A stretch of 64,000 bases of DNA from Antechinus flavipes (taxonomy: Eukaryota): contig NC_067400.1 of NCBI RefSeq assembly GCF_016432865.1, positions 617,086,001 to 617,150,000 on the forward strand, in the 5' to 3' direction. The notes beneath the pieces are model-generated. The model saw only the letters and a program-made list of their open reading frames with translations. It did no database searches and was not told where the DNA came from. Shown in pieces: positions 1 to 64,000 of this stretch. Position 1 is the stretch's first letter; each line of letters begins with the position of its first letter. The position numbers and the translations under genes were made by a program.

Positions 1-108
1 CTTGCCCAGGGTCACACAGCCAGGAAGTGTTAAGTGTGGGTCAGATTTGAACTCAGGTCCTCCTGACTTCAGGGCTGGTGCTCTGTCTACTGCCTCACCT
101 AGCTGCCC
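1..108 (-). mobile_element. tRNA-derived marsupial SINE (WSINE1-like), 5' part
   Basis: Reverse complement reads GGGGCAGCTAGGTG...GGAGGACCTGAGTTCAAATCTG...TGTGTGACCCTGGGCAAG, the same head as the copies at 31734 and 41668. Confidence 0.8.
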
Positions 109-820
109 CTGGTCCAATCATTTAGAAAAACAATCTGGAACTATGCCCCAGAAACTATAAAACTACATAGCCTTTGAGCCGGCAGTATCACTATTGGCTC
201 TGTAACCCAGAGACATCAAAGGAACAAAAGGACATATAGGTACAAAAATATTTATGGCAGCTCCTTTTGTGGTGGCAAAAACAAATTGGAAATTGAAGGG
301 AAGTCCATCAATTGGTAAATGGCTAAACAAGCCGTAGCATATAATCATATATATACCATGTATCATATAGTATACATATATCATATATATAATCACGTAA
401 TGGCTAACTACTATATATATATCATGTATCATATATTTTACATATATTATATATATAATCACATAATGGCTAACTACTATATATATATCATGTATCACAT
501 ATTTTACATATATCATATATATAATCACGTAATGGCTAACTACTATATATATATCCTGTATTATATATTTTACATATATCACATATATAATCACGTAATG
601 GTTAATTACTGTTCCCTAAGATGTATTTAGAAAGATGTTCCAGAAAAACATTAGAAGACCCACAAGAACTGATGCAAACTGAAGTGAGGAAAAACTAGGA
701 GATCGTTGTGCAGTGACAGCAGTATTGGAAGGATGATGGGCTGGGAAAGACTTGGCTACTCGGATCAATTCGATGATCCAAGACGATTCCAGAGGACTCA
801 GGATGAAAAAAGTGCTACCC
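109..820 (+). mobile_element. Degenerate L1 ORF2 C-terminus/3' region, interrupted by an AT-rich tandem repeat
   Basis: Translates in pieces to KIFMAAPFVVAKTNWKL...SIGKWLNK (L1 ORF2 C-terminal motif). 616-810 resembles the L1 3' regions at 38940 and 41880. Confidence 0.7.
341..612. repeat. AT-rich tandem repeat, 66-bp period, about 4 copies
   Basis: AATCACGTAATGG(C/T)TAA core recurs at 391, 457 (variant), 523 and 589. Confidence 0.9.
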
Positions 821-1199
821 CTTCCTTTAACCAGCCTTCTTTCTGACCTCAGTACCACTATCCAACCATTCTCCTCTGACTGGAGCTTTAGGATTATCTT
901 TGTTCCTGACCTTTCCCCTCTGCTAGTATCCAGTGTTGGTCTTGGGGTGTCCATATTCCCGGCATCTCGTGTGCCCCTTTTTAGTCCTTTCTTTCTTTCT
1001 GTCCTTCGAACCTCATTGAGGATCATTTTGCTTATATGTAGACAGGTCTACATCAATCCTCTGCTCAAAAAACTTCTAACAGCTCCTTCTTACCTAGCAA
1101 GTAAACTGTAAAACACCCTCTGTGCCCAAGCAGAATGCATGGCTCTTGTACGCGTCACACTTTCACGTGCTGGAAGATAGTGTGTCCCACTCCCCAGTC

Positions 1200-1560
1200 T
1201 AGGAAGCACCCCTAGTTCCTCCACCTAATTCACACACTTCCGGAATATCTCGCTCTCCTTCTGTCCCTGGCCTTAACCTCCTGGACTTCAAAGTCTCTTC
1301 TCTTCTTGCTGCCAGCCCCGGGGGCTCCTCACCCTGGAGCATCCTTCCAACCGTCTGGCCCCCTCTCCAGGGAGTATTCCTCTGCAAGAGTGGTCACCCT
1401 TCTCTCATTGGCTGCTTCTAGCTCGAGTCTCCATTTTATGGAGATCCCTAGACCCTTTATGCCCCTCCTGGCCTTGATCAGATCTTTCTGGATTTCAAAA
1501 TAACCACTCTCCCTGGCCCCAAACCTAGCTCAAGCAAAAACTGATTGACTTCTATCCTAT
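1200..1560 (+). mobile_element. Probable old L2 fragment
   Basis: Loose resemblance to the L2 3' region; boundaries approximate. Confidence 0.35.
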
Positions 1561-1984
1561 CCCCAGAGCCGAGCACGGAGCCCAGCGAGACATTAATAAT
1601 TTCTAATAATCACCGGAGTCCTTCCTCATGTGGCCAGCATTATCAGTGTTGAAAGAGAAAAGATCTCAGCTTCCACTGCCATCTCCCAGGAAGTGAATAC
1701 TGAACTTACAAGGACAGTGAGTGAATGGGGTAAAGGTCACAGCTCTCAGAAAGGAATCATGGGGATCATTAGTCCTCTCTCATTTTATAGCCAGTAGAAG
1801 GATAAGTGAGAGAGCTGGTTGCTCAAGGACTTTGCAGGAACTGGAGGCAGAGTGGGCCCTCCCATGTCTCTGGGCTCCATATCTGACACCACTCAGTCCA
1901 TCTCAATGCCTGACCCTCTTTCTTGTTCCCGGTTCCTTACAAGTGTACCAGGTCTGGGCTCGTTCAGATGGGGGACCCATTTAC

Positions 1985-4900
1985 CTTGGTGGCCGAGTAT
2001 AAAGCAAAGAATGGAATAGGTTGTTTGCCAGCCTCGGAGGATATGTTAATGATCACTCCCCGGCCCCTGCGGAGTTAGAGAAGAGGATTGTGGGTGATTC
2101 AAGGGCAAAGCAATGGGAGGGAATGGAGGCTTGGATCCTCTATCTGTATGGATGGCAAGGTGGGCCCTAGAGCCGGGGAGAAGGGGATGGCTGAGGCCCT
2201 ACCTGGCGGCCATCTGCGGTAGGATGATCCGGGTCATCTGGGAAGGAAGAGAGGAACCGAGCCACCCTTAGTCCATTTCCAGAAAGCATGTGTCCCCGGA
2301 ACCCTCCTCATCTTTCCTCCCCCCCACTCCCATCCCCTGCTAAGGATGCTCCCTGTCTCTTTTCTGCCCCAGTCTCACCTGGACCATTGACAGCATGTTA
2401 CAGTTCATCGTGTCTGAGAAATTCTGGGAAGACAGAAGACAGCTTATTTTCCGGCCTCAGTGGCTCTCACTTCCCCGGGGAGCAGCCTGGCTATGGATTC
2501 CGGCTTGGATTTTGCCGAGATGTAAAGTTCTTTCTCATCTTTCAAGGCCCCCTCTCCACACCCCCCCAATCTCCCTTATGAAATTTTCTCCAAGCACTCA
2601 AAAAATCCCCTCCCCCTAATCTTGGCCCAAAGCCCAAAGAAAACAAACCCATATTTCAAAATTAATTGATAGTAAAGTGAACCCAATCTGTCAGGATTTG
2701 GAAGGCCCCGTTTTGGCCACATTAATTAGCATCCTGGCCACAGAAGCAAAAGCAGATCAGTGTCCGCCCTGATTTTAGCTCACAAAGTACTTTCAGGTTT
2801 TGGTAGAAGGGTTGGAAGAGTGGAAGATGGGAAATGGGCAAGGGGCAGATAAAGAGGGCAAGAAGAAGGGAAAAGAAGAGAAATGGAAAGAGGGAGTGAA
2901 TGGAGGGGGGCTTCCTCTACCTTGCCTGCATTCTCCACATCCAGTATCTTCTGTAGCTTGTTTTGGGTAAGCACAGCAACATTGTTAACTGAAAAAAACA
3001 AACAAACAAACAAACAAACAAAAAACCAGGACGGTATCAGAGCTAGGGGATGGGGAGCGATTCCGGGGTCCCGCTGAGTAAGGGGAGAGGGAATGGGTGG
3101 GTACCTAGAATGCCGATGTCTAGACCCTCCAGGGCTTTCTCAATGGCCTCATAGATCTCCAAGCCTCCAGTGAAGTCCACCTGGATGATTCTTGTTTCCT
3201 TCCCATAGTGTCTCTCTGTAGGAACACTCAGAGAATTCAGAAGTGGAAGCTTAGTCTCCCATTCCTTATGTTATCCACAAGGAAGTGAAGAGGGGACCTG
3301 GGGATCCTGAAAATCCTTGAAGGAGAAAATCTCCTTCAACTCTGCCTCAATAAGGGACCCTGCCCCAAGTCCTTTTCCCCTTAAATGAATCTAAGTTTTG
3401 ATTGCTTGAGGGGGAAATGAAGAGGGGACCCCCAAACTCTGAAAATCCTTAAAGGAGAAAATCTCCTTCAATTCTGCCTCAGTGAAGGACCCTGCCCCAA
3501 GGACAAACAGCTTCATCTTGTTATCTGGGTGGGGTTGGCTCAGTCTTGAAACCCACTGAATTCAATTCAAATTCCAGCTGGAAGCTGGAACGTGAGACTC
3601 CACCCACGAGCCCCTTCAGCTTGTAGCCAAAGCCCCCTATTAGAAAAGGGACAAACTAAAACCCTCTCTTGGCAGAGCTTCCAAACATGCCAGCCATACC
3701 ATGTTTGGCACACCAAGGAGCTTCTGCCCACCGGAATGCTCTTTTCCAGTGCCCTCTTCTCTTTGCCCTCACCTATTTCCTTAACTAGACTTTAACCTTA
3801 ATTCTAATCCCCATAATAAACCTCTTTTATCAATCTAGGTTTTCGGGCCTGTAAATTCCTTTACGGAGAACCTATGCTTGCGCCGAATCCCAAGGGGTTA
3901 CAGGGGAGACAAACCCTTCCATTTGATTCCCTGAACCCCGAACCTGCCACTTGACCTCATTTAACTCCCTGACCACCAGAAACCCTAATTTCATTTGGGT
4001 TCCCCAAATCTAAACCTCATCAGAAGGACCCAAAGAAAACATGGGACTGAATGGGTCAGGATCACCCCCAGCTCTTATAAAGCCCTGGGGCCTTTTGGAA
4101 CCTTGACCAGCCTTCACTTGGGAAGCACGCCCCCCACCTCCCCTCCTCACCAATGTCCTCTGCCTCCCGACGTAGCTTGCTCAGGTCTCGGCTGACCAGT
4201 ACAACATTGAGCCCTCTTCGTGCCAGCTGTAAGGAGTCGGGAGAATGAGGAGCTTGAGAGCATGGACCCACAGAACCTCCCAGAGCTCCAGAGGACCCAT
4301 CCAGCTAAGCGGGTGTCCGTGGAACAGAGGGATGTGGGGGAAATAAAACCCCGAGGACAAATACAGGAATACATATCTACCTACCATCCATCCATCATCT
4401 CATTTACCCACCCACCCACCCCTCTGTCCTATAGGTCTATCCTTCATCTGTCCATGTTAGTCTAGCGAAAATGTATCACACATGCACCCGCACATTGCAT
4501 TTGTATAGAATTTCTAGAGCTCCCTGAGCCAACCATGGCCCGAGGCTCTAGGAAATGACCAGAGCACACAGAGGGGAGCACACCAGGTGCTTAAAGACAG
4601 ACTCCGATGGGCCTGGGATCCCCCCTTACCTCGTGAGCGTAGCTCCTGCCGATTCCACTCGTAGCCCCGGTTACCACTGTGGGAAGACAAGAGGCTGGGA
4701 AGGGGGGTCTCTGGGTCCCTGAGGAGGAACCCTCTGGAGGACCCCCCAAATGGGAAATCCCAGGAAGGGGCAGGGAGAGAACCTTCGTTCTCTGCCTCCT
4801 CCCTTTCAGGCCAACCTCACGGCTCAGGAGCCAGAAGGGACTTAGAATTGTTTGTACCGTGGGACTCAACCAGAAAAGGGGCCCGCAGACGTAGGGCCGC

Positions 4901-5459
4901 GGGTGAGCGCCCACATTTGCCATGCACAGATCAGCTGATGTCAGGTAAAGCTTCTGAGGATGCTGGGAATCATTTGGTCCAACTCCATTCCCCAAAACAA
5001 AAACAAATTGCCAAAGCCAGCCTTGAGGCCCAGAAAGATTCTATGGCTTCCTTAGGGTTAGCCACTTCCCCCAGGGATCCAGTTCAAGGCCAGCCCTAGG
5101 GCAACCCGATGCTCATTTAAAAGTGAGAAAAGTGGAGGGGGGGAAGGGAGGGGCCTCCATAGTGATCAGAAACCAGACTGGATTTTGAATCTGGGCTCTG
5201 GAGTCCCCCAGACTTTCCTAAGGCACTGGACCTTGAGACCCCAGAGCCCTTGTCCCTCCCCCCCCTCCCCGTCCCCCCACACACCTGCCCAGGGCCCTTG
5301 TTTCCTAAGAGAGATCCCAAAGCCCAGGCCAGCTCTGGGCAGCCCGAAGAGGATCAGGGCCCGGCCCAGCCAGCAGACGGCTCGCAGAAGCCACCAGGCT
5401 GCGGCCACGGTGCCCAGCAGCTGCAGGGTCCAGCTGCTTCCTTCCAGCCATGGAGCCAT
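1985..5459 (-). CDS. HSD17B3/HSD17B12-family short-chain dehydrogenase (hsd20b2-like), exons 1-8; the 3' exons presumably lie left of the window
   Basis: join on minus: 5459-5285, 4676-4630, 4226-4151, 3215-3105, 2988-2921, 2423-2379, 2237-2203, 2066-1985 (175/47/76/111/68/45/35/82 nt = 213 codons, all GT-AG, in frame). Motifs: N-terminal hydrophobic anchor, TGATSGIG (Rossmann), VNNV, NCN, NISSEAG, catalytic YSATK. The 47/76/35/82 exon sizes match the HSD17B3/B12 family structure. Confidence 0.9.
3244..4022 (+). mobile_element. Solo LTR (ERV1-like) in intron 3 of the SDR gene
   Basis: TG...CA termini, 4-bp TSD GAAG (3240-3243 / 4023-4026), AATAAA at 3815-3820, internal 132-bp-period duplication (about 3282-3369 / 3414-3500). 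Confidence 0.75.
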
Positions 5460-5542
5460 CCTGGATGGACAGCCCGGAATTTCAGCAGGACAGGTTTGGT
5501 GTGGGGCAGGCTCAGCTCTGCAGCTGCCGAGGGTGAGGGATG

Positions 5543-5550
5543 AAAGGTCA
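5543..5550 (+). promoter_or_regulatory. NBRE-type nuclear receptor monomer site (AAAGGTCA) upstream of the SDR ATG
   Basis: Exact AAAGGTCA 84-91 nt upstream of the ATG at 5459; function not shown. Confidence 0.35.
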
Positions 5551-5830
5551 TAGGAACACCCAGGTCCTAAGGTCTTTCTGGGTAGGGAGGGGCATCCTGG
5601 CATGGCAGGCGCTTGGAAAATGGGAGTGGAGAAGGTCGAGCCCCGAGGTGTAGGACGACTGGCCTGTGCTATAGCGACCAGCTGGGGGTGGCCAGCAGGA
5701 AGGATGCTCACGGGCAGCGATGCTTAGGACTCTGGCCTGTGGAGTGGGGGGGGGGGGGAAGAGGGGGAGGGGAAAGTGGGGCAATACCCCGTCCCTCCCG
5801 AGGACACTCAGACATCTTTTGCAAACACAC

Positions 5831-5836
5831 TTTATT
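5831..5836 (-). terminator. BLOC1S3 polyadenylation signal AATAAA
   Basis: TTTATT on plus, about 140 nt after the BLOC1S3 stop codon. Confidence 0.7.
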
Positions 5837-5973
5837 GAAAGTATGGAGGATGAGACCGCCCCTCGGCCACACTTCCCGCTCCTCAAGCCAGTGAGGGGCC
5901 CATACCAGCCACCAGGGGGAGCCCAGCCGGGAAGGGGGGGAGGGAGGGAATGGGTGAGGGGGCTGCGGCTCCG

Positions 5974-6564
5974 CTAAGCCTGGGGGCTGGGACCCGGCTC
6001 GGCCGGAGCTCGGATGTCGGGCAGCAGGCGGCAGCTGGCCACAATGTCCAGGCGCTCGGCCAAGGCACACAGGTCGCTCCGGGCCAGGCGGATGCTGTGG
6101 GCCGCTGCCAAGCCCACGGCCTGCGCTGCAGCCAACCGGGCTGCCAAGCCGGCCACATCGAGGCCGGCTCGCCGGTAGACCCCGCGTACGGCGGCGCTCA
6201 CATCGTGGCCCAGGCGAGCCTGGCTCTCCGCCAGCCGGTGCTGCAGCAGCGAAGCCCGGGCCGAGCCGTGGAACAAGGGGGCCGCGGGAGCCTCCTCTTC
6301 CGCCCACTCTGGTTCCCGAACCACCACAAGCGGAGGCAGATCGCCCTGAGCCACCAGGGTCGCCGGCTCCTCCTCGGAGTCAGTCTCGGGCGCCTCCCCG
6401 GCCACGCGCAGCCCCGTGGGGCGGCCCCGGCACAGCGGGGCCGAGCCCAGGTACAGCTCCTCTTCCTCTGACGACGACGCCGCCGAGTCGGTCTCCAGCG
6501 CCTCCCCGGCCACCACCGTCTCCGGTCGCCGACCTCGCAACCTTCGGCCAGCCTGCGAAGCCAT
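5974..6564 (-). CDS. BLOC1S3: Biogenesis of lysosome-related organelles complex 1 subunit 3 (196 aa, single coding exon)
   Basis: MASQAGRR..RPETVVAGEALETDS..SSSEEEELYLG..LAESQARLGHDV..LCALAERLDIVASCRLLPDIR matches the known protein. Splice acceptor at 6584/6583 just upstream of the ATG. Confidence 0.97.
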   Translation of the reverse strand: MASQAGRRLRGRRPETVVAGEALETDSAASSSEEEELYLGSAPLCRGRPTGLRVAGEAPETDSEEEPATLVAQGDLPPLVVVREPEWAEEEAPAAPLFHGSARASLLQHRLAESQARLGHDVSAAVRGVYRRAGLDVAGLAARLAAAQAVGLAAAHSIRLARSDLCALAERLDIVASCRLLPDIRAPAEPGPSPQA

Positions 6565-7259
6565 GGCTTCTGCGGCCCGGGAGCTGTGGGGGAGAGAGCG
6601 CTTTACTCCGGAGACCAAGACCCGGGCAATGGTGGGAGGAGGAAGCGAGAAGGGAAGCAGATAGGGCAGAGACCCCGCTCGGGAAGAGACGGGGGTGGAC
6701 TGGGGGGAGGGCATAGGATGGTCTCTAGCAGGGAGAGCTGGAAGTCACCAGCAAGGACAAGGCTCAAGTTGTAAAAAGTGGAAGGAGGGTCCTGAAGCGG
6801 GGAGAGGATCCCTCGTGGGAAGCCGCCATCAAATCCAGCAACCACAAGGGGGAAAAGAGAGGGAGGGGTACGAAAAGGGAGTTAAAACTTTGTAGAGGCT
6901 TAGGAGTTGGGTGGTGATGGTGGTCAGGTAACTCGGAAAACTAACCAGGAGGGGGACTGCAAGGTGGGGAGGGAAAGGACTGCATCATTCCTACAGGAGG
7001 GAGTTTCATAAGAGGGCTTCTAACGGAAAGAGATTGCTGTGTGCCAGTGGAAGAGAGGGCTAGGAGGAAAAACTGGGGGGGGGGGAGGTAAACAGTAGAA
7101 AAAGAAAGCATCATGGGAAGGGAGAGGGAAATTAAAGGTGGGGGTGACTATAGGGTAAGGATGTCAGAGGGAAGAGAAGAATCAAGGAATGCTGGCTAAA
7201 AAGAGAAGCAGGGAAAGGGGAACATCATAAGGGAGGGGGGAAATAAAGGAGATGAGTAG

Positions 7260-8030
7260 TTACGGGGAGAATCAGGGAGGGGGCGTCAGAGCAAAAGGAG
7301 AATCATTGAGGGGGCGTCTCAGCAGAGGGAAAATCAGGGAGGGGGATTACCAAGGAAGGGGTGTCTTAGCAAGGGGAGAAATGGAAGAGAGTCAGGAAAG
7401 GGAAAACCGGGAGGGGGCGTCAGTGCTGGGAAGAAAATCAGGGGAGGAGAAAATCGGGTAGGGGGCGTCACTGGAGAAGGGGGAAGCATGTCAGCAAGGA
7501 GCGAATAAGGAAGGGGGAGTCACAGGGAGTCACAGCTGGCCGAAATAAGTGAAGAAGTTAATCAGGAAAGGGAAAACCGGGAGGGGGCTTCACAGCTGGG
7601 GGGGAAATCAAGGACGGGCATCATGAAGGAGGGGCCGTGACAGTAAAGGGAGAATCAGGGAGGGGGCATCTCAACAGGGGTAAAACCTGGGAGGGAGAGA
7701 ATCGGGGATGAGGAAAATCGGGAAGGGGGGGTCATGAGGGAGGGATCGTCTCAGCAAGGGGAGAATCAGGAAGGAGTCACAGCTGGGAGAAATAGGAGAG
7801 AATCGGGGAAAGGGGAAATCCGGGGAGGGGGCGTCACAGATAGGGGAAAATCATGGAGGGGCATCACGGTGGAGGGGGCGTCACAGCAGAGGGAAAACCG
7901 GGGACCGGGCGTCATTGGGGAGGGGAAGAATGAGAGATGGGGAAAATCGGGGGAAGGGAAGAACTGGGATGTCACAGCAGGGGAAGAATCCAGAGGTGGG
8001 GATGGAGAAGCGGCAGTCTGGGGGGAGAAC
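7260..8030. repeat. Degenerate purine-rich minisatellite (about 30-bp unit GGGAAAATC..GGGGGCGTCACAGCA) in BLOC1S3 intron 1
   Basis: Repeated GGGAAAA(T/C)C and GG(C/A)GTCA(C/G) motifs throughout. Confidence 0.7.
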
Positions 8031-8099
8031 GCGCTCTTTCTCCCTCCCACCCCCGAGGAGCCCTAAAGACGGGCAAGGAGGACGCGCTAACGGCGGGGT

Positions 8100-8620
8100 C
8101 GCGGGAAGAATCCCGTCGACCCCCCGAGAGGCAGGTACCAGGCGGCAGGAGCTCCGAGCCAGCGCTCTCCTCTCTCGCAGACGTCCGGGATTGGGAAGGT
8201 AAGGACGGTCACGTGGGCGCAGGTGGGGCTCGGTCTTTTCGGGCTCCGCCAATGAGCAAGGCCGGAGCGGCCGGGGCTCAGTCACATGCCGGCCGCTTCA
8301 GCCAATGACAACGAAGGGTCGGTGGAGAATTGACCAATGGGGCTACAACGAAGAGCAGGCTCGTCTAGGACACGTGACCACGAGCGGTTGTGGAGCCGCG
8401 GCAGAGCCGCTCGGCCTATGAGCATTGAGGGGAAGAAGAAGCCGCGATTCACTTGGAAATAACCGTGAGCCAATAGAAGTATTGGAAAGGCTCTGGACCT
8501 ATAGCAAAAGAGGCTAGCGTCACGTGGATCGATGTTGAGCCAATGGCTGCGGCGCAGGTGGGCGGGGCCCGAGGAACGGGCGTGGGAAGTACTCAGTGAC
8601 AGCTGAGGGCGGAAATGCCG
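8100..8620. promoter_or_regulatory. Bidirectional CpG-island promoter of BLOC1S3 / TRAPPC6A
   Basis: Head-to-head genes. CCAAT at 8249, 8302, 8334, 8470, 8540 and ATTGG at 8481. E-boxes GTCACGTG 8208-8215, CACGTGAC 8371-8378, GTCACGTG 8519-8526. Possible BLOC1S3 exon-1 donor at 8139/8138. Confidence 0.8.
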
Positions 8621-8623
8621 GCC

Positions 8624-11600
8624 ATGGCGGATGAAACTCTGTTCCAGCTGCTTCACACGCAGGTGGTGGCGGCCGCGTACGGCGCGGGCCGGGGCTCGGG
8701 AGATGAGGTGAGGCCAGGAGGGCCTCCCTATGTCCTCTCTGCCTTCTGTCCCGCTCCCTTCAGACTGCCCCTCTTTCCCTCCCTTTCTTCTCCCCTCTTC
8801 CTTTCCCCTTCCCTCTTCCTTTCCCCTTCCCTTCTTCCCTCTTCCTTTCCCTTTCCCTTCTTCCCTCTTCCTTTCCCCTTCCCTTTCCCCCTCTTCCTTT
8901 CCCTTTCCCTTCTTCCCTCTTCCTTTCCCCTTCCCTTTCCCCCTCTTCCTTTCCCCTTCCCTTCTCCCTTTCCCAGACCTCCCCCCCAACCATATCCTCG
9001 ACTCTTCTCCCTACTCCCCCCCCCGACCTTTTCCCAGAATTCCCGGTTCCCTGTCTCCCAGTCCCTCACGCTGCGTGTCTGAGCGGAAGCCCGCACACCT
9101 GTGATTAGAGAGCGCGTCCGCGGCCCGCAGCGTGCTCACCTTTTCCTGGGCGGCCCCGGGCACACAAGGTGGCAGCCATGTTGTGCAGTGGGCAGAGTTC
9201 GGGCCGGAGCTAGGACGGCCTGGGGGAACCTGCCTCAGTTTCCTCTCGGGTAAAACGAGCGGCAGGACGAGAGCCCCCCCCCCCCCCCCCACCGTGCGTG
9301 CTCTGGGGTCCCGGAGAAGTGGCCCCTCGCACATTGCCCATCCCGATTCAGGGGCAGCTTAACAAACGGAAATTTTGTGGGAGCCGCGAGCCCTCCAAGG
9401 GCAGCAGGGGGCCCAGAAAAGGCTGTGCGCCTCAGAAATGCGTCAGGGAATATCGGGCTGGGCTATCTTGCTGCCCCAAGGACTCGGACTTCTCTGGTGG
9501 GAAGGGCCGGCCGGAAGGCTGGGCAGGGAGACCCGCGGCCGGCCCCTCGCTGGGGAAGCCACGACTGGGGTACTTTTAGGGCACTCGGCATTTTGTTATT
9601 GTGGGGCAGCTCCCCGGGGCTCTGCCTTTGGTAGGGGAGGCTCCGGGGTCTTTCCCTGGATCACCGGCCAGCTTGGGTCCCAGAGGGAGCCGGGTCATGC
9701 TGTGGGCCCAGCGTAGACACAGGAATTCCAAGTCCTTTTGGGGGAGAGGGGGAAGCGAGGAGGGGTGAGCGAGAGGCACGTGGTGACACAATCAGCCTTG
9801 TGCTTAGGGTCTGATGGAAGGCAGCGTGGAGGAGGGGTCCAGGGGGAGAAGCTTCCATCCCCAGCCCCCGCACATAGTAGGCTTGCAGGTCTGTAAGGGC
9901 TGGCTAGGGAAGGGAAGACAGATCAGCGGAGGTGCTTAAGGATGGTGGAGATGGAGAAGGTTGGTAGGCAGTAGGGAAGGGGCCCCAGGCCTGCAGAAGG
10001 AAATGGAGGAAATTGCAGGAAGAAGGGCCACCTTGTCCTCGGTGCCTTGAGCAAAGGTGGGAGCACATGGGGTGCCCAGCTGGAGTCTGGGGGAGCTGGA
10101 AGGCCCCTGGGAGCATTCTGGCTCTTGCTTTCCCCTCTCAGGGAAGCTCCTTCAGAGAAGGGAGGGGTGCCCAGGGTTTGTCTGGGCCAGCCTAGAGAGC
10201 CAGGGCACACCCACCCATGGGAGGAGTGCTGCCTGATGGATGTGTCTCCTCTGCTTCCGGCCTGACCCACCTGTCTCACCTGCCCTTATTTCCTGTCCCC
10301 TTCTGTAATGTTCTCTGGAAGCAGGTTTCTTGGGGGCTTCGGGAGGCAGCCTTCGTTTCAGTTCAGAGTAATAATCCCCTCGAATGCAGCCACCTGTTAA
10401 AGTCCAGTCCTTTATTGTCTCCTTCCTTGGGCCTGGTTAGCTTTCTTAGAGGCCTCTCTCTCCGTGTTCCAAGAGCTCTTGCAGCTTGTCCTTTGCCTCT
10501 GCTTCTGCCAGCTTCAGCCTCTCGTCCTCCCTCCGAATCCAAACTTGTGACTCTCCCGAAGTCTCTAGTGGGCTTGTCCTTATATATGCTCTCTTAAAGG
10601 TGTGAACCAAGTACATAAGCATTGTTTCTATCATTTTCCAGGGACTTAGCACCTTGTTTCAAGTTCTGGCCCCTAACAGCTCCTGCTTTCTTTTGATTTA
10701 GAACGTAGGTGGTCATGACCTCCCTGACTTCTCAAGGAGATGAGAACCCCAAAAAAGGTGATCACACCTTCCCTGACTCCTCAAAAAAGGAGTGAAAACA
10801 CCATAAAAGAAGGTGATCACACCCTCCCTGACTGCTCAGGGAGATGAAAACACCAAAGGAAATGGGAAATCAAATCAGATTAGCGGATTTCTGAAGGGGC
10901 TAACTCTTAAAACAGGAATACATAAATCCATCAATATGGGAGGTATTACACATAATTACGTAAATTACATAAGCACATAGTAACACAACACAGGCTAATA
11001 GTGATGTAACAAATAATATGAATCAACATGAGGAGTTAGACATGTCCATAAGTTCTAGAAATAGTCCAAAAGGAATCTATTGTCCATTAGTTCACGTGCC
11101 AGGAATCCAATCATTCCTGCAAGCTTTGAAATCCTGCAATAGTCTCATCTTGTGCTAGGGAATCCAATGATTCCTGATGGTTTTCAAGTCCTGCAACAGT
11201 CTCATTATCAGCCATGCTCCTTCAGTGTCAAATGTTTCTTAGATCTCCTTTGTTTGGAGTTTTTTCTCTTTTTTTCTGTCTCTCCAGGTACTTATTGCTA
11301 CCCATCTGTTTCCTTCTCCGTCTGTAGGAATACAAGCAAACCCTCTCTCAGGCAGTTAACCTATCTAATTCCCTTCTATTTACCATTTTTGGGATTTCAC
11401 CTCATCATCTAGCAATTATATTGGAGCTGTTTGCACTGGACACTGCCCTGTTGGGTTTAACAAGCCTGTATTCTCCCTAATTGTAATCTCTAGCTGTTAT
11501 CTGATTGCTTTTCTATTGGTTGATCATGTAATCCTTTTCTGCCATGTGATTACTTTTAGGCTGATTGATCACATCAGAGTCCTGACCTTCTAAAGTCTCT

Positions 11601-14600
11601 CTGGGTGTAACCTCAGCTGCTATCATGCCCCACCTATCTTTTGCTTGATATCTTGGGGCTGGGCCCTGCCTCTCATTTCCCTGGGTCAATCTGCATTCAG
11701 AGGCCCAGTGAAAGCCTCGGTTACATTTTGGACATGGGGTTTTGGGTTTTCTCTCACCCTGTCTTCTCATTCTATCTCCATATCTACAATGGGCTCTCAA
11801 ATGTCCAACATTTCCACGATGAAAGCATCGATGAGTGTCTCTAGAAGTCCCTTGCCAAGAGGGACCCTGTCTTCCCATGTTCATCATAGTCTGGGCATAA
11901 TAAGCATTTGTGCCCACTGTGGCACAGCACCTTATGATCTCCTCTAAAGGAGCATCTTTGTCTAATCCCCATATAATTATTTTGCAAACCTCATTGGCGC
12001 TTTCCTTAGCTAGATGTCTGGTCATTATTTCTGTTGCTGCATTATCTCCAATGGTTCTTATTACAGCTGTTTGCAAACATCCCACAAAATCCGCAAAAGG
12101 TTCATTGGGACCTTGCTCTACTTTTGTGAAGGCTTCACCTCCATCTTTCTGTCCAGAGAACCCCAAGCTTTTATTGCAGCCTTAGAAATTTGCTCATGCA
12201 CTGTTATGTTATAATCAATCTGTTCTGAATCTCTCCATATTGACCTTCACTAACTAGTTGGTCAAAAGCTATTTGTACATTAACTCCTGTTTGCCTATTG
12301 TGTCTGGCTCGACTCCTACATAATTCACGATACTCCGAAAGCCACAACAAGTTTTGTCCAGGTTCTAAACATGTCCTCGCTATGGATTTCCAATCCAATG
12401 GAGTTAAGATTTCATAAGACAAATTATCCATTAACATCTTAACATAAGACGATGTAGCCCCATAAAGAGTGCAACCCTTTTTCAAATCCTTAATTTTTTC
12501 CAGATCAAAAGGAGTATATCTTCTTCCTTTTTGACCTCAAGAGTCAATCTCTTCAATCACAGGGTAAACATTTATAAAATCAGATACATCCTGTCCATTT
12601 TTTGCCTTAATGACTTTTCTAATCTTGTCACAGGCTGCTTCATAGGTGGTGCTGAATGTGTTTCTGCCTCTTCCCCTCCTCCTCCCTCCACTCATGAAAT
12701 AGGTCAGGGGAGAAGAAATGATCTAATTTCTCCAGTTGTAAATTCTTATCTGATTCTTCCTCCTTTTCACCTAGTTTAGTTGGCACCTCCCCTTCTTGCT
12801 TATGCTAACATTTAAATAATTTCCTAAAGCCAGTTATATTAAATTATATGTATTAAGTGTGTCTTTGGAAATTGAGTCAGGTCCATTATCATTATAGGAT
12901 TGACAAAGTTGCTCTCTTACTAATTTCCACTCGTTTGGATCCAATTCTTTTTCCTTAGAGAGCCAAGGAGATGTGTACTGTGCAGTTTCTAAAAGTTCAG
13001 TGATCTGCTCGCAAATTATAATCAAACCTTGGCTTTTCATAACCCTGACAATGCTCTCTGCACATTTTCCTTGAAGAGACACAGAAGGCTGTTTTCTACA
13101 CATCTGCCCCATTTCAGCTGAAATTCTACTTTAGCTCTTTAACAGTTCCTTTGTTGTACTTGCCCTAATTTCTGGGTCACAGATGAAGGTTCTTGGTCCC
13201 ACGTACAGGAGCCAAAATGTAACGTTCTTCTCTAAAATATAATGTTCTCTGAGAGCAGGTTTCTTGGGGGCTTCTGGAAGCAGCCTTCGTTTCAGTTCAA
13301 TGTAATAATCAGCCAGCAGTTAAAAGTCTCTTCCAAAATAGCCCGGTAGTTTTCTTAGAGGCCTCTCTCTTCTTGGCTCTGAGAGCTCTTGCCGCTAGTC
13401 CTTTGCCTCTGCTTCTGCCAGCTTCAGCTTCTGTTCCTCCCTCCGAATCCAAACTTGTGACTCTCCCAAAGTCTCTAGTGGGCTTGTCCTTATATATGCT
13501 CTCGTAAAGGTGTGAATTCTAACGTGTGAAGCAAGTACATAAGCATTGTCTCTATCAATTCCAGCGACTTAGCAGTGAAGAATGGGTGTTATGGGCCAGA
13601 ACTTGAAACAAGGTGCTAAGGGGGAGCCCGAGGTGGGGATGCCCGAACCCAGGCCCAGCAAGAGGGGCCTTCCCCAGGCTCTTTCCACTTCCCGTCAGTT
13701 GTTGGACTCCCCAAAGTACCCTGTGGCTCTGCAAGATCACCAGCTTTTCGGGGAGCTTTGCCTTGATGGTCTGAGCCACCTGCTCCTCCACAGCCCTTGG
13801 CCCAGGCCTGCCGTGGGCTCCTGCTGAGGGGTTCAGGTAGAAGGATGCCAGGGTCCCTGCTGAGAAAGGGCCAGGAGCCCCATCGTCCCCTCTGGCTTAC
13901 TGGTAGACCTTTGGGGGCCCCGAGGCTGGGGCTTATGGGCAGATCCTGACTTCCATGTGGGCTTCTCTGGCTCACTGTGTGACCTTGGCCACCTCCCTGC
14001 CCTCTCTGGCACTTTGACGGGTGGAATTAAAGGTGCCTGCGGGCTCTTCCAGCTCCGAGCCCTTTCCTTTCCTGCCAGTCACTCATTCCTGATTTTTCCT
14101 TTGTGGAGGGAAGGGAAGTGCCTGGAATTGGTGGCCCAAAGTCCCCTTTCCCCTTCCTCTCCTAGGGGCTGAGGGCAGGCTTGACGGTCCTGGAGGGCAT
14201 GGGCTTCCGCGTGGGCCAGGGCCTGGCCGAGAGGTGAGAGCCAGGGTTCCGGCCCCCAGGGGACATGGGGGGCTCAGGTCCTTCTCCATGGGAGGACCAC
14301 CTGGGGGCCTTCAAGGGTCCTGGGAGCCAGCAGGGGTGAGGGCGGTAGGTCTTGCCCCAATCCCAGGCATTCTCAGACCTCGGGCCCTGGCCTCCCTCCT
14401 CCCATTCGCTCCCCGGCTCCCCCGGCTGTCCGGCCCTCTGCAGCCCAGGGTCAGAGCCCGTGTTTCTCTCAGGCTGCCCCGAGGGGCCCCGGCCTTCCGA
14501 GAGGAGCTGGACACCATCAAGTTCCTCTGCAGGGACCTGTGGGGAGCCGTGTTCGGGAAGCAGACGGACAACCTCAGGACCAACCACCAGGTGGGTGATG

Positions 14601-16303
14601 GAGAAGCCCGGCCACGTGGCCCGGCCTCCCTCCCTCCCCTGTGCTAGGAGTCTTGGCTTCCCTTTCCTTGGGGGCCCGGTCAGAGAGAGTAGCCAGTCAG
14701 GAAGAACAGAGGTCACACTTGGGGCAAGGCTCTTCCCATCTGTAAAATGGGAACGATAGCCTCCACCTCCCAAGGTGGTTGTGAAGCTCAATGAGATATT
14801 AGTAAAGAGCTTGGTCCGGCACACAGTAGGGGCTTAATAAATACTAGTGTTTCCTCTCTCCTTCCTCTCCCAGTTTCCCCTTTGTAAAATCAGGATAGTA
14901 ACCCCTTCCAAAACTGAGATCAGGCCCCACCTGCCCTGCCCCCAGAACGGGCCCCCCACCGCTCCTGGCCCGCAGTTCATCCCGCAGAGCACCCTGAGCA
15001 CCCTGGGGGCGGAGCCAGGCCCGTGCTGGACCCCCCCCCCCCCCCCCCGAGATCAGGCCGGAGCTCCTGTTTTGTCAGGAAAGGGACAGAAACTGGGGAC
15101 GGAGCAGTTGGAGCCTCAGAGTGCCGGATGTGAGCTTTCCCCAGAGAGCCCGAGGTGGGGCACTTAGCAGCAGCCTCTGTGGACCAGGAGCACCCCTTAA
15201 AAGATGGTGGCCTCTCAGGCGTGTTCCCCCAGCACGGGGAGGGGGCCCCGGTCACACAGTGGCTGAGGCCAGCAGGCCCGAGGCTTGCAGCTGTCTGCTC
15301 AGTTTGTGTTGGCAGTCAGTTGGCGGGGGGCTGGCTGTGGGGGGAGCCCGCAGCCGGACGCCACAGGAGAGGAAGGGCCACCCCCGCCAAGCGGCCTTTG
15401 CCCTGCCCGGGGGCTCTCGGGGGCGCCCCTCACGAAGCCTGGTTATTGCTGAGTGTGGGGGGGGGGCGGGGAGGGCAGGCAGAGGCCCCCCTCACGGGCA
15501 CTCCCCCCTTCTAGGGCACCTACATCCTGCAGGACAACAACTTCTCCTTCCTGACCCAGATGGCCTGGGGCCAGCAGTATCTGGAGGAAGCCCCCAAGGT
15601 ACTGGGCGGTGACCAGCCTCCCTGCTCTGCCCCTGGGCTCCCGGGGAGGTCTCCCCCAGCTCCGACTCTCTGAGTGCCCGAGCCTCGGGGGTGCTCGGCC
15701 CTCCTCCCAGGCGGGCCCCATCAGGGTTCAGGGACTAGCCCCCTTTGTCCTGGGCTCCGGGAGGCCCCTGAGCCCCGTCTTTCTCCTCCAGTTTCTTGCC
15801 TTCACCTGTGGTCTTCTCCGGGGGACCCTCAGCTCCCTGGGCATCGAGAGCTCTGTCACAGCCAGCGTGACCTCCCTGCCTGCCTGTGAGTCCCCGAGGG
15901 TCAGGGCAGGGAGGTAGGAGGGCGAGTCAGCGGCCCGTGACGGGCCGGGCTCCCAGGGCCGGGTGCCCGCCTTCCAGATCTCGGCCGGGCTGTGCTGGGG
16001 CCGCCTTTGGCTTTCTCCACCTCCCAGAAGGGTGAGCGTGACTTTGGCCCAGGCCCCCCCCCGTGGCCATGGCCCCCGCACAGCTGGTGCAGTGGGAGCC
16101 GTCGGGCCCAGAGGACCAGGACCCAGAGAGGCTCAGGCCCACGGGGGCCATTTGCAGGCGCACCTTGTCCTGTGCCATCCTGTCTGGCCCCGGGGCCGGC
16201 CAAAGCCCCGCTGCTGGTGCCTCGGCCCAGCAGTGCTCCCCCTCCTTACCGGCGGCCCTTCCTTGTTCTAGGCAAGTTCCAGGTGGTGATCCAGAAGGCT
16301 TGA
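8624..16303 (+). CDS. TRAPPC6A: Trafficking protein particle complex subunit 6A (159 aa)
   Basis: join 8624-8707, 14166-14233, 14473-14590, 15515-15598, 15792-15885, 16272-16303 (84/68/118/84/94/32 nt = 480). MADETLFQLLH..LEGMGFRVGQGLAER..FREELDTIKFLCRDLW..LRTNHQGTYILQDN..FLAFTCGLLRG..CKFQVVIQKA. Synteny with BLOC1S3 supports 6A over 6B. Confidence 0.96.
8768..8974. repeat. Uninterrupted about 207-bp homopyrimidine tract
   Basis: Only C and T between 8768 and 8974, built of TTCCC/CTCTT units. Confidence 0.9.
10304..10678 (-). mobile_element. 3' LTR of the provirus
   Basis: TG...CA; TATA (CATATATAAG on minus) near 10580; AATAAA on minus at 10411-10416. Confidence 0.9.
11513..13112 (-). pseudogene. 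gag: Disrupted retroviral gag (MA-CA-NC)
   Basis: ORF pieces 13112-12834 (MGQ.. matrix), 12485-12204 (capsid N-terminus), 12166-11513 (QGPNEPFADFV major homology region; knuckles CFHRGNVGHLRAHC [second Cys lost] and CPKCNRGFHWASEC); broken by stops/frameshifts. Confidence 0.9.
13218..13613 (-). mobile_element. 5' LTR of the provirus (terminal segment inverted)
   Basis: Aligns to 10304-10678. Its last 27 bp lie reverse-complemented at 13587-13613. Confidence 0.88.
14711..14845 (+). mobile_element. MIR/CORE SINE fragment
   Basis: CCCATCTGTAAAATGGG...GGTTGTGAAGCTCAATGAGATA core. Confidence 0.65.
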
Positions 16304-16420
16304 GGGCCCCAGGCCCCAGCACTGGCCCTTCTGCGAAGGCTGGCCCGGCCCAGGCCCTCCGGAGCGGGGGTCAGGGCCAGCGGGAGCACGGGGTCCCCTT
16401 GTTGCTCAGGGAGAGTGCTT

Positions 16421-16426
16421 AATACA
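16421..16426 (+). terminator. Probable TRAPPC6A polyA signal (AATACA variant)
   Basis: About 120 nt after the stop codon; no AATAAA nearer. Confidence 0.4.
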
Positions 16427-19400
16427 AACTGACCACAAGCAAGGACTGGGTGAGGCAGCGTGATCGTGCCCGGGACACGCACGAGAAAAGGGAGCTTCTG
16501 GGGGAAGCGGCTGCCTCGGGACCTTGGATCGCTCCTCCTGGGCCACTCAGCTTCGAGGAGCTTGGCGTCTCGGGTCCGGGTGGGCTTGTATTTGGGGGGC
16601 AGTCGTCCCTCGTACGGTCCTTGACCAGGTCTTCAGGAACCCGCCGCCCAGTCTGTTGTGGCAGCTCGGATTTTTAGAGGTTTTCTTCCCAGAGGGCCGC
16701 AGAGCTCCCGCCCCGTGCCTGTGCTTCTCCTTGTGCCCCCCAGACCTAGGCTCCTTCCCCGGGGCAGGCCTCCCAGTGCCGGAAGACCCTGAGGCACCGG
16801 CACTTTTCCCTCCAGGCCTCTCCCCTCATTGTGCTGGCGCAGGATGGTCTACAACCTCCCACCGTCTGGTCCCCAGCTTGTGGACATCTGCCCCTCTATG
16901 CCCTTCCTGCAGTGGGGGCCCAGAACGAATCCTGCTCCCCTTGTGGTGGGAACCCTGCAGGGGCCCGGGGGCGGGAGGGCACCCATTCAGGGTCATTCTG
17001 CAGGGTCCTAAGAAAGTCATGAGGGAGACTGGATCAGGCCCTGGGGGCCGCCTTCCCAAGGGGGCAGGAGTGGTGTGTGTCACTCCCCTCTAATAAAGCC
17101 CGTTCCTACACCCCAAGAGCCTCAGTTCTGCCTTTCTCTGCCCCCCCCTCGGTGCTCCTACGACGCGCTCTGTGCAGCCCAATAACGAGGAGACTCGGGA
17201 GAGCCTGGGGAGGGAGAGCTGGAAACTGGGCGGGGAGGGCCCCTTGGGTGTGGGCAGCGCCCTAATCCTTCCCCTGCACGCTCCCACTGACAATGGGCAC
17301 CCAGCCGAGGAAGCAACAAAAGGTCCGCGCCCACAGACACAATAGAGGCCACAGGTGTGCATCCAGAACAATGGGAGGGGGCCGCCCCGTCCCACGCCTG
17401 GCAATCGGGACCCACCAAGCTCAGGGACTGGGGTTTCTGCCCCCCAGGCTGAGCCCGCAGGGAGAGAGAACCGAGGCTCGCTGTGGGGTGGGGAGGCTTC
17501 CGGAGTACTCGAGTTCTTCTGGCATTCTTGGGAGGTAAATAATGGAGGCCGTACCCCAGCTTAGTCCCCGAGGAAATCGGCTCACAGAAGGGTGCAGGGC
17601 CTGGAGTGGGAACTCGGGTCCCGTCATCCCCCCATCCTGGATCGGGCCGGTTCAGATCAGCGCCACCAGCCCTAAGTGCCCAGCACGGGACCTCCCCGGA
17701 GGCTGTCCCGTCTGGCCGAGGGAGCCAGGGCCCAGTGTCACCATTGGGGTTTGCCATCACGACTGGATTCGGAGTCTATCATTAACAGAATTTAGAGCAG
17801 AAAGGAGCCGAGCCCTCTATTTACAAACGAGAAAGCTGCCTCTGGTGGAAGAGGGCTGTGCCCAAAGTCGCCCGGCTGGAGGGCCGGCAGGTGCCGTGCC
17901 GCGGGCAGGGGGAGGCCCTCAATCTGTCACTGTCCCCCAGAGGTGGGCATGAGTGAGGAAGAGTTTGCCCTGCCTTAGGGGGCCATGGCGCTGGCTGATC
18001 TAGCCAGGAGGGCCTGGGGCCGAGAACGCCCTCTGCTAACGTGGGAGCCGAGACCCTGCATGTCCCTCAACATGTTGGTGCCTTGGCAACATCTCCGTCT
18101 GGTCCAGAAGTGGGACCCGGTCCCGCAGGCCTTCCCAGCCCCAGAACAGCTCCGAGGAGCCCCCTGCTCTGGGCCAAGATGAAAAAAAGGCCTTGCCTCT
18201 CATGGGGGATACGATACCCCAAAGGCGGGTACCCAGCACCGGGCCCTGTGGGGCATCCAGGACCCTCCAGGCTGGGCAGGGGGACCCGGGGGAGCCCCAG
18301 GCCCGGTGATCTCCAGGGGAGTCCTGTGTTGTGCTCCCCCGGCCGCCCCACCCTGCTCCTCCCTCAGCGGTGCCGGGCTCCCGGGGTGGGAGGTGAGGGG
18401 GAGCGCCTCGGCTCAGGGAGGAATGCAGCCGTGCTGATGGAGAGATCTAGTATTGCTTATCTAGCCCTGCTGGGCAGGAACAGAGGTGGGTGTGGGGGGG
18501 CACAGTCAATCAGGGAAGTCTTCCCGAAGGAGGGGACCATCGAAGCCAGGTGCAAGTGGAGGTTGGGAAATGCCCTGGCGCAGGAACGGAGCCAAGGGGG
18601 GGAGCAGGGCGGGATGAACTCGAGGACCAGTGAGTCAGCCATTTTTGGCTCCCTGAGTCTGATGGGGGGTGTTTCAGAAGCCAGGGAGCAGGAGGGGGCT
18701 GGGTGAGGGGTCTCTGAGGTGCCAGGGGAGGACGAGGACTCTCAGCTTGCTGACTGCTGTCAAAGGGGAACGGACCGGCGTTTTGGGGAAGCTCCTGTCC
18801 AGGAGGGGGTCGGTCCAGCAGTTTCACTCACCCCTTTCCCCTTTTCCCCTCCAGCTCACCTGCCCTCCCCCTTCATCCCTGCTCCCTGACCGGGGCAGTC
18901 CCCATCACCCATTCAGTCAAAGTGAGAGCGAGGCAGGAAGGAGGGACAGGCTGGAGTGCCCACAGGTAAGGGCCAAGGGAGCGGGCAGCGTGCCACAGAC
19001 GGAGCCCAGTGGTCACCTTGGCGAATACAATTCGGAAGGGAAAGTGGGGCGGGGGGCAGGCGGCATGGCCTCCAAAACCCCATTTCTGCTTGCTGGGAGG
19101 GGGAAAGGAGGGCGCGGGGGTGAAGGCGACGGCCTGGGCCAGGATGCCGCCCCCTCCGCCAGGCTCAGGCAGCTGGGGAGACCCAAGTCACGTCTCACTG
19201 GGCGGTCCCCGGTCTGACCTGGCTTTCTCCCCCGGCCCCGTCTCCCCCTTCTGCAAAGGGAGATGGGATGGGGAGGCCTCCTGCAGCTCTGCGCCCTCCC
19301 TGCTCCCCCCGGCCCTCCCCCAGGCCTGGGCCCGGCTCTGTGGCCCCCGGGTCTCCCGGAGGAGCGCGCCGAGGCGGCCGGTCAGGGCCCATGCGTGGGC

Positions 19401-20375
19401 GTGCCCAGCAGGACTTGGCTTGGGGCAGGGGTGGCAAAAGGAACATCCCTTTAGCTGGTGAGGGCGGAGGTGGAGGCGGGAGGACCGGTTGGGCTGGGTT
19501 CTTTAAGGCTTCTCTGGTCCCAGCCACTCGGGCCAGTGGGGCCCAGGATGCCGCCAGCTCCGGAAGGGACCCGAGGGCGCTGCTGAAGCTGCCTCCGACC
19601 AGGTAGGGGGCACAAAGGGAGAGGGAAGGGGGCACGGGGCGGGGGGGGGAAGAACCGGGGGACGGGAGGGAAGAAGGGAGAGACAGAAAGGAAGAGGGAA
19701 GGGAGCAGGGGGACGGGAGGGAAGAAGGGAGAACGGGGGGATGGAAAGGAAAAGGGAACAAGGGGATGGAAAGGAAGAACCGAGGGATGGGAGGGAAGAA
19801 CGGGGACGGAAAGGAACAGGGAACAAGGGGAACGGGGCCAGAACAGGGAGGCAGAAAGACGAGGGAAGGGAGAATGGGAGTAGAAAGGAAGAGGAGGTGA
19901 TGGGGGCAGGTTCCCCTACCTTGCCCCCCTGTTTGCTTCGCACTGAACCCCACTTGCTCCTCCAGATCTGCCCCTTTTCCTCAAGCTGTCACTTCTCTGC
20001 CCCCGACTTGAGCTCTCACTCCCCAGACCTGCCCCTGCCCTGTCACTCACCGCCTAGAACTTCAGCCCGGCCCGAGCTCCCCGAGCTCATCCTCCGGGCT
20101 TCCTCCTCCTCCATCCTTAGCTGGCAATCGCTCTCCCCAACCTCCCTCAGCTTTAACTTTCTGGGGGACACACCTCAGGAAGCGTTTAGGACGCCCCCAA
20201 CCTGAGAGAGAGCCGGAGCCTTGTTTGGTTCAGGTCACCAGCGCATCTTTCCTCGCTACAGACAAGAAAAGGGGGTTGCTAAGGATCACAGAAGGGGGGG
20301 CCCTCACAGTGGAGGGGAGCGCGTCCCTCCTGAGCCTCTGCCCTCTCCTCCCCAGACCGGGCGCTGGACTTTCCC

Positions 20376-23300
20376 ATGGCCAGGCCCTATGCGGCTGTGG
20401 GCGCCGCTGGGACGATGCCCTCCGTGGGCCAGGCTCGCTTCCGACTGGATCGCTTTGTGGACCCCGACAGCTGTCAGGGGAAAGGTAGAGGGTGTCCCCC
20501 CGGGCCCGGACCACCTTGATCCTTCCCAGGGGGAGACAGACTCAGGGCTGAGGGAGGAGAGGGAGCTCAGTTTGGTGGGGAGGGGGTGGGCGGCGGTGTC
20601 GGCCTGGCAGGGAGGGATGGCAGCAGGGGTCGCTGGCTAGGGCACTGGTTTGTCAGAGCCGCAGTTTGCCGAAGGGGGCGAGGATGACCGACCACCAGCC
20701 AATGAGGACCCTGATGGAATACCGCCTTCTCGGGGCTTCTGGGAGAGGGAAATGTGACCAAGGGGCTCCGGGAGCCCCTGACCTCCTCTGCTGGGGTGAG
20801 GGGAGGGCAGCTGCCCCTCATCGCCCCCCCTTCTCTCAGACCTCTTTGTGGGACACCCCTCATGTGCCCGCAAGGCTGCCCCCCTGCAGCCCCATTCGGC
20901 CACCTCTTCTCAGGCGCAGGAGCCTCAGCCCTCATCCTCCGCTCCGGCCTCCACGTGGCCCTCCCCCGTCATCTCCAGAGACCCTCCCTCTCCTCCTCCC
21001 GGCGCAGGAGGGGTGGGGGTCTGGCTTCTACTTCTTCCCCGGGCGAGCGGGCATCTCTGCCGCTCGTGCCCCCTCGGTCCCGGGCCCCGGCCTAGTCATC
21101 GCCCGGTCTTCCTTCTTTCTAGGATTCCGTCCCCAGCGGCGCCAGGATGGAGCGGCCTTTCGGCCTCCCGCCATGGGCTCTGCCCACCATGCCCACAGGC
21201 CACACCCGGGGAACGCCCGGGGCTGGTCCCCCTCCTTCCAAGCCCCCAGGAACGGAGGCTACTGGCTCAGGCAGCCGGGGGCGGCTCCCATGCCCCCAAA
21301 GCAGATGCCCCTGCGGCAGCGGCACTGTCCGGGTGAAGACCGTGTCAGAGGCTGCCCCGCGGGCAAAGGCCACGAGACGGCGCGAGACCGCCCCCCTCCG
21401 GCGGCCACCCTGCCCCCCTCTCCGCGGGCTGACACCGGCCCCGAAGTCCGGGTCCCCAGCCCTGCCCGGCCCTTCCCAGCCCTGGGAGCCTGTAGCGCCG
21501 GCTCCTTCTCCGCTGGTACTTCTCTTCCCTCGGACTCTTCTCGGGGCTCCTGGCTGTCCCTCCCCCTCCGCTCCCGCGCTGTGGGAACCTCTTGGTTTTC
21601 GGGGCAGGGCAGCGTCCCCCTCTCCTCCTCTGGGCTCCTGCTCCAGGTTCTGGGGGCCGCCGGCCCTTCGGGGGCTGCGCTCGCTCTGGGAGGCCTGGCC
21701 CGGGCCGTAGGTCCCTCCCTGCCGCCGCCGCGGGTTCTCTTCCCCCCAAGCTCTGACCATCCACCCTCCTCCCAGCCTCCGGCCCGGGGCCGAGCTCCCA
21801 TTTCCCGTCTCCGCCGGGTGCTGTCCGGAGGTCCCGGGGCTGGACGTCGGGCGAAGCCGAGCTCAGGAGGCCGAGGATCAGGGCCCAGTGGGCGAGGACT
21901 CGGCCACGGGAGGGGCTCGGCTCACTCTCCTTGCATCTTTCCCGGCTCTTCTCCGGGCCGAGGCCCTTGGCGGGGCGGCCTCCGCTCTCCCCAGCGCTCC
22001 CGGGCCCGAAGGCCCGAGATCCGGCGCTTCCTGCTCTCCGAGTCCGCTGGGACTTGGCGTCCGGCTCCGTTTCTTGCTTTCCCTCACTCCGGCCCGTGGG
22101 GGTCTCAGGCTCACCTCCCTCCCCCTCTGCTCGCGCCGGGCCCCCGGCCCCCGTGCCCTCCTCGCCACCCACGCCCGCCTCCACTGCTCCTTTCTCCAGG
22201 GAGCACCGCCAGTTTCCTCGGCGACCCCCTCGCCCAGCAGGCCCTGACCCCTAAGGCCGGATCACACGGCCGTGCTCCCCTGCGGAGGCTTCTGTGCTCC
22301 CGCGGCCTCCTGGGGGCTCCGGGGAAAGCTCCGGCCTCAGTCAGAGCCCGAGCACAAGGCGAAGGAGCTTCCGGCCTCCACGTTTGGGCTCCGGATCGGT
22401 CTGAGGAGCCGCCTCTGCCCGGGGAGGGGAGGCCGGGGTCCGGCCTCGGGGCTCTGGGGCTGCTCGTGGGCTCTGGCTCCTGCGCTGCAGCTGGCGATGG
22501 GGGCAGGGAGCCTGGGGCTGGCTCGGGGACCAGGTTCTCCTGTTGGCGGCTGCTTCTGGGGGACACGGCTGCTTTCTGGGGCTGTCACTGGGAGGCGGGA
22601 GGGGGAGCCGCGGCCCCGCCTCACAGCCCCCCTCGCCCGCAGACATAGTGACGGAGGACGACGTCTACTGCAGCTGCCTGTCCAAGACGCTGTGCCACGT
22701 GCCCACGCCCGTGACCGTGGGCTTCTACGCGCCCTTCGGCTGCCGCCTGCACATGATGCTGGATAAAATCACAGGTGGGTCCAGGGGCCCCGGCGGCCCG
22801 GGTGTCCTCTGAGGGGAGGGCCAGGGCCGCCTGACCCTCGGGCTGCCCTCTCCGAAGGGGCTCGGTCCCCGCCACCCGCCCCCACACCGGCAGCCCTGGG
22901 GTCCGGTCCCCGCCCCCCGCCCGCTGACGGGCCTCCTCTCGCAGCCCTCATGCAGAAGGAGGCGGCGCAGCGGGAGGCGGAGGAGCTGCAGCAAGTGCGC
23001 TGGAGGCCGCGGCAGGTGCACGGCTGGGGCTTCCCGCGGCTGCTCTGGTACCTGGTCTTCTACCAGCCGGTCATCACGGAGCTGCACCTGCGCCGGAAGA
23101 ACGTGCACTTCCTGTTCGTGCGCTTCAGCGCCTGGCAGTACGCGGGCACCGACAAGCTGTGGGCCGGGCTGGTGACCACGCTGTGCGACGGCATCCGCGA
23201 GCACTACGGGGCGCTGCCCTTCAGCCTCTACACGGTGGTGGGCAACAAGCCGGCCGCGGCCCCCGACTGCTGCCAGCGCGAGTGGCACTGCCGGCGCCGC

Positions 23301-24788
23301 GTGTGCCTGGTGCTGCTGGCGCTGGCGGCGGCGCTGGCGCTGGGCGTGGGCCTGCTCTACCTCTCCCTCGGCGGCCGCGCGCCCGGCAGGGAGGGGGGCG
23401 GCCACGGCAGCCTGCTCAAGGTCTTCGGGGGCGCCGCCACCACGCTGTCGGGCTCGGGCCTGCTGATGGCGCTCTACTCGGTGGGCAAGCACCTGTTCGT
23501 GAGCCAGCGCAAGAAGATAGAGCGGCTGGTGACGCGCGAGAAGTTCGGGAGCCAGCTGGGCTTCATGTGCGAGGTCAAGAAGGAGGTGGAGCTGCTCACC
23601 AACTACCTGCGCTTCCTGGAGATCTTCCAGCGGCGGCGGCTGCGCGTGGTCCTGGAGGTCACGGGGCTCGACACCTGCTCCTCCGAGCGCGTGGTGGGCG
23701 TGCTCGACGCCATCAACACGCTGCTCTCCGACGGCCAGGCGCCCTTCATCTTCATCCTGGTGGTGGACCCGCACATCCTGGCCTCCTGCCTGGAGAGCGC
23801 CAGCTCCATGAAGGGCGTGGCCGACAACGGCTACCTCTTCCTCAACCGCACCGTCACGCTGCCCTTCTCGGTGCCCATCATGGGGCGCCGCACCAAGCTG
23901 CGCTTCCTGGAGGACGCCGTGCAGAGCCGGGACGACCTGCTGTACCGGGCCATCGGGCGGCAGCCGCGGGGCGGCCAGAAGGGGGAGGCCCCCGCGGCCG
24001 AGGGCGCCGAGCTGCTGCAAGTGGAGGCGGCGGGGGGGCCGGAGCAGGGCATCGAGGCCGAGGCCGGGCGCCGCATCCGCGAGGCCCTCTTCTGCCTGCA
24101 CGACGAGCGCGACTGTCTCTACGAGTACGTCCCGGACAACGTGGTCTCCATGCGGCGCATCGTCAACACGGTGCCCATCACCGTGAGGCTGCTGCACGAG
24201 CACCAGGCCCGCGGCGAGGGCTCCGGGCCCACGCCGCGCCAGGCCGTGGCCTGGGTGGTCCTGGCCAATCAGTGGCCCTGCCGGCTGAGCTGGGCCCTGC
24301 AGTGCCTCGAAGACCGCCAGCAGGTGGAGGGGGGCCCGGACCCCCAAGCTCTCCTCTGGGGCATCTTCCGCGACAACAGCCGCGAGCTCCACACCATGAC
24401 CAAGGCCCTGCAGAACGTGGTGGACCTGGACGGGGACCCCGAGCTCTTCGCCCGCTTCCTGGGCGTCGACTTCCCCTTCACCGTGGCAGAGGCCCAGAGT
24501 CTGCTCTGCTGCACCGTCAACCTAGACCACTCCATCCGCCGCCGCATGGGACTCATCCGCAGCATCCGCGCCCTTGACCCCCAGGGTGGTGACCCCCGGG
24601 GCTCCGCCTCCCACCCGGAGAAGCCTTCCTCCCCCCACCGGGACCGGCCCCTCCATGCAGGCGGCATCCATGCCCTCGACCCTCAGGGCGGTGACCCCCG
24701 GCGCTCTGCCTCCCACCCAGAGAAGCCTTCCTCCCCCCACCGGGACCGGCCCTTCCACATGGGCAGCAAAGCGGGCACCATCTCCTGA
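20376..24788 (+). CDS. NKPD1: NTPase KAP family P-loop domain-containing protein 1 (about 825 aa)
   Basis: join 20376-20484, 21123-21515, 22643-22774, 22945-24788 (2478 nt = 826 codons). DIVTEDDVYCSCL..GFYAPFGCRLHMMLDKIT..FSAWQYAGTDKLWAGLV..VVLANQWPCRLSW match the known protein. The first coding exon is assigned by splice phase and partial similarity (F.DP....KG), so it is less certain. Confidence 0.93.
24562..24760 (+). repeat. 102-bp in-frame tandem duplication in the NKPD1 C-terminal coding region
   Basis: ALDPQGGDPRGSASHPEKPSSPHRDRPLH at 24570 and ALDPQGGDPRRSASHPEKPSSPHRDRPFH at 24672. Confidence 0.92.
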
Positions 24789-25076
24789 GCGGGGGGCGAT
24801 CAAGGCGGGACAGTCGCGTCCCACTCGTTCCTGGACGCAGAGAGGGCGGCAGCGCGGGTCGGGGGCCCCGGCCAGCAGTGAGAGGCCATCCTGCAGACCG
24901 CTGCCCGTGAGCGTCAGGGCCCCACTTTTCCAGCTCCCAGTGAAGCAGTGTTATGAACTCGGGCCTCGAGTGGTCTCCCAGCAGTGTGTGTGTGAGTGTG
25001 AGTGTGAGTGTGTGTGTGAGTGTGTGTGTGCGAGCGCGTGTGTCGGGAGACCCACTGGAAACCCCCTCTTCAGTGC

Positions 25077-25082
25077 AATAAA
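25077..25082 (+). terminator. NKPD1 polyA signal AATAAA
   Basis: About 290 nt after the stop codon, following a GT/GAGTGT repeat in the 3' UTR. Confidence 0.7.
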
Positions 25083-26026
25083 GACGTGTCTCAGTCAGAG
25101 TGGGCTTCAGAGCCGGCCCGTGGGGGCGCGTGGCCCCAGGCAGGCCCCACTAGGGCGGAGCACTCTCCCCTCAGGGTAAACTGGCATTTCTGGAGGATGC
25201 TGCGTCCCAGGAAGAGGAACTACGTTGGGGGGGGGGAGGAGGTAAGAGGGAAGACACCACTCACCTCCCAGCCCTGGGGCCACCTGCCCAACCAGTTCTT
25301 CTTTTGGGCTCACAAAGGGTGGGGCACTCAGGGATCAAATGGGGGGAGGGCCATGACGTCATCCCCACTGCTCGGGGAACAAGGGGGAAACGCACCCACT
25401 CCCAAGTCGGTCACTGTGGGCCCAGCTTGGAGTCGGGGGCTTTGCCTCCATCTCACAATCGCACCCTGGGGATGGTCAGGGTGCCGGCAGCCCAGGGCAG
25501 CCTCTAAACCCCAGATGTTCTACACAATCTAAACTCAGGCTCACCCCCCCATCCCCTGCTTCAGATGAACACGGGGGTGCCCTTGGGGGCCAGCCCCCCC
25601 CCCCCCCGAGTGTGAATGTCCCGCTCTGACCTCACTGCAGTGCAGGGAGCCTGGTGGGGCCATCCCCATCGCCCCATCACCTGGCACCTGGTGCCTGCTT
25701 CTCTTCCAACAGGCCCATGCTACCACAGACGGGAAATGTGCCCTTTCTAAACAAGCATTTCCATTTGACCTCCTGGGTCACCAAAGAAAGAAGGACTCGG
25801 GGCTCCCCATGCTGGCGACGGAGGCGTTTAATAGAAAAAAGTCTGACCAGAGATGTGTGCCGCAGGGAGAGGAGGGGCCCCACCAGGGTCTGCCCCGCCC
25901 CCACCCCAATTCCTCTCTCTGAGGCTTATCTCCAGGCGGAATGCCGAGAAGCGGGCTCCCCGCCGCTGCCAGGGAGCCCCTCTGACCCCCAGGCGCCACC
26001 TGGACACCTCCGAGCTCCCTGATAAA

Positions 26027-26032
26027 TTTATT
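26027..26032 (-). terminator. PPP1R37 polyA signal AATAAA (a second ATTAAA at 25827-25832)
   Basis: TTTATT on plus, downstream of the last coding exon; a 3' UTR intron starts at donor 26590/26589. Confidence 0.55.
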
Positions 26033-26597
26033 GCACTTGAGTAAAGAGAGCTCTCCTCATCAGCCCCTCGGGCCCCTCTCCGGCTCCACGTGCCCCTCGG
26101 CCCAGGGCCTCTCCCCTGGTCTGACGCTCATCAGTACCGTGCGCCGTCCCTGCCCCCCTGGGGCCGACCCAAGTTGTGCACACCTCCCTCCCCGGGCCTC
26201 CCTGAGAGAACCCACCTCCTTCCACCCCCTGGGCCTGCTCGTCCCAGTCTCTGGTCCTTCCTCAGAGAGGGGAGGGGGAAATAAATAGAGGTGCTTAGAT
26301 GGGGATCCAGGGATCCGGGGAAGGAAGGGGGCGGATCTGCTTCCCAGGGGTCCCTCGTAGTGTTTCCTCAGGCGCCTGCTTCCCCCAGCCCCGGGGGCCG
26401 CTGGCCCAGGACGGGCCCCCATCCTGGAGAGCCGGAATGGAGGGCGTCTGGATCCCGGGCACAGGGCGGGGTCTCAGGTCCTCGAAGCCTGACCAGAGAA
26501 AGATCTTGGGGGGAGAAGAGAAGGGATGAGCCCCTTGGACCCTGTTTCCTCAGCCCCCCGACCCCCTGGGCCTCTCCCCCGCCCCTCACCTCAGGCG

Positions 26598-29500
26598 TCA
26601 CAGTGTCTCCTGTCCTGACTCCTGACTGGCTTCCAGAAGCAACTCTTCCAGCTCCTTCTCGTTCTTGGAGCAGCTCAGTTCTAGGGTTCAGAGAGGAGCA
26701 GAGGGAATGTCATGAGTGACCCAGTGTCCCAGGACGGTCACTGGAACCCCAGCAGGATGCTGCCCAACATCCCGGGGCGATGAACCATCCTGAGCCAGAC
26801 CTGCCCCTTTGTGGGCTGCCGGCACCCCCGGCCCAGAAGCCTCTGGAAACGTGAGCAGGGCAGGGTTCTGCCCTTGCCCAAGCCTCACACTGGCCCCACT
26901 TCCCACCCCTCACAGAAGGCTGGGGGCTCCCCGCCAGCCCCTGGAGCTACGGGGGGTCCAAGGCTCTCCTATGGATGCCAAGGCTTTAGCCCGGGCAGCC
27001 CCCAAACCCATGAGGGCGCCAAATGGAGGCTGAGCCCCGCCAACCCCCACATCCCTCATGAGGGAAAGGAGAGGCCAGGATGGCCCGGGAGCTTGAAGCC
27101 GCAAGTGAGGGCTCTCACGGGCCCCGGTGCAGGGACCACGCTGGGACCCCCCGGGCGCAGTGAGCTCAGAGACGGTGAGTGACAGAGCCGAGAGTCAGGA
27201 CCCCGCGCTGGAGGCAGCCGGTGCAGGCTTGTGTCCAGACTGTCCCAGGGCCCCCTCACGCTCTGACACTGACCGAGGCGCCTCGGGCCACGGGTCTTCA
27301 TCTGACAGACGGGAGGCTCCCTGCTGGACAGCTGCCCATGACGCCCAGAGGCCTGAGCTGGGAGCCATCTAAGTGGGGGAGGGGTGGAGGAGAGGACGCC
27401 GGTAGGGTCAAGACGGGAGAGAAGCTGCCCCCGTGGCCCAGGGCCCGCGCTCACCATGTTCTAGGCCACAGCCGCCACCCTTGCCCTCTGGTCCTCCGTG
27501 GCCGGCAGGGGAATCGGGCAGTGCATGAGCAAACTCTGGCTTCAGCCCATTGGGCAGTGGTAGGTCCGGAGGGCCGGGACCGGGGCCAGCCCCTGACCTG
27601 TTGGCCGGGGCCTCAGTCTGCAGGGCCGGGGCCTCGCCCGCCTTTTCTGGGGGGCTTTCTACCCGAGTCACCACGAACACCTTGTGTCCTCGGCCGGGGC
27701 TGGACACCGAGATGCGTTTCTCGGCGCCTGGCAGCTCTGGCCTGGGCCCGCTGGGGCTCTCCGGAGGAGCCTCTGGGCCTGAGGGGGCCGGGCTGCCCGG
27801 AGGGGTCCTAGCTCTGGAGCTCAGGTAGTTCCCGCTAACGGTGCAAAGCTGAACCTCGGGGCTCCGCGTTGCCTCGTGCTCTCGGCCCCCATCGTCCTCG
27901 TCCTCGTCCTCCTCCTCCTCGGTGTCAGAGTCCGAGTCCTCGGCCGGCCCGGGGGCCTCGGGCCTGGCCTCTCCCAAGTCCCCGTTCTCCTGGGCCTCGT
28001 CGGCCGGCTCTCCCAGCACCGTGACCTCCTCTTGGGCGGCCTCGGTGACCGTGATCTCGGGCATGGAGGCTGAGAGCTGCAGCTGCTGTTCCTTCTCCTC
28101 CTCCTCCCGGGCCAGGACAAAGTTGCGCTTGCACCCATTCTGGATCTCTGCCAGCAGGGCTTTCTGGGTCTCGATAAAGCTCTTTACCTGCCAGCGGGGC
28201 AGACAGGGCTACTGGAGGGAGGGTCGAAGCCAGGCCCTGCACCCCCAGGATGCCCCAGACCCGCCCCGAGCCCGCCTCTCTTCAGGTGGAGGGGACCCCA
28301 CTCACTGCCTCCTTCTTGGGCTCCCGGTCCAAATCAAGGCGCAGCAGCGACTGGTTGACCTTGAGGGCCAAGGACAGGGCCATCAGCCCCCCAGTCTTGA
28401 TCTCGTTCTCCCGAAGGTCCAGCCGGAGCAGGCGAGGGCTCTCGGCAATGAATTCTGCTACTGCCACCGCTCCTGGGGAGACCAAGCCCAGCCAGGGCCC
28501 CCGGTGAGAAGAGAGACTCCGAGCCAAGGTCACTCTGTCCTGCCCTCGGAGCCTACTCTCTCTCCCTCTGCTCCTTCCACCATCCCTCCAGTCCAAAGAC
28601 TTCTTCGGACTCCTCCCAAGGCTGGGCCTCCACAACCAGGCTCGGGGCTTTCCCGTCTCCCTCTTCCCCCCATCCCTGGCTCAGTCCCACCTCACTCCTT
28701 CCTGTTTCTCAGGCTGCCCTTCCCTCCAACCCCCCTCCCCCTGCCCAGCCCCTCACCCTCGCACGTCAGCTTTGTGGAGGCCAGTCCCAGGCGCAGGACG
28801 CTGCGGTTTCCGATCAGCCCATTTTTGAGGTTCCGGACACCCTCATTTCCAATAGGGTTGTGGCCCAGATTCAGAGTTTCCAGGCTCTGAGTATGGGGCT
28901 ACGGACAAGAAAAATTGGGGAGACAGAATGTGGGCCAGAGAGCAGGCAGGGCCCTGCCTGGTGAGAAGGCGCAAAGGTGGCCCCCCCCAGGAGGCAGGAC
29001 ACGGGAAATCAGTGGCCAATCCCCATGGGGGAAGGACCTCCCCGGCTGGCATCCGGTCACTAGTGGGCCCAGGCTCCTGCAACGTCCCCCAGGGCTCTTC
29101 CAGCTCTGATTTACCAACTATAACGGGGGATCTCGGGACCCAACGGGACTGGGGCTGTGGCACAGGGAGCCGGCCAAGCCCAAGGTCAAGTGCTCCATGG
29201 CCTTCCTCCCATGACACGCATGCGCATGCCCTCCACGCACACACGTGTACACAAGAGACAGCGCACACACGCACAGCATTTCCCCGGTCCTATGTTGGAT
29301 GGAAGGACCCCACTTCCTGACTCTGACTGCCTGAGCTCACTCTCTCTCTCTGTAACATGGGGGACCATCCCTTCTTGGGCCCTGTCACTCACCAGCGTCA
29401 TGCCCAGGAACGCCATGCCGGTGTGTGTCAGCTGATTGTTCCAAAGGACGAGGGTGGCCAGCCCCTTCCTCTGCTCCTTCAGGCCCTCACAGATGTAGGC

Positions 29501-32500
29501 CAGACCTGGGGGAACAAGCCGGAGGCTGCTTTGAGTCCTGCTCGGCTTCTTTCCCTCCCGCTTCCCAAGCTCCCTATTTCTAGCCTGAAAGGACAGAGCT
29601 CGGGAAGGAAAAGGAAAAGGTCTCGTCCGAGAAACAAACCCAGGCCCGGCTCCTGGCGGAGCGAAGGCTGAGGAGCTCGCTCAATGCTGGGACCCTCTCC
29701 CCGCCCCATTTTACAGATGGAGAGTCTGAGGCAAACACAGACATGGGCACGATTTCTGGACCACTAGTGACCTTCCCACCAATTCGGGGTAAGCGGCGTT
29801 CCTCTTGGATGGCTTCTGGCCAGGAAGAAGCGAACCCCTCTCCTGCTTGGCTCCATCTCCCATCCCCAAGGGGAGGCGGCTACCCTGCCCACCTGAGTCC
29901 AGAATGTGGTTGTTCCGAAGGTCCAGGATCTGGATGGAGCAGTTGAACTTGAGAAGGTTCCCGAGCTGGGCCGAGTCCTGGAGCCCATTCAGTTTGTTGT
30001 CGGCAAGGTACAGCTCCCGAAGGTTCATATTCATCTTGAGGGCGGTGGCTGCCAGGGGCACGCCCAGGACCATGAGCCCCCTGCCCTCGCCCACTCCTCT
30101 CTCCCCACCTCGGTTCCCTCTGTTCTAGCCCATAGCTCCTCCTGCTGCCCTGTTCCGTGGGATTTCCCAATCACCAGGGTCATCACTGGGAACATGGAAG
30201 CCACTAAACCGTTATTTATCACCCTATTAAAAACCCAGGGAAAGGCTGAGCCTTTCATCACAAAGTCAGAGAGGAGTCACGGACTTTAAGAACCCCAGAA
30301 CCCCCAATTGCCAAAGTCCGAAAGGGCCAAGAACTACCGGCCCAAGCATCATTTACGGAGCGAGGCCTGAAGCCCGGGAAGGGGCCTGCCCCAAGCCACC
30401 CAGCCTGCCGGGCCGGAGCAGAAGCCGTGCCGAGACTTGGACGGGGTCTCGCCGCTACGGTGCGAGTCCCGGGAGGCTCAGGTGCTGCCCCGAAGCCTCT
30501 CCGGGCCCTTGCCAGGCGCCACTCACCAAGAAGCACAAGGGGCCGCCCGGACAAGCTAGCGTTCTCCAGGTGCAGCACCGTGAGGCTGCTGCTTATACGC
30601 AGCGCCCGAGCCACAAAGGGGGCCGAGTGGTCCAGCAGGGGGGTGTTGTGGGCATCCAGGTACTGCAGGCAGTTTGTCTAGTGGGACCCAAAGAGCACCA
30701 GGTCAGAGTCTGGAGCTCCATCGCCCCACCTGAGCCTCCCATGGCCTCCATTAGCTCCCCTATATCTCCACCCACGGGGATGCACCAAGCAAAACCCTCA
30801 GTCAAGCTTTTACATGGTGGCTCTCCAGAGCCTCCTGACTGCTTCGGACCCACACCCAAATGTTCTGCCCAAGGCTGCAGGGGGCACTCGGCCCGATACC
30901 CTAGGGCATGTGTGTCCCTCGGCACATGGTGGGCTCTCTGAGCTGTAGGGAATTTTGCCAATAGTACTGCACTCAGGGAGCTGAAGGGAGACAGAACGCG
31001 CTGTGATGCTGGCAGGGAGGGGGGCAGGTCCCTGCAGGGATCCTTGCTCTCAGACATGTGACGCAGAAGGAGTGTGAAGGAAGACCTCAGAAGGGGCTCA
31101 GAACTACTGTGACCTCCAAGGCCTGGAGGTGGACACTGACCTTCCGCATCATGTGAGCAGCGGCCTGCCAGCCCCTCGTGCCAATGTGCTTATTGAAGGA
31201 GATGTTGAGATGGGTGGCCGACTCATAGTATTCTATCATGTCGAACAGTGCAGATGCTCCCTGAGGGAAAGAGGAAGAGGAAGAATCTTCCAGGCACCAG
31301 CAGGTGACAGGTGCAGCCGCGGCAGGCCCGGTCAGAAAGCCCCAAGTCCCTGGCTGTCCTCCCCCCCAGGGCAGATGTGAGTCCCCAGAAATGGAGCTTC
31401 GTTGGCCAATCCCCCCGCCAGTGCCCCGGCAGCTCGCTTGGGCTCAGGGGTCCCACTCACATCCTCATCCAGGCTTGTCTGCTCCAAGTCCACCACCTTA
31501 AACTGCAGCCGTTTGAAGATTTCTTCCAGGGCCTCACAGGCTTTGTAATCCAGCTTCTCTCCTGGAATAAAACCATTAGGAGGCAGGGTCCTGTCTATCG
31601 CCGCACACCCTCACCCTCACCTGGGGTGCCCAGATCTTGTTATTCTGGGGGGGGGGGTAACTTCTGGCCCTCCCGTGGCCCTGAGGCGGAAGTGTTTCAA
31701 GGTGTTATGAGATCTTCAAAAAGTTGGCGAGGAGGGGCAGCTAGGGGGTGCAGTGGAGAGAGCACTGGCCCTGAAATCAGGAGGACCTGAGTTCAAATCT
31801 GGTCTCAGATACTTAGCTGTGTGACCCTGGGCAAGTCACCCCAATTGCCTCAGCAAAAAAAAAAAAAAGTTGGCAGGGATTCTAGCTGGAGACTGTGTTC
31901 ACTTCTAGTTCTGACACAGACCCCATCCCTCCTTCTGAGAGATCACAACAAGCAGGACACTGAAGGTGGACACCCTGCCCCTTGAAGCCTCATCAGCCAG
32001 CGGCCCCCATATCTCAGCAGAGAGCCAGCCCCTGCCTCCCAAGGCATGACTTCCCTTCTTCTGGCTCTCTGCCCTTTTCCCTTGACCTGCTCTGGCCGGC
32101 CTCTGCTCTCCCTGGTGTGAACCACTGCGTGGTCTAACTGGCCCTCTCTGGAGCTCTAAATGGCCAACCTAGCCCTGGCCCACGGATTCTCAGTCGGCCC
32201 CCGCCACTCTTGACAACGGTATCTGGGGCTGGCAGGAACCTGAGATCACCAAGCACGGCCCCTCCTTTTTCACAGATGGGCCACCAGTGACATACCCGGT
32301 GTCCGAGGGAACAAAGGGCAGAGTGAGGCTGAGGGTCCAGCCCTCCCCCGCCTCCTTCCCCAGCCCACCCAGGAGATGCAGGCAAGCTCTGGACACCAAC
32401 CTTTCAGATCAAGGCAGTCGATCCGGTGCGCCAAGTCAGTAAATTCCTGCAAAGAGTAAAGGCAGTGCTTAGGATGCCGGTGCCCCACAGGCCCCCAGAC

Positions 32501-35500
32501 CCAGGAGCTCCGGCCTCAACTAGACAGGCTCTGGGAGACTGGCTGTCGAGATCCCCTGGAGACCCGGAGAGGAAAGGAGCTGTCAAGGAAGGCAGAGTGG
32601 GGAACAGGGGTCTATAACCGGGTCCGGGAGCCCTAAGGCATGAGGGCAGGACTGGGGGGGGGGGGGAGGGGAGGCCTTGGAAAACAGCCAAGATCAGCAG
32701 AAGAGGAGGGAACCAAGGCAAACCCAACGTGGGCGAGCCCCCCCTCCCTTCTTCCTCCAGCCCCAGGTACCTGGATCTGCTTGACGAGCTTGGGGATCTG
32801 CTTGCAGTTGAGTTTGTGGCAGGCTTGCTGGTAGGCGCCGATGATCTCCTCCACTGTCACGTTCTGGGCTGAGTAAGGAGACGGACAAGTCAGGAGGAGA
32901 GAGGGAGGCACCGGTGGGGGAAAAGGGGCAGATAAGGAGCAGCTTGGTCTTCTCCCACTGTCGATACCACCTTTCCAAGCTAGTACGAGGTTGGGCAGGT
33001 GAGTGGGGCCAGCCTGGGGACGACCCTCGCCTCCTTCTTGGGCCGACCCTCGCCTCCTTCTCGGGCCCTCCCGACCCTGGTGCAGGCTGCCCTTTGCTCT
33101 CAGTGGAGTGGCGCAGGGGATCCCTGAGAGGCTGAGCCCCTCAAAAACAGAAGGGGCCTTCTATGGTCTTATCTCAGTCATAAAGGAAGAAACTCAAGTT
33201 CAGCGACTGGGGAAGAGACTTGCTCAAGGTCATGCAGTGATTAGATTCTTGTGGAAACTGCAGCCAGAGACTGCAACTCATGGAATGCTCTTAGGGGTGA
33301 AAATCTCTTGACTCCTAGATCGGGCGGTGGGCGTGCAAATGCAGCTGAGGCAGGGAAGACACAGGGATGCGGAGCAAACTCCCCCACTATAAGACCTAAG
33401 CCGAGAGGCCGAGCTCCCGCCTCTGCCCTCCGAGGCTAGCCCACAAGGCAAGGCTGGCTCCCAGAGGCCCACTTGCTTCACCTTCCCAGGGTCGGGACCC
33501 CCCATCTCTCCCCTCCCTTCCCCATGAAGGACACAGCACAGGGCACACAGTGGGCCTTAGCCACCAAACCAGTACTCGGGCAGGAAACGGGACCTTTCCA
33601 TGGCTCCTACGAGGCTGGCCTGGGAATCAGCTGCCTGGTAGTGCCATGCTGGCACTGCCCCAGGCACAAGGCCAGGGCTGGCAGGAGGTGGCTGTTTGCT
33701 CAGTCCCAGAGCTTGGGGAAGGACGGCATGGCTGCCTTCACCGAACCCTGGAGATGCCCAGATATCTGAGGGGCTCAGGGCAGATCCCCTGAAGGAGAGG
33801 ACCCCAGAAGGGCCAGCCTTTCCACAGGCTCTAACTTGCTTGATCCTCACTAACTGGGGGGGTCAGCAGGAGGGAGCAGGAATACCCCAAGGTCCGGATG
33901 AGGCTGAGAGGTGACAGGGGAAACACTGGGCTTCAAAAACAGGCCCCCACCAATCCCTGCAGGATTCTTTCCTCTAATCCACAGAATAAGAACAGAGACT
34001 AGGTCCCTAAACCTCCTGCTCACTGCCCCCGTCGGCCTGCCCCGCACTGGAAGACCTAGGAGAAGAACCCCATCGTCTGCCTGGAGCTGGTCCCTGGGCT
34101 GCGAGGGGAGTCTGAGCGCACAGTAGGGAGGGCAGAGTGAGCTGGGGCGTGTTGCTCCTGCCTCAGGAGCTCCCCCAGGTCACCCGGAGAAGGGAAGAAA
34201 GTTTCTTGGATGGCAGAATATGTGGGTGGTTGGGTGGGGCAGCTCCATCCAAGTCCTGAAGGATCCTCCCTACTCTTTCTCCCAGAATGCTAAGAGGCTG
34301 GGTTATGGGGGGAAGGGGGGAATAGGGGAAAGGATGTGTGTTACCTGGTTACCAATCAGGCCCCCTCCCCCCTTCATTCTGGTGGGGTTACAAAGGCCCC
34401 ACACCCAAATACTGGGAAGCTGACCCTGCACTGGGGCTCCCAAGTATACCTGAAACCACCCTTGCATGACTAATGCCTGCGCTGGGGTAACGAGAGCTGG
34501 GGCATCGAGTTACAGCTAACTTTAAGGGGTCAAGGGCTCTGAAGCTGAGATGCTCCGCTGCCCGCCTCCCTCCAGACTCCTCAGTGGCCGTCTGCTGGAT
34601 CCCCCCACCCCCACTCTGTCCCCATGCCAGTTCCCAGGCCGCTCGCACCTGACCTTTTTAGAAGTTTGGGCACAAGGTCTGTGCAGTTCCTTTCGAATTA
34701 CACATTCTGTCTCTGCAAGGGGACAAAGAACCCAGGGCACCCCGACAGGACCAGAATTCCCCACTGCCCAGAGCTTTGCACGAAGACGGGTCCCTGGAAG
34801 GGTGGAAAGGGTTCCTGCCCATGACCCTGCCTTGCTGGAGGGCCCTTTCTTAAGTTCATTCTTCCTTTCATGCTCAGCCTCCAGGCCCCTTCTTAGGGGA
34901 GGCTCACATGGCAGGGCTGACTCCTGCCAGCCACCAGCGGGGCACACAAGCAGGGGCGGGCAGTCACCAGACCCGAGCCATGGGCTTTGGAAGGCTTTGG
35001 TGTTCTCACTGACAAAAAGAGGGGGTGGACTGGATTCAGGGGATGAGAATGCACACCCCAGATCTGACGCCCGCTGGCTGTGTGACCATGGGCTACCAGG
35101 ACCCCTCAGGAGGGCAAAGCAGCCCAGGGCTGGTGAACTGGGTCAGGGATGGCAAGCAAGGGCGACCCAGGCCCAACCAACCGGACAGCGGCATTAGGCT
35201 GGCTAGTCTCGAGGTTGCTCCTAGCTTTCCATGTGGGGGACCCCACCATTTCTACTGTACCACTGGCATTGTAGGAGGCCTGTCCAAGAGAGCAGGAAGA
35301 GCTACATGGCCCTGAAGGTCTCTCCCAGCTCTAAGACCGTGATCTGGATCCTTGGCAGGAAGGGCAAAAGATGATGGAGGGAGCAAGAGAAGGGGGCGGA
35401 ATGCAATGGAACCACCCAGAAAGTGGAGATTGTTGCCGAATCCTTCGGAGCTTTTCCTCCCTGCCCTCCCACCTGTCCTGCTCTGTCCCTCACAGACAGT

Positions 35501-38500
35501 GCCTGCACTGACCAGGCCTTCTCCTCCTGACCCCACCTCCCCGTGTGTGCTTCTTCTGTCTATATTGACGCAGGGACCGGGAAGGGGCTCAGGCTCCCCC
35601 ATCCACCACACCAGGGTGCTGAACCAACTCTAAGCACAGTCTACCGATGCTAGCTTGGCTGTGAGCAGAGCTGGGTCCAAAAGGTGCACCCAACCCGGGT
35701 GAGCGCCGCCCTAGACAAGCCCCTTCCGTCTCCACCCGTGACCTTCGGACCTTGCCTCTTCAGCCCCCTAAATCCAGAGACAGAGGCTCTGGGGGTGTGG
35801 TTAAAGTCAGAGGGTGGCTCTCCCTCTTGGCCTTCTGCCCGCGGGCCCACCATTCTTTCTCTTAAGCCAGAGTGCCTCAGATGGGATGGCCTGGGGAGCA
35901 CAAAGACTCCTCAGCTCTGCACACTGGCAAAGTCTGGTCAAACTGGGGGAGACAGAGAGGGAAGAGTTGGGAAAAGGCTCTTAAGCCCGCAAAACATGGT
36001 AAGACATCTGTTATGAGCAACAGCCTGTACTTGGGCCCGGGGCGAAGAGGTGAAATGCGGTCCTTCCTCTCAGGTGGGTCACTTAGGGTCAAGAATCAAG
36101 ACCTGTCCAAAGATAGGTATCATCAAGACCCAAACACCAAGCACAGAAGGAGTCCCAGGTTCCATGAGACAAACGTCCCAGAGGCAGCCTTGAAGGGTAA
36201 GCAGCCCGGGACCAGGCAGAGACCAAGGAACAGGGGAAGAAAGCAATCCCTGAATGCTCAGGAACGTGAGCAGTTCAGCTTGGAGAGAAAGTAACCTGGA
36301 AAAACCGGCCCATGCCAGAATGTGGAAGCCTTGAAGGCCAAATTAAGCTCACGTTTAATCTTACTAGAAGGGGATAGAAGGGATGGGGAAAGCCACTAAG
36401 TCTTCAAGAAGCAGGGGTCAGATTAAAGAATGCCCTGTGTTGAGGTTAGAAAGGTATCCCTGCCGATGCAATATTAGGCAAACTATTAGCATGACTGACT
36501 ATCAATCATCCAATTAACAAAAACCACATGATCATCTCAATAGATTCAGAAAAAGCACTTGACAAAATCCACACCCATTTCTATTAAAATCTAGAGTACA
36601 GGAATAAAGGGACTTTTCCTTAAAACAGTCAGGAGCATCTATTTAAAACCATCAGCAAACATCATATGTAGTGGGGATAAACTGGAACCTTTCCCAGTAA
36701 GACCAGGAGTGAAACAAGGTTGCCCACCATCACTGTTACTATTCAATATTGTATCAGAAATGCTAGCTTCGGCAATAAGAGAAGAAAAAGAGATTAAAGG
36801 AAAGGTGTCCCTGGCAGGAGGAAGAAGAGAGGAAGGGGCGGGAGAAGCGCCTCCTGTGTGACGGGCGCTGTATTGCCAGCTCCTGGCCAACGGGGCTCAG
36901 GAGACCTTCCGGTGCCCCACGGGTCAGGGCTGGCTGCTGGCCAAGGGAACATCACCTACAAACACTGCAGGTGTTTGTTCTGGTCGCACCGCAGGGGAGC
37001 TGCCTTTGTTCTGGTTAATAAGAGTCACTACCCACTGCTGAGGTCCAGCCTGTCTGGGCTAAACCATGAGGGGACCAAAAACCCAGAGAACACGGAAAAG
37101 TCCCGAAAGAACTTTGGAACATCGCCTCAAAGAGCTCCAGAGGTCTAGAGACAGGAAGAAGCCTACACGGGGGATGACGGGTCCAAACGCAGACACTCTG
37201 GCTCCTCCAGGGCCGGTGTTCGGATATATATCATAGGACCTCACCATCCCCCTTAGAGAGTCCATAATGGCAACAAGGGAAAAAGACCAACAGCAGGAAT
37301 ATCATTTGTCATTTCTATTTCAGCAGCTGGAAGGGAAGGAACAAGAGACACCCTTTGACCCTCCTCAACCAAATCAACTTTGGCCCTGAAGCTAGTGGAC
37401 TTTGGGGAAGGAGGAGCCCTCCAAGAGGCTGGAAAAAAGAAAGCTCCTATGGACCACTCAGGAATCATCAAGATAAATACAGCTATCGTTTAGACAGGAA
37501 TAGAAGGTCTGCAAAGCACTTGACAATATCTGCTTTATCTTTCACAACTCTGGGAGGTTATTTTACAGATGAGAAAACTGAGGCAAATAGAGACTTACCC
37601 GGGATAACACAGCTAGTATCTGAGGCTAGATTTGAACTCACACATTTCTGGCTCCAGACCTAGCACCCTATACACGGCGCCACCTCGCTGCCTCTTCAGA
37701 AAATGATGTGGAAAAGGTGTTGGATATAGCCGGCACAGGACAAATCAAAAATAAAAGTGACTTTGTCTCAAATCGGGATGACTTGGAGAGACCCGAGACT
37801 CATCACACCCCCAGAGCCGGGGCCTCCTAAAAGCTTCAACTAGTCACAACCTGCCCTCCTCGCTGCCTCTGAGCCCTTACAGTCTGGCTCCTCGGACCAG
37901 GGATCTCTTAAGCTTCAAAACCCATGAGTCTTTTCTCCTAGATTTCTCTGCAGCCCCGGACATTCTTGGTCCCTCTCTCCTCCTCAATGCTCTTTTTTCT
38001 CTCTAAATTTTTGGGACACCCCTCTTTCCCCTTGTTCTCTTCCCCCTTTTCAGTCTGCTCTTCCACATCCTCCACATTTCCTCCCTCTCTGACCTTGGGT
38101 GTCCAGTCCCTTTTCTTCTTCTATACCTCTTCACCTGGTGATCTCATTAGCTGCTCCCAGAGATTTAATTACAGGCTCTTTCCCAGCTACCTTCCCTAGC
38201 CTTTCTGCTGACAACCAATCTGACACCTCTAGATGCCTTTCAGAGAGATGCAGGAGGCATCTTAAACCTAGCATGTCTAAAACCAAATTCATCATCTTTC
38301 TCTCTAACTCCTCCCCTCCTTCTTACCTTCCCTAATACCATAGGGAGGACGTAATCTCATCTTCCCCTCGCAGCCGTCTCTCTCATTTATTTTTTATTTA
38401 TCCTGTCTATAGTTTGTTCAGTGGAATTTGATGCTTGTATACATTGGTTTGCCTGTCTCGTTCTCCCATGGGACCATGAGCTCCCCCAGGGCTTTTACCT

Positions 38501-39760
38501 CTTTTTGTAGCCCCAGTGCTTAATAAATGTCTATTGTTCAAGGTACTTATCAGGCCACTTAGTTCCTCACTTAGAACAGGCCAACTCAGAGAGACTTACA
38601 TGAACTGATGTTAAGTGAAATGAGCAGAACCAGGAGATCATTATACACTTCAACAATGATATTGTATGAGGATGTATTCTGATGGAAGTAGATTTCTTTG
38701 ACAAAGAGACCTAACTCCATTTCAATTGATAAATGATGAACAAAAGAGATACTAAAGAAGGGAAAGGGACCTGTATGTGCCAAAATGTTTGTGGCAGCCC
38801 TGTTTGTAGTGGCTAGAAACTGGAAATTGAATGGATGCCCATCAATTGGAGAATGGTTGGGTAAATTGTGGTATATGAATGTTATGGAATATTATTGTTC
38901 TGTAAGAAATGACCAGCAGGATGAATACAGAGAGGCTTAGAGAGACTTACATGAACTGATGCTAAGTGAAATGAGCAGAACCAGGAGATCATTATACACT
39001 TCAACAACGATATTGTATGAGGATGTATTCTGATGGAAGTGGATTTCTTTGACAAAGAGACCTAACTCAGTTTCAATGGATAAATGATGGACAGAAGAAG
39101 CTACACCCAAAGAAAGAACACTAGGAAACGAATATGAACTATTTGCATTTTTGTTTTTCTTCCCGGGTTATTTTTACCTTCTGAATCCAATTCTCCCTGT
39201 GCAACAAGAGAACTGTTCGGTTCTGCAAACATATACTGTATCTAGGATATACTGCAACATATCTAACATATATAGGATTGCTTGCCATCTAGGGGAGGGA
39301 ATTGAGGGAGGGAAGGAAAAAAATCGGAACAGAAATGAGTGCAAGGGATAATGTTGTAAAAAAATTACCCTGGTATGGATTCTGTTAATATAAAGTTATT
39401 ATTAAATAAAATAAAATAAAATATTAAAAAAAAAAAGATAAATGATGGACAGAAGCAGCTACACCCAAAGAAAGAACACTGGGAAATGAATGTGAACTAT
39501 TTGCATTTTTGTTTTTCTTCCCGGGTTATTTTTACATTCTGAATCCAATTCTCCCTGTGCAACAAGAGAATTGTTAGGTTCTGCAAACATATATTGTATC
39601 TAGGATATACTGCAACATATTTAACACATATAGGACTGCTTGCCATCTAGGGGAGGGGATGGAGGGAAGAAGGGGAAAAATCGAAACAGAAGCAAGTACA
39701 AGGGATAATGTTGTAAAAAAATTACCCTGACATGGGTTCTGTCAATAAAAAGTTATTATT

Positions 39761-39791
<31 letters not shown>

Positions 39792-42700
39792 AAGAAGAAG
39801 AAGAAGAAGAAGAAGAAGAAGAAGAAGAAGAAGAAGAGGCCAACTCAATCAGTCCCCATTGATTTAAAAAAAAAAGAAAGAAAGAAAGAAAAAAAAGGCT
39901 TTTGCCAGCCCATAGGCTGAGCAGGTACTGATGGAGAGTCGCCAGGATCTTAAGAGCTCATTTTCATCCAACCAGCAACTGCAGCAGGGTCAAAGTAAGT
40001 CAAAGAGGAGAGAGAAAGGGTTTAGGGCTGGCTAGATCTGTCCTGGAACACTGCCATGGTAGCTCTCTCCATTGGGGTGGGGGACCTTTCCCTGATCCTT
40101 ACAATTCCAGCCCTCAATTCAGACCAAAACAAAGAAGCTGCCTTTGAAGTCTACACCATCCTCAAGGGGAATGGAAAAGGAGCTGATGGAACAGGAGGAA
40201 GAGCTATAGGAGGGGAGGAGTGGACATAAGGGAGGAAAAGATGACCAACAAGGCAAGATGAAAGATAAAAGCTGACCTCAGCAACAAATTAGAAGATCAC
40301 AATGAGAAGAGACCATAAAACCATTTCTTATGATTGTCAGACAATTTTCATGGCTGTGAACCAAGCATTAGCGTGAGGAGCAGCACTCCCCCGGCCAACA
40401 CTTACTCGTGGGTCATAAATGGAAATTGACACCCGATTTAGAGCAGAAACCCAAGCGCAAACAACTTCAGCTGAGACTGGCAGAAAATGAATGTTATGAT
40501 CTCATAAAACAACAGAAAGCAGAAGGGAGAAAAATGAGCCAGAAAAACACATTGAGATGCCAACTAAACCAGGTCATTGCCAGAGTATCCTGGAAGGACA
40601 ACAAATAGAACCAAAACGGAACAGACTTCCAAGGGCTTCTGCTGGAAGCAATGGATGGCAATAACTTTACCCATCTGTTTTTAAAAGGAGAAATGGTCTA
40701 AGACAAAGTAGTGAGCACGGCAATAGTCTGAGCCTGAACAAGAGGGGAAAAAAGTCACTCTGGAAGCAAAAAAATTTTAAGGGGACAGAAAGGAAGGTTT
40801 CCAAAATATTTCCAATAAAAGATACTAAAAGAATAAGAAAGAAAACGGATCCCCAGTATTATTACTGATGGACAATAGGATATTATATTCTCCTTAGTGT
40901 AACCTCCTTATGAGAACACTTTAATGAAGATCCTCCCAAACCAACAATTCTCTACAGCAGACGACATCCTTACAGCCATCCATGTGATGAAAAGATGCAG
41001 AGCATACAAGATCCCACTGTTTCTTGTCTACAGGTAACAAAAAGGCATCTGATGCAACAAAGTAACACCAAGTACCTCCTCCAACAGGTGTACAAGATTA
41101 GAAGGAACAAACTGGGAAATATTTTTTTACATCTAAGGGTTCTGATAAAGGTTTCATTTCTAAAATATAGAGAGAACTGACTCAAATTTATAAGAATTCA
41201 AGTCATCTCCAAATGATAAATGGCCAAAGGATATGAATAATTTTCAGATGAAATTAAAGTCATCTTTATGAAAAAAATACTCTAAATTACTACTGTTTAA
41301 AGAAATGCAAATTAAGACAATTCTGAGGTACCACTACACATCTCTCAGATTGGCTAAGATGACAGGAAAAGATAATAAAAAGTGTTGGAGAGGATGTGGG
41401 AAAACTGGAACACTGATACATTGTTGGTGGAACTGATCCGACCATTCTATAGAGCAATTTGGAACCATGCCCAAAGGCTATCAAACTGTGTGCATCTTTT
41501 AATGCAGACTAGCTCCATATCCCAGAGATCATAAAAAAAGGGGAAAGGACTCACATGGGCAAAAATGTTTGCAGCAGCCCTTTTTGAAGTGGCAAGAAAT
41601 TGGAAAGTGAATGGATGTTCATCAATTGGAGAATGACTGAATGGATTATGGAATATTATTGTTTTATCCTAATTTTTTTTTTTTTTTTTTTGCTGCTGCT
41701 GAGGCAAATGGGATTAAGTGACTTGCTCAGGGTCACAGAGCTAGGAAGTGTTAAGTGTCTGAAGCCAGATTTGAACTCAGGTCCTTCTGATTTCAGTGTT
41801 GGTGCTCTATCCACTGCACCACGTAGCTACCCCGAATATTATTGTTTTATAAGAAATCATTAGTATGATTTCAGAAAGGCTTGGGGAGATTTACGTGAAT
41901 TGATGCTGAATGAAGAGAGCAGAACCAGGAGATCATTATACATGGCAACAAGATTATACGATGATCAATTCTGATGGACGTGACTCTTTTCAACAATGAG
42001 GTAATTCAGGCCAATTTCAATAAATTATGATGAAGAGAACCATTTGCAACCACATCTCCTTTCTAGGTTACCCCTCCATGAGACTTCACTGTCTTTCACT
42101 ACTAAAAGAGAAGTCCCTAGAGGGCAGGGACTCTCTCATTTTTATATTTTTATTTTGGTTCTCTGATGCTGAAGCTGCTTCTCTTCATAGCCTTCTCACA
42201 TATCTCACACCCCTATTTACCGAGGGAAGTTGGAATTCTCCCTGCTCTCCACTGCCACCGCTGGACTTTCCCATTAAGCTTTCATTCAGGGATCTCCCCT
42301 CATTTGGGACTCACACTCTAAATCTACCACTCAGTTTTGATTTAGACACCCATCTTGATCTGCCTCCTTGCTGTTCCAGGAGACAGACCCGATCCTTCAA
42401 TCCCCCTCCCTAACACCGGGACCCTCTGGCTTAGATTCAATGCCCTTCCATCTACCTACCAACATGCCCGTGTAAGATGGTTATGTCGAGTACCTGGCTG
42501 CTGTCGCTCTCACTGAATTCAAACCCACTGCAATCAAGTGCTGACATCATGACTCAGCCGAAACCATTTCTCTGTCCGACTGGCCTTTCCTCCAACCTGA
42601 ACTTTCCCAGCCTCTGAAGTATCTGACAATAAGGTAATGGATTAGTTTTTTCTGGTTCTTTCTTAGGTTCTTTGGCTGTTCTTTGGGTATGTCACCTTAA

Positions 42701-45700
42701 CTAACCAGAGGTCTCCCCCCACCCAGGCTCTGTAACGGGCCCACTTCTTTTTTTATATTGTTTACCGATCTTCTCGGCTCCCCTCAGACAATCCTCTACA
42801 TGCTGATGATTTCTCCATTCCAGTCCCATTTTGTCCAAAGCTACAGTTTTCAGTCATCCAATGCCTTTTGGACTTCTTGAACCACACACCCCTTCAGCAT
42901 TTCAAAATCAACATGTCAAAAACACAGGTTTTTATTTTTCCTGCGACCTTTTCCAAATTCCTCCATTTTTTAAATTTAAAAAATTTTAAGCAACAAAAAT
43001 AGCCTTCTCTCTCTCCATTCTTTCTCTCTCATCACCATTCTTTCAAACATGTATAATCAAGCAAAACAAATTGTTGCTTAAGTCTTTTTTTTTAAGTGTC
43101 AATCTGCACCGTGACTCCACCACCCACCTGACTCAGGAGGTGCATGTGATTTTCATCATGAATCGTCAGGAATGTGTCAATCAAAATCTTTCCAAATTAT
43201 TTTTCTTCTGTTTTTAAGCAATTCACTAAATGATGAGCAACGCCCTCAGTTTCAAATCTTTGCCAACACAAGATTAATACACATATTTTTATAAATATGG
43301 GTCCTTTCACCTTGACAGTAAGGTGGTCCTGGGCCCAAAGGCAGGAAGGCCCAAATTCTGAGCTAACTTCAGATACTACTCTTGTCATCTTGGACAAGTG
43401 TCTCACCTCTGCTTACCTTAGTTTCCTCATCTGTAACATGGGGATAAAAAAAGGTTGTTGAGAATCAAATGACCTATTTATAAGGAGTTAAGTAATTAAA
43501 TGCTAGTTATTATTATTAAGGATATAGATCTAGCAATGGTACAACTGGGTCAAAGGGTATACAATTTAATGACTTTGGGAGCACATTGCTTTCTGCGATA
43601 GCCAGGTCTCTTCATGGCCCCTCAAGCATTTATTTTCAATTTTTGTTCATTTAGCCAATTCCCGAGTGTGAAGTGTCATTTTAGCTTGCATTCTTCTCAT
43701 TTGTGATTTGGGAGCATTTTTTCAAATGTGGCCATATCTTCCTCTGGAAATGGACTATTTATATTCTTTGACCATTTGTCAACTGAGGATGGATATTCTT
43801 TAATTCATGATGCTACCCTATGTCTATAAGTCTCCATTTGGAGCTTATCTTGGTACAGCATGAGATGTTGCCCTATAAGGAGTTTCCGCCAGGACAAAAT
43901 CCAGTTTTCCCAGTTTTTGTCAAATACTAGTGACTTTGTACCCCAACAGCTGCGATCTTTGGGTTCCCCAAACATGAGGCTGCTAAGCATGTTCGCTTCT
44001 ACACACATATACCTAATCTGGTGCACTGAGGAGCTTATTTCTTAATCAAATCACTTTGAGGACTATGGCTTACACCTGGTTAAGTGCTCAATGTTTACTA
44101 ATGGATTGATTAATATTCCCAGGCCCCATTCTCACTTTTTAAAAAATTTTTATTTTTATTTCCCTTCATATTTTTGACCACTTTATCCTCTGGATGATTT
44201 TTTTCCCTCTAGCTCTATGAAGTAATTTTTTGATGGTTAGATTAGAATGGTACTGGTTTAGACAATAATGTAATTTCTATCATATTGACCTAAGCTACCT
44301 GTGAGCAATTAATGTTTTTCCAAGTACTGAAACCAGTCTTTATTTGGGCAAGGTATTTTTACTTATATTTACATTGCTCCCAAGTGTGTTGTGGCGCACA
44401 AACTCCCAAATATTTAATACTTTGATTTTAAATGGTATTTATCCTTTTATAGCTACCTGCCGGGTTTTCTAATTTTAAGAAATGCTGGGAATTTATGTGG
44501 GTCCTGCAATTTTTGTTGATGTTAATGGTTTCAATTATTTTTAGATCATTTCCCTAAGCAAACCATTAAGAGCAATTATTTTATTTCCTCTTGGTCTATG
44601 CTGACTCTATGCTGAATGGTGATAATGGACATTCTTGCTTTATTCCTGATCTTAGGGAAAAGCCTCTACCTTATTCTATCACAGATAAGCCTAGGTCTTG
44701 GCTTTACTTGGATACAACTTATACTGAAGAAAGATCCATTTATTCCTATGGCTTCCAGTATTTTTAAACTGGAATGAGTATTATAGCTGGTCAAGATTTT
44801 TCTATATCTATTGACAAAATGTGATTTCTGTTGTTCTTGTTATCAAATGCTCACGCTTATAGTTATGCTCATGTCGCAAACACTCAGCGTTGCTGATAGA
44901 AATCCGACCTAGCCTCGGTATTTAAGATGATGACGACATGTTGCCTTTCCTGAAACTTCCTTCCAACTGATCTGAGTGTTTCCAGGATGCACTTGGTCAC
45001 TCACAGGTTGTCTGCCCTGTCAGATGGGGGAGGGGGGACTACGACTCCATGAAGGCCTGGTCTGCTTTTGTCTTTGCATTCCTGGGGCTGAGATGATTCA
45101 GCACCAAACCTTGATGATCTTATCAGTGGAAATGACATTTAAGAAGAGTCATCACCATCTGCTATATCATCTGATCAGCTGTTCCCCAAGAGCTAGACCC
45201 AATACTTTGCAACGAAAGCTGGGTAAGTGTGACCCTCGCCCTCCCCCCATTTATTGAATAAATGCCATCCTAGTTGTTATGTTGGAATTCTCAGAAGGCT
45301 CTCAACCCTTCTGATACCCAACTCCCTAGAGGGCTGACGCCTCACCAGCTCACCCTCAGCCTTCTTGAACCTTGGAGGCCAGACTGAGCACAGTGCTGCA
45401 CAGGGAGCTGGCCAGGGCACAGGGTGGTGCCTTCTTGCACACTTACATGCTGCTCCACATCCCACTAAGCCCCCCAGATCTTGAGAACAAATAGGGCCTA
45501 TCTCCTCCCCTACCCTATACTGGGTCCTGAAGGGCAAGACTTTAATCATCCCTGGTATTACCTCATAAACGTTTGCCCAATCCTTGAGAGCCGGTTGGGG
45601 TCCTTTTGGATCCCGGCTCTGTCAGCCAGCACGTCAGCTATCCCTCCCCATGTGGCGTCATCTCCAAATTAATAAATGTGCCATGTTAGCCAACCCTCTG

Positions 45701-48700
45701 ATGAGAATTAAAAAGCAGATCCCTGGGCCCTCCATGGGACCCAATGCCCTACTAACAACTGCTCTCCGAAAAAGCCACCCAGACTTGGGGGAATCCCTGT
45801 CTTTCCACACCCAATTCACATGAGGCATTTAACCAAAAGCTTGGCGAAAACCATTCTGAAGCGATCTCCCGGCTTAGTGCGACAGTCAGAGAAGGAAGAG
45901 AAGTCAGCCTTGCCCGACCGGTTCTGGAAGCGGCCACGCTGGCTCTTTGTGCTCCCGTTTCCCGTTCCAGATGTGTGCCAAGCTGAGTGAGCTAGAATTT
46001 TCCCAGCAACGGAAGTCCTGCTCGCTGGCTTGGAGTCTGCGGGCCATCTGCCCATCTTCCAGCTCCCGACGCCTCCTCCACTGTCCATGACCATCTCCTC
46101 ACTCCCAGGACTCGGCCCCTCGGTCCCTAGATGCCTGTTCTCTGCGGGTTTCTCATTCCCATCTGTAAAGGCCCCCACCCCCACCTCCCCGCCCTTGTGG
46201 AGCAAACGCGGACAGCCTGAGAACAGCTGTTTGGCCTTCTCCCATCTCCCCCCACTCAGCAAAAGTCAGACCCTTTCTCGGATGTCCTTTCTTCTCCCAA
46301 GGATGGATGAAGTCCCAAGAAACACAGCGCCTATTTCCAATGAGCCTTTGCGTACGACAAAAAGCAAAATCCCAGACCTGACAGACCCTTACCCAGTCCC
46401 CAGTTGCTCATCGTGCCCCACTATTTCTTTTGTGTTGACTTTAAACTGACTTACACCTAAGGGACTGGCGGGGGGGGAGGGGCTATTTTTTTGTGCATTG
46501 TTGTTTCCCGGGCACCTGGTTCAGGGTCTGGAAAACAAATGCTGGTACTGGAGGTGAGCCCCTCTAGATGCAGAAAGGCCGGCAGATCCCTTAGGCAGGG
46601 CTGATGAGAAGATATGAAGGGGCAGATGGGCCACGCGGTGCCCACGAGCAGACAGCTCCAGGCAGGCGGCCACTCCCCAAGCGGGCCAGTCACGGATGGC
46701 ACCCACAGGTGGGAGGGCCTCGCTCAGACATTCCAACCTGGGAGAAAGCAGAGGCCCGAGCCCGCCCTTCCTGCTGCGCAGAAGACCCGCCTGGGATTTC
46801 TTTTGTCCTCAACAACTCAGCAAGGGCGTTACACAGATGATTTCAGCCGACATTCCCAGATTTATCAGGGATTCCTCATGGCCTGGATTTGAGCTGGGAG
46901 ATCCAGGCCTTTTGCCCACAGGGCTAGCGCTCTTCCAAGAGCATGCAAGCGAACTGGACCTAAGGGGGTGAGCCTGTGCAGTCACCAGCCTGGCTCTCTG
47001 CTCTGGAGCCATCTCAGTCAAGTGGCGAGATATGGATCAGGACGACTAGAGATCGCCCCAGATGGGCTCTGGAGCCAGTCTCAGTTTGACTGAGGCAACG
47101 CCCAATTAGTGGGAAGGGTATCACACCTTCATGATACCTTATGGAACAATGGGAAAGGAGGGGAGAGGAGAGGAAGCTGGGCTCCCCAAGTGGCCTTTTC
47201 CAGCCGGGTCGCCAGGGGCAGTTCCTCCTCCTCACCGGGCTGGTTGTTTGTCCTTCATTACCAGAGAAAACCATGACATCAGGAAGTGCTACCTGGACAC
47301 GCTGGTGAGTTGGGAGGGAGGCAGGGCTGTGCCAAGTCAGTGGCACCCCCCATCCCCATCCCGAGCCATATGGGTCCAGAGGCCAGATCCAGATGCCTGG
47401 AGATGGCCCCGATGCAGAGGGGACCCTGGGCCATTCTAGGCTGACTGCACCGAGCCCCTCAGCACTTAAGCCCCCTGACATCAGGGTCTTCTTGGAGAAA
47501 GGACAAACCACCATCTCGGTGAGCAGCAGGAGACGGCGTGCCACTGGGCACCCACTAGAGCCAGCCGCCAGACAACCCAGCTCTCTTCTTCCCTGTGACA
47601 GAAGGGATCCCCCCACTTATCTTTGGGGACTCACCCAGGCCTCTGGCTCCAATGAATGGGCTCACGATAGGTCCCAGGCCAAAAATCTGGAGACTTACCC
47701 TCCCAGGCTGATTTTTTTTTTTCTCTGCCCGATTTCCTCCCTGGCTTTAAGCACTGAATGGGGCTGCCTCCGTCAAACTGAGACTAACAGGCCCAGGTCT
47801 TTCTCGATTCCAGAGCCCAGCATCCTGGTCTCTCTCTGATCCCTGGACCTGGATGGCTCTGGAGGGAAAAGGGAGGCCGGTGACCTGGCACAATCCAACT
47901 CATCTGCACGTCCTGGCATCAGCTCCCTGAGCTCACGGTCCTCTTGGAGAAGGAAAGACACACCACGGCCATAATTCTTCTGGGCCAGCTACAGTGGGGT
48001 TGCTAACCATGTTTCTAATGATAATGATAACTAGGGCTCTCGTTCAGCTTGTATGGGACCGTCCATCGAGAGCTGAGCGGGCCGCCTTCAAACAGGAAGC
48101 TCAGACCCACAACGGCCAGGCAGGCTTCCCCAACGGCGTGTTTCAAGCTCAAGTCTGGCCTCCTCTGAGCTGCCATGAGGCCCTCTGCCCACAACAAAGC
48201 ATTTGCTTCTCACAATCCTCCTGAGCGCAGGGAGTCAATGTTTTGTGCAGACGAGGCCACAAGGCCCAGAAGCCAAAGCTCAAAGTCACAGGGCGGACAT
48301 GCCAGAATTCCACCAAAGGCTCCTGGGGCAGCGCTCGCCCACCCAGGAACCTGCTGAGGAGCGCAGGCAGGTTGGAAGGAGCCGAGTGCCAGGACTCAAA
48401 CCCTTGGGGAGGAGGGGGAGAGGAAGGGACCAAGACCCAACAAGAACCAAGTCTTATCTTCGGAAACCAAAGGTCACCCATGTGGGAAGCAGCATGGCTG
48501 GGATCTGAACCCAACATTTGACCCCAAAATCCAGCATCTTGCCAACTGCCAGAGAATCCGTCTGTGTGCAGCCACGCCTCCAGCTCCTAAGAGAAGTGAG
48601 GAGCACTGGGAGAGTGGGGGGGGGGGGGAGGTCAGGGCAGGGCCTCCTGTCCCCCACAGGACCATCCCTTCAAGGCCTAAAAAGCCAGGAGAATCTGGGG

Positions 48701-51700
48701 TATGGCTTTTGTTTTACTCAAGTGAGAAAACTAAATGGGAGAAAGACAGCCAAGATTTTCCATATTTAGGAGTGAAACTCCACCCTAGGTCCCAGCCCCC
48801 AAAGCCAGGGCTCTGAACAGAGCCAGGAGCCCTGGTCTCGGTGCTAGCTGGCTCTGGGCCCTCTGTGGCCCAGAAATCCTAAGACCCGACACTTCTTCCA
48901 GCTCGGACCTCACGACCGACTCCGGCCATCCCACCCAGAACCCCGAGCGGCTGAGAAAACCAACCGGAGTCAGTCTAAGGAGGGAGTTGGACAAAGCAGC
49001 CACCACAGGGCGTGCGTTTGTTTACCTAAGTCCCCGGAAACGGCAGCCCGGGCCCAGGTGGCACCCAGCGGCGGCTGCGCCATGTTGGCAGCCAGAAAAA
49101 GCTGGGCCCAATCAGGAAACTGTCTGCCCACAGCAGTGGGACCCCCGGAGACTGTGGCTCGGTCCCCACAACGTCCACTCCTTACGGACGCCAGAATAAA
49201 GACATAAGAACGGCAGGACTGGGAGGACCCTGATGAGGTTAAGAGTCAGGCAGGCGACCCGCCTCGTTAAGCACCCGTGAAGACTGCCTTGTCCCTCAGA
49301 GACACAGGGGGAGAGATATCACCAGAGAAAGGAGGGCCCCGGGGCAGTCTGTGGGGCTGGGGGGAGGGGGCACTCTGGTCCCGGAGACCCCCAGAGTCAC
49401 TCGATCCCATGTGCTGAGTGGGCTCAGACACCAGGGAGAGCCAGGGCTTTGATCACCACCCCGAGGAGTTTGTTTGGTGCTGGGGAGGACAGAGTCACCC
49501 AGTCAACAAAGAAGGCTCCAACCCCACAATTCCTGGGACACCAGAGACGAGGGGCTGCCCTCTCCAGCGGGTCTCCTGCTTCTCCTTCCTTCTCCTGCCC
49601 CGGCTCTTATCCCCCCATTCTCTCTCCATCTCGTCTCTTCCCAGGTCACTTCCTCCCCTCAGGTTTCTCCCAACCCCCGCCATCCTCCCTCAATGGCAGA
49701 CAGGTGCCAGAGTCACACACTGCTCTCAGTTCTGGGGCCCTCTGGGTGGAACAGGCTCCTGGCACCCCAGCTCTGCAGTCGTGGGGGGCCCAGAAGCACC
49801 ACAGGCACAGGCGGGGGACCCAGCGCTCTGCCAGAGGGATCTTGACAAGAAGGGGAGGGAGGCGTCTATCCCGGGCACTAGCAGAGGGCAATGGGGGGCA
49901 AGGGCCTGGGCGTTCAAAAGCTTCACCTCGTGCAAACTTGAACATGTGACTCTTCTGGGGCCACACACGTGGGAATGGGCAGCGGAGACAGGCCTAAGGT
50001 CCGTGAGGGCTTGGATCACAGACACAGCGGAAGACAGCCAGGAAGGGATGACCTCACGTCAGAGCTGGGGGCAAGGGTCCAGCAGCAGCCCTTCAATGGC
50101 GGCACAAGGCCTGGAGTCAGCCTTCTCTGCGAGCCCAAGTGACTTAACTTCTGTTTGCTTCAGATTCCTCAAGTGCAAAACTGAGACACCAGCCCCCACC
50201 TCACAGACTTGTGGGCTCAAGTGCCTAAAGGCCAAGGCCTGGCACACAGCAGGCACTTCATAAATACTTGTTTTCTTCCCACCATTTAAAGCCCTCCCCA
50301 AGATGGTTTGAATCTCTATTTTCAGTCGTTATTTCCTACTCATTGACCATTCCTTGACTCCATGCTCCATCTCGCTCCTCCCTGCACTCAGGGAGCTGCT
50401 CCCTAGGCGGGGCCGTCCTCCTCATCCCTACTTCCCAGGAAACTCGGCTACTTTCCAAGACCTGTCTGGAGAAGTTGGGGAGGGTGTGCGTGTGAGAGGG
50501 GGGCCTTCCCCCATCTGTACAGCGGCTGGCTCATCTTAATCCTCCTTGTCCTCGGCCTAAGTACATGCTGTTTTCTCTTTCTATCCCAGGCAGGGCCTGG
50601 CCCCCAATCCCCAACAGGTTCTAACAAAACACCGCACAGCTGTGTCACCTGGGAGAGGCTCCATACTAGCCCTGCCTGGGGGGTCCTGGGGAGGGCTCTC
50701 CCCACCTCTTTAAAACCAGGGCTCCCCCTGTGCAACAAGAGAACTGTTCGGTTCTGCAAACATCTATTATATCTAGGATATACTGCAACATATCTAACAT
50801 ATATAGGACTGCTTGCCATCTAGGGGAGGGGAAAAATCAAAACAGAAGCGAGTGCAAGGGATAAGGTTGTAAAAAAAATTATCCTGGCGTGGATTCTGTC
50901 AATATAAAGTTATTATTAAATAAAATAAAATAAAATTATTAAAAAAAAAAAAAACCAGGGCTCATCAGACTGCAGCCAGAAGCCTCCCCTGCCCTTCAGC
51001 TCCAGTGGCACTGTGCCAGGCTTCCAATGAAGTAGCCCCTCCTAGGGGCCTCTGGCAGCCAGGCTCAGAACTCTGACCATCACGGACCCAGCCCGGTCCT
51101 CACCACAATCAGATGGGCAAAGGGCGCTCAGCAGCACCTGCTTGTTGTTGGGCAGGTGAGCTGGGCCAGAGGCAGAGTGCAGGAGGAACCGTGGCTGCAG
51201 AGGCCCCGAGCCCCCGAGCGGCTCTGTTCCCGGGACCCAGGACCACGGCTTCCTACTCTGCCAAAGTCGGGTTCTGTCTGGAAGGCACTTCCAGCTGGGA
51301 CAGTGCCTTCTGTATTCACTCTCCCAATTCTAAGGTTCTAGGAGTAGTGACATGGGCTGGAGTCTGGTTCAGGAGCCCGGAGTGAAGAGATGCTCCACAA
51401 AGGGTTCGCCAGGACTAAGAAGGTGCCAGTGACACAGTCAGGAGGTCAAAAAGGCAGCTGTGAGGACCCTGCTGACAGGTTCACCTCTGAAGCATGGGCT
51501 GCCTAGGCCCTTTTAAGGACCCTCACAGGCTGAGGACTAAGTCCAGCCTCCCTGCCTCCCCTTCCTCTATGCTCCTGGCTTCTTTCAGGTAACAGCCTAA
51601 ACCAGCCCTGCCAGAGGAATTCTAGCCAGTCCCCCTTGAGTCCAGGGCCTCCCCCCAATTCATCTCATCTAGAGCTTGTTTAGACATGGTTATTTGCCTG

Positions 51701-54264
51701 CTGCCTCCCCCATTACACCAGGAGCTTCCCCAGGGCAGGGCCTGACTCTGGCCTCTCTGTATTTCTTAGCACACAGTAGGTGATGAACAAATGCTGACTG
51801 GCCCAGGTGTCTCTACTTCCCCTTGTCTCTGCTCTTTTCCCCCCTTCTCTAATACATTCTCTGGACCTTGACATGCTGACATTTTTGCCTGTCCTCCAGG
51901 GCACTGTTCTGATGCTGCCATCTCCTCCCAGAAACCATCCTTGAGACGCCTTCCTAGACTTGCAGCTCAATCACAGGATTTAAAGTTGAAAGGGTCCTTA
52001 GGTCATGTGATCTAGTTTTCTCGTTTTATTTTTTTAAGTTAGCTTTTTAATTCAATTTCATTTGGGGGTCTAAATTCTATTCCTCTATCCTCCCTTTCCC
52101 ACCCACCGAGAAGGCAAGAAAAAGCAAAACCCATTAAAAATGTTTAGTCAAACAAATTCCTACATTAGCCATGTTAAAAAAAAAGGGGGGGGGGAGGAGG
52201 GGTTGGGGGGGAGCATGGCTCAGTCGGTACTGCAGGCGCTGGCAGGAGGGGGCAGTCAGTGCACTTCATCTCGAGTCTTCTGAAATTGTGGAGGCTCCCC
52301 ATGTGGCTCAGTATAAATCTTTCCAAGCTGTTTGTCTTTACAGCACTGCTGCAATTCTATAAATTGCTCTCCTTACCTCCCTATACTTCACACAAGTTTC
52401 TATAAAACCGCCCCCCTCATCATTCCATCCCTTGCACACAGCCCAGCTTGTGCAGCCACTACCCGGTTGACGGGCATCCCTTCTTCCTAAGTTTTTAACT
52501 CTCTGCCACTATGAAAGACGATGACCCAAATACTCATACATACCGGTCTTTTCCCTATTTCTTTCCTCTCTTTGGGAGTATGGACTTAGCAGCAGCACTG
52601 CTGGGTCAAGGAGCATGCAGTTTAATAGCTCCTGGGGCCCAGCTCCAAACTGCTTTCCAGAATGCTGGACCAAGTCCCAGCTCTTCCAAGAGGACACTGA
52701 TGTACCTGCTTGTCCACATCCCTTCCAACACCCTCTGTCCAATTGTATTTCTCTAATAATTAATGATTTAGAGCCCCCCCCCATCTGCCTATTAATAACT
52801 TGGATTTCTGTCTAAGAGATGCTATGACAGAATACTTGGCCCAGAGCCAGGAAGACCCGAGTTCAAATCCAGCCCGGCACTTCCTAGCTGTGTGATGCCG
52901 GGTAAGTCACTTAATCTAACTTCTGTTTGCATCGTTTCCTCAACTACAAACCGAGAACAACAAAAGCAGCTCCTTCCCAGAGTTGTTGTGAGGATCCATA
53001 GGAGGCACTTTGTAAATTACTATTCCCTTCCTTTCCCCTCCCATCTTCCTCTGAAAACGATATCCTTGGCCATTTCTCTTATTCTGACGAGTTGGAATCA
53101 GCTTAAGTATCATAGAAATGCCACTTTTAACAGAAAAAAATGCTGCAAAGATTCTCCCACCCCCACATCTTAAGTTTCCTTCTTCTAATTCAACTTTTTG
53201 GACTTTGTGCAAAAACCTTTTAATTTCATGATCTAGTTTTACCTCTTGAAAATCTATCTCTTACTTGGCCATGAAGTCTTCCCCTCCCCCCTAGAGGTGA
53301 GAGGTAATTTCTTCCATGCTCCACTGATTTGTTCATGACACCAGTCTTTATGTCTAGGTCTATGAAAAGCGCTAGTGGCAGAAATGGGAGCTGCTCCAGT
53401 CGCTGTGGAAACAAGAACGTCCCTATGTGGGGCTTCTCTAGGGATATAGTGTGAGATGCTGCTCTATACCTACTTTCTGCCAGACTAGTTTCCAGTTTTC
53501 CCAGCAGTTTTTGTCAAACAATGAATTCCTATCTCTTTGCATTTCTTAAACAGTTACAGAGCTCCTCTGCGTCTGCATGTCGTGTATCTAATCCGTTTGT
53601 TCCAATGTCCAACCTCTCCTTTCTTAGAATCTACCAAATGATTTCGATGACTCCGACTCGGTAGTAGTTTAGTACAGTTTGAGATCAGGTACTGACAACT
53701 AGGTCTTTTCCCTCTCACTTTTGTTTCTCCTAGCTCTGGAAACTTTTATTTTAGGAAGTAAAATAACTCTACAATTTGATATATTTCTAAGTGGTTTCCA
53801 TGTATACGTATACACACACACACATATATTTATAGATCTCTACAAAACTACAGTTTTTTGTACATGTACATATTTTGGTATAGCACTGAATAACTACATT
53901 AATCTAGGTAGCATGTCACTTTGGGGCAGCCAGGTGGTATGAGTACCCGGCCTGCAGTTAGGAAGATTCTTCTTCCCGAGTTCAAATTCGGCTTCAGACA
54001 CTTACTAGTTAAGTGACCCTGGGCAAGTCGCTTAACTGTTTACTTCAGTTTCTCCTTCGTAAAATAAGCTGGAGAAGGAAATGGCCAACCACTCCAGTAT
54101 CTCTGCCAAGAAAACCCCAGAGGAGGTCAGGAAGTTGGGCACAACTGAAATGACTTGACAACGATTGTCATTCTTATTATATACTGTGAGCAATTAGTAT
54201 TTCTCCACTATTTAGATCTGTTTTCATTTGGATAAGACTAATTTTATGGTCATGTTCACACAGC

Positions 54265-54317
<53 letters not shown>

Positions 54318-57300
54318 TTAGCAGGTAGATTTCCAAGCATTTCATACTGTCTGAAGTTATTTAAAATGGAATTTATCTCTTCATTCTGGGTTTTGTTAGC
54401 GATATAAGGAAATGCTGGTGATTTGGGTGGATTTATTTTATATCTGGCAATTTTGCTCAAATAGTTAATTCTTCTAATTAAGGTTTTTTTTAACTGATTC
54501 TCTAAGCAAACTGTCGTGTCATCTGCAAAAGGTGATAATTTGATCTCCTCTTTACCTTTGCTAATTTCCTCTTTTCTTGTCTTACTGCTATGTGTAGCAT
54601 TTCTAATACAACACTGAATAGTAATAGGGATAAGGGGGAAGGTGGGGGAAGAGCATTTACATCGCAACAATCCTGAGAGGTAGGTACTGTTCATTGTTCT
54701 TATTTTACAGTTGAGGAAACTAAAGTAAAATGGTTAAGTCTTTGCCCAAAGCATCTGTGGCTGGATTTGAACTCAGGCCTTCCTGACTCCTGGCTTACCC
54801 ACTATACCACCTAGCAGCCACCAAAGGCACCCTATCCTCCTTTTCTGTTATCTTCCTGAAAAGCCCCATCACAGATAATTGCAGCTCTTGGATTTAGATA
54901 ACAACTACTTGGGATTTTAAGTAAAGTTGCATTTGTTACTATGCTTTGTAGTGTTTTTTAATAGAAACGGGTGTTGTATTTTGTCAAAAGCCTTTTCTAT
55001 CTCTTGACATAATCATGATTTTTTTCTATAGTTCTTGCTATTGATGTGGTCAATTGTACTGATCAGACTTGTATCCCTGGCCCAAGTCTGGTACGGTGCA
55101 GGCGCGTGATCTTTGTGATGTATTGCTGGAGGCTTCTGGTTAATAGTTAAAATTTAACATCAAAAATAGTTAAAATTAAAATCAACCTATATGAGGAATA
55201 CTGGTCTACAGTCTGTCTGCTGCAGGAGGGATTCAGTAAGAGCCCTGCTTTTCTCGTTGTTTCAAGCAGTATGTGTATTAGACTGAATTTTAAAAATATT
55301 TGGTATAGTTTGCATCCTTCCCAAGCCATTTCTCGTCTCCCACTTTGGGCTTCATTATAGATTTCTAACATCCTAACTCCCAAAAATTTCATTTATTTTA
55401 GGAGTCTACTCCCTCCTAGCATATCCTGCGAATCCCCTCGAGGGCAGAGTTCAGACCGGATTTCAGCCTGACTCTGCCCCAAGCCTAAGACAGAAGCTCG
55501 GGGTCCCTCCTAAAGGCTTGTTGAATGAATGTCCTAGATGGGAAAGGGCCTCCGGGCTGCAGATCCAGCCTCCAGTCCTTAACCAGTGGGAATATACGCC
55601 CCATTAAACTTCTTGGCGGGGAAAGGGCCAAGGCTGGCCCAGAGAGGGAGTCGGGTTACCACCAATTCATGCTCCCGCTCCTTCACCTCCAGACAACACC
55701 TGTTCCACAGAGACATCGGTTCCCCTGGGCCTCCCAACACTCCATCTTGAGGGCCAGGTGCCAATCTTGATTCTACTGTTAAACCACCAAAAGACCTTGG
55801 TCAGTCAGTTCCTCTCTGTCTCAGCTTCCTGCCCACAGAGTGAAGGCGGACCAGGGGCACGTGCAGTACCGACGTCGCGTTCCAAGGACCTTGTGAGCCC
55901 CGACGGTCTGTGACTTACTGACGCCTTTCAGCTCTGAGGTTCCGTGATTCTAGAAACACCCTGTCCCAGGGAACCACACAGGAAACTAGGCCTGGGCCCC
56001 CCAACCCCTCTCCCCCCAGAGGGGCAGGAGCCAGCCTGAGGTCAGCACCCGGGAGCCAAGTGGAATTCGAATCCCGCCAGTGCCTCTCCTGCCATAACCC
56101 CCTGCGTGTTCCCATGAAGGACAGTCTATTTTTTCCCTCGGGTCAGAGAAAAGCATGTGCTGCTGAGGGGGCAGGAGGTTCCTGAAGGGGAACAGACTGT
56201 CAAACATGACTCATGTGTCTTCAGACCAAAAGGAGAAGGATGTGAGCAGTCACATGAGGGGCTTAGAAACCCAGTCGTCCAGGCACGGAGCCAGACGAGG
56301 CTGTCAGCACGCAAGGAGAGGAGTCTGAGAAGGCTGCGCGGCCGACACCTGGGGCCAAAGAGGAAGAGATCCGAGGCTGGTCCCCTTGTGCAGGGGTCAA
56401 TCAACCAGCATTTACGAAGCTCCCGGGCGCAGGGATACAAAGCCAAAATACGGAAGGATCCCTCGCGATCCTGGGTCAAGCACACTCTCGAACTCACATT
56501 ATGTGTGTGTTATACATGCTCACATGCACGCCCGTTAAATCCAAGGTGGTCTGGGAGGGAGGAGGGAACCAGGAAAGCCTCCCACGGGAAAGGGGTGGAA
56601 ACAGGGTCCTGGATGCAAGGGGCACAGGAGAGGCCCAGGGCCCCCACCCCCACCCCACCCCACTCAGGGTATCTCTGCCTCTAGTGCCCGGTGGTGGAGG
56701 GGGGCTGGGGAGCGCCTGCAGAGAAAGCCCACGGCCTGAGATTGTGAATTTTTTTTTTTTTTTTTTTGACAAACCATGGTACTGGTTTCCATCAGAACAA
56801 CCGCTTCAAGAACCCCCCACCCCCACCCCACCGCTCAGCTGGCTGACCTACGGGGCACCCCCGCCGGAGTCTGTGGACAGGATGACTTCCTCAGCAGGCA
56901 CAATCCGACCCCCATCCTCCCCCCAGTTTCCAGGCTCATCTCTGGGATCCCTTCTTGCCATGATGAGCCCCGGAGACCCTGGCAGGAGCAAGGGAGGAGA
57001 GCAGCGGGGATCCTCTGTGTCTCAGCCCCATGGGGTCATGTGCTGGGATCACATGGTCTTCCCCTCTTGCTCACTCTTTCCTGGAGTTTGCTGGAGTCTG
57101 GCCTCCCCTACTTTGTTTCTAGCACCTTGCAAGTAAAAAAAACACCCTTAGGATCTACAGCCAGTCAACGTGTGTCTATCAAATGCCAGCCAAGCACCTC
57201 CTCTGGCAGCTACGGACCTTTAGGGGCTTCCTCGGAGTGTCAGCCAAAGTGAGGACCCCCGGGGTGACCTCCCCGACTTCCACAGAAAGCCTTCCCTCTG

Positions 57301-58671
57301 CTCAGGATTTCCTAAGCATCTTTTACTAGCCAGCCGTCTGCTGCTCTCCGGTCAGAATGCGAGCAGGGGTGGGGGAGGGCTTTCTCGGGATCCCGGGCAC
57401 TTAGCACAGCACCTGGCGGACTGAACCCCCTCTCCATCCGGGGCCTCCATCCGGCCGGCTCAGGTGACACACCTTCAGCCAAACCACCTCAGGCTGCTAC
57501 AGTTGCAAGGGATCCCTCCTGCCTGCCTCTTGCAGCCGGGTCAGCCATAGCCCCCAGCTTTGTCCAGAACTGTATTTATTCTCCGCCCTCCCCTGGAACA
57601 CCCAGCCAGATCCCAGCCCCAAGATCCAAGAGCTGTCCCAAGATGCAGGGCTTCCCCCCACCCCCACCCAACTTCAAGACAAAACTTTGCTGTTCCCTTC
57701 CTGGGGCCATCCCAAGCCCCTTCCCTCCCCTCCCCGCCTTTGCCTCTGGGGGTGGAGAAGGGAGTCACCTGTGGCCTGACCCAAGGCCAGTCACAGAAGC
57801 TTACCTGCAGAGGGAGGACCCATCTGCACTAATGACCCCGGCCCCGCCCCCAAAATTCTTTCCCTTAAGACCCCCTCCCCCTCCAGGCCCTCTCCTTCCC
57901 CAGCCTCCCTGTGTTCCAGAAAGCGGTACCTGGGGGGCTTCCCCGCTCCTCCCCCCCAACAGAGCTCCAGGCTCAAAGCCCCAATTTCTCTCCCAGCTGT
58001 TCCTCAAGGATCCCCTCCCTCCCCACAAGATCCAACTTGGCCAGCTTTCAGCCCCTCGGGGCTTTGTGAAATGTCTTCGCTGACGCCCACTGGGACACAG
58101 TAGCCGGGATCAAAACCTCAAGTCCCACCTCCTCCCCGCCCCCAGGGGCCTTCCAGGACCAAACTTCTCTTCCTCAAAACACTCCCCCAGACCACTTTTA
58201 CCAGATGCTCCACCAGGGTCTCCTCTAAGGTGTTCTCTCCACTACAGAAAAGCCCCCCACCCGCCACCAGCAGGGATCCCCAAACTCCTCTCTCCGGCCT
58301 GACCACCGTGTCCTCTTCGGGCTGCCCCACTATCCGTTCCCTCCTCCAGGCTGACCTCGGTCCCCTCCTTCTCCGAGCTGACTGACTACTGTGCGAACCC
58401 TCTCCCAGCCGATCGCGACCCCCTCTCCCTGCCCCTCCGGGGTGGACCCCCGACCCCAAGTACCGTGTCTCCAGGGGTCCTTGGGCTCCACGGCTCCGGA
58501 CACGATGTCCTCGTCCGAAGGGAAGGTGACGCGTTTGGCGGCGGCCTTGAGCCCGGCGGCGGCGTCTCCAGCACCGGCCGGGGCCTGCTCCGGAGGCGGG
58601 GACGGCGCCTCCTCCTGGGCCGGGCCCAGCGCGGCGCCGGCGGCCTCAGCACCCGGGGGCACGCCCGCCAT
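26598..58671 (-). CDS. PPP1R37: Protein phosphatase 1 regulatory subunit 37 (LRRC68), about 705 aa
   Basis: join on minus: 58671-58464, 32868-32771, 32446-32401, 31561-31461, 31260-31141, 30677-30527, 30048-29893, 29505-29393, 28898-28757, 28472-28306, 28187-27455, 26680-26598 (2118 nt = 706 codons). Has the RVTF PP1-docking motif ([12 protein letters not shown]), LRRs, and ends [27 protein letters not shown]. Intron 1 is 25.6 kb. Confidence 0.96.
31734..31868 (+). mobile_element. WSINE1-like SINE with polyA tail
   Basis: GGGGCAGCTAGG head, GAGTTCAAATC B box, A tail, imperfect about 16-bp TSD AAAAAGTTGGC(GA/AG)GGA. Confidence 0.85.
36460..36800 (+). mobile_element. L1 ORF2 reverse-transcriptase fragment
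   Basis: [17 protein letters not shown]...[34 protein letters not shown]. Confidence 0.85.
36900..37495 (+). mobile_element. Degenerate RTE LINE fragment (endonuclease region)
   Basis: Patchy nucleotide resemblance to marsupial RTE elements (recalled); boundaries approximate. Confidence 0.4.
37513..37695 (-). mobile_element. MAR1/MIR-type SINE
   Basis: TTTTACAGATGAGAAAACTGAGGC core and GATTTGAACTC B-box complement. Confidence 0.75.
37960..38540 (+). mobile_element. L2 fragment
   Basis: CATCTTAAACCTAGCATGTCTAAAACCAAATTCATCATCTTTC signature; ends at TTAATAAATG. Confidence 0.7.
38585..39761 (+). mobile_element. Two L1 3' ends, one nested in the other
   Basis: Inner copy about 38743-39436 with polyA, flanked by a 15-bp TSD GATAAATGATG(A/G)ACA (38728-38742 / 39437-39451). 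The outer copy resumes at 39437. Confidence 0.88.
39762..39836. repeat. (AAG)25 microsatellite at the L1 tail
   Basis: 25 perfect AAG units. Confidence 0.97.
40380..41030 (+). mobile_element. Degenerate RTE LINE fragment (linker/RT start)
   Basis: Ends in a [23 protein letters not shown]-like segment typical of RTE reverse transcriptase. Confidence 0.65.
41035..42045 (+). mobile_element. L1 ORF2 3' fragment interrupted by a SINE
   Basis: [44 protein letters not shown] motif. Confidence 0.85.
41668..41833 (-). mobile_element. WSINE1-like SINE
   Basis: polyT at 41673-41691, B-box complement, 17-bp TSD GAATATTATTGTTTTAT (41651-41667 / 41834-41850). Confidence 0.88.
42700..42960 (+). mobile_element. 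L2 fragment
   Basis: CTCTACATGCTGATGAT..CATTTCAAAATCAACATGTCAAAAAC signature. Confidence 0.6.
42965..45000 (-). mobile_element. Old fragmented L1 (antisense), with a MIR at about 43310-43510
   Basis: T-rich L1 complement, including TTTATTCCTGATCTTAG RT-region motif; ORF track fragment QDKLQM resembles L1 ORF2. Confidence 0.7.
45971..47711 (+). CDS. Candidate uncharacterised 141-aa protein gene nested antisense in PPP1R37 intron 1
   Basis: join 45971-45986, 46302-46351, 46525-46553, 46821-46967, 47265-47304, 47485-47518, 47602-47711 (426 nt): ATG to TGA, all GT-AG, phases 1/0/2/2/0/1 consistent, five GTGAG(C/T) donors; AATAAA at 49195-49200. No homologue recognised. Confidence 0.4.
50725..50950 (+). 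mobile_element. Young 5'-truncated L1 3' end
   Basis: Near-identical to 39190-39430; polyA; perfect 13-bp TSD AAAACCAGGGCTC (50712-50724 / 50951-50963) at a TT/AAAA site. Confidence 0.92.
53923..54161 (+). mobile_element. MAR1-type SINE (CORE + RTE tail)
   Basis: GGGGCAGC head, GAGTTCAAAT, then CTGGAGAAGGAAATGGCCAACCACTCCAGTATC..GCCAAGAAAACCCC RTE-derived tail. Confidence 0.85.
54266..54316. repeat. (TG)25 microsatellite
   Basis: Direct reading. Confidence 0.97.
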
Positions 58672-59350
58672 GGCCAGCACGGGCTCGGCTCGAGCTCAGC
58701 GGGGCCCCGGGCCCAGCCCCCGCCGGCCCATGGCCCCGGCCCCGGCGCCTCACGCGTCCCGAGCACTCGACTCGGTCCCCGGCCCCTCCGAGTCCAACGG
58801 CGACCCCGACGCGGAGCCCGAGCGCGAGCGGCCACCACGACGTCGTCTCCGTCGCCTCCGCCGCCTCCCGCCGCCGCCGCCTCCGTCGCCGCCTCCTCCT
58901 CCTCGTTTGACGTTGACGTCGACGTCGTCGCCCGGGAGTCCGAGCGCGCGTCCCCGCCCCGGCGCGCGCCGCTCGCACGTTGTCGCCAGACCTGCGGAGG
59001 CCATCCGAAAACGCACTTTCGTCACCGACGCTCCGCTAAACGGAAAGCAGCGGACGCTAGAGAGAAACGCAAGGCGGTGGAGGAAACAGAAAGAATGGAT
59101 AAAAAGGAAAAAGTATGCAGCATGAAGTCTGGAGAGGGGCAGAAGAGGTGACTGTGGCGAATGTGTCGAGTAGAACAAGAAATTGAAGAGTGCCAGCTCC
59201 GGCGCCACGAAGACACGCCCCCGGCACAGCAGAGACACACCCCCGTCTCATTCTAGCCCCACCCACGCACTTGGCTTGTTCTCTCGCCCTTTCGTGAGCG
59301 CCGCATCAGCTGGCGCACTTTCGCGATAAACATCCCCCCCCCCCCGAAAA
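58400..59350 (-). promoter_or_regulatory. PPP1R37 CpG island / promoter / 5' UTR
   Basis: Very CpG-dense; GGC/GAG triplet runs at 58820-58905 upstream of the ATG at 58671. Confidence 0.75.
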
Positions 59351-60775
59351 AAAATCGGAGTGATTAGAACTCAAGGAATATAAAGGCAAAATATAAACAG
59401 GGAGAAAAGTAGGCTCTGCAGCGAATGTGCACATGCAGACAAGCAGACGGCCGAGGAAAGGAGGGCTTGCCGAAACAACGTAGCCAATCCAACCCACGCT
59501 CCTGTCGCTGACGCGGTATGAGAGCCATTTGTCGTTGCCTATCTTGGGTGCTGCTTTAAGATTAAAGCAAAAGGGACCTTCAAAACAAAGTCTTAAAGAC
59601 GCAGAAGGCTGCGAATGCCTCATTTTTCGCGAATCGAATGAAATGAAATGTAGGAAATGGAAAAAATTAAACTACGAATGGGCGAAACCCAATAGGCAGA
59701 CAGATGGCCGCTGCCAGGCTCCTCCCACGCCTCCAGTCCCTTTTCTCCGCATTCGCACTTTCGTCCCCGTCAACCGAAGGAACAAGTTAGCCCTTGCTTT
59801 AAAAAAAAAAAAAATTCAGGGAGAAGAAAGAAGCTTGGGAGTGTTTAAATGCAGGAGGAGTGAAAGGGTCTTGGAGACGGAAAAAGGAAAATTCGAGTCG
59901 AATGTGCGAAATTGGGAGAGCTGAGCGGCCGGAGTGGGGGGGAAGGAGTCCTACGGGGGTTGATCTAAGGAGCGACCCTCTTCCCCGGCCCTGAACAAGC
60001 TTCGCTTTCGGGGCCGGCCTTTCGTTGCGATCGTGGAGCAGGCGGCCAACTTCGATGGAAAACGGGAGAGGCTAGAGACCTTCATGCTGGACGGGAACGA
60101 TAATGGAACAGTGGAGAAAAAGGGAGCCGTGAAATTGGTTAAAAGCCGGGAAGCGAACGGGTCGGTCGCGGAGGAGCTTCCGCGCTCCACGGCTGACACC
60201 GCTTTCGCTGCAGCACTTTCGCCGGGGACGCCCAACCCAGTTCAAGACAAAAGACTTGGAAAGTATCTTTAGTCCCGAGGGCAGCCGTTCTTAGCTCCTG
60301 GAACCGAGGCAGCCGCGGGCATTTGGGAAAAGGAAGAAGGGAAGCTGGGGGGAACGTGCGATTGCCGACAGGCATTCCCAGATCTGCTTCCGGAAAGCCA
60401 TAGCTCGCTCTCCTCCTCCCTCTCCCCGCTCCCCTCCGCCTCCTCTAGGGAGTGCTCTAGAACCAGCCCCTGCCACACAAGAACCCGAACTGCTTCCTCT
60501 CCAGGGGGATAGCCTCCCTAGACTCCGAGGGCTGTCATTCTCCTCCCACTCCTCCCTCGGAGCTCTTCCAACCCCTTCCTCCGGGAAGCCCGCCCCGATT
60601 TCTTCCCTTGTAGCACTTGGCACAGTGCTTGGCACATAGTAGGCGCTTAATAAATTTTTATTGAATGAATGCGGCTGCTGCCTTCCCATTCTGGGGAGAG
60701 AGTAGAGTCCCGGGAAACAGAGATCCGTGGTGACCTGCAAGAATTAGGCAATGTCCACTAGTGGCTAGGGAAAGT

Positions 60776-60781
60776 TTTATT
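60776..60781 (-). terminator. GEMIN7 polyA signal AATAAA
   Basis: TTTATT on plus, about 430 nt after the stop codon. Confidence 0.65.
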
Positions 60782-60960
60782 GACGCGCCCCTCCCCAAAT
60801 GACCCTCAGCGGGGCCCAGGACTCCGGGGAGTTGTGGCCGAAAAAGGAGATGGCTCCCAGCTCATTCTGCGTAAGGCTCAGTCGGGTCGAGGTCTCCTTC
60901 TCGCACCAGCTGGGGAGACAAAGAGCCCTGGCCCTTCTCAGCCTCGGGGCTGCTGCCCTC

Positions 60961-61150
60961 CCCGCACCTGGGCCCAGCCCCCTCCCTCCCGCACCTGGGC
61001 CCGGCCCCCTTCCCCCCGCCCCTCCCTCACCTAGGCCCAGCCCCCTCCCTCCCGCACCTGGGCCCGGCCCCCTTCCCCCCGCCCCTCCCTCACCTAGGCC
61101 CAGCCCCCTCCCTCCCCGCACCTGGTCCCGGGCCCCTCCCGCACCTCAGC
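60961..61150. repeat. 63-bp-period C-rich (G-rich in mRNA) tandem repeat in the GEMIN7 3' UTR
   Basis: CCCAGCCCCCTCCCTCCC unit starts at 60973, 61036 and 61099. Confidence 0.88.
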
Positions 61151-61208
61151 CTGGGCGCCTCTCTCCTTGGTCTGTGCACCCTCCAAAGGGGCCTGCCGAA
61201 GGAGGGGC

Positions 61209-62059
61209 TCACAGCTGGAAGGAGTAGGAGATGATGTCGGCGCAGCGCAGCAGAGCCTCGCCCTGCACCCCGAGGGGCGTCTGCAGCTGGGACACGTGGA
61301 AGTTGGCCACATCGAGGTCGGTGGCCCCGAAGTGGGCGTCCACGTGGACGCGCTCGTGCAGGGTGAAGTGCACGGGGCGCCCCACCATGGCCAGCACGCT
61401 GCGCAGGTAGCGTTCGCGCAGCGCTGCCCGGGCCTCCTGCTCGGCCACTTCCGCCGCGGACCCGGTCCTGTCGCGGCCCCGGGCAGCGCTGAAACCGCGG
61501 CTGGTGCCGTCCGGGCCCCGGGGGAGGCGGATCACTGGAACCGGAGTTGGGATCAGCGGGGCCTGGTCTGGGAGGAAGAGACAGAGGCGTCAGGAGGACA
61601 ATCCCACCTTCAAGCGGAGGTTGGGTCAGTCCGGGCCGGGAAAAGGAGCTGGAAGGAGTCTGGCCACAGAGCAGGGCTTCTGACTGCCCGCGATCTTGGG
61701 CGAGTCCCCTCCCTCCCTTCCTCTCTGGGCACGAGGGGGCTGGACCAGGTCCCCCAAAAGGTCCCTGGCCTGCTGCCCCCGTACCCAGAAGGCACTTGGT
61801 AAAAGCCCGTTTCTCCCCCCTCGCCACCCCCCAAAAACACAGGGGGCACAAACTCCGGCTAGCAGCCTCGAGGAAATTCTTCCCAAATCCCAGGCTGGGG
61901 AGACGGGCAGAACACCGGGGGTCCCCCGGAATTACACCGACATGCACACAAAATACACTCCCAAGTGCCACAAGTCTGGGCCCCGTGACCCTGCTAAAGG
62001 CAGGAGGACACAAAAATACCTGTAACCCCCTTCCCACTGTGGCAAAAACCAAGTGACAT
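61209..62059 (-). CDS. GEMIN7: Gem-associated protein 7 (SMN complex), about 132 aa
   Basis: Main exon 61567-61209 (acceptor cttcctcccag) encodes QAPLIPTPVPVIRLPRGPDG..EARAALRERYLRSVLAMVG..HFGATDLDVANFHVSQLQTPLGVQGEALLRCADIISYSF. The start is inferred from an upstream exon (ATG 62059, donor 62020/62019). Identity is certain; the start is not. Confidence 0.9.
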
Positions 62060-63248
62060 CAGGAAAGTCGTGCCAGAACCGGCAGCTAGGGGGGGCAGTG
62101 GGCCTGCAGTCAGCAAGAGCGGCTCAGATCCAGCCTGGGCCATTTACTAGCAGTAGGCTCCTGGGGAGGTAACTTCACCTCGGTTTTCCCCAGCTTTAAA
62201 CCATAAAATGGGGATTTTACAGGGCTGTTGTGAAGAGGTTTTGCATACAGCAGGTGGTTAATAAATGCTTGTTTCCCTTCCCCAATGGGAAAGGAAGGAA
62301 CTGACGGATTTGAGAGGCCCCAGTATGAACTAAAAGCGGGCCCAGAACTTTTTGACAGCATTAAGGAGGAAACGCCATCCTGGCTTTCTCCCAGGTGCTT
62401 CTGCTGGGTTTGGCCCTGGGGGCTCCAAGCCTCGGGGAATTCAGAGAAGGAGGATTCCTAGAACTTGCAAGAAAAGGCCAGCCAAAAGAGGAAGCGGCCA
62501 TCACTCCCGCAATCTTGGCTTCCAGGGGAGCAGGTCCTGCCAGAACCGACTTACTTCCCTTTGTGGGGGGGACTGAGCCGTCAGCGAAGGCCCTCTGCTA
62601 CTCCCCAGGGCAGGGTCTATGTTGGGTGGGAGCGTGTCTCTTAACCTGACCCCACTTAGTGAGAGCATCTTCCCTCGGGTAATTATCTCCAAGTTATCCT
62701 GCCTACAATTTGTTTACTCTGATCTACTAGTTTGCATGTGTTCTCCTCCACTTCTAGAGGGCAGAGCCTGGCATATATACAGTAGGCGCTTAATAAATGT
62801 TTGGTGACTGGTGATTTAATCTCTTAGGACCCTGAGAAACTCTCTCTGATGGAGGGAGGGCTGCCATCCCACAGAACCGAAGAAATGACTGCTCTAGTAC
62901 CGCTCCCTATCAGCCCGACACTAGGGGGACGTCCCCGTGGCTTTCTGCTTGGTCCAAATCTTCACCGCCGATTTGGAGAAATGACAAGATGGTTTACACT
63001 AAATCCAGGTAACATGCTAAGCCAGGAGAGAATCAGCTCCAGTCAGAACCGGCAGGGGGGCAGCTTGTTTGGATCAGACCCAGGAGGTCTGGGCTTGCCA
63101 GGGGCCAACGAAGTTTCAGGAGATAAGGAGGGAGAAGTAAAGGGAGGGAGGGAAGGAAAAGGGAAACTGGGAGACAGGAAGGTGGAGGAGGGGAAGGGGA
63201 GAAAAAAAGACCTGGTGTTTCCAGGGGGCCCCTGAGGTGAGTCAGTGG

Positions 63249-63260
63249 TGTCACGTGACA
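63249..63260. promoter_or_regulatory. Perfect palindromic CLEAR/E-box TGTCACGTGACA
   Basis: Direct reading; function not shown. Confidence 0.4.
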
Positions 63261-64000
63261 GTCCAGATGTCCCGAACCTTGGCCGGGCCACAAGGGAAGC
63301 CTAGGCTAGGTTCTGGGCACCGTGTCTGAATGGTATCGTTCCCCTTAAGAGTCCAAGGGAGAAAAGTGAAAGAAGTGAAAAGAAGGCTGGAAGGACACAA
63401 AGCAGCGGTAGAAGCGGTGGGTCCCACGTTGAGCCTCCCAGCACTGAGGGCTGTCCCGGGGAGGCTTCTGGGGGATCCTCCCTGCTGGAGCAGAGCCGGC
63501 AGCGCATCTGTCGGGGACCCGCTGGTGAGGAGGCCTTTTCCCAAGGGAGTCAGTGCCAGACGGGGTCAGGGATGCGCCGTTTCCGTCCAGATCCCACTCT
63601 GGGCCCTGGCCAAAAAGTGAGCCCCATTCCCCGACATCGGAGGCCCAGGCCTAAAGGGGGCAGGTCTCCTTCTCTCTGCAGCCCCATGGGATAGCAGCAG
63701 CAGGAGGAGACCCCCAGCCACACAGGCCCACGCTCACAGTGTCTGCCCAAAAACTGCAAACGAGGCTCTGCCCGAACAGGAGAGAACGGCCCACTGGGAC
63801 GTGAGAACGGGACCACTCCCAAAGACACGGGGGAGACAGCAAAGGCCAGTGAGCGTGCCCAATGCCATCTCATCCCATCTTCCCTCAGTGGCAGCCGGGG
63901 GCTTGTTCACGCCCAATTGTGGTCTCCTCCAACAGATCCGAAACTCTGAGAGACATGGGGCCGGTTTTGCCTTTTTGCCCTTCATACAATGCCTGCATAT

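Follow-up and report, generated by a model that had tools for sequence, protein, structure and literature searches.

The 64,000 nucleotides of Antechinus flavipes DNA analysed here (the window) raise the question of which short-chain dehydrogenase/reductase (SDR) gene lies beside BLOC1S3 and what its product does. The initial annotation had described an intact gene of eight GT-AG exons and 213 uninterrupted codons that resembles HSD17B3 and HSD17B12, is surrounded by genes of the human 19q13.32 block and is possibly a marsupial copy of hsd20b2. Our analysis makes it very probable that the window contains exons 1-8 of the 11 exons of a complete A. flavipes orthologue of hsd20b2, whose product would be an NADPH-dependent keto reductase anchored in the endoplasmic reticulum.

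The exon chain was recovered at the same coordinates on the minus strand, from 5459 down to 1985 (Table 1). It adds up to 639 nt, or 213 codons with zero stops, and all of its internal boundaries are AG...GT. The sizes proposed for exons 4, 5 and 6 (111, 68 and 45 nt) also proved right, and the TGxxxGIG, NN, S and YxxxK set is present, with TGATSGIG at residue 61, NNVA at residue 138 and the catalytic residues N168, S196, Y209 and K213. When the exons were scanned singly against Pfam only exon 8 matched adh_short, the remaining exons being too short to give a match. The spliced peptide of 213 residues matches the first 213 residues of the A. flavipes RefSeq model P0109 (314 aa) with 100% identity and therefore the chain is not a chance series of open reading frames. 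The complete gene has 11 exons and 314 codons, of which the window holds the 5' two thirds; exons 9-11, which might have been absent or broken beyond the window edge, were found intact outside it. The gene is not new, as it is already known from this model under the misleading name "very-long-chain 3-oxoacyl-CoA reductase-B-like".

Table 1. Coordinates of the SDR gene and its neighbours (window positions, except where a locus is named)
Feature	Position	Strand	Description
Exon 1	5285..5459	-	175 nt; ATG at 5459; GT donor; N-terminal hydrophobic helix and start of the Rossmann fold
Exon 2	4630..4676	-	47 nt; cofactor-binding motif TGATSGIG; AG/GT boundaries
Exon 3	4151..4226	-	76 nt; invariant S86-R87 after strand beta-2
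Exon 4	3105..3215	-	111 nt; DFTGG..EIY
Exon 5	2921..2988	-	68 nt; NNVA motif
Exon 6	2379..2423	-	45 nt; NCN signature including catalytic N168
Exon 7	2203..2237	-	35 nt
Exon 8	1985..2066	-	82 nt; ISSEAG...YSATK with catalytic S196, Y209 and K213; last exon in the window
Intron 8, first 1,984 bases	1..1984	-	total length of intron 8 11.9 kb
Exons 9-11	locus L001 25348-25413, 25669-25818, 32280-32369		10-17 kb past the left edge of the window; intact; AG/GT boundaries
BLOC1S3	5974..6564	-	single coding exon, 196 aa; Pfam BLOC1S3, E = 3e-43; upstream neighbour of the SDR gene
NKPD1	22950-24788	+	KAP NTPase domain
Leucine-rich-repeat exons	near 30 kb		taken to be PPP1R37

The neighbourhood agrees with the initial annotation, and BLOC1S3, NKPD1 and the leucine-rich-repeat exons attributed to PPP1R37 are all present. 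BLOC1S3 lies upstream, with 515 bp between its stop codon and the ATG of the dehydrogenase. The expected synteny was also recovered, the SDR gene sitting between BLOC1S3 and EXOC3L2 in the order TRAPPC6A/BLOC1S3/SDR/EXOC3L2 in five marsupials (antechinus, Tasmanian devil, tammar, brushtail possum and bilby). Within 10 kb of the horse and tortoise genes no neighbour was called and no similarity to BLOC1S3 or EXOC3L2 was found. Likewise no shared neighbourhood was found with hsd20b2 of catfish or shark (10 kb on each side), the catfish gene being flanked by an SLC12 transporter and a gene with an IBR domain, and the shark gene by an IF4E gene. Human HSD17B3 is on chromosome 9, outside the 19q13.32 block.

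The translation of exon 4 (36 aa) was used as bait for homologues and retrieved full-length public proteins. These were placed in a maximum-likelihood tree with ultrafast bootstrap and SH-aLRT support and in a quick tree of 85 rows. The antechinus protein groups with those that bear the name hsd20b2 in teleosts, sharks and coelacanth, in a clade (100/100, stem 0.58) that also takes in tetrapod proteins with '-like' names, and the quick tree agrees. HSD17B12 forms a separate clade (100/97). Inside the hsd20b2 clade the mammals are supported by 100/99 and the amniotes by an SH-aLRT of 97 in the quick tree, and mammals are nested among members from reptiles, frog, lungfish, coelacanth, shark and teleosts. 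Identity of the antechinus protein to fish hsd20b2 is 44-50%, and the Foldseek identities to reviewed entries are 35-43% for HSD17B12, 33-40% for HSD17B3 and 34-41% for HSDL1. The tree covers hsd20b2 and HSD17B12; HSD17B3 and HSDL1 are probably excluded as the home of the gene, on the strength of these values and of the species-like branching within the hsd20b2 clade. Moreover the hsd20b2 clade carries the signatures NCN and SSEAG, where HSD17B12 has N[IV]N and SSASG. In the hsd20b2 genes of antechinus, devil and channel catfish alike, exons 2-10 measure 47, 76, 111, 68, 45, 35, 82, 66 and 150 nt, a comparison made among hsd20b2 genes only which may not discriminate them from HSD17B12 or HSD17B3.

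The sequence evidence thus identifies the antechinus gene as an orthologue of the proteins named hsd20b2 in fishes, and hsd20b2 joins HSD17B3 and HSD17B12 as the third vertebrate member of their group of SDRs. The preference of the initial annotation for this lineage is upheld by the tree, by NCN and SSEAG, by the exon sizes and by the 33-43% identity to HSD17B12, HSD17B3 and HSDL1. A duplicate of HSD17B12 or HSD17B3 that arose recently in marsupials and came to resemble hsd20b2 by chance has only the RefSeq names in its favour ('very-long-chain 3-oxoacyl-CoA reductase-B-like' and '17-beta-HSD type 3-like'). It is hardly conceivable given the fully supported clade apart from HSD17B12, the nesting of mammals among other vertebrate members and the low identity to either supposed parent; for HSD17B12 the separate clades refute it outright.

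The presence of the gene in a marsupial had been explained as the retention of an extra enzyme lost in eutherians. This explanation is wrong, as at least eight placental orders have annotated orthologues, frequently in tandem, and the annotation of cattle already uses the name hsd20b2. They occur in Xenarthra, Afrotheria, Perissodactyla, Artiodactyla, bats, lagomorphs, hystricomorph rodents and a tarsier, the last with a tandem copy at its locus, and among non-mammals in turtles, lizards, frogs and lungfish. In marsupials the reading frame is intact in 10 species. Judging from these annotated proteins hsd20b2 is widespread in tetrapods and repeatedly duplicated in tandem, and is not specific to marsupials. 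It has been published as lost in tetrapods (PMC7064643), a statement which does not hold. Humans appear to lack the gene, in line with the initial annotation: no protein of the hsd20b2 lineage was found in the protein sets of human and other anthropoid primates, nor in those of the muroid rodents mouse and rat. The losses appear to be confined to certain lineages, those of human and mouse among them.

The protein has the features of a classical SDR, namely TGxxxGxG, the N-S-Y-K tetrad and a Rossmann fold, with NNVA standing for NNVG, and matches Pfam adh_short with E = 5e-46. The tetrad N168-S196-Y209-K213 is invariant in 81 sequences, as are S86 and R87; the position of the latter we take, from the literature on HSD17B3, to be that of the NADPH-binding arginine of the HSD17B3/HSD17B12 group. 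Every predicted catalytic and cofactor residue is kept in the antechinus protein. The NNVA motif (G141A) differs from the NNVG found in 97% of its relatives. The AlphaFold model has a mean pLDDT of 92, the alternating strand-helix topology of a Rossmann fold and one long helix at residues 5-42.

Expression was observed in the Tasmanian devil, which belongs to the sister genus of Antechinus. Here the assembled full-length transcript L003 aligns with the devil gene in 11 spliced blocks, so that the gene is transcribed and correctly spliced in this species, and a lack of transcripts, which would have spoken against the gene, is not what is seen in the sister genus. RNA runs from one organism contain 5-6% of the words of the region and 18% of those of exon 1, which fits a relative and not A. 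flavipes itself. Sequencing runs of another organism, of RNA or DNA, contain all of the exon 1 words. In cattle hsd20b2 has been chosen as a gene that marks liver (PMC13381022).

The coding sequences of antechinus and devil differ by dN 0.087 and dS 0.075, with an intron distance of 0.076. The dN/dS ratio of the whole coding sequence is therefore 1.16 and that of the catalytic core 0.84, compared with 0.14 for the neighbour BLOC1S3 (Fisher p = 5e-6 for the contrast with the SDR gene). Replacements accumulate at the neutral rate, therefore the protein sequence is either weakly constrained or subject to constraint and diversifying selection together. The frame itself has been kept. At the intron rates between the two species (0.072 substitutions per site and 0.0104 indel events per bp) the probability of chance survival is about 0.075 for a stop-free frame; frameshifts would be avoided with a probability of about 0.0004 and every splice dinucleotide preserved with one of about 0.05, and the probability of frame, stop codon and splice sites all being intact in both dasyurids is about 1e-6. 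The reading frame is maintained by selection. A dasyurid gene on its way to loss, with a frame that still looks intact and a function already free of constraint, might be suspected from these ratios, from G141A in the NNxG motif and from the loss of the lineage in several placental groups. Such a fate is improbable in view of the survival values above, of the spliced full-length transcript in the devil and of the intact frame throughout the marsupials examined. In addition, the only codon indel between antechinus and devil is in-frame, and the conserved columns are barely touched, each species departing once from those conserved at 90% and the differences being mostly of the I/V/L type at variable columns.

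In the mechanism that we propose for this maintained gene the N-terminal helix (residues about 5-42) would anchor the protein in the membrane of the endoplasmic reticulum, NADPH would be bound through TGATSGIG and S86-R87, and the N168-S196-Y209-K213 tetrad would reduce a keto group of a lipophilic substrate. Fish Hsd20b2 is a 20-beta reductase of cortisone (PMC3551853). Homology with the zebrafish enzyme suggests that the mammalian one most likely acts on cortisone or related C21 steroids by 20-beta reduction, which would be a catabolic step, probably in the liver. With the same orthology the mammalian substrate could be another one, such as a 17-ketosteroid as in HSD17B3, a 3-ketoacyl-CoA as in HSD17B12, or xenobiotic carbonyls. 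The stems of mammals (0.39) and of marsupials (0.55) are long, the C-terminal third and the stretch that follows S196 (KQPIPF) diverge strongly between lineages, and rapid protein evolution with repeated tandem duplication is typical where enzymes shift substrate; HSD17B12 or HSD17B3 is also what the RefSeq pipeline draws on to name these proteins. We nevertheless consider a different substrate rather unlikely, though it is the most serious of the alternatives. The sole members assayed, those of fish, are cortisone 20-beta reductases (PMC3551853), HSD17B12 is retained in mammals so that its role needs no back-up, and the marsupial proteins end in FRRS (...VKRFRRS in antechinus) and not in the lysine-rich C-terminus (...KK.K..) present in 15 of 15 HSD17B12 rows.

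In marsupials and many placentals the labels "very-long-chain 3-oxoacyl-CoA reductase-B-like" and "HSD17B3-like" cover orthologues of fish hsd20b2. The neglect of the enzyme in mammalian steroid biochemistry can be explained by the apparent loss of hsd20b2 from the human and mouse lineages. In humans the enzyme or enzymes that form 20-beta-hydroxy cortols and cortolones are yet to be identified (PMC6857441). It is a doubtful proposition that mammalian hsd20b2 is an overlooked hepatic 20-beta reductase of glucocorticoids and that the dasyurid replacements represent an adaptive retuning of glucocorticoid clearance; if true, the retuning would be relevant to the die-off of Antechinus males, which corticosteroids drive. 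For work on glucocorticoid handling in Antechinus, the near-neutral replacement rate of dasyurids, combined with a frame that is maintained, offers a modest lead; links to backdoor androgen synthesis or to dasyurid stress biology, which the initial annotation had drawn, are speculation.

Compared with known systems, the antechinus protein is closest to teleost 20-beta-hydroxysteroid dehydrogenase type 2 (Hsd20b2), including that of zebrafish, with which it shares the 100/100 clade, 11 exons and their internal sizes, the tetrad, a TGATSGIG-type motif, NCN and SSEAG. It differs in that most fish rows end lysine-rich, that the marsupial stem is long and that gene neighbours within 10 kb are not shared with catfish or shark; the activity that has been demonstrated is that of the fish enzymes. 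HSD17B12, the very-long-chain 3-oxoacyl-CoA reductase, has the same fold (TM 0.84-0.90), N-terminal membrane helix, tetrad and NNVG-type motif and a similar length, but it belongs to its own clade, and its TGATDGIG, N[IV]N, SSASG and lysine-rich C-terminus are absent from the antechinus protein. HSD17B3, the testicular 17-ketosteroid reductase, resembles the antechinus protein in fold, length and position of the cofactor arginine, although its identity to that protein is lower than that of hsd20b2. Carbonyl reductase 1 (CBR1) is a soluble SDR without an N-terminal membrane helix and lies outside the HSD17B3/12/20b2 group. It is a possible functional analogue in humans, where work cited in PMC6857441 describes it as the enzyme relevant to the 20-beta reduction of cortisol.

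Translation of the minus strand of window 1-5600 gave eight segments spliced at AG...GT, together 639 nt or 213 stop-free codons, and reproduced exactly the coordinates, exon sizes and motifs of the initial annotation. Exon 4 (36 aa) was used as bait against a representative library of 1.84 billion proteins and gave 92 matches. Local BLAST of the spliced peptide on these matches, followed by a search with the full-length Gracilinanus protein, led to P0109, a RefSeq model of Antechinus flavipes (314 aa; assembly GCA_016432865.2, CM028219.1) named "very-long-chain 3-oxoacyl-CoA reductase-B-like". Residues 1-213 of this model are 100% identical to the window peptide and its annotation carries the identical eight exons. 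The gene had thus been read correctly from the sequence but had wrongly been thought new; the dehydrogenase is an annotated and widely conserved gene under a misleading database name.

Residues 214-314 have no match within window 1-1984. They are encoded by exons 9-11, which lie in the public antechinus locus (L001) 9.9-16.9 kb past the left edge of the window, beyond an intron 8 of 11.9 kb. The complete coding sequence is 945 nt, and an outcome in which the last exons are absent or broken is ruled out. The Gracilinanus agilis isoform X1 model (P0093) continues into unrelated sequence past the residues encoded by exon 8; since its source contig is only 5.7 kb, its 3' exons are probably missing from the assembly and the model runs into the intron. 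Intron 3 of the antechinus gene holds two direct copies of about 90 bp, seen by eye (3281-3370 and 3413-3500, about 130 bp apart), and at window positions ~340-600 units of about 60 bp repeat in tandem, forming an AT-rich stretch.

Exons of the dehydrogenase and of NKPD1 (window numbering unless L001 is stated)
Feature	Position	Strand	Description
Dehydrogenase exon 1	5459-5285	-	begins at ATG; open segment, GT donor
Dehydrogenase exon 2	4676-4630	-	open segment, AG...GT
Dehydrogenase exon 3	4226-4151	-	open segment, AG...GT
Dehydrogenase exon 4	3215-3105	-	open segment, AG...GT
Dehydrogenase exon 5	2988-2921	-	open segment, AG...GT
Dehydrogenase exon 6	2423-2379	-	open segment, AG...GT
Dehydrogenase exon 7	2237-2203	-	open segment, AG...GT
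Dehydrogenase exon 8	2066-1985	-	open segment; Pfam adh_short match by itself
Dehydrogenase exon 9	L001 25348-25413		AG/GT boundaries
Dehydrogenase exon 10	L001 25669-25818		AG/GT boundaries
Dehydrogenase exon 11	L001 32280-32369		AG/GT boundaries
NKPD1 large exon	22950-24788	+	612-aa ORF, KAP NTPase domain

The upstream neighbour on the same strand is BLOC1S3 (196 aa, Pfam E = 3e-43), which stops 515 bp short of the dehydrogenase, and past it the locus annotation has a divergent gene which is TRAPPC6A, as judged by the TRAPP domain in the devil locus. Downstream, in convergent orientation, L001 contains an 813-aa Sec6-domain gene that is taken to be EXOC3L2. The order TRAPPC6A(-), BLOC1S3(+), SDR(+), EXOC3L2(-) is repeated in Tasmanian devil, tammar wallaby, brushtail possum and bilby, which bears out the placing of the gene by BLOC1S3 and EXOC3L2. 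Farther along the window are NKPD1, whose large exon finishes in two near-identical copies of about 30 residues (ALDPQGGDPR...HRDRP), and leucine-rich-repeat exons taken to be PPP1R37. Between BLOC1S3 and NKPD1, and probably inside TRAPPC6A, is an endogenous retrovirus fragment (11516-12166, minus strand). Its open frame of 217 aa includes a CCHC zinc knuckle and the C-terminal domain of retroviral Gag p24 (E = 6e-16).

The Gracilinanus query retrieved "-like" proteins from ten marsupials, many placental mammals, turtles, lizards, frogs and lungfish, as well as coelacanth, shark, ray and teleost proteins that bear the name hydroxysteroid (20-beta) dehydrogenase 2. True HSD17B12 (platypus, birds, lamprey, sharks, ray-finned fishes) and invertebrate reductases were supplied by a scorpion query. 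Two trees, a quick one of 85 rows and a careful one of 55 (LG+C20+F+G4), were built with HSD17B12 and without HSD17B3 and HSDL1. In both, the hsd20b2-named and "-like" proteins form a single clade (bootstrap 100, SH-aLRT 100, stem 0.58-0.66) apart from that of HSD17B12 (100/97), so that among these sequences the suspected assignment to hsd20b2 is good. Within this clade the branching of amniotes (SH-aLRT 97), mammals (100) and marsupials (100) mirrors the species tree.

The initial annotation had also proposed retention by marsupials of a gene lost in eutherians. This fails because placental members are widespread and a cattle transcriptome paper (PMC13381022) already has the name hsd20b2 for a gene that it counts among those marking liver. 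The best 120 matches to a tarsier query, each of at least 51% identity, include Xenarthra (three copies in Tamandua), Afrotheria (Tenrec four, Echinops three; elephant, manatee, aardvark, golden mole, elephant shrew), horses, rhinos, pigs, peccary, hippo, camel, deer, yak, buffalo, bats, hare, pikas, guinea pig, chinchilla, degu and porcupine. Anthropoids, strepsirrhines, muroids and carnivores contribute none of these 120, and as far as the search can tell human protein sets are without a gene of this lineage. The tarsier has two protein models, and another dehydrogenase gene was called directly upstream of the queried copy. Tandem copies (Tenrec, Echinops, Tamandua, tarsier, guinea pig and several frogs), together with an apparent lack of the gene in anthropoids, muroids and carnivores, give the lineage the pattern of a birth-and-death family. 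A 2020 paper (PMC7064643) states that tetrapods yielded no hsd20b2, which the present data contradict.

Between the antechinus and devil (L002) coding sequences dS is 0.075 and dN/dS is 1.16 overall, a coarse estimate from only 75 substitutions; residues 59-285 give 0.84, and the last 29 codons a far higher value (12.5 non-synonymous against 0.5 synonymous changes). Intron divergence is 0.076, and therefore amino-acid-changing sites (dN 0.087) evolve at about the neutral rate, in contrast to the adjoining BLOC1S3 (dN/dS 0.14; Fisher p = 5e-6). A dying gene is nevertheless disfavoured by the retained frame and splice sites, the lack of frameshifts and the mostly conservative changes. With substitutions and indels at the rates measured, a neutral gene would stay free of stops with a chance of about 0.075, escape frameshifts with one of 0.0004 and keep its splice dinucleotides with one of 0.05; the two genes differ by a single codon indel, in frame. 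Antechinus carries the derived state at 18 of the 46 differences and devil at 12, the other 16 being ambiguous. The changes are largely conservative and at variable columns, and each species departs only once from a column conserved to 90% or more (G141A in antechinus, A63S in devil). In our reading the enzyme is maintained, and much of its surface and tail is under weak or diversifying selection.

N168, S196, Y209, K213, S86 and R87 are invariant in 81 aligned family members. The devil orthologue is 85-89% identical to the antechinus protein, and a 1,186-nt contig assembled from devil run SRR8048121, including 72 nt of 5' UTR, aligns to the devil gene in eleven blocks with every intron spliced out. 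In the confident AlphaFold model (pLDDT 92, pTM 0.90) a single long helix at the N terminus (residues 5-42) precedes a Rossmann fold. Going by what is known of the family, this helix would anchor the protein in the ER and NADPH would be preferred via the arginine after strand beta-2, presumably the counterpart of the HSD17B3 residue at which mutation impairs cofactor binding. By analogy with work in fish, the tetrad may carry out keto reduction at C20 of cortisone (PMC3551853). Glucocorticoids, androgens, acyl-CoA and xenobiotic carbonyls are all candidate substrates of the marsupial enzyme.

Identity lies at 44-50% with fish hsd20b2 and at 48-59% with placental members, and to reviewed Swiss-Prot structures it is 35-43% (HSD17B12), 33-40% (HSD17B3) and 34-41% (HSDL1). 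Among the signatures from which hsd20b2 was first suspected, NCN and SSEAG do separate this clade from HSD17B12, which has N[IV]N and SSASG, whereas TGATSGIG and DFTGG are diagnostic only in part. No synteny with the fish hsd20b2 loci (catfish and shark) was seen within 10 kb. The internal exons of channel catfish hsd20b2 have the same sizes as those of the antechinus and devil genes.
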